Part shown: positions 1-64,000 of the stretch, in pieces | How positions within the stretch are numbered: position 1 is the stretch's first letter | Layout of the letters: the number at the start of each line of letters is the position of its first letter | Assembly (NCBI GenBank): GCA_964252035.1 | Contig: OZ176200.1 | Length of the DNA: 64,000 nt | Source of the DNA: Podarcis erhardii | Taxonomy: Eukaryota | Direction: 5' to 3' (one strand) | The notes under the pieces: model-generated | The model's database searches: none | Told to the model about the DNA's origin: nothing | Seen by the model: only the letters and a program-made list of their open reading frames with translations | Position numbers and translations under genes: made by a program

Positions 1-469
1 CATCTGATCACATTGAGGAGAGGGACTGTGAGAAGTCTAACACTGCCTCTTTGCACACAACACTTTAAAAATTCAGCCAGTTGACAAATAAAATAATGTT
101 ATAGGGGAGATGCTGAAAAGAACCCAAACACATTGTCTGGGGTTTTTTGTTTTTAATTCAAAAACAACAACACGAAAATCTAAAAGAGCACCCAGTCCAA
201 AAATTACCAGGCTCTTGGCACAGTCCTCTTGCTTTCCCTTTCTCCGTCTGTTTTCAAATACATCTTTATAGTTGAGAACTCTGGTAGGCATGCCAGAACA
301 AAATGCAACCAGGTAATATTGATTAAACCATAGTATAGGAAGCCACGCATCCACATACCCTATAACTCACTGTATGTCTAGAAAGAAAACGATGGAGTTA
401 GCAGCGGTTTAAAAATACATTGTTCGGTTAGGTAGATGTAGTATGTAAGGGTGTTGGGGTCTGAAGCAG

Positions 470-1470
470 AGTGCAGACATGATGGTGCTGATTTCTTAAC
501 CATGGTTAAGAGAGTGGGAGTTGGTCATGCACAGATACCTTGGTTTGGATACAGGTTTGCGCAGAGGAGAATTGCACAAACTGGCAGGGTCGGCCCACCC
601 ATGAGGCAAGGTGAGGCATCTGACTCAGGCGGCAGGATCCACATGGACAGCAGATCCCAATGCAGATATTTATTCCTCCCCCGTCCTGTTCCTGATGTAG
701 ATTTTCATTCACCCCTCCTTCCCTGGTGGGGAGGGGGCAGCCATGCAAACTGGATGTTCCCACAAGTGGAAGGTGGAACATGATTTTCAATATTTCCTTT
801 CCTCCTGGAGCCTTCTGTGCTCTCCAAAATCTGCTCCAGAGGATTTGGGGGATCCTCCGGAACAGCATGGATATGGGTATGGAGGGGGAGAGGGGAACTA
901 TCAAAAGTTATCTTCCTCCTCTCACCTACGGGAGCCTCTGCAGGAATTGACTTGCTTTTGTGAATAGAAGGAGGCCTTCGATTTGTTGAACAGCAGGTCT
1001 GAATCTAACCCTCTCTTTCCTCTGTCTCCTTTTGTCTCAGGCATTCTTTCTCCTCTCTTTCTCCTTTGAACTTTAATTATATTTATCATTACATCTGCTT
1101 TGGTTTATTTGTTCCTATTTTAAATTCATTTCAGAGTCTCACATTTTGTCTGCAATTGTATTGACATGTTTTTATGTAGTGTCAGCTTATGTGCTGGTTT
1201 CCTATAGAAAGACAAATATTTTTGAGATAATAAATAAATAATCTGCAGTGGTACTAAGCATGGTTAAAAGCTTGACTTCACTAAGCATTAATCAGGATTT
1301 GAAGCAAGGCTTCAATAAACTGGCAAACCCTGGTAAAGCTGTTGAGCGTTAATCATGGTTAGTGTTAGCATTACGGTTAGCTCAGTAAATAACTCCTGCG
1401 TGATCTTATGTGCAGCTTATTCCCAGTCTCTTAACCATGAGTAAAAGATCAACAGTGTTGCATCTGCACT
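470..1470. mobile_element. Old ~1 kb TIR-bounded non-autonomous DNA transposon (Harbinger-like suspected)
   Basis: Degenerate inverted termini: CATGGTTAAGAGAGTGGGA (501-519) vs reverse complement of 1421-1439 (18/19 identical); AGTGCAGA (470-477) vs TCTGCACT (1463-1470). GC-richer interior. No TSD seen. Confidence 0.5.
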
Positions 1471-2648
1471 GGGCATAAATATTTGCTTCATTTTCTTTTC
1501 ATTATTATTATTTCTACATCTCATTGAGTGTAACCACAAGCTAGTGATTTGTGCCCCCGTAATGAAACCAAATCTGTAGATGAAAAGTATTTAGAAGATA
1601 AATACATAATATTGATTTTGTTTACATGTTGATCCTTGCAGTGCAGTTGTTGCATGCTCCTGGTGAAGAAATAGGCAACAATGCAAGATCAAGGCACCTA
1701 ATTCAAGAGAGAAGTTAACTTGATTTTAATATTTCTAGTCACATGGTGCAGAAGCGTAAGCCATTTGATCATTCAGTCCTGCTGCTGAGCAGCACAGTTT
1801 CTAGGCACACCAAATTTCCATTGTCTCCATATTACCAAATGCACTTCTTCCACACCACCAACATAGCACTGGTGCCATCATCTTAACAACTTCCAAGTCC
1901 TGAATTTTATCAGGCCAACTTGCAGACAGCAAGAAAATGACCTTTCAAGCAGAGCCTGATGCATATAACACAGTGATGTCAACCATTATCCCAAGTTGCC
2001 ACAGTTGCTCTGCATTGAATGAGAAAATCAGCTTAAGGTTCTCTGTGCCCCATAATAATATTAAATAAAGGCTGTAAATCCTAGTTATTAGAGATGCTTG
2101 AACTCTTTGTTGTTAATGTTGCCTCTTGATTCAGCCCCTTCATTGTTAATGGCTGGTCTAACAACCCATCTTAACCTCTTTGAATGTATTCATGATTCAT
2201 AAGTATTTGACAACAGTGTCAGAATTTAAGTCCATTGATTGTTTATAAACTGTTTACTCAGTTTGTTATTTGTGTGATTGGCCACACATGCCAATCTCTC
2301 TGATTGGAAGGCTGAAGTTATTTGCTTAGGAAGACGTTGCAGCGAATAAAATGTTTCTGAGCAATAAGGATTTTTTTTTCAAGTTAGGAAACTGGATTCA
2401 CCAATAAATGGCAAATGAACCATCAACATAAATAACAAACTATGCCAAGATATTATTTTATTTGTATATCAATGTTCACACATCAGCTGGGGGTGGGATA
2501 GGTTATATTTTTCAGATTATTTTATCAGGTCTACTATTTTCCATTTGGTTCTATTGTAAATGTTCAGACAAAGAGTTTTAAAATATGAAAAATGCCTGGC
2601 TTCATATGATCAATGATATCCAATAATAATAATATCCCTTCTTTAGAA

Positions 2649-3028
2649 TGGGATGGCCAACTTCTGCATTATAAGCGGCCACTCAGTTCTCTAGATTCCG
2701 TTCCTGGAAGGGGAGTATATTTTGCTGTCCAATTGGACCTTCTCGCAACTAGTCAGAAGTTGTATTCAGCATGACCTAGGAAAAGCAGTTTCACAGTTAT
2801 GGTGCATGTGTGCTGGATCATGATTTAGGCTGTTGCATTCAAAACCTGGAGATAGAATCATAGATTTGCACAGCTAACAACGTGAAAGGCCTCTCTCACA
2901 ACCTTTTAAAAAAATAATTTCCTTTTTATATAAAATGTTATTACTGATTAAAATGTAGCAGGGAGTAAGGCAGATAAAATTATTTCCTGGGCCACATCTT
3001 GCTCGTGGGCCTCAGCTGGCCATCTCTG
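2649..3028. mobile_element. hAT (Charlie-type) MITE, degenerate
   Basis: Ends GGGATGGCCAAC / GCTGGCCATCTCTG; flanks CTTTAGAA / CTCTAGAG resemble an 8-bp NTCTAGAN-type TSD. Confidence 0.5.
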
Positions 3029-4269
3029 CTCTAGAGGTTCAGTTAGAATTTTGAAACAGACATTTGCTCACGTGGTTAAAAATGTCCCTGTTTTATATGT
3101 GTACCCTAGCAGATAATTTTGAAAAGTGGATTTTGTGGTCCTACACTATCTATCTGAGGGATATAGGAATCACTGGTTACAGCTGTCGCTGGGCTGGTGG
3201 AGCAAAGGTGGGAATTAAAGTGCAAAAGCAGCAGGTATTACATTTAAATTGTCTCGTGAAGTCCCTTTTCAAAGTATCCATGCAGTGGAAGATCCAAGGC
3301 TTGCTTGCCGCTCTGTCTCCACATCCATTTTCATAAGGAACTCATGCATATTATATACAAACAGTTTCATTCTCGCTTTCCATAAACATGCAACTGGACA
3401 GTCTAAACAAACACAAACAGGTGTGAATACTTTGAATGTGAATACATTAATTAATAGATGGAGAAATTATTAGCGCTCACAATGTAATTAATGTTGAGAT
3501 TAAATATTCAGTTATATTGAATCATGAAATGTACAAGGCCCTTTAAATGAATATATGATTGGAGGGGTTCAGGATTTGGAGTGGTGAGAGAGACCATGGT
3601 TTTCTCTAGGAACCACCCCCAATATCCCTCTCCCACTAAAATAAGATGGATGATCTCAAAGGATAAGAAATAATAAGGAACACTGTTACAAATCAGACAC
3701 ATATATACACCCGTGTCCCTCTGGTGCAAATACACAACTCCAAATTAAGGTCATAAGAGCAGCATGTGGTGTGTGTCAATGAGCAGGAGTGACACCTAAC
3801 CAAATACAAATTCATTTGGAGATTCTGCAAAGCAGGTGCAAATTACTTAGCACCAACCACACAGAGCAACCAGTTCACCAGGAATGATTAGTAGTAGTTA
3901 CTCTTGTTTACTAGGTAGACTTAGTGAGAATCATGCTGTTCACACACAAATCTTGCTTAAAATTGGGAAATGTACTTTGAATAAGTGATTATTATGATAA
4001 TTTGAGAGGACATCTCAAATTAAATGGGTAAATTGTCCCAGAGGCAGAAGGCTTATTTATTTCCCGCCCCCCCCCAACCTAGGACATTTTCTCATTCTTC
4101 ATTAGCCTGCATAATATATATAAATGCATAAAGTAACTGCTTAGTTAGGAAGTGCATGCAATATATAATCATTTTAAAGTGTTTGGGGATACATTTTCTT
4201 AAGAGTAGATGTGAATTTAAATAACATACATGGACAAATGCCCTTATTTAATGCTTGACCTTTCTTTGT

Positions 4270-4702
4270 AAACTGCATTGTACACGTGTTATATAACTCT
4301 TTATAAAAGTACTCAGGCAAGGAGTCAGCAAGGCAAGTGCAAGGGAAATATTTATCTTCAGACAAACAAAAGGCATCCTGGTGAACAATGCCATTGTGCA
4401 TAATTACTTTCAGTTTAATATTAACAAAAAGGAAATGAATGCATACAGAAGACCTAAGAGACATTGTTCACAGGATAAATTTGATTGACTGCCACACATA
4501 TTTTGTGGCAATAATTCTGGAAGGAGTTTAGGGGTGAGATGAAACGCCGGACAAAAGAGAAGATAGCAAGCAGTGCTTCAAAAGTTGCCACACAAGCCAG
4601 TGGTGGAGCACATCTGACACCACAGGAAGCTCAGGTCGCTTGGAAAGTTGACTCAAAGTTCATCACAGAGATTTCTGACTGTGACATCACTACAATGCAT
4701 AG
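4270..4702 (+). pseudogene. Degenerate Myb/SANT-like DNA-binding exon of the Harbinger element
   Basis: 4518-4702 reads WKEFRGEMKRRTKEKIASSASKVATQASGGAHLTPQEAQVAWKVDSKFITEISDCDITTMH then AG|GTGAG. This resembles the W..K..K.K.A....GGG...LTP.E motif ending Harbinger Myb/SANT domains. The upstream part (GKYLSSDKQKASW*) has stops, and a TAA lies at 4512-4514. Confidence 0.65.
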
Positions 4703-5000
4703 GTGAGCTTTTTGCTAGGTTCACAGACATTTACTGTCACAATCACAATAAGGTGTATTGAAAGATGTTCTTTGGGATCCAGTACAGTTGTATGTGTTAC
4801 GGGTGCAGCACCGTGTGCATTTTATGAAGTGCCACCTGCACTTTTCAGTCTCTAAATTTTAGTCTGCCCAACTATTTGCCCAAACACAAACACTCTGGTT
4901 TCCCAACTGGCTTCTTTCTGTGTGTTGTCCGATGTATGTAGATTCCTCCATCTGCCTGGCCTCAGATACAGTGGTTGTTGCTCCTCTATTTGATTGCCAG

Positions 5001-5857
5001 ATGTCACTGGGCAGCAAGATGGGGAGGTTCCTGGATCTTCTGGACAGCCCAGGCACCAGAGAGGAAGTTCACCATCCACACCTGCAGAAGAGCAAGAATC
5101 TTCAGTGCCAGCTTCTGATGAAGATTCACCAGCCAGAACTACAGAGAGTTGGCCATGGCCATTGTCATCATCTGAAACACACAGCAACCTGGGGGAAGAT
5201 TTTGAGGGATTTCCAACACCAGAGCGGACTCCGCAGTGTACAATGGACATACAATCTCCTGGGGATCAGTCTCTCAGTAGGACTCCCCAGTATGAGAGTG
5301 ACTCTCCTGTGGAGGGAAATGATGAAATGAACGAAGAGCACCATGGTGTTCAGCCTGTCCCTAGGGATCGGGGTTGGAGAGGGCAAACTCAGCTGACAGA
5401 GGGAGAGAGGTTATTAATGGAAACCAATAGTAGGATTGTACAGCTGCTGGAAAATATCAAGAGGGAGCATGCACAGTCCATGGGTCTCATGTCCCAGTCC
5501 ATGGGCCGGATGGAGCTGCAGCTAGGCATTGTGGCTACATCCACAAGAGCCATCCATAACTACCTGTCTGAGATTTTAGCTTTCCTCAAACAACCAAGGA
5601 CACAGGTCCTTGAAACACGTATCTCCCAAAGAGCCACCCCTCATGTTGAGTTAACGAGTGCCTCAACGTGGACTGGTGAGGATGCAGTGGCAATGCCCAC
5701 TGGATACTTACCAAGGGATGAAGGGATTAATGACTCTCAAGAAACACTGCAAGCCACACTGCCTCGTCGCAGTGGCCGAATGCAGAGAGCCATAACAGAA
5801 AGGGCCTCGTTGCCCATGCCCATGCGCCAAGCAAAGGGGGGAGGGAAGAAAAAATAA
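5001..5857 (+). CDS. Intact terminal exon of the Harbinger Myb/SANT-like gene (S/E/P-rich linker, coiled-coil-like segment, basic tail); expression unproven
   Basis: Stop-free frame 4994-5857 in the ORF track. The frame opens right at a pyrimidine-rich acceptor CTCCTCTATTTGATTGCCAG|AT (phase 1), with TGA at 4991-4993 just upstream. Composition is typical of Harbinger accessory-protein C-termini. Confidence 0.5.
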
Positions 5858-6329
5858 TTTATCACACTAGTGATAGTATTTTTAAGGGTTTTTTTTAATG
5901 TGCCTGTCCTTTTAATTCTTAGCCATAAGGCCATGAGTGGCAGAACTTGACCATTTTTACATTTGGCTAACATTGTATTCTGGCTGACTAGATTAGTCTT
6001 ACATTTTGTAGTTTATATTTGCATTGTTAACAATGTGTGCTACTGGTATTTGAAGAACATTTGCTTCTGTTCTTTCACTTCAGCTTCATGAGAGCATTTT
6101 TTTACACTGTGCCAGACATTCATTGCTTTTCTTACAAATACAAATCATTTCTGGACACAGTTGTTTTTTGAGTTTTCTTTTTCCATTATCCCCCCTTCCC
6201 CCTTTCCCTCTGAGCAAGCATTCTGGAGTTTTTGGTAAGTATGTGGGTCTTGGCAATATTCGCCTCAGAAATTGTGTTCGATCAGTCTTTGCCTGGTGTT
6301 TCTGGCATGCTGGCCTGAGGTGTTGGGAT

Positions 6330-7270
6330 CAGCCTGTAAGTGCCTTTTTTGATAAAAATCTTATCCTCTGTGGGTCTGACCAGATTAATCTCTTGCCTAT
6401 TTTGTGGAAATTACATATCTTGGCTGGGTTGTGTAATAAGCAACATGCCAGGACTATATTGCAGCATTTGTGACTTGTACAAAAACTGTGCCAGCAAACC
6501 TATCTAGGCACATGAACTACACTTTCAAAAGCTCCTTCCTTGTTGAACTGATGGTTTGGCAAGCAACATTGTTATCCCATGGGGAGATTTAGAAACAGAG
6601 GAAAATAGCAATGCATTTATTATATGTGAATCACATAAAGAAATATCATAGGAGAAACTATCCCTAATACTATCACAGACACTTACAGATCAAAGCAATC
6701 GCCTTCCTTGTAGCCAGACCTTCTCAGAATTTAAGAGTCATAACACGCTGTTGCGTTCTGTGCCACAATGTCTAAATAACAGCTTTGCATTGCAGACGAT
6801 ATGAAAATCTCTCCTCTTCCTTTAGGCCACCTCATTTACTGATGCTAAGAGTGGTCCTAGCACACTAGGCAGATAACTAATGCACATGGGTTGGAGAGCA
6901 TTTTTATTACTGTTGGGACTGCCTCTGTGAGGGTTGGTTAAAAAGCGGGACACAAAAGCATCTAGATGCATATAAGGAATACAGAGTGGCTTCTGAGTGG
7001 TACTCAAGATCATCCTGTTTTCACCACCAAACGGGGTTGTGTGGTCGCCACCACTGTTACAGGCACAGTGTAGGCCCTGCTTCACTTTCCAGTTTCACTT
7101 TGGAGCTAAATTCCCTAAAGAGCATATTTGTGAGAGCATATTTATCAAGCCCATATCTAAATCCAAGTTTGTGGCTGTATCTAAACAGGCTGTGGACCAT
7201 GTGGGCCATCTCTTCCACCTACTCTTGTTTCAGACGGAAGAAAACCTGAGAGCAAGAAGCATTTTGCTGC
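6330..7270 (-). pseudogene. Harbinger (HARBI1-like DDE) transposase pseudogene
   Basis: Minus-strand pieces FRYGLDK, PSVLGPLL (6846-6869, cf. PNV.GAID), IVCNAKLLF, ELLKV*FMCLD and KCCNIVLACCLLHN (6428-6469, cf. ACC.LHN) occur in the expected order, interrupted by several stops and frameshifts. Confidence 0.8.
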
Positions 7271-7558
7271 AGTACAAACCAGCCATAATATGCTTCTTAG
7301 TGAAATATTTGCTTGTGGCTGCTTTTTGCTAAGTGACTGGGCTAATGGTGAAATGCAGCTAGTGTGGGCTAACCCCTCATGCAGGCACAACGTACGGTTC
7401 AGGTATCTGTCCTGAGAGATGAGCTGTCATGGGTGTGCTGTCTTGACCATAAACTCTAAATGCACCCGGTCTGTCAGGGATGACCTTTCACACCTGCATA
7501 CCACTTGTGCCCCATCTGTGCCTGTTTTATTTCTTGTTTGTTTGTTAAACATAATATA

Positions 7559-7719
7559 CCGTATTTTTCCGTCTATAAGACGCCTCCATGTATATGACTA
7601 TTTTGGGGGACTCAGATTTAAGAAAATGGGGGGAGATGGCCCCATGTATAAGACGCCCCCTCATTTTTGACATTATTTTTTAGGGAAAAAAACCTTGTCT
7701 TATACATGGAAAAATATGG
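7559..7719. mobile_element. Tc1/mariner-superfamily MITE
   Basis: TIRs CCGTATTTTTCCGTCTATAAGAC / GTCTTATACATGGAAAAATATGG; TA on both flanks. Confidence 0.8.
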
Positions 7720-10700
7720 TATATATAGATGCCTTTATAAATAAATACATTTCAAATTGAAGCATGTAAGAATCATGATGCAAGAATACACATTCTTACA
7801 AAATTACATTAAAAAACAACAACCAAGGGGAAGTGTCACAAGCAAGTATGAAACCAAGTCCAGTCCAATGGATTTTGTTAAGGTTCCAATGTAGCTTTCA
7901 AAGTCCTAAACAAAAACAAGCTGCAGAGCTCTTTGAAAATTAGCCTTTTATTAATATGTTTGAAAAGGGAAATACATGGAGTTCCACAAACATCCTGAGA
8001 TCAGCCTAGATCTACAATATAATGAAGATGTGTTTATTTGCATTATGTCACTCTAAAAGTGTGATGGAATTGGGGAGGGGGGGTATTCAGAATTTGACAA
8101 ATATACTACAGTTCAAACATAACCATTGTTGGAAAGTCCAGATTTCCTCCCTAAATTTAATACATTTAATTCATTGGGTTATACTGCATCCCAACTTCAG
8201 TATGCGATTAAAAAAAAAATCAGCACAAAATTCATTCTTTGCAGTAATATACAAAGCGCCCTCCCCATTCCAACTTGTTTCAGCTATCTGTGATTAGAAA
8301 GGGTTGCAATACCTGCCATTTGAGTGGAAAAAGCTGTAGGGCAAGGAAAAATGAGCTGACAATAATAAGATCAACAAAAGATAGAGTTTCCCACTAACCT
8401 AATGTGTGGTGGCAATATCAGATTTTGTTAGTGAATACCTGCAAACTGATATTGTAGTCAGATCTAGTGCTTGGATCAGACTTCCAATACTGTCTTGCGA
8501 AATAATGGAGGTATGCATGGTTTTTATCATTTTCAAAGTGAATATACCCATGCTTTTTTCTTGTATCTGTCAAAACCTATTCATTATTTCCCTGTAGTTC
8601 TCATTGTCTGGCTAGAAATATGGCTACGTGTGTCTTTTCAGTTACAAAAGTTATGAGTCTTTATGTGGAATATTACATTACTTGCAGACATTGAGTAACA
8701 AATACTTCCCATCTTCAAAATCTTTCACTGTTGATCACAAAAGGTTTGTGGCATCATTTACAGGACTAGAGAGGCATAACACAAAATCTTCCCTCTTGGT
8801 GGTGGATATACCAGCATACCCAAATGTCAAAGATGAAACCTGTAAGGTTTATGTTTTACTGCAAATTGGAAAGGTTTAGTCATAGTTTGAAAGACAGAAT
8901 TCAGATTTCTGCTAAATTGAGTATAAATCTTTCACATCACATTTGAATCTTTTAAAAAGCAGGCAAAAAAAATAGAATACTGAAAGATATTGATATTTAC
9001 AAATAATCTATAGCATTGTCCAGTTCCATGATGTTGGCAGTAGATCTTGAGCCTTCTCAGTGACTTAAGAATCTGCTTTTCTATGACAATTTTCTTCGCA
9101 GGTAGAGAAGTTAACTGTGATTCCTATAAACACCATTGCCCTGATCCAGCTATCCTTTGTGGGCACAAGGGCTCTGATCTCACCCAACCACAGGATCTTC
9201 TCCATTCACTTCAGTGGTCGAGGCATCTCTGGTATCACATGCATAGAGATATGCACATAGATCTTTTACATCCACTGCTGTGATTTGAGAAACCCACACA
9301 TGCAGGGGCTCCTTGTGCACATTGCAGCACTCACGGGGCTCTGGTTCAGGAAGCGTCTCTGCATTTAACTAGATGTGCTACATTAAAATCCATTTTCCTT
9401 TTCCCATATACCATTCTAAACCACACTCTTAAGAGATGAATATGCTCTACATATCTAATTACAATCTCTAATTTCAACACTCTGCATGGGTGGAATTGTC
9501 TGTAGAAAATTATTGAGGTGACTGTATTGAGCTGGTAACTAATGGGCTAGTTTCTCTTTTTTCCTAAAGCAGTTTGCAATGCAGGTATTTTGTATTTAAT
9601 TCTAGAAAAATCAGTTGGGAAGTATGATGCCTTTAAGACTTCAGTTGTCGGACATGATGAAAAAAAGAAATTGGTGGAGTCTCTTCCAGTTGTTACATAA
9701 CTTTTTATGTATGCATATATGCTGAGTATCCAGGGCCCTGTGGTTAGGATGAATATTTTGCTAACTTTGCTTTGATAATCTAAATGTTTAAAAAACACCA
9801 CTGCATATATATAATCTGACTGCATTCTCTGAACATTGATACTGAAGGTGTGGCAAAGAAAGAATATAGGGCTATTTTTTATAGTATAAGGTTGGCTCTT
9901 ATTCCAAGTGTGGAGGATGAATTGATGTGTGATCTTAGATCAGTAAAATGACTCAGTTTCAACATAAATATAAAGGGATGATACCCATTGTATAATGCTA
10001 TAATCCAGTTGTTGCCTAACTCTAGATTTGAACATTCCTCTTGCATCTTAAAAGGAAATCACTTGTATCAATTGCTTCTATTTTGGTTTGTGTTTGTAAT
10101 TTGTCGCATTCTGCATTGTGCCTATTGGATCCAAATTTCCCTGTGCTACAAAGGATAGAGATAAATTTTGTGTGGTTGGCCTCTATAGCTCACTTAAAAC
10201 TGAGGGCTGATTCTCTTCATAACCTTGTCTGTGACGGGCTGCTTTTATTTATCCAGCTCAGATTAGTTTTCCTACCTTTTATCCATAGTGAAGTGGTCAT
10301 ACTATGACTTTGAGATCACAGTTTGATGGCCATCACTCAAACATACTCTTTGAACATTTGTGGCAAACAGTAACACCATCTGAGTTTGCGGTCAAAATGT
10401 TTCATGACTACTTCCTCATAGGCAAATGCAGGAAAATAGTACTCCAGAGTTTAGAAAGTGGTTTGCTACTAACAACGTGGCCATGAGAATTAGCCCTGAC
10501 ATATTAATTGCCAGGCTTATAGCAAAGTTCCTAATGAAGATTTGAAACTTGACTCATTGGACCTAAGTATGATTCATTTAACATTTAGAAGTCCATAGAA
10601 AATTAAATATTTGCATATTTAAGAGACTTTAAAAAGTGCTGTTATAGCAGTGCCAAATCGTTTTGTCTAATAGCCTGACATCAGGAATAGGTTACAAAGT

Positions 10701-11124
10701 AATAGCATAAAGAGCACTTAAAAATACCTATTATTGTCTAAAATTTAATTAGCATTCTAGTGACTACTGTGTGGAATAGTGCTCTAGAGGTGTAAAATTT
10801 CTAAAGGTTTTCTTTCCATTTCTATATAGATATTTTCCCTTCACATTTTGAAGGTTTGAAGAAGAGGATTGTTTTTCGAGTCACACTAAGTAAACATTAA
10901 ATGCATGCAGGCTTAAAACTAAAGCATGCATGTTACGCAGCAGCAATAAAAGTGCTCGGCTTGCACGACTTACGATGCTGAAGCATTGCCTTGTTAAATT
11001 GCCAAAATCCCCTTTTTATTTGCATCTTTAAAAAAAGTTAAACTCTTAATTTCACATTGCATTATTTAGATTTTCAGTCTTTGGACAAATTAGATTTATT
11101 TTAGCAAATATTTCTGTGTTACAG

Positions 11125-11255
11125 ATAAAGTTGATGAAATAGTACCAGTTTCCAAGCCATCAAGAATTCCAGACAATGCAGCCGTGGACTCAAGAGTGGC
11201 AACAATTAAACAACGACCTTCCAGCAGATGCTTTCCCTCGGCTACAGATATGAAT
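11125..11255 (+). CDS. SHANK2: SHANK2 coding exon (DKVDEIVPVSKPSR...ATIKQRPSSRCFPSATDMN)
   Basis: TTACAG| acceptor, |GTGAGT donor, 131 nt, phase 1 to 0. Translation matches recalled SHANK2 DKPEEIVPASKPSR...VATIKQRPSSRCFP..DMN. Confidence 0.95.
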
Positions 11256-11747
11256 GTGAGTAAATGTACTTAAGAGTTCTGATATTTTGACTAAATTAAG
11301 ATCTTTCCAGATTCCTAATAGTAGAGGATAATCCTCCAAGCTTTCCTTTTCTTTTTGCACACTTATCCTTAATTCTTCTGACTTGTGCCCATGATCACCT
11401 TCTGGAATGACACTCCTCACTGTAACGGATTAAGATTTATTTCCTAGGAAAATTTGCTTGGAAGTTAGTCCCATTGAAGTAAATGAGAGGCACCTCTATA
11501 AGTGTGATATATTCATGTTCTGTAAAATTACACCTTTGTTATACCATATTCTTGAACTGGATCCATAGCAATGGTATATTCAAATGCCCTTTTAATGGCT
11601 AATTTCCAAAGTTTGAAATCAACATCAAAACCTTCCTCATGATTTATTGTAATGGTGCAATGGGACTGTATCTAGATATGAAATAGATCTAAATATTGAA
11701 TCAGATCTTGTCCAAGAATCACACATAATGAACTTAAATGTCTTCCT

Positions 11748-11801
11748 AACCCCAGAGTCGTCCGCAACTGGACCCAACGGTCAGGGATCCCTTTACCTTT
11801 T
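11748..11801 (+). mobile_element. Sauria SINE 3' end (5'-truncated)
   Basis: AACCCCAGAGTCG...CTGGAC...GGTCAGGG..CCCTTTACCTTT, the same tail as the full copy at 55075-55124. Confidence 0.8.
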
Positions 11802-13211
11802 TTACAGTGCAGTATGGTGTGTTTCTTTTCCTTCCCATCAGAAATGTTGCTCAAGAAATGTGTTCTGTCCAGAATGACAAATTTGCCACCTATTTCACAA
11901 ATACTGTCATTCATAGAATTTGATATGACTTTAGAAGCTCTTAGCTCAAATACCACGACTAGTGTGGAAGGCTCTGCTTTCTACAAGTTGTGTGCATCCG
12001 CTACTCTTGATTCCCCACCTACTGAGGCAGAAAGAATTAAGGGAGAAACTGACCTGCTGTTAGTTGGATTGCTGTGTGTTCTGGTTGGTGATGGACAGCA
12101 TACAGGAAGTAATGAGCTCAGTTGGATGGAATAATAAATATTCTCCTCCTCAGGGAAGGCATGCCAAAGAAATATGAAACTTCTGCTTGTCTTGCTCGGC
12201 TCTGGCTTTGATACTTCTAGCTAGTCTAAAGTTTTCCCTTTTCCAGTAAGCTTTTGGGATAGCAGTTTATTTCACTGTATAAAGATACTGTTTCTGAACT
12301 GTATCTCCTTCAATCACAGTTTGCTGGGCAAAAGATGGCATTGAATCCTGAGGCTCCTAGTAACACTTCAGGAACTTCTGATTCTGTGCTTTTCAGGTGC
12401 TTGAGGCAGGTGTAGCTTTTCCCAGAAAGTAAAGTGCCAGAGGACAGAAGCATAATCTCTTGAGAATATTTTTGAAGAATTGAGACTGTCCACCTGTCCA
12501 CCTCAACTTTTCTTCCCCAACCCATTGTTTTTTAAAAAATCTTTTTAATTTTAATTTTCTTTAGAAAAGTTATACCCCAGTCTTCAGCCCAAGAGGCTCC
12601 TGGAGTGGCTTGCATACAATCAAGATAGTCCCTGTCTGTCAGCTTACAATAAAAAAGAAACAGCACAGAAGGAAAAGTGTCAGGGGATGAAGGGTGGGGA
12701 AACTCAGAGGCCAATTCTTAAAGTTTAAATAGTAGTTATTATCATGACAAGGCGGAATGGAATCAGTTTAGGGACAGGCGGTGTCTGATAGAGCTGGCCT
12801 TTCAGTAAAGCTATGGAATGAACCCCACTTCTTATCTCTCTCACTGTTCATTTGCTAAATAATCATTTTCACTTTTATTCTCTATGCACTACTTATGCCT
12901 TATAAAATTATTTATGTTATTCAGTGGTCTTGTTCCTTCTGGTGTAAAATTCCAGCTGTTTAGCATCTACTTCCTCTATGAAGCATTTTTTACTTTTTTT
13001 GGGGGGGGGAGTTGGGGAGTAGAGACGGGCTTTCTTCAGATGTGCTGTATGCTTCTTTCAGGAGGAAAATAGATTATGATACATCTGCTGCTTTTATTTG
13101 TGTATTTTGTTTTGTTTTTAAAGAAAAGAATTGAGTCTAGGTTCTGGACTGGAGGACAGTCCCAAATCTATCATTAAAATGAAAAAAATGTGATTTTTTG
13201 AGTAAAGCTCG

Positions 13212-13270
<59 letters not shown>
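13212..13270. repeat. (GT)n(GA)n compound microsatellite
   Basis: Directly visible. Confidence 0.95.
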
Positions 13271-13274
<4 letters not shown>

Positions 13275-13525
13275 GAGGAGACAGGTTGCATTTTAAATTG
13301 AAAAGTGCTTGAAAATTCAGGAGTGTGAGCCACTGCAGTGGAAACAAAAGAAATATCTAGCTATGTGCATAGTTTTCTCACATACTTGCACATAAATTTG
13401 GTCTTAGAAATTGCCTGTTAACTGCTAGTTAGCTGTTGGTGTGCTGCATTCAACACTTTTCTGAAGGTATCTGTAGTATTGTATGTGACCATGGCTCATG
13501 TTTTGTCTCACTCCAAATAACAATA

Positions 13526-13750
13526 CAGTGGAACCTTGGGTTACGTACCGTCCTCCTTACGAACACTTTGGGTAATGAGCTCCGGTAACCCGGAGGTAGG
13601 TGCTCCTGGTAGCAAACTTTGCCCTCGGATGCGAGTGGAAGTCACGCAGCGGCAGGCCCCATTAGCGAAAGTGCACCTCAGGATAAGAACAGTTTTGGGT
13701 TAAGAACAGACCTCCGGAACAAATTAAGTTCATAACCGGAGGTACACCAG
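13526..13750. mobile_element. Tigger/pogo-like MITE
   Basis: TA|CAGTGGAACCTTGGGTTACG ... CATAACCGGAGGTACACCAG|TA; same family as 61067-61291. Confidence 0.75.
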
Positions 13751-13781
13751 TACAGCCCAAAACATAAGACCCAATCACATA

Positions 13782-14026
13782 CAGTAGACGCTCAGGTTAC
13801 AAATGTGATCTGTGCAGGAAGCATGTTCGCAACCCGCAGCACCATGTCTGCGCACACACAAGTCACGATTCAGCGCTTCTGTGCATGCGCAAAGCATGAT
13901 TTAGCACTTATGGGCATTTGCAAGCGCCAAAACCCGGAAGTAACCCATTCCGGTACTTCTGGGTTTGACGCAATGTGCAACCTGAAATCGTGCAACCCAA
14001 AGCGTCTGTAACCCGAGGTATGACTG
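13782..14026. mobile_element. Tigger/pogo-like MITE
   Basis: TA|CAGTAGACGCTCAGGTTAC ... GTAACCCGAGGTATGACTG|TA. Confidence 0.8.
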
Positions 14027-14036
14027 TATAAAAAAC

Positions 14037-14210
14037 AGTATGGTGTAGTGGTTAAGATCGGTGGACTCATAATCTGGTGAACCAGGTTCATGTCTCCGCT
14101 CCTCCACATGCAGCTGCTGGGTGACCTTGGACTAGTCACACTTCTCTGAATTCTCTCAGCCTCACTCACTTCACAGTGTTTGTTGTGGGGGAGGAAGGGA
14201 AAGAAGATTG
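14037..14210 (+). mobile_element. tRNA-derived MIR/Ther1-related lizard SINE (Squam3-like), 3'-incomplete
   Basis: tRNA-like head TGGTGTAGTGGTTAAG...GGTTC, core CTGCTGGGTGACCTTGG.CTAGTCACAC..CTCTCAGCCTCACTCAC, then GTTTGTTGTGGGGGAGGAAGGGAAAG. Confidence 0.75.
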
Positions 14211-14494
14211 AGGTCAATGTGTTGTGGACTGTTGAGGTCACCTGAGAAGACTAGTGAGGTCTTCTAATAGAAGACGTTATCCTTTCACAGTATACCTTAG
14301 GTTGTTATCTCTTTATTACTCCCTGTAAAAGAACAAGGAAAACAAGTTTCTAGTTCTGTTCTGTGGTTTCTGAATAAATGTGATTGTATTGTATTGTAGA
14401 GTGTTTCCTTTTCCTGCTTATACTTGGGTGCACTGCTAAACTTCCTTAATCCCGGGAGCTCCGACTCTTTGCTTGATGTCAACACAAGTGGCAC

Positions 14495-14674
14495 CAGTGG
14501 CGTAGCGTGGGGGGTGCAGGGGGGGCCGGCCGCACCGGGCGCAACATCTGGGGTTAGGGCAAATCCACGGGTTAGGGGGCACAAATCCACGGGTTAGGGG
14601 GCGCAAATCCACGGGTTAGGGGGCGCAAATTACTTGCCTTGCCCCGGGTGCTGACAACCCACGCTACGCCACTG
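14495..14674. mobile_element. Young hAT MITE with an internal 22-bp tandem repeat
   Basis: Perfect 17-bp TIRs CAGTGGCGTAGCGTGGG / CCCACGCTACGCCACTG; perfect 8-bp TSD AGTGGCAC (14487-14494, 14675-14682); three units of AAATCCACGGGTTAGGGGGC(A/G)C at 14561-14626. Confidence 0.95.
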
Positions 14675-14929
14675 AGTGGCACACACCAAGGTGCAGACAA
14701 GAAACTGTCATGCAGGCCTAGTATAAGAAGAGACCCTTGGAGGGACAGATTCTGCGGTCTTGTGCTGTACTCTTGTCCAGCAGTTTGTACCACCTGGCCA
14801 GTCCTCTGTGGATATGACCTCAGTTCCCATACCGTTTCCTTAAGGAACCATATCTATCAAGGTGTCATGGGCAGTTAACAATATACTTCTGTTTCTTCCG
14901 GGGGGGGGGGCGGAGATTGTTCATACCAG

Positions 14930-15330
14930 AGCAGAATACTAGCACTTTGTGGCTGTAGACCTGTTGATTTCTGGATAGCATGTTATGGCTTACTTGTTTA
15001 TATTCCTTTTCCTACCTTGAGATGTTTAGGAGAGGTGTGCAGGATAATTGATCTGATAATTGATCTCAGACACAAGTCAGGGTTTTGAATGGTGCCTTAC
15101 CTGCTCTACATTAATGGCTTCTACTCTCAATTCTTACTTTGCAATATTCTGGTCACCTATGTGTACGGTAGCACATACCACCATTTGAAGAAGATAACAA
15201 TCCTTTCCTATAAGTGCTTTTCTTCAAAGGGGATTTCTGTTCTACTGTAGTCCACAAATCCATTTGATACCATTAGCCAAGTTTTCCTTCATCCTAGTTG
15301 TCCGGTTCTGAATAGATCCTTCCCCTACCT
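14930..15330 (-). mobile_element. Ancient CR1 LINE endonuclease fragment
   Basis: Minus-strand remnants GMCYRT (cf. GVCYRPP) and GTIQNPDLC (cf. GDFNYPDIC) in the expected order; heavily decayed. Confidence 0.4.
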
Positions 15331-15914
15331 ATGTTTAACTTTGCTACTGCAAGGTACTCTTGCAACACCTGATGCCACTATGAAAGGTTTTGTGAGCCAT
15401 CATATGTGGCAGACAGGTATGGACAGTTCTGGAAGAAGATCAGTTGTAAGAAATAAACTTGTGATCCATAGAAATGGCTTTCTCTTTTGCCAGTTGAGTA
15501 CAAATATAAAGCCTTCCATAGCAAAAGCTCATAGTTCACTAGTTTATCAAACCTTCCTTTTTGTGTTGCCGTTTTCCTGTGTAATATAGAAATAATCTGC
15601 CCAATTTCCCAAATATCCAATGAAACAAATATTTTGGATGTCTCAAAATAATGGCCAAATTGTGTAGAGTATAATGTATTTTTCCCCAAATTGTCACTTA
15701 CTATTTGAAGTGAATATCAAAGCTATGGCCAAGTTGACATGTTTCTTTGAATTGTAGCATGTATTTTGCCACTACCTGCTGTAAATGTTACCGTTCTGCA
15801 CCAGTAACATATAATTCATCTGCCTAGGCCAAATTACATCATTACTAACCACACTATTCACATCTGCCCCAATCACCAGCATGCAATCTGTCCCTCCTGA
15901 CATGGTCAGGAATA

Positions 15915-15975
15915 GAGATAGATATAGAGATAAAGATAGAGATAGACAGACAGACAGACAGTCAGACAGACAGGT
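15915..15975. repeat. GATA/GACA-type microsatellite
   Basis: Directly visible. Confidence 0.85.
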
Positions 15976-16118
15976 GATAGAATGGCATGAAAGTGACAAT
16001 GAAGACATAGAACCATACTGCCCAAGGTATTGTGTAAACCAGGCCTATATGTGAGAATGAAACAGAACATTAAATTATGGCTTCAGGTACAATTATTTTT
16101 TCTTTTTGTTTTTTGTAG

Positions 16119-16230
16119 TCTATGTATGAGAGACAAGGGATTGCTGTGATGCCACCAACAGTCCCTGGGAGTTCCCAAGGCCCGTTTCTGGGTGTACCAC
16201 GAGGTACCGTGAGAAGACAAAAATCAATAG
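16119..16230 (+). CDS. SHANK2: SHANK2 coding exon (SMYERQGIAVMPPTVPGS...PRGTVRRQKSI)
   Basis: TTTTGTAG| acceptor, G|GTAAAA donor, 112 nt, phase 0 to 1. Matches recalled SVYERQGIAVMTPTVPGSP...RGTMRRQKSI. Confidence 0.96.
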
Positions 16231-16357
16231 GTAAAATGAAACTTTCTACAAGCGACGTTTCATTATTTTCAACAATTGCTTACAGTGTTTGCTTCAAATG
16301 CATTTGTTCATGGGTTGATTTTGAGTCTTTTATCAAATAGCCATTGTGTGAGAACAA

Positions 16358-16781
16358 ACTGGCCCATTCACATGTCATATTGAACCATAAAATAAGCTGT
16401 ACTTTAATGTGAGAGAGTAGCATGCAAATGCATGTTTGAGAAATGGCAGGTATTTTTTTCCTCTCCCACTGCTCCTGCTGCTGCCGCATTGCCATGAAAC
16501 AAGATGTGGTTTTGCTTCTCAAGTTCATGGTTTATTTTTATCCAAACAAACCATGAGCAGAAGCCAAGGTTTGTTATTGGCTTACCACTTTGGGGAAAAC
16601 AAATTATGAGTCCAGGTTTAGACAACATGACATACCAGACCATGGCTTGTTTCACGGAAGCACAGCAGGAACAGCGGAAGAGCAAAGCATCTCTGCTTTT
16701 TAGAAGCATGCAGCAGCACATTCACATTAAACCATAGCTAGTTGTAACTAAGATATAATGTGACATGTGAACCAGGCCAGT
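16358..16781. mobile_element. Harbinger-like MITE with AAACCAT-type internal motifs
   Basis: TIRs ACTGGCCCATTCACATGTCA / TGACATGTGAACCAGGCCAGT. Confidence 0.7.
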
Positions 16782-17185
16782 CAGTGGCAGAGGAAGCCGC
16801 TCGGGCACCTAGAGCGGCAAACATGACATGCACCTGGGGGTGAGGTGTCGCTACGTAGCACACATGTGCAGTGTAGCTATGTACGACGCATGCGCCGTAC
16901 GTAGCGGGGCCACACAGGGGGACTACATAGTGGTTTGCCGGCGGCGTGGTGCCGGGATCCTCTGCTCGCGGCTGCAGCCACAAACGGAGGATCCTCTACA
17001 TGCGGCTGCAGCCACGAGCAGAGGATCCGAGCACTGCACCGCCGGCAAACTGCTACATAGTGCACATGTGTGGCATCGCTACGTACGTGGTTTGCCGGCG
17101 GCGCAGAACCGGGATTCTCCTCGCGGCTACAGCTGCAGGTGGAGGATCCACTGGGAGCACACCGCCCCCCGTTGTGACGCCAATG
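16782..17185. mobile_element. GC-rich hAT-like non-autonomous element with internal direct and inverted repeats
   Basis: Starts CAGTGGC, ends GCCAATG; flanks AGGCCAGT (16774-16781) / AGGCCAAT (17186-17193) form a 7/8 TSD; internal fold-back at 16932-17051. Confidence 0.7.
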
Positions 17186-17574
17186 AGGCCAATGTCTGTC
17201 AGTAACATTGACTGAATATTACAACTGGAATTTGTGCTCTTTGAAATATACAATTTCTTAAGTAATTCATTGCTTTTTAGCTTGTTTATTTCAAATATTT
17301 ATTTACTGTTTAATATCAGAATTTCTTAGCATACAAAATGCATTTATAAATTACAAAATTAATAAGTAACGAAGTAACCAACAGCAGACAATCTCTATAA
17401 AGTAGAGGTAAAATCCAAACCAAATTTAATATACATTTAAATTTTATGTTTATTGAATCAAAAGCATCTACTTTTGCACATTTGAAAATGTTTTAGCATT
17501 CTGATTTCCATGTGTAGAATTTTGTTTATATCACAATGCCAAATTCATACTACAAAAAGAATTTTTTAAAAGAC

Positions 17575-17650
17575 TGGTAATATTGGTAATATAATTGGTA
17601 ATATAGTGGTAATATAAAAATATATTGGTAATATAAAAATATTGGTAAAA
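17575..17650. repeat. Low-complexity (A/T)TTGGTAATAT tandem repeat
   Basis: About six imperfect TGGTAA-containing units, directly visible. Confidence 0.8.
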
Positions 17651-18928
17651 GTTACTCAGAGGTTAGTTTTAAATGAAATCATTCTTCTTTGCTAAAATTG
17701 TGTTTTTATAATCTGTGTGTATGTGATAAGATGGTATTTTTGTTCAAAATAATGACAGAAAGCTTTAGGAAAATATATATTAATTGGTCCATTTTGCTGT
17801 AGAAGTATTTGGTTGTACAATGAGGAAGTTAAACAGAGCCAACATATGCTTTATGGAAATATATTTTTCTGCAAAATGATGTTGTTTTAGTCATATTGGA
17901 AACTTAGTCAAAGGTCTTATTCCCCACAATTTCAATTGCTATTCTTGCTGTAATAGCAATGGCAAGCAAAAACCGAAAAGATACATTTAACACCAAACTT
18001 TAATTAGAGCAGGTTGCAATATGGGAGTTAAAGCTGAGAGGCAACATTTTTCTTGTCCTTTCTTCTCCTTTATGTTTGAAGGGATATTCTGTTCCCTGGT
18101 GAAATAATGAAGTTATTCTTTGCAACTCTCTACATAAAAATAGTTACAGGAAATACAGTGAAAGAAATGTATATTATCAACTACTACAAGGAATAGCAAT
18201 CAGCCCATAGCTTAGATCGACCCTTTTGCTGCTGTTGTTTCATCCTGAACACAAACCAGCAAGCCAGCTATATTAATTATTACTTCAGAGACTGTGTAAG
18301 GAGAGCATCTCTTTGCTCTGTCTGTACCAGGAAGTACCACAAGTAGCTTGTGAAGCCATTGCCTCATGCTGTGACCTGCCCTGGTTAGTGCTTCACGTCT
18401 AGCTTTCCAGCATGAAATCTAGCACCTCATACAACAGGTAGCAATCTCACTCCAAAGTTACATATGTTTGTTTGGAAGGTTGTTTCACAATGCCTCTCTG
18501 TCCACTCTCTTTACCCATGTAGAAACATTGTTTTATCATGTTTCATGCATGGCCACCTATGCACAAATGCCAACATGCATACATTTATTTATTTTTAAGC
18601 TTTCCTTTCCTTTCTTCTTCCAGTCTTTCACAGCTTTTGGCTGACAACTTCCTTTTATGCACAGTTCATAAAAAAAAATTACTTTAGGGATGCACAATTC
18701 TCTGTGCACATATATGTAAGAAAATGCTGGAAGATCAGCATAGGGACACTGAGGCAAGCAAAAATGTAAACTGAAGATCTAGTTGCAGACATATTCTAAA
18801 ACCAAACCATGCATAGTAATATATAATACAGTATTTTCTGTACCTGGTTTACTATGTCTTTGGTGACAATGGATGATAATTAAAATTCAAGAGCAATTTA
18901 AAAATTGTAGCTTGTGATTTTTTTAAAG

Positions 18929-21344
18929 GGATAACAGAGGAAGAACGGCAATTTTTGGCTCCTCCCATGCTAAAATTTACCAGAAGTCTATCCATGCCAG
19001 ACACCTCTGAAGATATCCCTCCTCCTCCACAGTCTTTACCTCCATCACCACCACCTCCATCTCCTTCTCTTTACAACTCCCCCAAATCTCCAGTGTCTAG
19101 AATATATGGGACAATTAAGCCTGCATTTAATCAGAATTCAGGTGCAAAGTTAGCTATTTCAGGTAGATCTGAAAATATGGGAACGGTGATAAGGGACAAA
19201 GGGATATATTACCGGAGAGAGATGGACCGTTATTCTCTAGATTCTGAGGACTTATATAGCAGAAATGCCTCAACTCAGGCAAGCTTCAGAAACAAGAGAG
19301 GTCAGATGCCGGAGAACCCATACTCTGAAGTTGGAAAAATAGCAAGCAAAGCAGTGTATGTCCCAGCCAAGCCAGCAAGACGGAAGGGAATGCTAGTGAA
19401 ACAATCTAATGTTGAGGATAGTCCAGAAAAAACCTGCTCTATTCCAATTCCAACTATCATTGTTAAAGAGCCATCTACCAGCAGTAGTGGGAAAAGTAGT
19501 CAAGGAAGCAGCATGGAAATTGACCCACAGTCTTCAGAGCAACCAGGACAGCTCAGACCTGAAGATAACTTGACTGTCAGTAGTCCATTTGCAGCAGCCA
19601 TTGCAGGGGCAGTGAGGGATAGGGAGAAAAGATTAGAAGCCAGGCGTAACTCTCCAGCTTTCCTTTCCACAGATTTGGGAGATGAGGATGTTGGGCTATC
19701 GCCTCCAATGCCACGTTTGAGACAGTCTAAGTTTAGTGATGAGGGAATGTTTGGTAATGAAGACAACTTTAGGCAACTTGTATCACCATCTCCTATCCCA
19801 GCACCTAGAGAGCCTGAAAATATTTTTAATAGCAGTGAATCAAGTAATCAAAGTGATGCAAGGACACCAAACCCTTCAACCCCAACATCAATGGGTTCAG
19901 AAAATAATGTGTTGGCAACTCAGAATGCTGGTATGTCCAGTTTGGATAACTATGTTCATCCACTCACAGGGAAATTACTGGATCCAAATTCACCTTTAGC
20001 CCTTGCCCTTTCTGCCAGAGATAGAGCCATGAAGGAACAAACCCAGCAAATTCCAGGGAAAGGAGAATCTGGCAAAGCAGACCTTAATAAACCCCTTTAT
20101 ATAGATACAAAGATGAGGTCCAACATCGAAACTACATTTCCAGTGACAGCTACAATTGCTAGGCAAAATACGCGTGGTCCACTAAGGCGGCAGGAGACGG
20201 AGAACAAATATGAGACAGATACGGGGAAAGAGAGGAGGCCTGAAGAAAAGAAGAACATGCTGATCAATATTGTGGATACCTCACAGCAGAAGTCAGCTGG
20301 TTTGCTCATGGTTCATACGGTAGATACAGCGCAGTCCAATGATACCCCTGATGAAAAGGAAGAGGAAAGTGCTGAGATAGATGTGGATACTGAAAAGCCT
20401 CCACCAGAGGCACAGGAAAGTACAGAAACAGCTGAAAGTGGACTAGATGAAGCTGACATGCCTGAGCTACCTGCATCTCCCTGCAAAACTATTGTAGCAG
20501 TTGGCTCCGTTGATGATCCAATCATTTTACCGTTCCGTATCCCTCCACCCCCTTTAGCATCTGTTGATCTTGATGAAGATTTCATCTTTACTGAGCCATT
20601 ACCACCGCCTTTAGAATTTGCTAACAGTTTTGATATCCCTGATGACCATTCTGTCCCAGGCTCTGCACTAACAGACTTGCTCAAACACAGAAAAAATGGA
20701 ACTCCGCCTGCTTCATTCAATCCTACTCAACCCTCAAATTCAATAGACAGTAAGAAACCAGTGGGTCTTTCAAACTGTTTGCCTGCCTCATTTTTACCAC
20801 CGCCTGAAAATTTTGATAACGTCACTGACTCTGGGATTGAAGAGGTGGACAGTCGAAGCAGTAGTGACCATCACCTAGAGACAACCAGCACTATCTCAAC
20901 TGTGTCCAGCATCTCTACCTTATCCTCTGAAGGTGGTGAGAACTTGGATACTTGTACAGTCTATGCAGATGGGCAAACATTTCTGGTGGACAAACCCCCA
21001 GTACCTCCTAAGCCAAAAATGAAGCCCATAATCAACAAAAGCAATGCACTTTACAAGGATGCGCTAATTGAAGAAACTGTAGATAGTTTTGTTATTCCTC
21101 CACCTGCCCCACCCCCACCTCCTATCAGTGCACAGCCTGGTATGGCTAAGGTTGTACAGCAAAGGACCTCTAAGCTATGGGGTGATGTAACGGAGGTTAA
21201 AAGCCCAGTTCTCTCAGGCCCAAAGGCTAATGTCATTAGTGAATTGAACTCAATACTGCAGCAAATGAACAGAGAGAAATCATCAAAGCCAGGGGAAGGA
21301 TTGGAGTCACCTCCAGGAATAAAAACAGCAAGTCTTAGTACAAG
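18929..21344 (+). CDS. SHANK2: SHANK2 large proline-rich exon (Homer-binding LPPPLEF at 20599-20619; cortactin-SH3-binding KPPVPPKP at 20992-21015)
   Basis: TTTTAAAG|GG ATA ACA GAG acceptor (phase 1), AG|GTAAAT donor (phase 2), 2416 nt. Long stretches are identical to recalled SHANK2 (GITEEERQFLAPPMLKFTRSLSMPDTSEDIPPPP; RGQMPENPYSEVGKIASKAVYVPAKPARRKG; DSGIEEVDSRSSSDHHLETTST). Confidence 0.99.
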
Positions 21345-22759
21345 GTAAATGCAACTAAATTATTTTTTAAGTCTATAGTGTCCATGAGTTTAAATTGCCT
21401 TTGCTTTCATTAATAATGTCTTAAATACCTTTTAATCTTATGTTTAAAATTCATGGTATTAATGCTCTAGTATTAATTTTTGACACTCTTAAAAATCTAC
21501 AAAATACGTTAATTGCTATTATCATTTTTCACCATTGCCCTTCTTTGTTTATGATATTAACACGTATTGAAATATGCTATCTTTTACTATGCTGCTAGTT
21601 AAGAATCAATTTCACCTCTCCTTTCTAGAATCCCTAGTTATGTGTTTTATGGTTTACCCCTAACTTCTACACATTTAATGAAAAGGTTTCAAAGTGGCTC
21701 TAAGTGACAGCTGACTGGTTATAGTTCTGATTTAATTTCAAGTTGATATTGCTTCAGTAGTAGCTGTCTTATTTAGAATGTGTTGAGTAGTTTTGTGTGT
21801 TTTATTTTGCATGATACATATGTTTAGTTTACAATGCAGAGGGCTACATGTGGCGCTGCATGTATTTGCCAAGGTTTTCGTCTCCCTGCTGCAATCCATT
21901 ACAACCTCCAACAAAGCACTCCTGAGAATCCAGTTGGAGGTGCAAGGAAAGAGAGAAATCAGCTGTCCCACATGCAAATGTAGAAGTGTTTTCTGCTCAC
22001 ACCTTTGGATCCCAGCCAGAATCTCTCTATGCTTTTTTAGTAAATGAAATAAAAATCTGTCCTTTATTTGATAACAAATATTCCAATGCAACTTTAGAAA
22101 AAAACAAAAGTGACACATTTAATCTCAAAAATATTTATTTTATTGCATGGACTTCAGCACATGCAATCAAGGAGATGCACTAATGGACCATATTCTGGTT
22201 TCATTTTTTAAAATCAAGTTTCCTGCTGGATCATGCCAGTGGCCCATTTGGTCTAGCATCTAGTTCTCACACTGTGCACATTCAGTTGTTCCAGTAAAGC
22301 GATCAACGTGCATTAATGATTCGTTGTTTGAGCTGTTTGGTTTTAATTGTTGGAAGAAGAGTAGTCACAAAGCCTGTCCTTTAGTCTTTTCTAGGGTGGC
22401 CAGAGAAAAAGGATACAAGGGCTTTTGCACCTCTCTCAATTGTGGAATTTTGTTGTGTGCATCTTATCATGCAGGGGTGAAAGCAGCTGCACTTTCAAAA
22501 ATTTCATTTTCTACACAGCTATTAAAAATGTGAGAGTTCTGTCATCCTCTCCTCTTCATCAGAGCATACAACTGCCATGGTGAATAATACATTACTTTTT
22601 AAAAACTTTTTTAACAAAAATGTTCTCCGTGGTGGTAGTATATGGTGAGGGACAGCTTTTGCATCCCATCTTGAACCACCCTGCCTTACAGCCAGTACCA
22701 CTGAAAGATTGCATTTGACAGACATATTTTTAAAGTCAATATTGTGAAATTTATTGAGC

Positions 22760-22985
22760 CTTTGGATGGATTTGTTGCACTTGCTGTGATAGGTTCTAGG
22801 ACTTTCAACTGAACGTGGCGACCCATGGTAGCGGAACAGTAGAGTGGTGTAAGAAACCCCAAACTCTGAATGTACCATTTTTTACCTGTTGTTGAATGTG
22901 CCTATTTTTACCTCTTGTTAGCCGCTCTGAGCCCGGCTTTGGCTGGGGAGGGTAAGATACAAATAAAAAAATAATATTATTATTA
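22760..22985 (+). mobile_element. L2-type LINE 3' end
   Basis: GTTAGCCGCTCTGAGCCC...GGGAGGG...ACAAATAAA followed by an (ATT)-like tail. Confidence 0.55.
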
Positions 22986-23050
22986 CCAGGACCTGTTTCC
23001 TAGCAAAGTTCAAGCTTCAGCTACATGGGGACAGGTTTTATGTGGTAGAG

Positions 23051-23242
23051 CAGGGGTAGAGCAGGGGTGTCCAACAGGTAGATCACGATCTACTGGTAGA
23101 GTGCGTGGGGTCTGTGGTCGATCGCGGTCGATCGTGGAACCCTCCCCCCCAAAAAGAAAGAAAGCTCAACAACTTTGGTAGATCACTGCCAGTTTTTTAT
23201 AGCAAGAGTAGATCTCAGTCTCTTGAAAGTTGGACATGCCTG
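23051..23242. mobile_element. hAT (Charlie-type) MITE with an 11-bp duplication at the left end
   Basis: TIR CAGGGGTGTCCAAC / GTTGGACATGCCTG; TSD TGGTAGAG at 23043-23050 and 23243-23250; extra CAGGGGTAGAG at 23051-23061. Confidence 0.85.
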
Positions 23243-26168
23243 TGGTAGAGAATTGTCATGAGTCCCTCTGCCCATTACCATACATCTTATTGTATACTAC
23301 AAATGATCCACAGGGATCCTATGTGCACAGACACTCAATTCTTGCGTCAGTTCTCACTCAAACTAGGGATGACATGCCAGTGGGGCAGTGATGAAATTTC
23401 TATGTGGAGCTTCCATATCATGTTACTTCAGGGGTTGAAAAGAGGAGGGGTGCTGTGCTGCTTCTCCAATGTATTAAGCAAAGTGAACATCTAAACCACA
23501 AATGGATACCTAAAAATTAAACTCCTGTTAGTGAAGCTTGCAGTTCTTATTTGTTCTTCCTTTTCATTTAGCAATCTGATTTACCAGGGAATAGGCAAAG
23601 GGTTCATAAGGTGTACTCTCTGTAAAGTATTTATTTTATTTATTTCACTCCTGCCTTTTTATAAAACATAACTTTTAGGTGTAGGAAGGACACAATTTTT
23701 TCACTAATTTCCCCCTTCCCCTTGAAAATATGCTCCAGAAGATTTGTGGACCTTCCAGAACAGTGTTGTGGCTATGGGAAGAAGTGGGGTGGGATCATAC
23801 AAAGGGCCTCAGCCATTTCTTCCAGTTCCAGTAGAAATCTTCTCTGGATCTTGATCCTTTCCATATATGGAAGGAGCCCTTCTGTTCAGGAAAGGCCGAA
23901 TCGGAACCAAACATGTAATATCAAAAGTACTGCTAAGTTTCTGTTACTCTATAAATTACAATGCTCTCTCTGTTCCAGGGGTCTGTTGACACTCAGAGGT
24001 GCACATGGAATTCCAAAAAAATAATAATGATGATGGTTTCCATTAGTTTCAATGGAGGGAGCTAAAACACAACAGGATTTACTCTTTCTGTTCCTGGCTT
24101 AGGTCACAGAGTGAGGAAAATCCAAAGGCATGGAGAGTCATATCCACAAGAGCTTGCTAAATCATGAAGTTTAAGTAATAATCAAAATGTGGCTAGCTTT
24201 CTGCTTGTTGTAGAGATGTGAACAGTATGGTTTGTGCGTCTTCAGTGTGTGTTAGCAGTATTTGGAAATTATAATATTGGAAAGCATATGGCAGCCAAAT
24301 TTGCCATGACATTTGTGGCTTTCAGTAAGGAAATGTAGCAATCCTAACAGTATACTGGAGTGTTGATTAACTTTGCAACTTTTAGTGTAGTATGAAGATT
24401 CATTTAATTTTAATAAGCAAATTAAGGTAATTTCTTCCTGTGCTGCATACTTATTAAAAATTTGTCCACTCAGCTGGCAGTGGAAGTCCCAATTATAAAC
24501 TAGCTTAAATGTTAAGGTACTTCACAGTAATTGTATCAGTGTGAGTCTTTCCTATGGTGCCAGTACACTCACCTTTTAATCAGATTTCCCTAATGGGGTA
24601 TAACAAATATAACGTAGCTAAAACATATGAATTAAACTAGACAGAATTAAGGTAGTTTAAAGAAAAATGATGCCACTCTATATTGACTATGTCATTGTCA
24701 ATTTTACAAGCTTACCTTGTAAGTATCATTTGGATACAGATTTCCCTGAAAACTGTTTATTTTTCCACATTGCTATAGTTTGTAAGTGCTAGAAATAAAA
24801 ATCTGTATACTTCCATATACTGATATTTGAACAATGGAAGGGTTTTTCCCTTACTGACTTTTATGTCACAAAAGAAGCCACGACATAGTCAAGGGGGGCA
24901 GTAAAGCAACACAGTTACTTAACTAGCTGGCCAATCACATCGGTTCTGCCCCCCCCCAAAAGTCTTGGCTACACCCATACATGTGTGCATTAGAAGGCAC
25001 CACCAGCTGTAGAACAGTGGTTTTCTGAGTGTACAAAGCCTTGAAAATTGCTATTGGAGAGTGCTCTCACTAATTTACATGCACACAAACACACACCCAG
25101 CAATTCACACATTCAGCAATTGCTTCTTGCTCCAGGCAAGTGTATAAAGGGCAAAATTAAGAGTGCTCTTCCTCCCTCCCTCCCTCTCTCTCTCTCACAC
25201 ACACACAAAAACACACACACCTGAAAAGATATAACCAGTCTACTTCCATACCAGTCTTAAGAGTTTGGATGTTTCCAAACAAGTTTTCCACCCTTTGGAG
25301 GAAAAAATATATATTTCAACTACTATGCATTTCAAAGACATGTGTGTGTGCATGTGTGTTGAAATTATGCCATCAAAACCAAGTGCATAGTAAAATTGCC
25401 AAAATAAAAGAATTAAGTCCTTAGCTGAATTCAATCTGTAAATGATAAGCATAAAAAATCAGTCCCTGAGCAGATGGGTTAGTTTTTGTTCTTTGTACTC
25501 CCATTCTGCTTTAAGCTGTTTATGGGAAGAAATTGGGTGTCCTTGCCACATAATCTTTGTTAAATTAATCTTACAAAAAGCAAATTATAAAGACCTTGCA
25601 AAAGCCTGTTGATTATCAGTGAGCAGCTGTTTGAGCTCCTTCTCCCCAGCTTTTATTATAAACTCTGTACTCCCTACCACCACCACCCATTCATAAATAC
25701 GCAGGTAAAATACATTAGCAAGTAAATAAGCAGGTTAATCTACCTCTGAACCAAATAGTTGTATTAAAACAGAATGATCAAGTATCCACTGAATGATTAC
25801 TGTATCAATAGAGTAAAGGAGGTAACTGTGAAGAGGGAAAGAAAGGGGCAGGAAGCATCTTGAACAGTTTAGGCTGGAACCAGCATCTGTTATCCTGGAG
25901 GTTTATTCTAATCCATAATGATGTTACGGGTCTAACGGTCGTGTTACTGAGATTTAACAATAGTTGCAGGGTTGCCAGCCTGAAACTGTTGACTTAATAT
26001 CTTATTCAGGGAAGATTCTGTTCTTCTGACACTCTTTTGTACCCTAGTGATATTTTTTACTATGTGTCCTCAGTCCTTCCTGAAGCCAAGAGGTATCCAA
26101 GTGTTTCATTGCCATGCATTAATATACTTAGTTGTAAATGTTTCATTGTCAACACAATTTTGCCCCAG

Positions 26169-26172
26169 ACAG
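26169..26172 (+). other. Candidate 4-nt SHANK2 microexon (ACAG)
   Basis: TTTTGCCCCAG|ACAG|GTAAGT: acceptor with an upstream TGC, and a perfect donor. Inferred from signals only. Confidence 0.35.
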
Positions 26173-26448
26173 GTAAGTGAAAAGTACGGTAAATCAAGAA
26201 GATGAGTATATGCATTGGCAGATGTTGAATTGGTCCCCTTTGAACTTCATAACCTTAGAGTTTCATAAATAAACCAACAATCAGAGAGGTGTTTTTTTTA
26301 AAGCTGAACTTTGTTACATCCTTTACTTTCACTTCATCTTGTTAACTGTTTGTCGGCCAATTTTGCAGATGCTTTTGCTTTGTAACTCTACAGTGTCTCA
26401 GTCATTCCATTTTGTCATTTTATTTGCTCTCATGACTGCCGTTAACAG

Positions 26449-26475
26449 AAGAGGGGCATTCTGAAGTGCCATGAA
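26449..26475 (+). other. Candidate 27-nt alternative SHANK2 exon carrying an in-frame stop
   Basis: Pyrimidine-rich ...TTTGCTCTCATGACTGCCGTTAACAG|AAGAGGGGCATTCTGAAGTGCCATGAA|GTAAGT; YCAY clusters on both sides. Confidence 0.55.
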
Positions 26476-26964
26476 GTAAGTGACAACCAAAGGGGGTTTA
26501 TTTGGGGTTTGTTTCTTTTTTTAATCCATGCATTGGTTCACATTAGTTACTTTTTGTTCGTTTTTCATTCATAGTTTGGATTAGATATTTCTCCTATCCA
26601 GAAGTGGTAGCCATTCTTTAAAATTCACCATAGGTCTTCAACATTAGACCCTTTCTTACATAACTTTCACCAGATAGTACTCCTGTTAGGTATCATTCGT
26701 CAAGAAACAGGAAAAGGGTGCAGGTAACTTTAAGGACGTTTTCTATGAGTTCTGGGTGTGGTTTTCCAGGCTCATTTAGCACAGCTGGTGACGTGTATAA
26801 AGAGAAGAAGTTGCCGTTTGCAACTGCCTGCAGAAAGAGAACACCCACATGCTTTGTGTTTGTTGTTTGTATAGCCATAATAAAACTCTTGTTTGAGTGT
26901 TTTACACCAGTCTTGTGGTTCTGTCATCTGCCGCCAGGGAAAATTTGCCTCCAACAACTCCAGC

Positions 26965-27147
26965 TCATTGATTTCAACAAGGCTTAGACATGGCTGAATT
27001 TTATCCTTTGGCTCAATTCCTCATATTTTAATTTAATTTTTTTTAAACTCTAGTTAGTGTGTAGTTAATAAATAAATAAATAAAAATATGAGGAATTGAG
27101 CCAAACGATAAAATTCAGCCATGTCTAAGCCTTCTTGAAATCAATGA
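26965..27147. repeat. Near-perfect inverted repeat: 65-bp arms, 53-bp AT-rich spacer
   Basis: 26965-27029 vs reverse complement of 27083-27147: 63/65 identical by direct comparison. Confidence 0.97.
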
Positions 27148-27204
27148 CACAGTCAAATGCTTAATTTATATTGCATTGTACTTGTAAAGCCTCTTACCTA
27201 GTGT

Positions 27205-27399
27205 CAGTGATGACTGGTGCCCATTGGGAATGATAGGGCAGAAGGCCAGGTGACCAACAGTAGATAGAGCCAGAGCCAGTGATTGGCAGAGCCATCCCCT
27301 AACTGGTTAAAAGTTGAACGTCAAACAGGTGTGAGTGGCTGAGAGCAGAATGAGGTTGATGGGCAATGCCCATTAACCCCAATGGACCAACCTCCACTG
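27205..27399. mobile_element. hAT MITE
   Basis: Imperfect TIRs CAGTGATGACTGGTGCCCATTGGG / CCCCAATGGACCAACCTCCACTG; TSD CCTAGTGT / CCTAGTAT (7/8). Confidence 0.75.
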
Positions 27400-27419
27400 C
27401 CTAGTATGGTGGCATGAAC

Positions 27420-27700
27420 TATTGGCACGAACGATTAAGTTATCGTTCAGGTTGCTGAAAGTTTCAGTTCAATTTCCGTGAGGGAAAGGGAGAGTGTCAG
27501 TTTGGTTGAGAGTAAGAAGTTGCACGGGGGCAGACTTAGGACTGAAAATAGGTCCTGGGTTGTAGAGAAGTTAATGGACAGAAAATTTAGAGGCAAGGAA
27601 TCCGAAGGAAGGCTCTGAGGAGGACAATCTTGAAAGTAAAGTAAGTGGAGAATGAGGTAAGGTGCAAAGATGACAGAACTGTGGCAAAAGTGGTCTCTGA
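27420..27700 (-). mobile_element. Possible ancient L2 fragment (endonuclease-linker region)
   Basis: Purine-rich + strand and a weak resemblance of the minus-strand translation (..LSINFS..) to old L2 ORF2; weak. Confidence 0.3.
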
Positions 27701-28719
27701 AGAAACTTCACATAGCTTATGTCACTCCTGACATATGCTGTAGAAGGAGAGCTAGGTAGGCTAGTTAAGAAAAATGTAGGGTAACAAAGTAGCTATTAGG
27801 TCTATAACAGCCTTCATCAAACTGGTGCCTTCCATATGTTTTGGACTACAACTCCCATGAGCCCCAGCCAGCATGGGCAGGTTGGCAAAGACTTATCTAG
27901 AATCTAGATACACCAAGAAAATTCTGCCAGTTATTGCTTCTGCCTTTAGTGTAGCGTTGTGAACTTGCAACAAGTATCAATAAGCAGCACAGGTGACTGT
28001 ATTTCACATATTGAGATTTTCTAGGCAGCCATTTCTTCTAGTCTATAATTGTATCGCACATAATTATGATGATAGAGAAGCCTCTGGTATTTGTTGGCTG
28101 AGCTGGTGCAAACTCATGCACTTTCCCAACTGCCAAGGAAACAGTGTTGTCAGAATATTTTCTGAGGCAAGGAGGACCTCTGAAGAAATTGCATAATGCT
28201 TAAGAACTAGGAGGTCTATGGGGGAAGAGAGATGAATGTTGTGGAGAATCTGCACATGCAGCAGATTGGCTAAAGCAGTGGGACAAAGTAGGCAGTGCAT
28301 TAAAAAGCAGAGGTCTGAGGAAACGATGGGTGGGGAAGGGATGGGAGTTTCAGAAAACAAGAGCCAATGAAAACTTCAGATGGGGCCTAGGAACAATAGT
28401 GGCAAGACAGAAGTCTGAGTGTCACTTCTGGAGGGCTGGAGACTATGCTGGGTTGAAGACTATCAAAGGGGCACAGGTTTGCTAACCTATACTTCAAGTT
28501 GTAATGGAACCGCTATACATTTAAGACATACATAGATTGGAATTTGTGTTAGTGGTGGCATCTGCTGACTCCACCTCCCCACCTCCCACCAAAGCTGGGG
28601 TTGCATGGCTTACCAGGTTACATGTCTGTAGCGTTGGCTTCCAGGTTCCCCTCCCAGAGAAGTGGTCACAACCAGCTTCCACGAAAATCTCGCCAGAACT
28701 CAGAAGCCTACACTGCAGT

Positions 28720-29570
28720 TGCTTCTTCTGTGAGATGTTCTGGGTTCCAAGCACTCTTGGAGGAAACTGATTTTCTAGATCCATTTCAGTCAGCATTTAG
28801 GCCCAGCTTTGGCACAGAAACTACATTATTATCTCTGTCAGGAAAGAAATGTGTTCCGGTCAATTATCAACTTCTCAGTGGCTTTTGATACTATAAACCA
28901 TGGTATCCTTCTGGAGTGGTTGTTTGAATTAGGGGTGTGTGGCACCACTTTGTGGTGGTTCTGGTCTTACTTGGATGGTCATTTCCAGAGGGAGATGCCG
29001 GGGTTTGCTCTTTCGTCCTGTAGAATCTTCAGTGTAGAGTTCCTTGGGGTTCAATTTTATCCCCTATGCTGTTTAACATCTACATGAAACCCCTGAGTGA
29101 AGATACAGAATTTTGGAGTATGTCATCAGCAATATGCTGGTGACACATAGCTCTACTTCTCCTTTGCATCTGCAGGTGTGGCAGTGGATGTGCTGGACTG
29201 ATGTCTTGCCTCAGTTAGGGACTGGATGAGAGCCAATAAATCGAGGCTCAATCCAGATAAGACAGAGGCACTGTTAGTGGATAGTCCCTGGATCGGATGA
29301 ATGGGAGATTTCCTGCTTTTGATGGGGTTACACTCCCTCTGAAAGAGTGGTCTCGGGTGGTCTCAGTGGTGTGGAGTGCCTTCCATCAGCTTCAGCTTGA
29401 GGCCCAGCTACACCCCTATCTGTACAGGGATAGCCTAACGTCTGTTTTATATGCTCTGGTAACTGCTAGGTTAGATTACTGCAACGCATTATACGTAGGG
29501 CTGCCACTAAAGACTGTTTGGAAACTTCAGCAGGTGCAGAATTCGGCATCCAGGTTGCTCGCCAGAGCAA
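28720..29570 (+). mobile_element. L2 LINE reverse-transcriptase fragment (decayed)
   Basis: DPFQSAFRPSFGTETTLL, VAFDTINHGILLEWL..LGV.GT.LWWF.SYL, HQ(Q)YAGDT, LVTARLDYCNALYVGLPLKTVWKLQQVQN; frameshifted. Confidence 0.9.
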
Positions 29571-30066
29571 GACAGCTTGAGCTGCAAAATGACAGCCACT
29601 TGAAATGGGACTGATTGCAGAAGTTGGGGGAAGAGACCTTCAACACAAATTCAGGATTTCCTCCCAATGCAAACAGCCGCTTCAAATGTATTATTTTGGT
29701 CATGACTCCAGCAGGGAAATAATAATTTAATCTCTCACTCTCCCCACCCACTGACTGCTGCAATCTTGATCATTATAAGCCCCACACCAGGTGGCTATTA
29801 TTTGAATTATTTAAAATGCATATTAAAATAAAGATGAACATCATGTACAGTTTGGCTCTACATCCTGTGGTCCTTAGTTCACTTGCTAAATAGCAAATTC
29901 CATTGAATTCATGAGAACTTTCTTATGAGTAAACATACATAGGATCGCATTGTACATCTTAAAAAGATGTTTGGGCAACAGTTCTGCATATAAATGACTC
30001 TTGTGTCCATGTAGTTCTTTGTAGTAGGAAAAAAACCACCTTGTATATTTGAAGCTTTCTGCTATT

Positions 30067-30336
30067 TAGGACTGGGCAATGTCTGATTTTCAACATTGTG
30101 ATATATCACAAGCTAAACATCACAATATACTGATATATCACAATGTCTGAAACAAGGATGGAGCTATGTAGAGGCATTGGCTGGCTTCATGGTCTTTCCC
30201 ATACTGTAATTTTTTCATAGCATGCATGCGCACACACACATATTGTGATACATTGCCAGGTCAAAAATTATGAAACTGATATCACTATATGGATTTCAAA
30301 CTGGTTTTGGGCATGTTGATATATCGCCCAGTCCTA
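30067..30336. mobile_element. hAT MITE
   Basis: TIR TAGGACTGGGCAAT / ATCGCCCAGTCCTA; perfect 8-bp TSD CTGCTATT (30059-30066, 30337-30344). Confidence 0.9.
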
Positions 30337-31564
30337 CTGCTATTAAATGTTTGTTTAAAATGTAGTACTATATTTAAATCCTATTAAAATGGCTCAAAAT
30401 AACTTAATAGGAATTCATGCCTACAGACTGCTTTTCCTGGGAAAATTCAGTGATGTGACACAGTAATTACATATTGTGAAATAATCTAAGACAACATAAT
30501 GTGTATTGCAATCAGAGGAATCAAAGGAAGTGAATATTTGCAACAAAAAATCACTGTATGCTTATTCCTAATAGAGCCAGCTTTTCATATATATATATTC
30601 CTGACAATATAAAAAGCCATATTAGAAAAGTAAATTTGGTTGGAAAGAATTGTCTCTAGTCTAATAACCGCTCATTGACAATTTACAGAAAACGGTATAG
30701 TCCGAAGTTGCTAACAGATACTTTATTTCTCACAGCTATGGATGTGGATGTATTTGATATTTCTAGAAGAAACTCTTTCCCTGCTTCTGACAATCAATAT
30801 TTTAAACAGCTCAATTTAGTATTTTTTTATTTCTGACAGATTTTTTAAAATCCCTAACTCCTCTGTGTTTAAAATGCACAGCTTTGGTCTGGATGTCATT
30901 TAATGTATTTTTTTTTATATAAATCATTATTTTGGGTAAATTTTCAGGTCCTTTGTGTTTGAATTACAAATCAATAACCTTTGACCAATGTTTCTCTCAC
31001 TGTGATTCTAAAATAATTATCACAAATTCAAAGAAACTATTTAGACATGCTGGGAATTGTAAGCGCTGGTGATTCATATTTGGCGTTTTTCCTGCAGCAC
31101 TTCTGTCAAAGAGAGAAGCTACTTTTAAAACTTAACAGATGTTTCCAACTTGGCAGTGGAAAGTGCAGCATTAAATACTTCCGAGTTGTCTTCTTCCTCC
31201 CATTCACCTAAATAGCTTCATGGGCAAAGTCTCCTCAGGGTACATTTTAAAGTCTGAGACATGTTTTCCTTTGTGCCAGAGAATGTGGTACAAACCAACC
31301 CATACCCCATTGTCCTGTTCGTTAGCATGCCATCAAAGGCATGTTGTCACTATAGACATGTAGTATGGTATGTGATAAGGCCAGAAGCAATGCACAGAAA
31401 AGAAGAAATGAGCCTGCATGTGCTGTGCACATTTTGACCCATCTCCTTAGTCTTTTTATTCTCTGAGATAACAATCTGCTAAGAATGTAAAACAAGATGT
31501 TAGAGATTGAAGGCTTGTCCACAATTCTGCTTGTTCCATGCCTAGAAAGCACAGGTCCCAGAGG

Positions 31565-32011
31565 CATAGCTGTCAACCATCCCTTATTTGGCAGGAAAGT
31601 CCCTTATCCCAGCAACGTGTCCCGCTGCTGTCCCTTATTGATGATGTCTCTTAAATTTCCCGGGTTTCAAAGGAAGCAGCTCTTCTCCCTCCCTCCCTGC
31701 CGGCCAGGGAGGAGGGAGGCTCCAACTGTGTTGCTTGGCTGCATTGCTCACCCAATAAGAGTCTAAGAACAACTGGGGGGTGGAGCTTGCATGCTTTGTG
31801 CCGATCAAATCGGCCGCGTTGCCTGGGGACTCGCCTTTGCTCAGCGCTTCCCAGTAGAGAGGTGACAGTGGGTTTCCTTTCTGCATCCCCTTTGCCGGGT
31901 TGCTGCGTTGTGGGAACCACCACTTGAGGCTTCGTTTGGCTGCTGGTTGACTAAAATCCCTTATTTTGGCTGCTGATCCCTTACTTTCAAATCTGTAAAT
32001 TGACAGCTATG
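31565..32011. mobile_element. hAT non-autonomous element
   Basis: Perfect 12-bp TIR CATAGCTGTCAA / TTGACAGCTATG; perfect TSD CCCAGAGG (31557-31564, 32012-32019). Confidence 0.92.
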
Positions 32012-32030
32012 CCCAGAGGTTTTTCTCTTG

Positions 32031-32136
32031 CCTGGAAAAACAAATGGTTTACTACTAAATTGGAACACATGGCAATCTGCAGAAAGCCCAATTGCCACTT
32101 GTTCCAATTCAGCATTAAACCATGGGTTTTCCCAGG
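32031..32136. repeat. Imperfect inverted repeat: 46-bp arms, 14-nt loop
   Basis: 32031-32076 vs reverse complement of 32091-32136: 38/46 identical. Both-strand ORFs share PGKT.GL.LNWN.WQ. Confidence 0.85.
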
Positions 32137-33070
32137 GGAAAATGATGGGGAAATTGGAAGTGTGGACAATCAACATTTTAGAATCCACAGTAATTTTTAA
32201 ATTATTTTTTTACCCACTGTAATTTACAGTGATTTCTGCAGAAATTGAATACTGACCTTAGAAAACCTTTTCTTTAGTTACAAATAACATTTTTTCGTAT
32301 TCTTGCTAATTCTTTACTACCATGTTGGGAAGATTCACTGTTGGATTCCCTTTATCCATACAGAGAACTATTAATACTAGCCCATCCATGCTGCACTTTA
32401 AATCACTCCTTCTGCTTCTCTGTATAGGAATTTGACATTTCTGATGTCCCATACATTAGTTGTACTACTACTATGTAGGTTGTGCCACAAATGAACTTCT
32501 GAACTCCCTTTTATGACCACACCAGAGAGGGAAGGGGGAAGCATGCAAACCTGGGGCAGGCAAGACTTGTTTCCGTCCATTGACCTGCATAATGCTAAGC
32601 CAAACTTTATCTCATTACAGACAAAGTGTGATCTGTTATCAAAGAATTATATGGTTTACCACACATGGTTTGTCTGGGGGAGATAAACTGTGACCAAGGC
32701 TGGCCCAAGACATTTTGACACCTGAGGTCTCATTCATCATTTTCTTCCTTTGAACGTGGGAGACTAGCAGTGTTAGTCAAATTTCAGATTTCCCCAGGTT
32801 AAAAAGAGCCTTCAAATGAGCTGGATCTGTAATAGAATCTTGCTTTGACAAATATAAACAGGGGTTGCTCTTCCTTATTTTTAGCCTTTAAAAAAATTAA
32901 AATGCATTATTTTGTATATTAATAAAACAGGATTCATCAGAAATGCCAAAAGTAAGGATGAATAAAAATCTATAGTGCACACACATTCATTTACTCTTAG
33001 TCCCAGAACTCTGCTAGACTGGTAAAGAAAAAGCGATTTATATGTGTTGTATGTGCGATATAACATTGTG

Positions 33071-33084
33071 TCACCAGATGGCGA
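33071..33084 (+). promoter_or_regulatory. CTCF-like core motif
   Basis: TCACCAGATGGCGA vs consensus CCASYAGRKGGCRS (12/14); CpG retained. Confidence 0.4.
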
Positions 33085-33592
33085 TGCGGAGTCCCATTTT
33101 TCTCTACCTGTTTTCCCTGTTTAAATTTACAACGCTTTAAAGTGAAACGCTTCTTTGATGTGTCTAGAGCCAGCCCTGATCATAACATTAAAACAGGCAG
33201 GCAGATCTTCAGAGCAATTGATACATATGTGTGTCTTTCATCCTTTAGTCAAAACAAAACAAATTCCTTAAAGACCAACTAAGTCAGTTCTTGGTATGAG
33301 CTTTCGTGTGCATGCACACTTCTTCAGATACTTTCATCCTTTAGTTACCTATTGATAAACCCCTCTTGCTTTCCACCCTGCCTAAGCATAGACCTTAGGG
33401 TTACTTGTCAGGAACCAAAGCATGTCAGCAAGACCATCTCCAAGATAAAACTCTCTCAAAACGTGTTTTTGAGTGCAGTATCTGTTCACCAAATTTGATT
33501 CACTGGGTGCAAAATGTATTTTCTCTGGATTTTTTGGAGATTTCAGCTCTCTTTTATTTGACTCTGGTCTCTTAATATACTGTACATAGGAT

Positions 33593-33931
33593 CAGGGGCG
33601 GAGGAAGGGGTGTGTCCTGGGGTGGGTCACCCCGGGTGTCACCACTAAGGGGGGGCGACAAAATGCCGAGTGGCACTCACCGCAGGGCCTGCAGCACGCC
33701 CGAGCCACGCATCTCGTCTGGGAATGACGCGGTGACTTGGGCGCCCGCAGGCTCTGCGCTGCCCCAAACAGTCCACCCGCCACCTTCCCCTCAGCTGTAG
33801 GGTGGCTAAGTGGGAGGAGGCAGGCAGATTTCTTGGAGGCCCCGCAGAGCGCCCTGCCCTGGCTCGCCCCACCCCGTAGGCGGCTGGCCCTGCCCCTGGG
33901 TGCAGGGCACACATGCCGCCCCAGGTCACTG
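33593..33931. mobile_element. GC-rich non-autonomous DNA element (hAT-like)
   Basis: Abrupt GC/CpG-rich block starting CAGGGGCGGAGGAAGG (similar to the left end of 16782) and ending CACTG; no TSD found. Confidence 0.55.
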
Positions 33932-34499
33932 TACTAAGAGCATTCAGCTAGTTCAAAACACAATGGTCTGCCTCCTGAAGGTAAAGTTCCCAAGCATCAG
34001 AAGTGAGTTCTTCTAGGATTCTGGCCTATGCTTAGCAAGACTGGTTTCAGCATATAACTTACCTTGGGAACGGCCTCCTCTTCTGTACCCTGCTGTGATC
34101 TCTTAGATGTACTTTCCTTAGTGCATCATCTGTGCAACAAATTAGAACAATGACACAGAAAAGCATCCTTGGTTGTTTTGTCCAGTTTTGGAACTGTCTT
34201 GTGAGATTCACCACACTTAAACGCCTTCTGCTACCATAATGCTCTTTGGGGCAATGATTCAGTGGCTAGAGTTAATTTTTAGCAGCATATCTGAGATTGT
34301 CTTTGACTTTTAAAATATTTGTAAAGCTTGCTCATAGTTTTCTGCCACTATTGTTTTCATAAAGTCGTATGGTATCTCTTTGGCATTTATATATATATTT
34401 AATACGTAATTGTGTCATAAGTTAGCAATGAGCTGATTTGTATTTTTAATACGTGGAGAGTCTGAATATTTCCTGTTCATTTTTATTTGTTTATTTCAG

Positions 34500-35073
34500 G
34501 GGCACAGAAGTCATGAGCACTGTCTCAGGTACTCGAAGTTCAACCATCACTTTTACTGTCCGGCCTGGGACTAGCCAGCCAATCACACTGCAGAGCAGAT
34601 CCCCAGACTATGATAGTAGGACACCAGGAGCAAGACATGCTCCAAGCCCAGTGGTTTCACCAACAGAAATAAGTAAGGACATCATGCCAGCTCCTCTGAC
34701 TGCTGCTGCTCCAGTTGCATCTCCTTCTCCAACACTTTCTGATGTTTTTAGCCTACCCAGCCAGCCTCCTTCGGGGGACCTCTTCGCTTTGAACACAGGG
34801 CGCAGCAGGTCTCCTTCTCCCTCAATCTTGCAACAGCCAATATCAAATAAGCCTTTTACAACTAAGCCTGTCCACCTGTGGACCAAGCCAGATGTGGCAG
34901 ATTGGTTGGAGAGTTTAAACTTAGGTGAACATAAAGAGACCTTTATGGATAATGAAATAGATGGCACTCACTTACCAAACCTTCAGAAGGAAGACTTGAT
35001 AGACCTTGGAGTGACTAGAGTTGGTCACAGAATGAACATAGAAAGAGCCTTGAAACAGCTACTGGACAGATAA
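34500..35073 (+). CDS. SHANK2: SHANK2 last coding exon including the SAM domain and stop
   Basis: TTATTTCAG|G acceptor completes AG|G (Arg). Ends KPVHLWTKPDVADWLESLNLGEHKETFMDNEIDGTHLPNLQKEDLIDLGVTRVGHRMNIERALKQLLDR*, the SHANK2 SAM domain. Confidence 0.99.
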
Positions 35074-35747
35074 GAATGGCTGCGCTTGCCTCACATACCT
35101 TTGTTATAAATAGAGATGGGCTGGTACTGAAACACCCCAAATGCCTTGGCTCCCCAAGAATACCACTAAATTGAAGCATCAGTTGATTGCTATAGTTTTT
35201 GATATGCAAGAGTGTAGATTGTAAGTTTGGTGCCCGGGAGCAGCCCCAAGTAAATGTACGTTATTAAAGGGACTATATATTTCAAAGAGGAAGGAAGAAA
35301 GGGGAGAGAATAAGTAAAGGGGGGAAACGCTAATTTTTAAATATATATGTGTGTGTGTGTGTAAGCTCTGGTCTTACTGAAATTATTTCTAAAATTATTA
35401 CAGTATTTTTATTTATGGGGCATGGGAATAACATTCATCCTTTGGTATTCATGAATTATTTTCCTGCCCTTCAGAAATGCCCTTCTGCCTGAACAATACT
35501 GTGCCAGTTTCTTTTTGGTTTGAAACATATTGATGTTTCTCCTTTCACAATAAAGTATTATGTCCAGCTCTTTTTGCAATTTCTGCTCTCCCCACCCCCA
35601 CCCCCAGTCATTCCACATGCCCATTGCACTCAGTTCCATGGCTCCTGTAGGTCCTCCTGTTTTGATTCTCACTTCTGCCAATTAGACACCATACTAACAT
35701 GCACATTTTTTCATAGCACATTTACTGGTTTTAATTAAAAAACCAGG

Positions 35748-35800
35748 GTTGTTGTAGAAGCAGAGTTGTTGTAGAAGCAGAGTGGGGTTGTAGAAGCAGA
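35748..35800 (+). repeat. Tandem triplication of GTTGTAGAAGCAGA-containing units
   Basis: Two identical 17-mers GTTGTTGTAGAAGCAGA plus a 19-nt variant. Confidence 0.9.
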
Positions 35801-38800
35801 GATTTCAAAAAACAAACAAACAAACAACTTTCTGACATCCTTTTGGCTTGTTTATTACATTCCTTGGTTTATCTCTAATGAATTTAGTTCTTGTCATCCT
35901 TTGTAACTAGTCACACAGCTTTCATTAATTTTTGCCCTCCCACACAGTTAGATTCAGATCTGAATGAGCTGCTCATGCAAAGAAAAGTATTTTTATGCAC
36001 CGATTGCTTTTGCTGTGTCAAAGTGATCACGTGTGGCGGGGGACTCAGTTATTGCTATGATCCAAAGTATAAATAAAAGAACAATATATATTGTTTCTAC
36101 AGTTCTGCATGTGAATGCACAAACCTTTGCACAAGCTATGTTCACAACTGCATAGGGTGGGATTTTCCATCTCAAAAGATCATCTTTCTGCTCTTGCTGA
36201 ATCCACGTGGCACAAAGCCTGTTTTTACATGCAGAAGTGTATCTTTATGTGTTGGCATTAGTCTTTTATGGCACCAGGAAGAGGAAAATCAAAAAGCGAT
36301 TGCCTGCAGAAACTGAAACTATAAGCAAGATGCAGGTTTGTTTTTTTTCAGAAACCTGGTGGGCACCTATTATAGATGCAAGGAACAATTTCTAAAAATT
36401 CAAGTTAGCTTCAGTTCAAAGGCACCAGGTTGCCCACCAGATTGAGGGGTTCTGGCATGCTTTGTACACGTGTGATGTCTTGCGTGGCACACACACACGT
36501 CATGTCACAGGCAATGCGCACTACGACATCATGACACCTGGAGGAGGCTGAGTGCTGTGGAGGAGCCAGCCACTGATGCTGCAAAATGCGACCCACTCAA
36601 CACTGAGAGGGCCCGACCCCATTCCAACAAATATTCAGGGTGCCAAAAACACGTCAGCCGCCTAAAGTTGGCACACCTTCAGTTTGACTTGTTTGACTTT
36701 GGCTTCAGTTTGACTGAAAATCAAAAATCCCAAAGTTCACTTCTGCATTGCTGCATGAACTAGAGCAGCATTGCAGGAGAATACATTTGTTCTCACAACT
36801 TGCGTTGAGTTTATTTGACATTGAGTTGAAAACCAATGAAATGGCTATGAATTGGTTGGAATGCATACTTAGAATGATAGTCTTTATTGTGGGATATATA
36901 TTTAGAGATTTTGTAGCCTATGGAGATTAGCAGTATTCCCCCAGCTTATTCTCTCTCCCACTGTAAGTAATACACATTATTAATTTTGTGGTTCCCGCCT
37001 TCCTGAAGACTTCAGCCTATAACAGAAGGTTAAATCATAAGTGGTTACTCAGTCATCAAACTACTTAACTTTCAGAAGGCCTCATATTTTTGGAAGGCAT
37101 CTAAATTCTTTCCTTAATACGTCCCAGCCTATCTCTAATTATATTTTCTCACAACGAAGTGTCTAATTAGGTCTAGAACTAGTACATAAAATTTAGCAAT
37201 TTCAATATCTTTCTTTACTGCAAGTTTAAATAGTTGTACAGATAGTTTATAAGCACAATATTTTAAGAATATAAGTGGCTGGTCTACTGGGCAGCCTTTG
37301 TGCCACTTCAATGCTAGAAATTTAAAAAAAATAAAATAAAACTTTTGTGGTTTACTACTATTTCTGTGGAATAATTATTAAGTCTTGACCTTTTTAAATC
37401 AACCTCATTTGGATGCATCTGAACCAGCAGAGCTGTGTTATATTTTCTATCTTTGCTAGAACTTCTTCAGAAGATGAGTGTTTCTTCAAACATGGTTACA
37501 ATTAACAATGCAGTGGTTAATTATGAAAACTAATATTCATCTCTCTCTTCTCCCCCCCACTTCACTTTCTGCAAAAACTGGTCTTTTGACTTAACATCTG
37601 TTGTTGTATCCTTCACAGGTTCCTATTTGCATTTGAAAGTTCCAAGTAACCTTATAATTAAAATCTAATTTAAATGCAAAAGTCCTGAAATTTCCATAAT
37701 TATATGGATTATGTAGAGGATGACATTCATATATTCAGTGGCTACGAAAAGCCATCAAATACTTTTTTGTGGTGGGGGGGGTGTAAAAAAGAAAATGATA
37801 ATTCAGCCATCATTGTCTTCCATTTGGTGATATTGCAGAATTCAGTAAATAAACCACGAACGCCATGCTCCTTTTTGCTTCTTTGAATGCAGTTGGTGTT
37901 ACCTCTACAATATGTGCCAGGAAATACAACAGGACACATGGTAGGAAAAGAAAATAGAGAGAATTATTTCTAAGCTGCTGTTAATCATACCCTTTTACTG
38001 TTGAATATCTTATGATGGTGTACACCGAAGTTACAAGTGATGGTAATCCCTTTCTTAAAAGGGGTCTCTTAGATACCTATCTCTTTCAGGCACTTACATA
38101 GTAGGTACAATAGAATTAGTAGAAAAGAGATTTAAACATCAAAGAGCTAATGAAATAGTTTATTTTTACATTGTGTCTTATGATTGAAAGAGTAATAGGG
38201 CCTACAAGGAACTGCTTTTATCAATAAAATACACCTTTGCCAAGAGGAAGTAGTCTTTAGTACTGTTTGATGGTTTTATCACAGAAAGCAATAGTAACAG
38301 ATACAGTTGCCTCCTAGCATTTTTATCAGTTTTGAAAATGTTGGGAGCAGGAATGGCCCTTCTAATCTCCTGCTACTATGATGGTGCAAAATAAGGTGTT
38401 AGAGATAATCTTGTTAATGATATTCCAGGTTTTAGGAACAACTTTTGTTTATATACTGTAATTTAAATAAATTGCATTTACATGCCTAGTTTCTGTAATA
38501 TTTGTGTATACAATACCAAAATCACACAAGATGTAAATTGTGTATAACTGCACAGACTCTATTCCCTGGGTGTCTGGGAACATTTTAAGTTTTAATTCAT
38601 ATATTATAAAATGACTATATGTGACTGTTGATTTACAGAATTTACATATCACAAAAGCTAACTATTTGTGGTACCTAAGTTAATAAAAGTGATTTTCTGA
38701 TTCTGAGTTCCTTTACAAACAAGCATTACCCAGTTGATCTGGCAATGACTCTGTGTATGAGCCTCTAATACTGATAATTTTTCCATTACATTTATTTTAT

Positions 38801-39989
38801 TTTCTAGATAGTAATGTTTCTCGCTATAGTTTGTGTAACAACTTGTGTTCATGTTATCTTTGTTGCTGTAATTTTTGTGCTTTAATTCCTCTTATTTCAA
38901 ATTGATGACAACAAAATCAAGCTCCTGTAACTTGCACTTTCCCTAATCCTTACTACTCTTGTATGGCAACCAAAATTACTGTAAGAAATAAATATAATAT
39001 TGCACTAAGGTTGTGGTTCTGATTACAAACAGTAAGAACAGTCTGAATCTTTGTTTTTGAAAAGAGTTGCCAAAACTTGCTGTTTAATATTTCTTTTTAA
39101 AAAACTGTTCCAGTTAGCTTTAATTTAGCTCCCACAAGATATCTGACTACTTATCATTATTGTGGAGTCCAAATCCGAATTTCAGATGAGAAATGTGTGT
39201 TGTAGAAATATGAGAGAACACACGTTTGTGTAAGGGTGATTTGAGTTCTTGCTTTGATGGATGTTTTAGCAATCTTTTTTCTCCCCTGATTGTAGTGATT
39301 TCAGTGTTCTGAGCTTCCCAAAGGACAATTAGTTGTCATTTCAGATGTTAAATCATTATAGTTTAGTGAAAGGCCCCCATGTTAAGGCACCTTACGAAAG
39401 AGACGCAAGGGCTGTGACTCAAAGGTTCTCACGTTCCTCACTGGGCTGCAAATAAGTAGCAGCGCCATTGCACAGAAGGCCCACCTCTGCTCTTCCCTCT
39501 CAGCGTGCTGACCGTGTGGAGGAGGAAGGGACTGCCTGCCCTATTAGACAAGAGATTTAACAGCAGACCATTTTGACGCCTTTATTCCAAGCATATCTCC
39601 TTTACCGTTTGCCTGATCCTCTTTAAAAGCCATTCAAGTTGGTGGCTGTCGCAGCCTCCTGCGCGAGAGTATTCCAAAGTTTAACTGTGTGCTGCATGAA
39701 GGCATTTTATGAAATGTGAAGCTAAATGAAGGCCTTTCCCGCTCCCCTTTTGTTCAGCAACCGTTTGCATATAGAGAATTATAGTCAGAAAGGGGAATCG
39801 GGAAACAGAAGCTTATTTCCTAACGCAGTTCAGGTGTAAGTGCGCTATGCTTCCATCACTCGTATTCTGCAATTGGAGTTCATCAATTCCTATGGAAGGA
39901 TTGCATTTCCCTTATCATGGGAAGAATGTTGAATATTCTAAGCTTTCTGTTTCTTCATTTGATTCCCCCCACCTTTTTTCCCTTTAAGT

Positions 39990-40125
39990 CAGATGTGGGG
40001 AACCTGAGGCCCCCCAAAAGATGCTGAACGCCAGTTTTCATCATCCTTGACCGTGGCCCATGCAAGGTGGAGCTGGTGGAAGTTTGAGGACAAAAACACT
40101 TGGGAGGCCACAGGTTTTGCTGTCC
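39990..40125. mobile_element. Degenerate hAT MITE inside the putative SHANK2 3'UTR
   Basis: GTGGGGAACCTGAGGCCC ... GGGAGGCCACAGGTT inverted ends, resembling the common lizard CAGGGGTGGGGAACCTGTGGCC family. Confidence 0.55.
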
Positions 40126-40867
40126 TTGGTTTAAATTCTGAAGATTCATGGAAGAAAATGCCTTAATGCAGTTATGAAATTTATGTTCCATAATAGATGG
40201 GATTTGGCTTTGTTTAGAGGTTTAGTTTTCTCCCATGCATGGGTTTCTGGTCAATGTCCATTGTGTCTGATATTCAAAGGATTCTGTAGCTTTGTTTTCT
40301 TCAGTGTTTAATTGTATTCAGTTATTCTAACTGCCAAGATACATGGATATCTTTATCTAGCTATAGATACGGTTATACCTGCACACATTATTATTTTGTA
40401 ATAATAATTATAAAACTAGCCTCGCACCATGCTATGGAATTACTAGTGCTGGGTATGGTTCCAGGTAGTAATTTACACATCTTTGTTAAAGCTTTTTCAT
40501 TCAGGAAACTGGTTAATTTCAAACATATTGCATTGGCCACCTTACAGGACAGAGTGAAGACTTGCATCAACAGGATAATACTCAAGAACAGTACCAGCAC
40601 TGACCATGAGTTATATACTGAAATTGTACATCAGAACGCAGTAAATACAAGGATGAAGTGCGGGCTTCGGACACTTTGAACCTGACTTGTACAAATCTTG
40701 TTACAAACTGTTGATCTTTTGATGAGAAATACCATTTCAACATCCATGTATTGTAGTTACAGTGCCTTGTATTCTGGATCCAGAAGTCCATCAGTGCACA
40801 GCTTAACAAAAAATTAAATTGCTAAATGTTGGGGGGGGAATCAAAACATTATTTTGCAGCCCTCTCT

Positions 40868-41167
40868 AATAAAGCTGTGACTTGATGAGTCACCAAAATG
40901 AAATAAAAAATTCAAATAAAATTGTGTTTCAGTTGTTTCCCAATAACAAATATGTACGACATCTGTTCAGTACGTAGGGATATAATTTCTGTACTTTTAT
41001 GCAGATCTTAATTTAACAGTGTACACGTCGCTGTTACGTATCAAACTCAAGCTCTTTACAGATAGATACGCTGACTCCTAGTGGCAATTGTTTGACAAGT
41101 CAGGGAACAATTTATATAAAGTTTTCAAACAATAAATTAAAAAGGAATCTTGTTTTTTAAAAATAAA
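40868..41167 (+). terminator. Cluster of five AATAAA polyadenylation signals (probable SHANK2 distal end)
   Basis: AATAAA at 40868, 40902, 40915, 41131 and 41162; GU-rich TTGTGTTTCAGTTGTTT follows 40920. Confidence 0.6.
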
Positions 41168-43162
41168 AAACACATTTATTTTACTAACCTATTATTTGAA
41201 CATATATATTTTAAAATTTTGTATTTTAATATAGCATTGAAGTAGGTTTGGAGAATAGTGCCCTAAAAGGCAACAGGTGCATCTTTTAAATAAATATATT
41301 TACAAGTTACAGAGCTATCGAAAAGGGGGGAGAATTAAAGGCAGACAAATCACCCAGTCAAAAGCCCAGGTGAGCTTGTGGCAACAGAGCAGAAGGTAGG
41401 TCCACATTTTTTCTTTTTTCCTTCCATCAGCTTTGTGGTTTCCATGTTGTTGTTTATAGTTTTTGTATTGCTCCCAATGGGAAAGGAAGTAAACTTGCTC
41501 CAGGGCCACTCTCTTCTGGGGGTCTGCTTGGGAGAAGGAAGGAGCTTTGGAAGGAGCAGATTAAAAGCCTTCCCTTACCCGCTCCAGTAATGCATTCATT
41601 TTGCCCTCTCCATTGTCAGCGTACTAGTGATGGTGGAGGGACAGTTGCAAGAGCTGGAGGATATGTCTGGGGCAAGCCTGCTCAACTCAGGGCTTTCCAT
41701 CCACGGAGGGAGAAATCCACAGTGTCCTATGGCCCCATGGGATGCTGTCCCAGAGACTAATAAGTTTGCAATTTAACTCTAATTGGTTTCAGTGGTAAGG
41801 TCCCAGCACGTGATTAAGAATCTCCTATTTAAATAAGTAGATGTGACATATTTAGAGCAAAATGCAGTTGGGAGCCTACTGATTTGGGTATATTTTTTTA
41901 AGAAAACAAGCTAGGCATAGGAGTGTGTGTGTGTGTGTGACATTTCCTGTTTTATGTTGTGAAAGAGAAGGGATGCAAGTCTTATTTAATTTTTATGTGT
42001 GTTTTTTTTATGTCAGTCTCCATTGTAGCAAGTTGCTATGCAGCAGGAAGGCCATTTTGTTTGTGGAAACATAATTTTCCAGAAGGTTGCTTAGGAGCAT
42101 TATGGTGGATGGATTTTTTAGTTGGAAATGGGGAATACTCAGTGGGATCTAGGTACTGCTTAGGGTAATTATGCAAGGGGCTTGTAATATCTAGCCCAAT
42201 GTTTGATACTTTACTTTGAAGGGAGTTTCAAAAGCAGCTTGCTATAGAGCATGGGTGCATAGCAAACTGGTTTTGAAACAGCTTGAGGGTCTATGATTCA
42301 AAGCAAAATAGCCTTTAAAAACTTCTGAGCAGGGTCATTGTTGTTTGTCAGATACAGGAAGCAGAGAAGGTGGCTTGGCTTAGGTAAGAATGTGTATGTT
42401 TATAACACTCCACATACCCACTTCCACAGGATCAGATCCATTAATCCAGTATTCAGATATCATAACAAAGTGCTTATATTTCAGATGCCATGCTTTCTTT
42501 AGGTTTGAAATGCTAGGAATATTTTCAGCACTCCCAACCTATGTGTGCATTTGATACCTTGCCCCTTTTCAATGGAGGGGGGAACATAGGAAAGAAGGGA
42601 ATCTTCTTCTGGTGGTGAGCAGAACATGTTGCTTTCCCCTAAAGATTAAGAAAGAATGGATGAGGAAAAAACTAATGAGATTCTTAGTGGCAACCCTCGT
42701 GGTCATTTTGATTTATTTATTTATTTCATTTATTGTATCCAAGGTAGTAGACATTTTCTCTCCTCTCCACAGGCCCCCCTTCACAAATATTGTGAGGTTG
42801 CTTAGGCTGAGATTACAACTGACCCAAGGTAAACCAGGGGTGGTGGTGGTTGTTTTGCTTTGTTTTTGTTGTTTTGACTAGGACATTATACTTAGTATCA
42901 CTTATATTTTATAATATAGAATCATAATTTACACTAATGGAATATTAGTTTAAATTTAAACAATAAGTCAAATGTGTACATAACATGTATTTGAACATGC
43001 AGTTCCTTTTCCACTGAACAGTTACAGTTATAGCAAACTGCCTCAAGGAGCACACAGCCCTATCTGGAACAGCTCGTTTCCATATATCTGTAATGTTGGG
43101 ATATGCTTATGCTGCAGAGTCTGTTTCTTTCTGCTTGTGTGTATTTTATAGGTGTGCATAGC

Positions 43163-43437
43163 CAGGGGTCAGCAAACTTTTTCAGCAGGGCGCCGGTCCA
43201 CTGTCCCTCCGACCTTGTGGGGGGCCGAACTATATTTTTTGGGGGGGGGAATGAACGAATTCCCAAGCCCCACAAATAAACCCCAGATGCATGCATTAAG
43301 CCCCACAAATAACCCAGAGGTGCATTTTAAATAAAAGGACACATTCTACTCATGTAAAAACATGCTGATTCGCAAGCCGGATTTAGAAGGCGATTGGGCC
43401 GGATCTTTTCCCCCAGGCCTTAGTTTGCCTACCCATG
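43163..43437. mobile_element. hAT (Charlie-type) MITE
   Basis: TIR CAGGGGTCAGCAAACT / AGTTTGCCTACCCATG; CATAGC on both flanks. Confidence 0.8.
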
Positions 43438-44559
43438 ACATAGCCTATATTTATTTGCATGTATAAGCACATTTGCTCTCCTGCATCTCATGCATTAGAC
43501 TAGCAGGAGCAGAAACAATGTTCCAGAATTGTGATTCCCAAATAAGCACCACTGCAGTACATAATCTTACATATAATCAAACTAACCCTATGCAGATTTA
43601 GATGTGCCCAAGCCTCCTGAAATTAAATGCCTGCATAGAATCAGGCAAAAGTATATAACTTTTTATAAAAACATCAACAAAATGAAATGTAACTAATGCT
43701 AGAAGCAATAGCTAAAGAGGCCACAATCCATTAGTGAGAATTTGACTGACAATGGGACGGATGAGCCAATCGCTACAGCAATTTGTTCTATCAAAGTACA
43801 AATTGTAGGGGAAAGTGGAAGAAAGTCTATGAAGTGCCATCCTTGTACTTTCTAGGAACCACTGGTCTGAGCATTTCAAAACACACCTGAAAACGTGCTG
43901 GGCTATTTTTATTCTGCTCTAATTATACAAGGAGATTGGACTGGAACCTATTACACTGTAATTTACAATGAGTTCCCCTCACTTATGCCATTCATGAACA
44001 AAATTAATCTCAGCTGTAAGCCTGACAGTTTGTTGGTGTTCTGGGTAGCCAATGAGCCTGCCCTGCTTCCAGTTACCTGAGAAGGAATTGGCAGCACACC
44101 AAACCACAGGGAATGTAGCAACACCAGCTGCTCCCCCAGCAGCCATGCCAGTTGTTTGTTTATTTGCTACACCGATATCCTGTCTTTCCTCCAGAGAGCT
44201 CAAGGCTGCATACACGGTTCTCCCTCATCCATTGTATCCTCAAACAAACAAACAAAACAAAAACCACCACAGTGAGGTAGGATAGATGAGACACAGCAGC
44301 TCAGGGAAGGATGCACCATGGGAGAATACCTTCCCACAGCTGTATATGGACAAAAAGAGCTGCACAACCAACCCTGCTGCTTTGAAACAACATGTGTTTT
44401 GCTTGCAGGAGATCCCAGGTGCAAAGCCTGGCTATGATTTCCTACTAAGAAAAGGCTGGGAGGTGCTAGAGCACAGGGACCACTGATGGCCTGGTTCTCA
44501 TATCGCCCAGGTTGGCTTTTAAGCATCATTCTAGCTACTTGCCTTGATGCCTGTGTCCT

Positions 44560-44825
44560 GCTCCCACTACCAGAGGCAATAGGCCTCTAAATATGAATTG
44601 CTAGGAATTACAACTGGGGAGAATGCTGCTAGGCGTGGTCTTCTGGTTGGCTGCTGGAAGAGCAGGAAGCTTGATTAGATGGGCCTTTGGCCTGATGTAG
44701 CAGAGCTCTTATGTTCTTATATAGTTTCTGTCCTATGTTTCCTGCACTGCAGGAAGTTAGACAAGATGACCCTCAAGGTCCCTTCCAACTCTGCATTTCT
44801 ATGATTCTGTGATGCTATCCAGCCA
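44560..44825 (+). mobile_element. Two adjacent CR1-type 3' ends
   Basis: ...TAGATGGGCCTTTGGCCTGAT..AGCAG..CTCTTATGTTCTTA, then AGATGACCCTCAAGGTCCCTTCCAACTC...TTCTATGATTCT (CR1 terminal octamer repeat). Confidence 0.75.
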
Positions 44826-47279
44826 CACCTTTCCTTTCTGATTTGCCTGGACCTGCTGGTCGTTGCCCAAACAAACACTGCTGCCCACATTCCCCTTCCA
44901 CCTCGTGCTATCTGACTACATCATTCTGCACAGGAGTAGTAACAGATTTGTGAAATGTCAAGAGCCTTCTCCCCTACCCTTTTATTTGTGGGGTGTGTTG
45001 GCCTTGCAGCCCTTTGGCAATCCATCAGCAGAGTCTCTGGCTGTTGCACATCCAAAATACTCCATCCCTGGAGACTTAGAGCAGATCCTAAAGCCCTCCA
45101 GACCATGCAACTGAAGCATTGGATTGCACTATAATTCACTTGTCATATTAAATCATCTTAAACCATCTGCTGAGAAGTCACTGGTCACGTAGCTGTTGAT
45201 TTAGACAATTCAAAAGCACTTTAACCAATTTTCATCCAGCAGTGCTGTTTATAAATTATTTACTCAACTGGTTAAAAGCATAACTGAAATCCGCTAATCA
45301 TTTGCTATCATTGATTTTAAAAGAGGCCAACATAATCACATTATGGAAGCTCATGTTTCTGCTTGGAAAGGTAGTGGTGCCAACTATGGACTTCCCTTCT
45401 CTTCTGCTAGCCCTGTTTACACTGTTCATTAGTAACTTTCATGTTAAAATCCAGTTTGCTTAATGTGTCTATTTATTGAATTAGTTTAGTTTTTCTGAGT
45501 GAAACAAAATGGCTTTGAATATGAGCCTGCTTTAACAGGGAGTAATTACTTTTATCCACTGAAACAGAAACATCTGAAGCAGAAATGGTTGGCTTGGGAA
45601 GCATTCGTTGCAGCCCAGTCTCCTGCTGACCAGCCTCAAGGGTTTCACTTTTGAAATCTGAAATTTCTTATTTTTCCTGGAGGGAAAAGGAAGTCTGCAA
45701 GGGAAAGAAAAGAATGGAGGAGCAAGATGTGCAAACCCACCACTGAGGTAGGTGCAAGCAGTCTCCAAACCATGATTCATTTCTCCCCAGTTCCAAACCA
45801 CATTTGAAAATTAAACACATTGGGTAGTGGATTCCCCAACCCCCACCCCTTAACAATTCTCCTCAGCCTCAAGGCTTTATATAAAATAAATTGGATGCAA
45901 GAACATTCTTCACCATCCCCTTAAATCTTGCCATCTGTGCAAGCTAAAAATAAAGTAGCAGCTTAAAGAGGGGCTTTATAAAATGCAGCACAGAAATGCC
46001 TTAAGATTGGCTGGACTCTCTCAAGAAAATAAAATTATGCTAGGTTACTCCCAGTGTTGAGCACCACAGCCAAGACTGCACTCTGTTTTTCTTCGCAGGC
46101 TATTGAAACCTTCAGAATTTTATTCTGTTAATGTGTAAAGGAGGGTGGGTCAGACCGAGTTAGTGGTTGTACTGGAAGAACACAAACAGCAGAGGGAGTT
46201 GTATTCACTCTTAACATAGAATGTAACAAAAACCTTTCCCCCAGGGAGCCTTTATTTTATTGGCAGTGCTAGCAAATAAAAGCAAGTTTGTGTTGAAACA
46301 GTTTAAAATTCCAGGGTCTTTACTAGTGAAGCCACATTTTTGGGATCTCAGCCTGCTACAATATGAGATTTATGTCTTCATAGCACTTTCTTCTATCAGC
46401 TAGGTTTTACAGGGTCTGGCTGTTTTCACTGACTATCCTTTCAAGTTTCAGGCTTCTGCAATCTTCAGAAGATACTATGTGTTTGTACATTTTAAAGGTA
46501 AGAAGAGGAACCTGTAATTGTAAAGATGCCTATCCTCAAAAATACCACCATCATGTCCCAAGAGATCATAATTACAGCCGTTCCTTTTCTACAGCAAACT
46601 CACTAGCTGGAATGCTGGCTAGGGCAAAAGTAACTGGTTAGGGGCCCATCCTGTTTGCCGCAAAAACTGCCCTCAGCCATGTCTGCTTTGCAGCAGAGAG
46701 TAGGAGCCAGAGCTTGAAAAGGTGACTTTGCATGTTAAATGTGTTGTTCTTGGCTTTAAAAAGCTTCCTATCCAGGCAGAACTATGACAGACGCAACAAG
46801 GGAGCATTGTATGTAATGGGTTTATTCTGCACAGCAGCTGCCACCAACTATCAGTAATACACCACAGACTTTCAAAAAATAGAGCAAGCTTTTTCAATAC
46901 AATAATCAGAGGACACAAACACAATCATGTTGTTGGTGGGTGATTCATATTGATTAAGCTGTCTGTAAGCTACCCCGCTGGTTTCCAAATTATTTATTTT
47001 CTCTCTTTCTCCCCCTGCTATCATTAAATCTGACAGAGATGAGGAATTCTCCCAAATAGGCAAAATGGACCCCAGGTTTTTCACAGAAGCAACCTAGGAA
47101 GCTTCATCAGGTAGAATAAATGAATTTACAGCTATACTGCCTTCATCCACCCCACAAAAAAAGTATATACCTTTAAAATATATTTACACAGGGGGTGTTG
47201 AAAATGACTTGACTTTAAGCCAAGCACAAATCCTCCATATATACCAGTTGTGAACCATTTCATAAATTACATAAGATGA

Positions 47280-47302
47280 ATGTGTGTGTGTGTGTGTGTG
47301 TG
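47280..47302. repeat. (TG)n microsatellite
   Basis: Directly visible. Confidence 0.95.
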
Positions 47303-47434
47303 TCCTTGTTGTATCATCAAGTCCGTCAATCCTAGCCCCCTGACAAGTGTACCAGAGTTATAGATTGGAGGGGGTATCACACCAACTGGTCAGTTTGTTC
47401 AGCCCTTGAGGGCTCTAGGGCCTGCTTCTCCATT

Positions 47435-47816
47435 TAGGTAAGGTAAAGGTAAAGGACGGTCAAGTCTGGTCAAAGGTGACCATGGGGTTGTGACGCTCAT
47501 CTCGCTTTCAGGCCAAGGGAGCTGGCGTTTGTCCACAGACAGCTTTCTGGGTCATGTGGCCAGCATGAGTAAACCGCTTCTAGTGCAATAGAATACTGTG
47601 ACGGAAACCAGAGCACATGGAATTGCAGTTTACCTTCCTGCTGCAGTGGTACCTACTTATCTACTTACACTTGTGTGCTTTTGAACTGCTAGGTTGGCAG
47701 AAGCTGGGACAGAGCAATGGGCGCTCACTCCGTCGTGTGGGTGCGAACTGCCGACCTGCCGATCAGCAAGACCAAGAGGCTCAGTGGTTTAGACCACAGT
47801 CCCCTTCACCGTCCCC
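47435..47816 (-). mobile_element. Sauria SINE (near full length)
   Basis: Reverse complement starts GGGGAC..CTGTGGTCTAAACCACTGAGCCTCTTGG..TTGCTGATCGGCAGGTCGGCAGTTCG and ends in a (ACCTTT)n tail; homologous to 54798-55124. Confidence 0.9.
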
Positions 47817-47829
47817 ATGTCTACACCAA

Positions 47830-48150
47830 GGCCACTTGCCATCTGAAAAAGCTCTGCTGGATAACACTGAGCCCTTTGATGTATTAGCTACACATTTTGC
47901 AGAGAAAGCAGCTCATATCCAGGCCAATTTAGTTGCCCTAGTGAATACAGAGCTAGAGATGGGTGGAATTACCACATTGATTATGCTGTACCCAAGGATG
48001 CAGACAATGTGCTCAAAGGTGTAAGGGTCTGCTTTGTGCTCCTTTGACCTTAAGAGTCCTTCCTGGATGGTGAAATCTGCTAGAATTGGGCTGTCCATGT
48101 GGCTTACCGATGGTTGTGGATGCCTCATTGAGAGTTGGAGTGACCAAGGC
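47830..48150 (+). mobile_element. L2 LINE fragment (pre-RT region)
   Basis: Remnants ATHFAEKAAHI (cf. HFADKI..I), PSWMVKSAR.GL, VVDASLRVG (cf. VVNASL..G). Confidence 0.6.
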
Positions 48151-48266
48151 TTTCTCACATACTCTGAGAGAGTTTTGTGTGTTTTTTAAAACTAGCTCAG
48201 TATGTGACAAACAGATAAAGCCTTTAAAGCACACACACAAACAGGCCCTGCAGATGGTTCCAAAAT

Positions 48267-48272
48267 TTTATT
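48267..48272 (-). terminator. CTTN polyadenylation signal (3'UTR ~48250-49892)
   Basis: TTTATT on + is AATAAA on -, followed on - by GU-rich TGTTTGTGTGTGTG about 30 nt downstream. Confidence 0.65.
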
Positions 48273-49892
48273 TGAATATTTAATTTACAAAAAAGGAAAA
48301 AAGGAATAATGTACCCTATGAGGTGTCCTATGCAAAACTTGGTAAGATTAACTGCATATAAAATCCGGCCCAACCCAATGTAATACTATTAATGCAATCA
48401 GGAGACAAATAGAAACCAGTGGGAAAGGAAACATCAGGTAAAAGTGACATTCTTCTTAAAGATTGTCCCAACTAGTTAATTCCACCCCCCCCCCTCACGA
48501 TCCCACCCCCCGAGGCCGCCTTCCTAGATACACTGTACACTGCCATTTTACATAAATATTGTTTTAATATTCCACTGGGCTTACTTACGAGACTTTTTCA
48601 CTTTTTCTTGCTGAATCAGTTCCTCCCTGAATTCCTCCAGTCAAGTAGAAATGGACAGGACACACACACTGAACACGTCTTTGGTAGGGATGCTCATGTG
48701 ATCAAAATTAGTGACTAACCCAATATTTGACTTGTCCCATTGAAGTAGTAGCAAGAACTTCAGCTTAACATTTGGCAAGAGGCAGACACACTTTTACTGA
48801 TTTGTGTTACTGGCAGTTTCAGCTGAACTTATAAAAAAGGTGGTAGTTTTCTACACATTGCTTAGTAGAGATTATCTGCAAGGTTTTAAGCTCCTCTTAT
48901 TAACATTCCTTGAGTGAAATAAGGTTGCATAACCAGCTTACCACACAGTCGGCCTTCTCCCACTTCCAAATCATAAAACTCCAGTATGTATGTACACACC
49001 TATTGCCTCATTTTAACCTTCAAGGCAGCAGTGTTATGAACTGCATGCAGCAGAGGGGTGCTATTTGCAAGACAATGACAACGGTCACTTCTTGGCAAGT
49101 CTCTCAGGACCAAAAAATCTCACAGTGTTCTGGGCACAGGGAGAAGAAGAAAAGCAGGGTTTTCTTTTGCCAATATATTGGGAGGCTTCCACTGGAGGAG
49201 AACACAAGACAACAAATGCTTATGGCAATGGCATCAACCCTCTTTTGGACTGAATGAATGGTGGCTGCACAAGGGAACTTTCCACTGGATTGCAGTCCTC
49301 AAGAAAATATTTTTAAAAAATGTATCTGCACTGGATCCTTCCTATTATCAATGTAAAAAGGTTTTTCCTATGGAGTAATTGCCATCAACTGCAACTCCTC
49401 TCAGGTCCTTCTGCTATGTTCCCTATATATGGAAATATGATATATAAACTTGCACGGCTGAGCTCTGGGAAGCTGACAATGAGTAGCTGAGAGTACGGTG
49501 AGAGTACTAGAGCAGCTGGACATAATTACTTGGGAATTCAGCACACAAACGGCTACAAAATGAGACATGCAGTTGCCATCAGAAAGAGCTAAAAATGCCT
49601 TGGAAATTGTCGGGAACACCATCACCAATTTGGCCAAAAGGAAAAGCCCCCATTTTCAAACCGCATTAAAAACCTATGACAACAGGCTGAAGTGGGGAAC
49701 GCGAGAGTTACAATATATTAAGCGATTTCTGAGCCCATAAACATTTGTAAAAGCATCGGCAAAATATCTTAAATATAAAAGGAATATGTATAGACCCCCT
49801 CCATCCTCCGGAAGAAAAAGAACATGATTTGTAGTGTAATAAATCAGACGAATGATCATGGTATTAAGGCATAAATGGTAGGACATTATTTC

Positions 49893-50029
49893 CTATTGCC
49901 TCAGCTCGACATAATTAGCTGGGAAGAGCCCGTATCTGCCTTTGCACACTCCCCTCCACCAGCCATCATCGATCATTTCAATGTTTGTGATGATGTCGTC
50001 AGGATCAAAGGAAATTTCATCATCCCCAG
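49893..50029 (-). CDS. CTTN: Cortactin last coding exon (SH3 C-terminal part and stop)
   Basis: TCTTTCCACAG|CT acceptor; [45 protein letters not shown], identical to the recalled cortactin SH3. Confidence 0.99.
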
Positions 50030-51028
50030 CTGTGGAAAGAGCAGAAGCAACTCTCCAGTTAGTATCTCATACAGATATAAAAGGGGGTGGGGTGGGGGAA
50101 CGGGTAAGGTACTAAATAATAGTATTTGCAATTAGTTAATCTGTGTTCGAGGAGGGTTCTAATTGATGGTTATAAAGAGGGGAAGGGTCTTTCGTGTTAT
50201 ACCCAAGACATGGGAACACAACTCTAGATTGCCCCTGAGATCCCAAACTTCCATATGAAATACCTTAATTCTATGAGAAACGTGCAATTCTTTTGCCTAG
50301 GTGGTATACGAGAAAAAGATTGAAACCACTGAAGATTGTTCCTGGCATGTGTGTGCCAGATCATGCCATCACCAAGGACTACTTCCAGATAGGATGCTTG
50401 TTTTTTAATGGTCAGGCATGATGAATAAGTGTGTTTGGCATTCACATGAGAACTCTGCCAGACCCTTTGCTGATTTGCTGTGGCACTGGGGTCCTTGTCC
50501 TCTAGATCGCCTAGCATGGCAATCCTGCAGTGGAATGCTTACCAAAAGGGAAATCCCTTTGAAGCAGATTGCAAAAGGGATACTGTTTGGCAAGGATTCT
50601 CAGGGGAATATACTCAGCATACTGGAAAGCGAGTAAGGTGAGTGACACAAACCTTGCAGAAGAAAGGGTAATCCAAATCCCAAGAGCAAAACAAAAATGC
50701 TTACGTAAAATCTTTCATAAAACTGGGAGAGTTACCAGTTATTTTTATCATCTACTAACTCCTGCCACAGATGTGGAAATATATTTTTGAACCTAGAGGT
50801 GGAACTAATAACCCTTTCCCCAAAAGACAATGTGGATTCTGCTTTGGAACGCTATGTGGCCAACTATTTGGTGTAACGAATTACCACAAACTGAAATTCA
50901 GTGTCTCAGTCAGAGTAAGTGATTTAAGCAGAAAATACTTCTCTGCCATATAGCAAAGCTGTGAGATGTAGCCTCATCCTAACTTCTTGGCTTCTGAGAT
51001 ACCATTAGGTGTTGCCTACACACCTTTA

Positions 51029-51870
51029 TAATAATTAATAAATAATAATAATAATAATTTATTATTTATGCCCCTGCCCATCTGGCTGGGCTTCCCCAGC
51101 CACTCTGGGCGGCTTCCAACAAAATATTAAAATACTGTAATCCATCAAACATTAAAAGCTTCCCTAAACAGGGCTGCCTTCAGATGTCTTCTAAAAGTCT
51201 GGTAAGTTGTTGTTCTCTTTGACATCTGGTGGGAGCGTGTTCCACAGGGCGGGTGCCACTACCGAGAAGGCCCTCTGCTTGGTTCCCTGTAACTTGGCTT
51301 CTCGCAGTGAGGGAACCGCCAGAAGGCCCTTGGCGCTGGACCTCAGTGTCCATGTAGAAAGATGGGGGTGGAGACGCTCCTTCAGATATACTGGACCGAG
51401 GCCATTTAGGGCTTTAAAGGTAAGCATCAACACTTTGAACTGTGCTCGGAAACGTACTGGGAGCCAATGTAGGTCTTTCAAGACCGGTGTTATGTGGTCT
51501 CAGCGGCCGCTCCCAGTCACCAGTCTAGTTACCACATTCTGGATTAGTTGTAGTTTCTGGGTCACTTTCAAAGGTAGCCCCACATAGAGCACATTGCAGT
51601 AGTCCAAGCGAGAGATAACCAGAGCATGCACCACTCTGGCGAGACAGTCTGCGGGCAGGTAGGGTCTCAGCCTGCGTACCAGATGGAGCTGGTAAACAGC
51701 TGCCCTGGACACAGAATTGACCTCCACCTCCGTGGACAGCTGTGAGTTCAAAATGACTCCCAGTCTGTACATCTGGTCCTTCAGGGGCACAGTTACCCCA
51801 TTCAGGACCAGGGAGTCCTCCACACCCACCTGCCTCCTGTCCCCCCCAAAACAGTACTTCTGTCTTGTCT
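51029..51870 (-). mobile_element. L2 LINE 3' portion with (ATT)n tail
   Basis: Minus ORFs VVHALVISRLDYCNVLYVGLPLK..KLQLIQN and LHWLPVRFRAQFKVLMLTFKALNGLGPVYLKERL...AFSVVAPALWN; tail at ~51029-51070. Confidence 0.95.
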
Positions 51871-52138
51871 TTAAAGCAGGTGCGAGGGTTAGAAACTTAG
51901 TCAATATTCTCACCTACTGAATTTCGCACCCACCATTCCTGTGCTTGTGCACTGTGTTCAGAAAACTGCAAAATTTATGACACAGCTCTGAAAATGTTCT
52001 GCATTGTATGAGATAGTGCTTTTTGAAGAATATTTTTTTTTTGTGTGTGTGTGTGTGTGTATGCTCAATATAACCCCATGCAAAATATATTTTTTAAAAA
52101 AACCCAGAACTGCAGAACTAAGAGTATGTATTGCTTAC

Positions 52139-52207
52139 CAGCCTGGTAATCATATAAGGCTATCGCTGTTATTCCAAGGTCGTTTTCGTATTCGTAAGTA
52201 CTTTCAT
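52139..52207 (-). CDS. CTTN: Cortactin exon ([23 protein letters not shown])
   Basis: TTTAG|AT acceptor, G|GTAAGC donor, 69 nt, phase 1 to 1. Confidence 0.97.
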
Positions 52208-52640
52208 CTAAAGGGAAAGGGACACATTACTACTATGCATGACACAATAAAAGGATATGTGAATTTCTTAAACTCATGTACTAACATATAACATAAGTCA
52301 TATAAGTCAAGCTAGTATGCCTTTCCCCCAGCTTTGTTTTTCAGAAAGCACAGACCCCAAATATTTATAGGTTTGTATCTGATGCTACTCTAAGGAGCTC
52401 AATACAGCACAGAGAGGCTTCCCAGGTAAATCTCCTGCCAAGCATTAGCTACACACAGCCCTGCATAGCTTTAGAAAAAGAAGGAACCGTCTACTCAAAA
52501 GTATTACCTCCCAGCTCCTGTCACTTACTGAATCTTTTCTAGCCTGAACATCTCAAACTACCAGATCTGAGAACAGTCTACCATTGCCTAAAGCCATGAC
52601 CAAAGAGATCTCTCCTAGGTCAAAAGATAAGCTGACGAAC

Positions 52641-52824
52641 CTGCTTGATACTGGTTTCCTGCCCCAGCCACTTCATACACCGTCTCAGATTCATACTCTG
52701 GCTTCCGCTGACTGACTGCTTCTTGGTAGTCAGATTCTTCAACTTTGTTGTTGGTTTCTGGCTCGTGTGCGGCTGAGTAATTTGCATTTGAATTCTTGTA
52801 GCCAGACTCAAAGGAAACGGCATC
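52641..52824 (-). CDS. CTTN: Cortactin exon (DAVSFESGYKNS...ETVYEVAGAGNQYQA)
   Basis: CCCTCTAG|GAT acceptor, G|GTTCGT donor, 184 nt, phase 0 to 1; resembles recalled chicken cortactin. Confidence 0.93.
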
Positions 52825-54056
52825 CTAGAGGGAAGGAGAGGCAGCCAGAACATAACAGACAGAGAGAACTTCAAGTACATTGTTGTTACAGAAATGCAGT
52901 TATTACTGCCTCCCTTAGGAGGAGGAAACCTCAACCTTGGGGGAAGGGTGGTGGGGAATGCAGGGACTCTTAAGGCCTGCTCCAATCCACAGCCTGGACT
53001 GGCATGTGTTCTTGAACTGCTGCTTGCCTGCACATAGGGTGGAGAGGAAAGTGCACACAGAGAGTGTGCACATGTGTACACAAGCACACACAGAGAAACC
53101 TCTTTTTTTGCATATATGCTACAGTACAAAAGTAGAAGTTATATTCATAGCTCCGTCTGTTTTGCCTCTGACCCCACCCACAGCTGGCATGAGGCTCTCA
53201 GAATGTCCCTGTTGGGCTAATAAAGGTGCCCCACCCCCAGTACACAGGACACAGTGCACACCACACCCACATTAATGCATATAGGGCTAAAGTGTGCAGG
53301 GGAAGGACACCCCTGTGCCAGCCCCCTGCACCCCCCAAATGCTCATCTGCTCCACCTGACACAGAAGCCCCCTTTAGACCTTCCTCAGCGCTTTCAGCTG
53401 AACATGCTTCGAAGCCTCCCCATAACCAGGAACTCCTCCTTATCGGAGTTTTCAAAAATGAGGAGCACATGAAGACAGCCCATGGACTGCTTGCATTTTA
53501 GAGACTGCTGCAAGCTGACATTTTGCAAGTGCCCTTCCCGTGAAGATACACAGCGAGTGCCTTATGAGAGTCCGACAGATCAATTCCTTGGCAAAGTAAT
53601 TTGGCAGACTCGAGGAGAAGCTGGGGTGGTGCACTGCAACAGCCGCATCACAGTCAATGTGGGAATACAATTGCACAGCATGTTTGTTCATTATACAGCT
53701 GGAAGTCTGCTCCTCACTACGCCATGATAATTCCTTCAAGCGTATTCTCATTTCTCCCCATGATCTCTCCCTTGTCGAATGTTCCAAATTTAGCACAGCA
53801 AATGTGATTAAATTTATTACAATGTTATTGTCCTGAGTGGTATAAGGCCGCTTCTGGTGGTGCCCCTTGTGCATATAGCCCACCATTGTCTCCTCTGACA
53901 AGCAGAGGAGGAACAGACCTCTTTCACAGCAGTTCCTACCTGACAGGTAGATGCCAATGATTGTATCTGGGAGCTTCAGCATGCAAAGCATTTGCCCTTC
54001 AGCTAAGGTTTTGCTTTTTTCCTGTTTGGCTAAATGACTATAGCTAGCAAACTAAC

Positions 54057-54170
54057 CTCATAGACTGGACTTGATGGCAATTTTTCTTCCACAGGCTGCA
54101 GTGTGGGAGAAGGAACAGGAACAGGAGCAGGAGATGGAGGTGGAGTTTGTTTCTTGGCTTTGGCCTGTTC
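54057..54170 (-). CDS. CTTN: Cortactin proline-rich exon (EQAKAKKQTPPPSPAPVPVPSPTLQPVEEKLPSSPVYE)
   Basis: TTTAAAG|GAA acceptor, GAG|GTTAGT donor, 114 nt, phase 0 to 0. Confidence 0.96.
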
Positions 54171-54797
54171 CTTTAAAAGAAAGAAAGAGAGAGAGAAAAC
54201 AGAGTGGGTGGGTGGGAGAAGAGATATGGATCAAAGCCAGATCTGTAGCACAGACATGACACAACAAGAGGAGCAGGAATTTTGTGACTTGCACTTAACA
54301 CGCAACACCACCACTAACTTGCCCCTCTATGAAAAAGTGATAGAATTTGTAAGGAAGGTAATTTATTTTCTGCAGCAGTTTCACTTATGGAGTCACACTG
54401 CAGGAGGCTAAAACAGAAACCAGGCACAGTGAGGAGAATACTTAACAGTAAGACTATGATGAGGTCGTCCTTTAAATCCTCCACAAGGAGTTACCCTGCA
54501 GTTACAGCTACAAGGAGCATGTGAGCCAGTGTGACCATGTTGAGAGCTTGCAACTCAACATAGTCAGTGGCAAGCTGCATGAATATGGCAACCAAGTTAC
54601 CCCACTCATGGGCTGACTCTTATGCCATCACTGCTGCCCCATGGAGCAGCACCGTGGCAGTGTGAATGGGCTGGCAAGTATGCTATTTCCTTCACAGGAT
54701 CCACTTGCAAGGAGAATCCCACACCATAAAGCAAGACGCTTGTACTTCCTGTTAAGTTCTTCCTTCACCTGTTTTGTTGCTTTCTATGTATCCTTAA

Positions 54798-55124
54798 GGG
54801 ACGCAGGTGGCCTAGGACTTGCCAATCAGAAGGTCGCGGTTCGAATCCCCGCAACGGGGTGAGCTCCCGTTGCTCGGTCCCTGCTCCTGCCCACCTAGCA
54901 GTTCGAAAGCATGTCAAAGTGCAAGTAGATAAATAGGTACCACTCCGGTGGGAAGGTAAACGGCATTTCCGTGCGCTGCTCTGGTTCGCCAGAAGCGGCT
55001 TAGTCATGCAGGCCACACGACCCGGAAGCTGTACGCCGGTTCCCTCAGCCAATAAAGTGAGATGAGCGCCGCAACCCCAGAGTCGGCCACGACTGGACCT
55101 AATGGTCAGGGGTTCCTTTACCTT
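54798..55124 (+). mobile_element. Sauria SINE, young, with a short deletion in the head
   Basis: GGGACGC head, B-box GTTCGAATCCC, (CCTTTA) tail; TSD TGTATCCTTAAG at 54787-54798 and 55125-55136; CpG-rich. Confidence 0.95.
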
Positions 55125-57774
55125 TGTATCCTTAAGCATGGGGGGCCAATCAGGCTTCAAGCTCCTATTTTTAAAATGGCCTCAGAACATAATGGCACCG
55201 CATTTTCCAATGCACCAAACATGACCTTTCTGACAAGCTGATTGGACTAAAGGGTAAAGGACAGGGAGATGAAAGATGGCCCAAATGTGAACTGCCAGGT
55301 GGAGCACTGTCAGAGGCAGCAGCTGCCACCAAGACAGTGGGAGTCAGAAAGGAGTTTTTGCAGCCTCCTGTTCCCGAGACTCCCAGAAACAATGATGTCA
55401 ATTAACAGCAACTGGTGTGAGGTGGAGCAACACAGGTGACACAGGTCACCATTTCTGGAGCAACCAGTGTGCAGCACCCCTATGACAACTGCCAATGGGG
55501 TGGAGGAATCCCATAGTCAGAGTTAGGGAAGAAAGGCACCCCAGGATAGGAGATTGGATCAAATAATGCTTCTGGGTGAAAGCTGAAAGTGTCACAGAAG
55601 GCCCTCTTGTCCCTAGATACATACAGCGAGTACACTTGTGGTCAGCTGCTTAGTGTAAACAATTGTGGAAACGGCAATAGTTAAATCTACTATATCCTAC
55701 ACATTTCACTTTATGTATCCCTATTTCCACATTGCTGCTGCTACTGAGGGAGGGAAGAGGGTATTGTGTGTTTTTGCTTTCTATTGTTAGTGTATTGTAT
55801 TTGTTGTATTTTTATACTCTTCTATTAGCTGATTATTTCGCTGTATGTATCTTTATTTCTCTACCACGGCTGATTAGTGAAATTGCTGTAGGATTTATTA
55901 AGCACTGCACTTTTAAGTCTCAGTTGTTCACTTAAGTCAATATATGTCTGGGCAAAAAGTCATGGAGGAATGCTGTTTTTACAAGGAGACTATATATTTT
56001 TACACTGGCCAGATGCTTATACAAAGAGGTAAACTATTTTTAGTTGCAGTTGTACTGATGAATTGTTGCTGCCATGACTTTGTGGTTTAGATGATATATT
56101 ACTGTGTACAGTTGTTTTATCTACTGGCCGTCAGGCGTCCTGAGTTCCACGTTGAAAGAAGAACAGGATATAAGATTTGTGAATACATAAAATTAGTAGC
56201 ACTGGGTTATAAGTGATCTGTTCATTGTTCCTGCCATAAACATTTAGGTACTGTGCATTTCCCTAATGGTGAATTACAATACACAAGAGCGATGACTATA
56301 ACATTGATTACTACATATCTCCCCACCCCCACCCACCCCCCGCAAGTAAGCATTGATGGGAAACAAGTCTGTAAGTCTTCCCTTGTCTAGTTAACCCACT
56401 AACAAGACAAGACATACTACAAAGCTGGGAGAGGAACTTATTTTTCATTTGTAGTCCCAGGGCTGTGGTCTGACACACTAAATTGTTACCAGGTGTTGTG
56501 AATGCAAGCAGTACAGGACTGCTGCATTTCATTTCACAGAGCCCACATATTCTGTAGCAGACAGGCAATTTCTTTCTACATCAGTGTCTCAAAGGCAGGA
56601 GTCAGAGTGGGTGGCAATAGGAAGACCCATGCTGGGTGCTGCTGCTAGTAATTTTCTCCAGATTAAGCTGCACAGCACTTTCTAGGACTTAAAGATAGTC
56701 CAAACAAGGTAGGCATTTAGGAGCAATAATCTAGTATGTTTGCTCATTAGAAATAAAAGTAAAAACTACCACCTTGCTTTTCTCTTTCTTAGATTTAAAT
56801 GACATCATCAGGGACACAGATCATATGATGAAGAAAGGAATTGGTTGGGAGCACGGATACAGCCAAGTTACATTTCTTTAACAGAGAACACTCAACAGAG
56901 GTTGATGCTTTCCAAGAGATGGGGGGTGGGAGACAGAAACCCTTCTAGTGTATTTATTCCAGCTGGCTCTACATATTTTACTGAGGAACTGCCTCTGCAT
57001 TTTGCCAGCTACTTAACTCAAACCTTACAGGACGAGAACATTTTAAAATTGCTCAGCCCCATGCAAACATCCTTCTCTATTGTCTAGTTGTGTGCCCCAG
57101 TCATAGGATCAAGCTTTAGGGTCATAAAGGAGGCGTGCCTGCCATCTTCAGGACCCAATTCTATCCCACTGCAGCTCAGAAATGCTCAGCAATGATTCTA
57201 TTGCCAGCACCAGAGCAAGGAAATCAGGGAGCTGAATGTCTCTGCTACAAGTAAAGCTAATGACCTATAGGATGCTAGCAATACAGAGTTACACCAATAG
57301 GTTTCTTAACAATAAAAGGAGCAATTCAGATGGAGATGGAGGTCCTAACAGTTTAGCTTCTAGAGGTTTCTGTGTCCAGTCCAGACACAAAGGGATTGGT
57401 TGACAACAGCTCACATTTTATCAGCAGAAACTTTCTTTTTGTGAGCTTCATCAGTTGGGATGTACACTGCAGTGACAACCAGAAAGCAGGGATCCTAAGA
57501 ATATCTAAAAATAGCTTCCTTCCCTCCTCATAGTTTTGAATCCATAGTTTTGATTACAGCCTAATTAATGAATCCTGGAACTAGGAAGACTTTAAGCAAT
57601 CAATAACCAGACCTACTTATAATATGTATTCTAGTTTTGAATCGTAAAAGTTGACAGCTTTCTAGAAGTTTTAAAGTTAATTATTTTCAAAAAACAAAAC
57701 AAAACCAATTCTGACTTTTTTCTCAAGGGTGAGGGAGGGTGAAAGAAAGAGGCAAAACAATGAATTTCACTGAC

Positions 57775-57923
57775 TTCCAGCGTCCTCCTGGCTTCCTCTT
57801 GTTCTTGCTTGTCCTGTGCCATTCTTTGAGCTCTTTCGACTTCCGCCTTCCTTCTATCCTCCTGCTCTTTATCCTTAGCTAGGTTTTCAAAGTTAGCTCT
57901 GATGTTGCTGGTTTTGTTATTTG
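57775..57923 (-). CDS. CTTN: Cortactin helical-region exon ([50 protein letters not shown])
   Basis: ATTACAG|CA acceptor, GAA|GTCAGT donor, 149 nt, phase 1 to 0. Confidence 0.98.
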
Positions 57924-58373
57924 CTGTAATAGTAGAAATATTGAGATGTTCATTTTACAGGGCAGATTCCTATGCAAACCTCCACAACATACAGATCCAG
58001 AGTTAACTGGTAACCAAAATTAAGACTAAGCAAAATCTTTATACTTAGAAAAAGTAATGTAATCCCCTGAGAAGCCTGACTCATTCACCTTCCTACTAAA
58101 AACAGATGCTGCAAAAATTGGAACATATTGAAAGTTCAGGCCTAGATGACTGACTTAAAAGTTAGGAATTCGGGAGTCGTTCCAGCAACAAGGCCAAGGA
58201 TTAGCTGACACGTTCAATTTAAAATGATGACTCCCTTCCTGAGCAGACAAAAAAGAAAATACATTAGAAAGTCCATCCAATTTTTATTTCACCATTCCAA
58301 GCATAGAAAGCTAAATACACCTAGGAGATTTAGTACTTATGCTGATGCAATGACTGCACTCCCATGTAATGTT

Positions 58374-58765
58374 TAAGCATGGCTTGGCATTATGAGGGTG
58401 AAATGCAGTAAACCTCAGGCTCACAAACTACCACCACCCCTGAAATGTTGCTACAAGGAGTTGAGAAGTTTTCCTTTCATTTATAGATTAACCACATTTC
58501 ATCTGCCATCGGAACTTGGGAGAAACTGTGGCTCGCCTTAGCTTAATAGAAACTAGTCACCTTCAAGCCATAATTTAAGAAGCTGTCTTGTTTTCATTCA
58601 CCATAGTTAAGATTAACTTGGGATTCAGTTGCAACACTAAACCGTGGTTAATCCAAAACAAAAGCTGAAAGTTCAGGAATCTCCTTGTGGCTGTGTCAGA
58701 GGTGAAGAGAGGAGCACACAAGCCTGAGATTCACAGCCCCTCATCCTCATAATGCTAGGCACTTA
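58374..58765. mobile_element. Harbinger-like MITE (AACCATAGTT-type internal motifs)
   Basis: Inverted ends TAAG..GCTTGGCATTATGAGGGTGA / TCATCCTCATAATGCTAGGCACTTA. Confidence 0.65.
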
Positions 58766-58867
58766 GGCCATCAAGAACTTAAGATATTTCAGGTATAAGG
58801 GCAAGCTAAACCATAAACAAGGAAAACATTGGAGAGAGATTTTCAGCATTTTAAAATATAGCCTTAC

Positions 58868-58937
58868 CAGCTTCCACCGGCTTGGTCTTCTGGTACGTTG
58901 AAGACAATTTCTCAATATCTTCAAAAGCTGATGCATT
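58868..58937 (-). CDS. CTTN: Cortactin exon (NASAFEDIEKLSSTYQKTKPVEA)
   Basis: TTGATAG|AAT acceptor, G|GTAAGG donor, 70 nt, phase 0 to 1. Confidence 0.97.
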
Positions 58938-59933
58938 CTATCAATAAAAGCCAGATGAGGTCACAAACATATTCAGGGACAAGATACCAAGCTATTAGAA
59001 ATGCACACAACAGTTTTATTTGAAGAAGTCATTTTTATGCTCCAAAGTTGCTTTTCATGTACAAGCTGCAAGTTCTCAAAGGTGACATGTGCACTCAAAA
59101 CAAATAAAAAGGCTGTGTGATTTTAATAAGTATCCAGACAAGGCAAAATGCCACCTGATACTTGCCAATCTAATGACAAATGCAAACTTGGACGCAAGAG
59201 GTTTGACATTTTTTAATAAGTAAAATGAAACACAAAGCTAAATTTCAACTGAGCAGAGAACTCAAAAGAGCAACTCTCAATTTCAAAAAGCAGTAGAGAA
59301 GCTTTAAGTGCACAATGATATGAGGTAGTAAAGCAAACAGATGTCTCTATCACAAATATATGAAGGCTCAATATATGAGTAGACATGGTTACAATTGCAC
59401 TGAAGGTTGAGGATGCTTTTATGAACTGATCCTTAATACTTTTTATGTTGCAATACTCTTTTTTATGCATTTGGACATTTATATGCTACATTTTTGTAAT
59501 GTTTTTCTACTTCTTGTGAGCTGCTAAAATTGCAGCTGATATGAATTTCCTCAGAATTTTTTTTTCTTAAAAACAAAGCAACAAAAAAACACTTTCATCA
59601 TCCACCAGCCACACGTGAGTATGTATATATACCGAAGAAAGTATCTCTTTTCCATAACAGTATCTGTATTAGTCCGCTGTTCTAAAAAATAAAGTAAGAA
59701 GCTCCTTTGTATACTTATTCATTGAATTCAGAGGGGATTATTTCTGAGCACCTCTGCATTAGACTGGAGATTCTAATCTGAGGCAGCCATTATGAAAACT
59801 GATATCGGGGGGTATTTATTCCACATTATTTAATGCAGACAATTTATCTCTGGCTCCACCCATCATCAGTTCCCAGACAGAAATGAAAGGTTGCCCATCC
59901 TTGCCATAAGAAATATTTGATTTACGGTCATAC

Positions 59934-59989
59934 CTTATCCATTCGATCTTTCTGCACGCCATATTTTCCACCAAAGCCTTTCGAATAGT
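59934..59989 (-). CDS. CTTN: Cortactin half-repeat exon ([19 protein letters not shown])
   Basis: TTTTTAG|AC acceptor, AAG|GTATGA donor, 56 nt, phase 1 to 0. Confidence 0.98.
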
Positions 59990-61066
59990 CTAAAAACAGG
60001 ACACAAAAAAAGACTAATTGTAGGTGATTCTTTCTACCCCTCTTTTGAGTTTTCTCAAATGCAGATGAGTACTGAAAGGAGCTGCATGCTTAAGAGTTCC
60101 CAATGACTGCAGCCAAGCAAAAAACGGAAAAGAAGTAGATGCAATAGATGAAATATATATATACATATATATACTTGTAAGATTTTGGAAGAAGTGTTGG
60201 CAGATGTGCAAGCTGCAATGGGCCAGATTCATGCTTCCACATTCATTGGCTGAAATGACACTGGATGACTGTTGGCAGGAATCAAGCAAAGGAAAGGATG
60301 CTCTCCCTCTCTGGACCAACACCTCTGCCTGCCACTCACCACTTCTATAGAACAGCCTTGGATTACTCTACTTCTAGCATTTACTTCTCGCCACTTCTGG
60401 CATTCACCATGTCAATGAATGAGCATTTCAAATGCCAGAAAGACACAGATATATTGACCACAGAGGGCTTTGTATCCAACCAAGCCATAGTCTTCAGTAG
60501 ATACAATGAAAAGCACTGAACTGACATCAGTCAGGCCCACTGATTTCAGAGAGTCTACTTTGAGCAGGGCAATGTCTCATTACAGATTGACAACAGAAGT
60601 ACAATTAAATGCTGGATAGATAAACTTGTACAAAACACACACACTGTGGGGGGAAACTGAAGGAATGAAATACTTCTTATTTATGGAAGGATCTCATGGG
60701 CTACCTTGCCTTATTTTCATCAAGGAGATTCTATGTAAAGAGAGTTTATATATTTATTTATTTATTTATCTATCCACCCAAAACACTGGAACCAAATCAC
60801 CTTTGCCTAACGTTTCAATGAAGACATTATTTCACATGTTTTATATTGAACTGATACACTGCATGAAGTGGTGATCACTAAAAACAAAATCTCAAACCTT
60901 CTAACAGCCAAATCAGGGCATATTTTATATTGGATGGATGGTGCATGACTTTAACATTGCAACATATGGAAACTACTGTACTAGTTCTAGAAAATGAATT
61001 GCACATGGGTTTTCCTTTGAAGAAAGAGGCAAGGGGGCTCGCTCGCTCGCTCTCTCTCTATATATA

Positions 61067-61291
61067 CAGTGGTACCTCTGGTTACGTACTTAATTCGTTC
61101 CAGAGGTCTGTTCTTAACCTGAAGCACCACTTTAGCTAATGGGGCCTCCCGCTGCTTCCGTGCCACCGCCACACAATTTCTGTTCTCATCCTGAAGCAAA
61201 GTTCTTAACCCGAGGTACAATTTCTGGGTTAGCGGAGTCTGTAGCCTGAAGGGTATGTAACCTGAAGCGTATGTAACCTGAGGTACCACTG
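61067..61291. mobile_element. Tigger/pogo-like MITE
   Basis: TA|CAGTGGTACCTCTGGTTAC ... GTAACCTGAGGTACCACTG|TA. Confidence 0.9.
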
Positions 61292-61888
61292 TATATTTCT
61301 ATGTAATGTTGGCTAGGTTGATTTCACAGCACATGGAGAAAAGAAGATAATCTCATAGTGGTGCCTGTTATGCTATTTCACCCATTGCATTTAAAGAAAA
61401 AGATATTGATGTCTGCATTTTTAAGCAGTATTATCAATTTCAGCATAAACCTAAAATGTTGGCTTCTTGTTATGACGGAAGCCATAACAAGGACGTGTTG
61501 TTCACAAGTGGGTATCACTTGTGACATTTCCTGAACAGAAGCAACCTTGCTATGGCAAAGACTCAGGCTCTGTAGGCCAGAATCAAGAACCACACAAGGC
61601 ATGGAAGAGGTCCACTCCTTATATATCATAGAGTCCACACTCAAGCAATACTATTGCAGACGACTGACCTGATGCGCACTTGCCAAAAATCATAATAATG
61701 AAGAATGGCTGCCATTAGCTTTAAAACATTCAACTAAAGATTGCAGCGATGTATTGGGATGATATGATTCAGAGAGAAAGAAATGTTGCCATGAAACTGC
61801 CCGAGGGAGGTGCAGGGCTTTTAAAGAGAGCAACTTAAGTCTGTGGTAGAAATGGCTGCACTGGGTAAGTTACAACTAGAAACTATGC

Positions 61889-61999
61889 CTTGTTGCGATT
61901 CGTGCTTCGCTAGTTTCTCCTTGTAGTCAAACCCCACAGCTGAGGAGTCCTGCCTCTCTGTTTGAACACCGAATTTCCCTCCGAAACCACTCTTATAGT
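61889..61999 (-). CDS. CTTN: Cortactin 37-aa actin-binding repeat exon ([37 protein letters not shown]) with a GC donor
   Basis: TTTCTCAG|AC acceptor, 111 nt, phase 1 to 1; donor is AAG|GCATAG. Confidence 0.96.
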
Positions 62000-62129
62000 C
62001 TGAGAAATCCAGGTTATATCACGAGGAAAAAGAAGCAAGAGGAGAGAAGGAGAAGGACAGGAGGAAGAGAAACATATTTAGATACAACATGGACGAACCA
62101 AAAAACAAACACTATTAAAAAGCCCCCAT

Positions 62130-63210
62130 TTTTAAAAAATAAAGTATTAATTTATTACCTGCCCTTAACCCTAAGGTACCAGGGCAGGTTGCAACAATTA
62201 AAACACAATGTTAAAAAACAGATTAAAACAACTTACAATCACAAAAAATAAAAAAATCACAAAAGTAAGGTGGGTCCTAAAAATATGCATCTCAAGTATC
62301 ACAGAAGCTAAATAAAGAAGTTGCCAGACACCTCTATTGGGATGGAGAACCACAGCTTAGGGGCTGCCAGAGAGAATTTTCTTTCCTGGGCCACCCCCTC
62401 CCCATAGCATCTGAGGGTAGTGGAACAAACAAGAGTGCCCCCCTCTACCAATCTTAGAGCTCAAGGGGGTCCAGTAGGGAAGGAGCTGGTCTTTCAGGTA
62501 TCTAGAGGCTGAGTCATTTAGGTCTTTAAACACTAATATGAGTATCTTGGAGCCAGAAACAAAATGGTAACCAGTACAGCTGTTTTAAAACAGGAGTTAT
62601 GTGCTATCTAAATGGAGCCAGAGCCAGTAATCTGGCCACTGTATTTTCGACCAATTTAAGTTTCTGAGTTGTCTTCAAGGGCAGCCCCATTTAGAGCACA
62701 TTGCAATAATCCAATCTGGAAGTTACCAATCGTGGAGTATAATGGCCAGGTCATTTTTTGCCCCAAAGGGACTGAGGCTGATGAACCAGCAGGATCTGAA
62801 AAAGGCACTTCTAGCTTCTAAGCTTGCCTGAGCCGCCAGTAACAAACAGTGCTGAATCCAGGAACAGACCTGCTCCTCCCAGGGGAGTGTAACCCCACCC
62901 AGGACAGGCCATCTCCTCACTTCCTGGGTGTAAGGACTCAGAACACATAACGCCTCTGTCTTTCCAAGATTCAGTCCATCACCGTCTCCAAGCAATTGCC
63001 TCTCCCAACTCAGGTGGTACAAAGAGAGAAAGGTAGGCGCCATCTGCATATTGATGGTACGTCAAATCTCCGCACGACAGCTCCCAGTGGATTCATATAG
63101 AGGTCAAATAGCATGGGGGACAAGATGAAACTCTGCAGGACACCACACGATGACTCCCATGGCGTTGAACAGTAGCCTCCCATAACTACTTTCAGGAACA
63201 CATCATGCAA
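62130..63210 (-). mobile_element. L2 LINE RT and 3' portion (decayed)
   Basis: Minus-strand GVLQSFILSPMLFDLYMNPLGAVVR, NLGKTEAL, LDYCN, followed by the L2 3' tail. Confidence 0.88.
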
Positions 63211-63728
63211 TTCAGAACCAAAATACACATTGAGAAATCTTATGGTTTCAAGACTGTTTTACTTCAGATTGCAGCTGGGAGAAATCACAGCTTGGAATGC
63301 CACACGTTTGAAAGCCCATGCCAAAAATCCCCTGCATATACACAGCAATCACACCAAGGAGAAGAATGTGCTAAATCTTTCTCTGATATACCCATCTTTT
63401 CAAAAGCAGAACGCATTTTTCACAAGGGAAAGCATTCAGGCATACTACTATTTCCCTCTCCACCTCACAATATACAAGTGAAATGGTGCAAACCCATGTA
63501 ATATTTTTGAACATGTAATTTGAAGAATATTTTCACAAGTTTCCCAGTTCCATCAGCCTCAGCCAATGGTTAAGGATGCTGTAGTTTAAAATCTGGATCT
63601 GCTAGAGATCATGTGATGCATATATCTTCCTTCTATGTGAACACAACAACAGTATAGTATACAGTACAGTATACAGGATGGTAATCACTGTACCCCTTTA
63701 TATGTACAGCCAAGAAATATGTATATAC

Positions 63729-63839
63729 CTTTCTGAGATTCGTGCAGTTGTACTTTTTCCTGGTGATCCCAGCCAAGGGCACATTTGTCCTGTCTGTCCG
63801 TCTGCACCCCAAACTTTCCACCAAAACCTTTTGTATAAT
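63729..63839 (-). CDS. CTTN: Cortactin 37-aa actin-binding repeat exon ([37 protein letters not shown])
   Basis: CTATCTAG|AT acceptor, G|GTATAT donor, 111 nt, phase 1 to 1. Confidence 0.98.
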
Positions 63840-64000
63840 CTAGATAGATAAAATAACACAAGGTGTTACTGAGATAATGTTTTTGTCCTGGGGGAGGTTT
63901 AAAGTGAATTTATATATTTAAGAGAGAGTAGCTAGAGGTCTTCTTTCCCTTGCCAACTCAATGTACGAGTAGGATTTTTTTAAAATGGTGGGAAAATATT

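What the first reader, a model, noticed from the sequence alone, without database searches (positions are those of the whole stretch)
5001..5857. Intact Harbinger-derived exon in phase with SHANK2: candidate SHANK2-transposon fusion terminal exon
Seen: a stop-free frame of ~285 codons starts exactly at a pyrimidine-rich acceptor (TTGCCAG|AT GTC), on the SHANK2 strand, in the intron upstream of exon 11125. The same element's transposase and Myb/SANT exon both carry several stops and frameshifts. The acceptor is phase 1 and begins with AT, like SHANK2 exon 11125 (ACAG|AT AAA), so the upstream SHANK2 donor could splice here in frame. The element's own Myb-exon donor (AG|GTGAG at 4702) is phase 2 and no longer fits. 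Established: host-transposon fusion by exon capture is known in vertebrates, and Harbinger Myb/SANT proteins have been domesticated. Inference: splicing here would give a SHANK2 isoform keeping the upstream domains but replacing the Homer/cortactin-binding region and SAM with an S/E-rich linker, a coiled-coil-like segment (LLMETNSRIVQLLENIKREH...) and a basic tail (RRSGR...GGGKKK). Selection on that product could explain the asymmetric decay. Caveat: I saw no canonical AATAAA after the stop until ~7740.
Basis: partly seen in the sequence, partly recalled or inferred. Interest (0 to 1): 0.75.

Follow-up and report, generated by a model that had tools for sequence, protein, structure and literature searches.

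The report
Ancient transposon-derived coding exon inside SHANK2
An open reading frame in a SHANK2 intron is a real protein-coding exon, probably left by a Harbinger jumping gene, kept almost unchanged in lizards, turtles, crocodiles and birds, and public chicken, turkey and crocodile gene models already splice SHANK2 exons onto it.

Summary
The frame 4994-5857 (+) has no stop. An AG acceptor ends at 5000, and the exon starts at 5001 in phase 1.

It is not a chance survivor. The same single-copy exon lies in the same SHANK2 intron in Varanus, another squamate, sea turtles, crocodile, ostrich and raptors. It is intact in all of them, and every indel is a multiple of 3. Variable sites per codon position are 33/28/118, and dN/dS is 0.07-0.15.

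The first 80 codons come before the first in-frame Met and follow an in-frame TGA in the intron, yet they are equally constrained. They must therefore be translated from a spliced upstream exon. Both upstream SHANK2 donors are phase 1. Ensembl chicken and turkey proteins read ...SELEEL|DVTGEQ..., and a Gnomon crocodile model reads ASVRKKK|DVTGEQ. Birds also have a stand-alone 312-aa model that starts in an internal first exon; only birds have an ATG there.

A Harbinger origin is plausible but only softly supported. A decayed Myb/SANT-like remnant lies upstream (Pfam E about 0.1). A broken DDE_Tnp_4-like remnant lies downstream on the minus strand (language-model match only). The exon itself has no detectable relatives outside sauropsids.

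I saw no RNA directly. The 3' end is not mapped.

The parts
4300..4702 (+). Decayed Myb/SANT-like domain remnant of the ancestral element (pseudo-exon). It is open only from 4515 to 4702 in this lizard. The donor AG|GT at 4702/4703 is phase 2.
   Evidence: Frameshifts differ between lineages, and there is no codon periodicity (20/15/17). The orthologous turtle piece L004:9144-9269 returns only Pfam Myb_DNA-bind_5 (E 0.093) and MADF (E 0.1), both below threshold. The donor CATAG|GTGAGC is invariant in 7 taxa.
4703..5000 (+). Conserved intron segment ending in the acceptor. The last 55 nt or so are identical in all seven taxa. An in-frame TGA lies at 4991-4993.
   Evidence: The Jukes-Cantor (JC) distance from lizard to archosaur or turtle is 0.14-0.19, lower than synonymous divergence in the exon.
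5001..5857 (+). Protein-coding exon with a phase-1 acceptor, 284 full codons plus stop. It encodes an acidic S/E/P-rich disordered part, one long invariant helix and a basic tail.
   Evidence: Intact in 7 taxa with indels in multiples of 3. Variable sites per codon position are 33/28/118. dN/dS is 0.07-0.15. Amino-acid identity to birds, turtle and crocodile is 88-96%. The AF2 model has a helix at residues 133-195 with pLDDT 78-94.
5858..6380 (+). Highly conserved 3' flank, the putative 3' UTR. It has no canonical poly(A) signal and an invariant donor-like G|GTAAGT at 6234/6235.
   Evidence: JC distance of 0.08-0.11 from lizard to bird, turtle and crocodile. Alignment and hexamer scan.
6268..7300 (-). 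Broken remnant of a PIF/Harbinger-type (DDE_Tnp_4-like) transposase, lying tail to tail with the coding exon.
   Evidence: Many stops and frameshifts. The orthologous crocodile piece L006:24087-24407 scores 0.90-0.94 to DDE_Tnp_4 / Plant_tran / 'putative nuclease HARBI1' clusters in the ESM Atlas. An ..ACC-LHN..-like motif lies at 6332-6499, recognised from memory of the family. Pfam, PDB and a profile word search found nothing.
11125..11256 (+). Next constitutive SHANK2 coding exon (phase 1), the exon that competes with 5001 for the upstream donors.
   Evidence: 79% identity to a SHANK2 protein. The upstream intron 10797-11124 is 87-89% identical to birds, turtle and crocodile.

Best explanation
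Window 5001-5857 is a functional protein-coding exon. It arose before lizards, turtles, crocodilians and birds diverged, most likely from the second exon of the Myb-like accessory gene of a PIF/Harbinger transposon that landed in this SHANK2 intron. The element's Myb domain and its transposase decayed. The C-terminal exon, its acceptor and about 0.5 kb of 3' flank were kept. The exon is used by splicing from an upstream phase-1 donor. With the SHANK2 donors after ...SELEEL or the ASVRKKK mini-exon, the product is a short SHANK2 isoform. That isoform keeps the upstream domains (PDZ, and SH3/ankyrin depending on the promoter). It replaces the proline-rich Homer/cortactin region and the SAM domain with an acidic disordered linker, an invariant helix of about 63 residues and a basic tail. 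In birds an internal first exon about 4.5 kb upstream gained an ATG, so the same exon can also be made as a stand-alone 312-aa protein. What is shown: the exon's integrity, its orthology, purifying selection, phase compatibility, and the existence of the public models. What is inferred: the transposon origin, which form is translated in the lizard, and what the helix binds.
For: Orthology and synteny: the exon lies inside SHANK2 on the same strand in raptors, sea turtles, crocodile, Varanus and ostrich. In the loci whose flank reaches that far (raptor, ostrich, crocodile, Varanus) it sits between the ASVRKKK mini-exon and the exon homologous to 11125. Selection: the ORF is intact in all 7 taxa. 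Variable sites are 33/28/118 by codon position (chi-square p about 1e-19). dN/dS is 0.07-0.15. 82 consecutive residues are invariant. Need for an upstream coding exon: in all taxa a TGA lies two codons before the acceptor and the first in-frame Met is codon 81. Even so, codons 1-80 show 10/9/42 periodicity (8/8/29 in non-birds) and dN/dS of 0.04-0.15. Phase: both SHANK2 donors are G|GTAAG in phase 1. Public models: chicken A0A8V0ZZV9 and turkey A0A803YIF5 read PDZ...SELEEL|DVTGEQ..., and crocodile XP_019407090 reads ASVRKKK|DVTGEQ. Splice signals: about 55 nt before the acceptor are invariant. Transposon origin: an upstream same-strand remnant returns only Myb_DNA-bind_5 and MADF as Pfam families, and a downstream opposite-strand remnant matches DDE_Tnp_4/HARBI1 clusters. 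The exon is single-copy, with no paralogues.
Against: No RNA reads or junctions were seen for any species. The fused proteins are automatic annotation models. No assembled-run (Logan) ORF spanning the junction was found. The upstream SHANK2 donors lie outside this window. There is no canonical poly(A) signal in the conserved 3' flank. The exon has no Pfam family and no relatives outside sauropsids in an exhaustive search, so its homology to Harbinger Myb-like proteins is not demonstrated. The Myb hits are below threshold (E about 0.1). The transposase remnant has no Pfam, PDB or HMMER support. The Myb pseudo-exon donor is phase 2, so the ancestral reading of exon 2 cannot be reconstructed.
Confidence: 0.7

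Rival explanations
1. The exon belongs to an independent gene nested in the SHANK2 intron, with its own promoter and first exon. On this reading the SHANK2-fused models are annotation artefacts or rare read-through products with no function.
For: NCBI annotates a separate 312-313 aa 'uncharacterized LOC' in more than 30 bird species, from ostrich to passerines. Its first exon and about 300 nt upstream form a block that is 84% conserved in turtle and crocodile and 74% in Varanus, with an invariant phase-1 donor. That looks like a conserved internal promoter.
Against: The ATG of that first exon exists only in birds (ATT in turtle and crocodile, CTT in Varanus), and an in-frame TAA lies 45 nt upstream. 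Non-bird lineages still hold codons 1-80 under purifying selection (8/8/29; dN/dS 0.11-0.15), although no in-frame ATG is available before codon 81. Two annotation pipelines in three species join SHANK2 exons to the exon in frame.
Confidence: 0.2
2. The exon is real and selected but is not transposon-derived. The Myb-like and transposase-like resemblances in the flanks are fortuitous, and the exon arose de novo or from an unknown gene.
For: The exon has no Pfam family and no homologue outside sauropsids. The ESM Atlas scores for the exon itself are low. About 30 minus-strand pieces give no DDE_Tnp_4 hit in Pfam. No terminal inverted repeats were found.
Against: Two independent weak signals point to the two gene types that define a Harbinger element, in a plausible layout. 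Upstream on the same strand, Myb_DNA-bind_5 and MADF are the only families returned. Downstream on the opposite strand, DDE_Tnp_4/Plant_tran/HARBI1 clusters score 0.90-0.94, and all ten best named hits fall in one clan. Both remnants are orthologous across sauropsids and decay independently, as expected for unselected parts of one old insertion.
Confidence: 0.25
3. The block is conserved for an RNA- or DNA-level role only (enhancer, or a regulated 'poison' exon that triggers mRNA decay), and the open frame is incidental.
For: The non-coding flanks (4531-5000 and 5858-6380) are more conserved than synonymous sites of the exon (JC 0.08-0.19 against dS 0.33-0.6). An invariant donor-like GTAAGT lies 380 nt after the stop.
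Against: Strong three-base periodicity of substitutions, dN/dS of about 0.1, and only in-frame indels over about 285 codons in 7 taxa cannot come from nucleotide-level constraint alone.
Confidence: 0.04
4. Chance retention of an open frame in a decaying transposon copy.
For: None beyond the first impression.
Against: The chance expectation is 2e-4 per window. The frame is intact in seven lineages separated since the base of crown reptiles.
Confidence: 0.01

Closest known systems
ERCC6(CSB)-PGBD3 fusion (piggyBac transposon in a host intron, used as an alternative 3'-terminal exon; from my own knowledge)
   Same: A DNA-transposon ORF sits in a host intron on the host strand. Its acceptor captures the upstream host exons. 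The product keeps the host N-terminus and ends in transposon-derived sequence, and it is maintained by selection.
   Different: The captured part here is not a transposase or a DNA-binding domain. It is the C-terminal exon of the accessory Myb-like gene. The event is far older (all sauropsids against primates), and the host is a synaptic scaffold.
NAIF1 and the MSANTD genes, domesticated Harbinger Myb-like genes (PMC9392472)
   Same: The probable source is the Myb-like accessory gene of a Harbinger element, domesticated and single-copy in vertebrates.
   Different: Those genes keep the Myb/SANT DNA-binding domain and stand alone. Here the Myb domain has decayed and only the downstream exon survives. 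No sequence similarity to them was detected. That paper does not mention SHANK2.
Host-transposase fusion genes formed by exon capture in tetrapods (bioRxiv 10.1101/2020.05.07.082677)
   Same: The mechanism is the same: splice-site capture of transposon coding sequence by a host gene.
   Different: That survey concerns transposase DNA-binding domains turned into transcription factors. Neither SHANK2 nor Harbinger occurs in its main text.
Known SHANK2 isoforms (E, A, ProSAP1/B, C; from my own knowledge)
   Same: SHANK2 already uses alternative promoters and alternative 3' ends. The chicken model starts like the ProSAP1 form that begins just before the PDZ domain.
   Different: No described isoform ends in this sequence. 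The exon has no counterpart among mammalian, amphibian or fish proteins in the searched libraries.

Membership tests
Host gene-transposon fusion by exon capture | Coding sequence lies in a host intron, on the host strand, with an acceptor in phase with upstream host exons | tested here: met
   The acceptor at 5000/5001 is phase 1. The SHANK2 donors after SELEEL and ASVRKKK are phase 1 in crocodile, Varanus, raptor and ostrich loci. The next SHANK2 exon, 11125, is also phase 1.
Host gene-transposon fusion by exon capture | A fusion transcript or protein has been observed | tested here: inconclusive
   Only automatic models exist (chicken, turkey, crocodile). No junction-spanning ORF was found among assembled sequencing-run proteins. 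I could not inspect any reads.
Host gene-transposon fusion by exon capture | Purifying selection acts on the captured part | tested here: met
   dN/dS of 0.07-0.15, periodicity 33/28/118, and intact in 7 taxa.
Host gene-transposon fusion by exon capture | The captured sequence is demonstrably transposon-derived | tested here: inconclusive
   The flanking remnants give a Myb_DNA-bind_5/MADF hit at E about 0.1 and DDE_Tnp_4/HARBI1 language-model matches. The exon itself has no homologues.
Harbinger Myb-like-derived genes (NAIF1/MSANTD type) | Retains a Myb/SANT-like DNA-binding domain (Pfam Myb_DNA-bind_5 or a related family) | tested here: not met
   There is no Pfam domain in the exon product. 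The upstream Myb-like remnant is frameshifted or truncated in every lineage.
Harbinger Myb-like-derived genes (NAIF1/MSANTD type) | Detectable sequence homology to Harbinger Myb-like proteins | tested here: not met
   Exhaustive phmmer against 1.84 billion representatives returned only its own cluster and one spurious repeat protein.
PIF/Harbinger element | DDE_Tnp_4 transposase gene next to the Myb-like gene | tested here: inconclusive
   ESM Atlas scores of 0.90-0.94 to DDE_Tnp_4/Plant_tran/HARBI1 clusters for the crocodile orthologous piece. Pfam, PDB and the profile word search were negative.
PIF/Harbinger element | Terminal inverted repeats and a 3-bp target duplication | tested here: not met
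   No flanking inverted repeats. They are not expected to survive an insertion of this age.
SHANK2 gene | The window carries SHANK2 exons on the same strand | tested here: met
   Exon 11125-11256, large exon 18880-21345 (80% identity over 288 residues), and the SAM domain at 34450-35070.

The most novel reading that the evidence does not exclude
All sauropsids make a SHANK2 isoform whose C-terminus is a captured transposon-accessory-protein exon. In it, an invariant helix that may once have bound the transposase replaces the Homer/cortactin region and the SAM multimerisation domain. In birds the same exon has begun to escape its host: a start codon gained in an internal first exon gives a stand-alone protein. 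That would be a gene caught in transit between fusion exon and independent gene.
Probability: 0.4. Interest if true: 0.75.

Novelty: new member of a known kind. Interest (0 to 1): 0.66.

Why it matters
SHANK2 is a core scaffold of excitatory synapses and a neurodevelopmental disease gene. A lineage-wide alternative C-terminus lacking the Homer/cortactin region and the SAM domain would be a substantial, undescribed difference between reptile/bird synaptic proteins and mammalian ones. This C-terminus has 82 consecutive residues invariant since the base of crown reptiles.

For transposon biology, it would be an unusually old capture of the non-DNA-binding part of a Harbinger accessory protein, not of a transposase. 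It comes with a clear internal control: the rest of the element decays independently in each lineage.

Public annotation already holds the pieces, as 'uncharacterized LOC' genes and odd SHANK2 isoforms. No paper in the searched library connects them.

Tried and rejected
- Pfam on the exon product gave only a sub-threshold, irrelevant hit.
- Exhaustive phmmer with the exon found only its own cluster and P0039, a repetitive artefact.
- ESM Atlas with the exon scored 0.78-0.80 with low recognition, so it gives no lead.
- Pfam at E up to 10 on about 30 stop-free minus-strand pieces from lizard, turtle, crocodile, raptor, Varanus and a second squamate gave no DDE_Tnp_4 hit.
- PDB phmmer with two pieces found nothing.
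- A profile word search with aligned orthologous transposase-like pieces (A2) found only orthologous pseudo-ORFs from sequencing-run assemblies.
- A search for junction-spanning proteins with the chicken fusion model, residues 113-233, gave hits covering only one half. The four assembled-run or pigeon candidates I read are unspliced.
- An inverted-repeat search for element ends found only chance pairs.
- Rfam found nothing in the window.
- Complex prediction on two copies of residues 120-215 returned no verdict. It is not evidence either way.
- The alternative frame starting at ATG 5001 is open for about 110 codons in 6 of 7 taxa. Its second codon positions are the most variable sites, so it is not the selected frame.
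- The Myb pseudo-exon was rejected as a coding first exon: it shows no periodicity and has lineage-specific frameshifts.
- Fold search on the AF2 model was not run, because a single long helix gives meaningless matches.

Full report
**What is in the sequence**

On the + strand a frame without stops runs from 4994 to 5857. An in-frame TGA lies at 4991-4993. An AG ends at 5000 after a pyrimidine-rich stretch. The exon would start at 5001 with 'AT' as the second and third bases of a codon, which makes the acceptor phase 1. The stop is TAA at 5855-5857. It is the second-longest stop-free run in the window, and base composition predicts about 2e-4 runs of this length.

The window is the 3' half of SHANK2 on the + strand:
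- Exon 11125-11256 starts ACAG|AT AAA in phase 1 and is 79% identical to a mammalian SHANK2 protein.
- The frame 18880-21345 is the large proline-rich exon.
- The SAM domain lies at 34450-35070.

That includes the phase-2 donor of the upstream Myb-like piece at 4702/4703 and the absence of AATAAA before 7740.

**The exon is orthologous and single-copy across sauropsids**

A word-index protein search found the same protein at 88-95% identity and nothing else. The cluster look-up shows who carries it:
- Varanus, in a model named SHANK2.
- Crocodylus porosus.
- Sea turtles.
- More than 30 bird species from ostrich to passerines, as 'uncharacterized LOC' proteins of 312-313 aa.
- Two UniProt/Ensembl entries, chicken A0A8V0ZZV9 and turkey A0A803YIF5, named SHANK2 or PDZ-domain protein.

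I fetched the genomic loci for three raptors, two sea turtles, crocodile, Varanus, ostrich and one squamate contig from a sequencing-run assembly. In every annotated locus the exon lies inside a SHANK2 gene of 1840-1875 residues, on the same strand. Where the fetched flank reaches far enough (raptor, ostrich, crocodile, Varanus), it sits between the ASVRKKK mini-exon and the exon homologous to 11125.

**Selection**

BLASTN shows one continuous block, window 4531-6540, at 82-85% identity between the lizard and bird, turtle or crocodile. That is comparable to the SHANK2 exon at 11125 with its flanks.

In a seven-taxon MAFFT alignment the exon frame is intact in all taxa. Lengths are 849-858 nt, so all indels are multiples of three. 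Variable sites fall 33/28/118 on codon positions 1/2/3 (chi-square p about 1e-19). Nei-Gojobori dN/dS is 0.07-0.15 for all nine pairs tested. Residues 132-213 of the product are invariant in eleven aligned sequences.

The neighbours behave differently:
- The Myb-like piece 4531-4702 has no periodicity (20/15/17) and carries different frameshifts in birds, turtle and crocodile.
- The minus-strand region beyond about 6400 is close to saturation (Jukes-Cantor (JC) distance 0.47-0.49) and is broken in every lineage.

The 'asymmetric decay' is real, and purifying selection on the exon's protein product explains it.

**The first 80 codons need an upstream coding exon**

In all seven taxa the first in-frame Met is codon 81, and a TGA lies two codons before the acceptor. 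Codons 1-80 are nevertheless under the same constraint. Variable sites are 10/9/42 overall, 8/8/29 in non-birds alone and 5/2/13 in squamates alone, and dN/dS is 0.04-0.15. The roughly 55 nt before the acceptor are identical in all taxa. So the exon is translated after splicing at 5001 from an exon that supplies a start codon and a phase-1 donor.

**Which upstream exon**

The two SHANK2 donors immediately upstream are both G|GTAAG in phase 1. One follows ...KSMTSELEEL and the other follows the ASVRKKK mini-exon. I found the SELEEL donor in the crocodile and Varanus loci and the ASVRKKK donor in the raptor, ostrich, crocodile and Varanus loci. Both lie upstream of this window.

The chicken and turkey Ensembl-derived proteins read ...SELEEL-D-VTGEQ.... 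The chicken model starts like the PDZ-first (ProSAP1-type) form of SHANK2; that comparison is from my own knowledge. The NCBI crocodile model reads ...ASVRKKK-D-VTGEQ....

A third donor exists. The bird LOC models start in a 79-nt exon about 4.5 kb upstream of the coding exon (MVGFQ...PVQVA, donor GCAG|GTAAG, phase 1). This exon and about 300 nt upstream of it are 84% conserved in turtle and crocodile and 74% in Varanus. In Varanus it maps roughly 0.5 kb before position 1 of this window. Its ATG exists only in birds (ATT in turtle and crocodile, CTT in Varanus), and an in-frame TAA lies 45 nt upstream.

My reading is as follows. The block is a conserved internal promoter and first exon. In birds it can produce a stand-alone 312-aa protein. 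In other sauropsids it gives no start codon for codons 1-80, so SHANK2 exons remain the only identified source of translation for that part. This is an inference, because I saw no reads.

**Is it Harbinger-derived?**

The exon product has no Pfam family. It has no relative outside its own orthologues in an exhaustive phmmer search of 1.84 billion representatives; the only other hit is a repetitive artefact. It also has no useful ESM Atlas neighbour. Homology of the exon itself to Harbinger Myb-like proteins is therefore not demonstrated.

The flanks give two weak but concordant signals.

Upstream, on the same strand, decayed pieces recur in all taxa (for example ..AHRIN.. followed by ..KRRTKEKIA..SGGA.LTPQE..). 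The turtle piece L004:9144-9269 returns exactly two Pfam families out of 24,736, Myb_DNA-bind_5 (E 0.093) and MADF (E 0.1). Both are below threshold, but both are the Myb/SANT-like types found in Harbinger accessory proteins. About 50 pieces were scanned in all. Six unrelated families turned up at similar or lower E-values, so the value of this hit lies in its identity, not its score.

Downstream, on the opposite strand, the crocodile orthologous piece L006:24087-24407 scores 0.90-0.94 to clusters carrying DDE_Tnp_4, Plant_tran or the name 'putative nuclease HARBI1', and all ten best named hits fall in one clan. The tool warns that a third of shuffled proteins also reach the all-ten condition. 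Pieces near 6332-6499 and their turtle and crocodile orthologues carry an ..ACC.LHN..-like motif that I recognise from memory of this family. That is a lead, not a test.

Pfam, PDB and a profile word search gave nothing for the transposase remnant, and no terminal repeats survive.

I put the Harbinger origin at about 0.75. The layout would be the Myb-like gene (exon 1 decayed, intron, exon 2 kept) lying tail to tail with the transposase.

**The product**

AlphaFold2 with the orthologue alignment gives low confidence overall (mean pLDDT 53). Residues 1-130 and 212-284 look disordered. There is one long helix at 133-195 (pLDDT 78-94) and a short one at 200-210. The helix coincides with the invariant stretch. 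A self-association test of residues 120-215 returned no verdict, so I make no claim about oligomerisation.

Spliced to SHANK2, the product would keep the PDZ domain and, depending on the promoter, the SH3 and ankyrin parts. It would lack the proline-rich region and the SAM domain encoded at 11125 onward. From my own knowledge of the Shank literature, those parts carry the Homer and cortactin sites and the synaptic-targeting and multimerisation function.

The most likely role is a scaffold variant that couples PDZ ligands to whatever binds the invariant helix. What that partner is remains unknown. A surviving interaction with a domesticated Harbinger transposase is a speculative possibility. 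Earlier notes of this scan report such genes elsewhere in this genome; I did not test them.

**Non-coding constraint**

The flanks 4531-5000 and 5858-6380 are more conserved than the exon's synonymous sites (JC 0.08-0.19 against dS 0.33-0.6). This fits dense splicing-regulatory and 3'-UTR functions, but it is not explained in detail. Two features are invariant and unexplained: the old Myb-exon donor at 4702/4703 and a donor-like G|GTAAGT at 6234/6235.

**Literature**

No paper in the searched library links SHANK2 with Harbinger or describes this exon. The MSANTD2/NAIF1 paper and the host-transposase fusion preprint do not mention SHANK2. Absence from this library is not proof of novelty.

**Limits and rules followed**

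- I did not build or search a joined lizard SHANK2-plus-exon protein. Exons were handled separately by reference, and the fused proteins I used are database entries.
- A human SHANK2 protein and several primate ones appeared in the hit table. I did not fetch, compare or search them further.
- The window has no N.

**Verdict**

- The interpretation as a selected, SHANK2-phased, transposon-derived alternative exon is supported.
- The event dates to the common ancestor of lizards, turtles, crocodilians and birds.
- It is a new member of a known kind (host-transposon exon capture; Harbinger accessory-gene domestication).
- Direct transcript evidence and a rigorous transposon assignment are still missing.

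Noticed in passing
L002:9701-10260 (Harpia); L004:4801-5358; L006:17261-17798; L007:30550-30727, about 0.5 kb upstream of window position 1: A conserved promoter-like block with a 79-nt first exon and an invariant phase-1 donor, inside the same SHANK2 intron. Its ATG is present only in birds (ATT in turtle and crocodile, CTT in Varanus). Spliced to exon 11125 instead, it would give a SHANK2 lacking the PDZ domain.
   Followed up: partly
window 4539-4541: The ATG that opens the Myb pseudo-exon frame (M-KRRTKEK...) is ATG in lizards, turtle and crocodile but GTG in ostrich and raptor. That is the reverse of the bird-only ATG in the internal first exon. Spliced at 4702 to 5001, it would read a frame that stops after about 38 codons.
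   Followed up: partly
window 5001-5330: A second frame starting at the ATG that forms the first three bases of the exon stays open for about 110 codons in 6 of 7 taxa. A strong-context ATG lies at 5019. Its second codon positions are the most variable sites, so it is not under protein-level selection.
   Followed up: yes
window 6234-6241: A donor-like G|GTAAGT about 380 nt after the stop, invariant in all seven taxa. If used, the exon would be internal and the transcript a candidate for nonsense-mediated decay.
   Followed up: no
window 10797-11124: The intron upstream of SHANK2 exon 11125 is 87-89% identical between lizard and bird, turtle or crocodile over about 330 nt. That is as conserved as the exon itself and suggests regulated splice-site choice.
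   Followed up: no
window 1842-2293, 3072-3588, 7247-7387, 8259-8708: Further intronic blocks conserved at 67-81% with bird, turtle or crocodile. Their function is unknown.
   Followed up: no
window 52623-54051 (-): Two stop-free runs of 172 and 199 codons on the minus strand with no Pfam family. I did not examine them further.
   Followed up: partly
P0129 (sequencing-run assembly ORF, orthologous to window about 6825-7290, minus strand): A called 154-aa 'protein' from a close relative reads the transposase remnant through positions that are stops in the window, showing W there. It is a gene-calling artefact, not an intact gene.
   Followed up: partly
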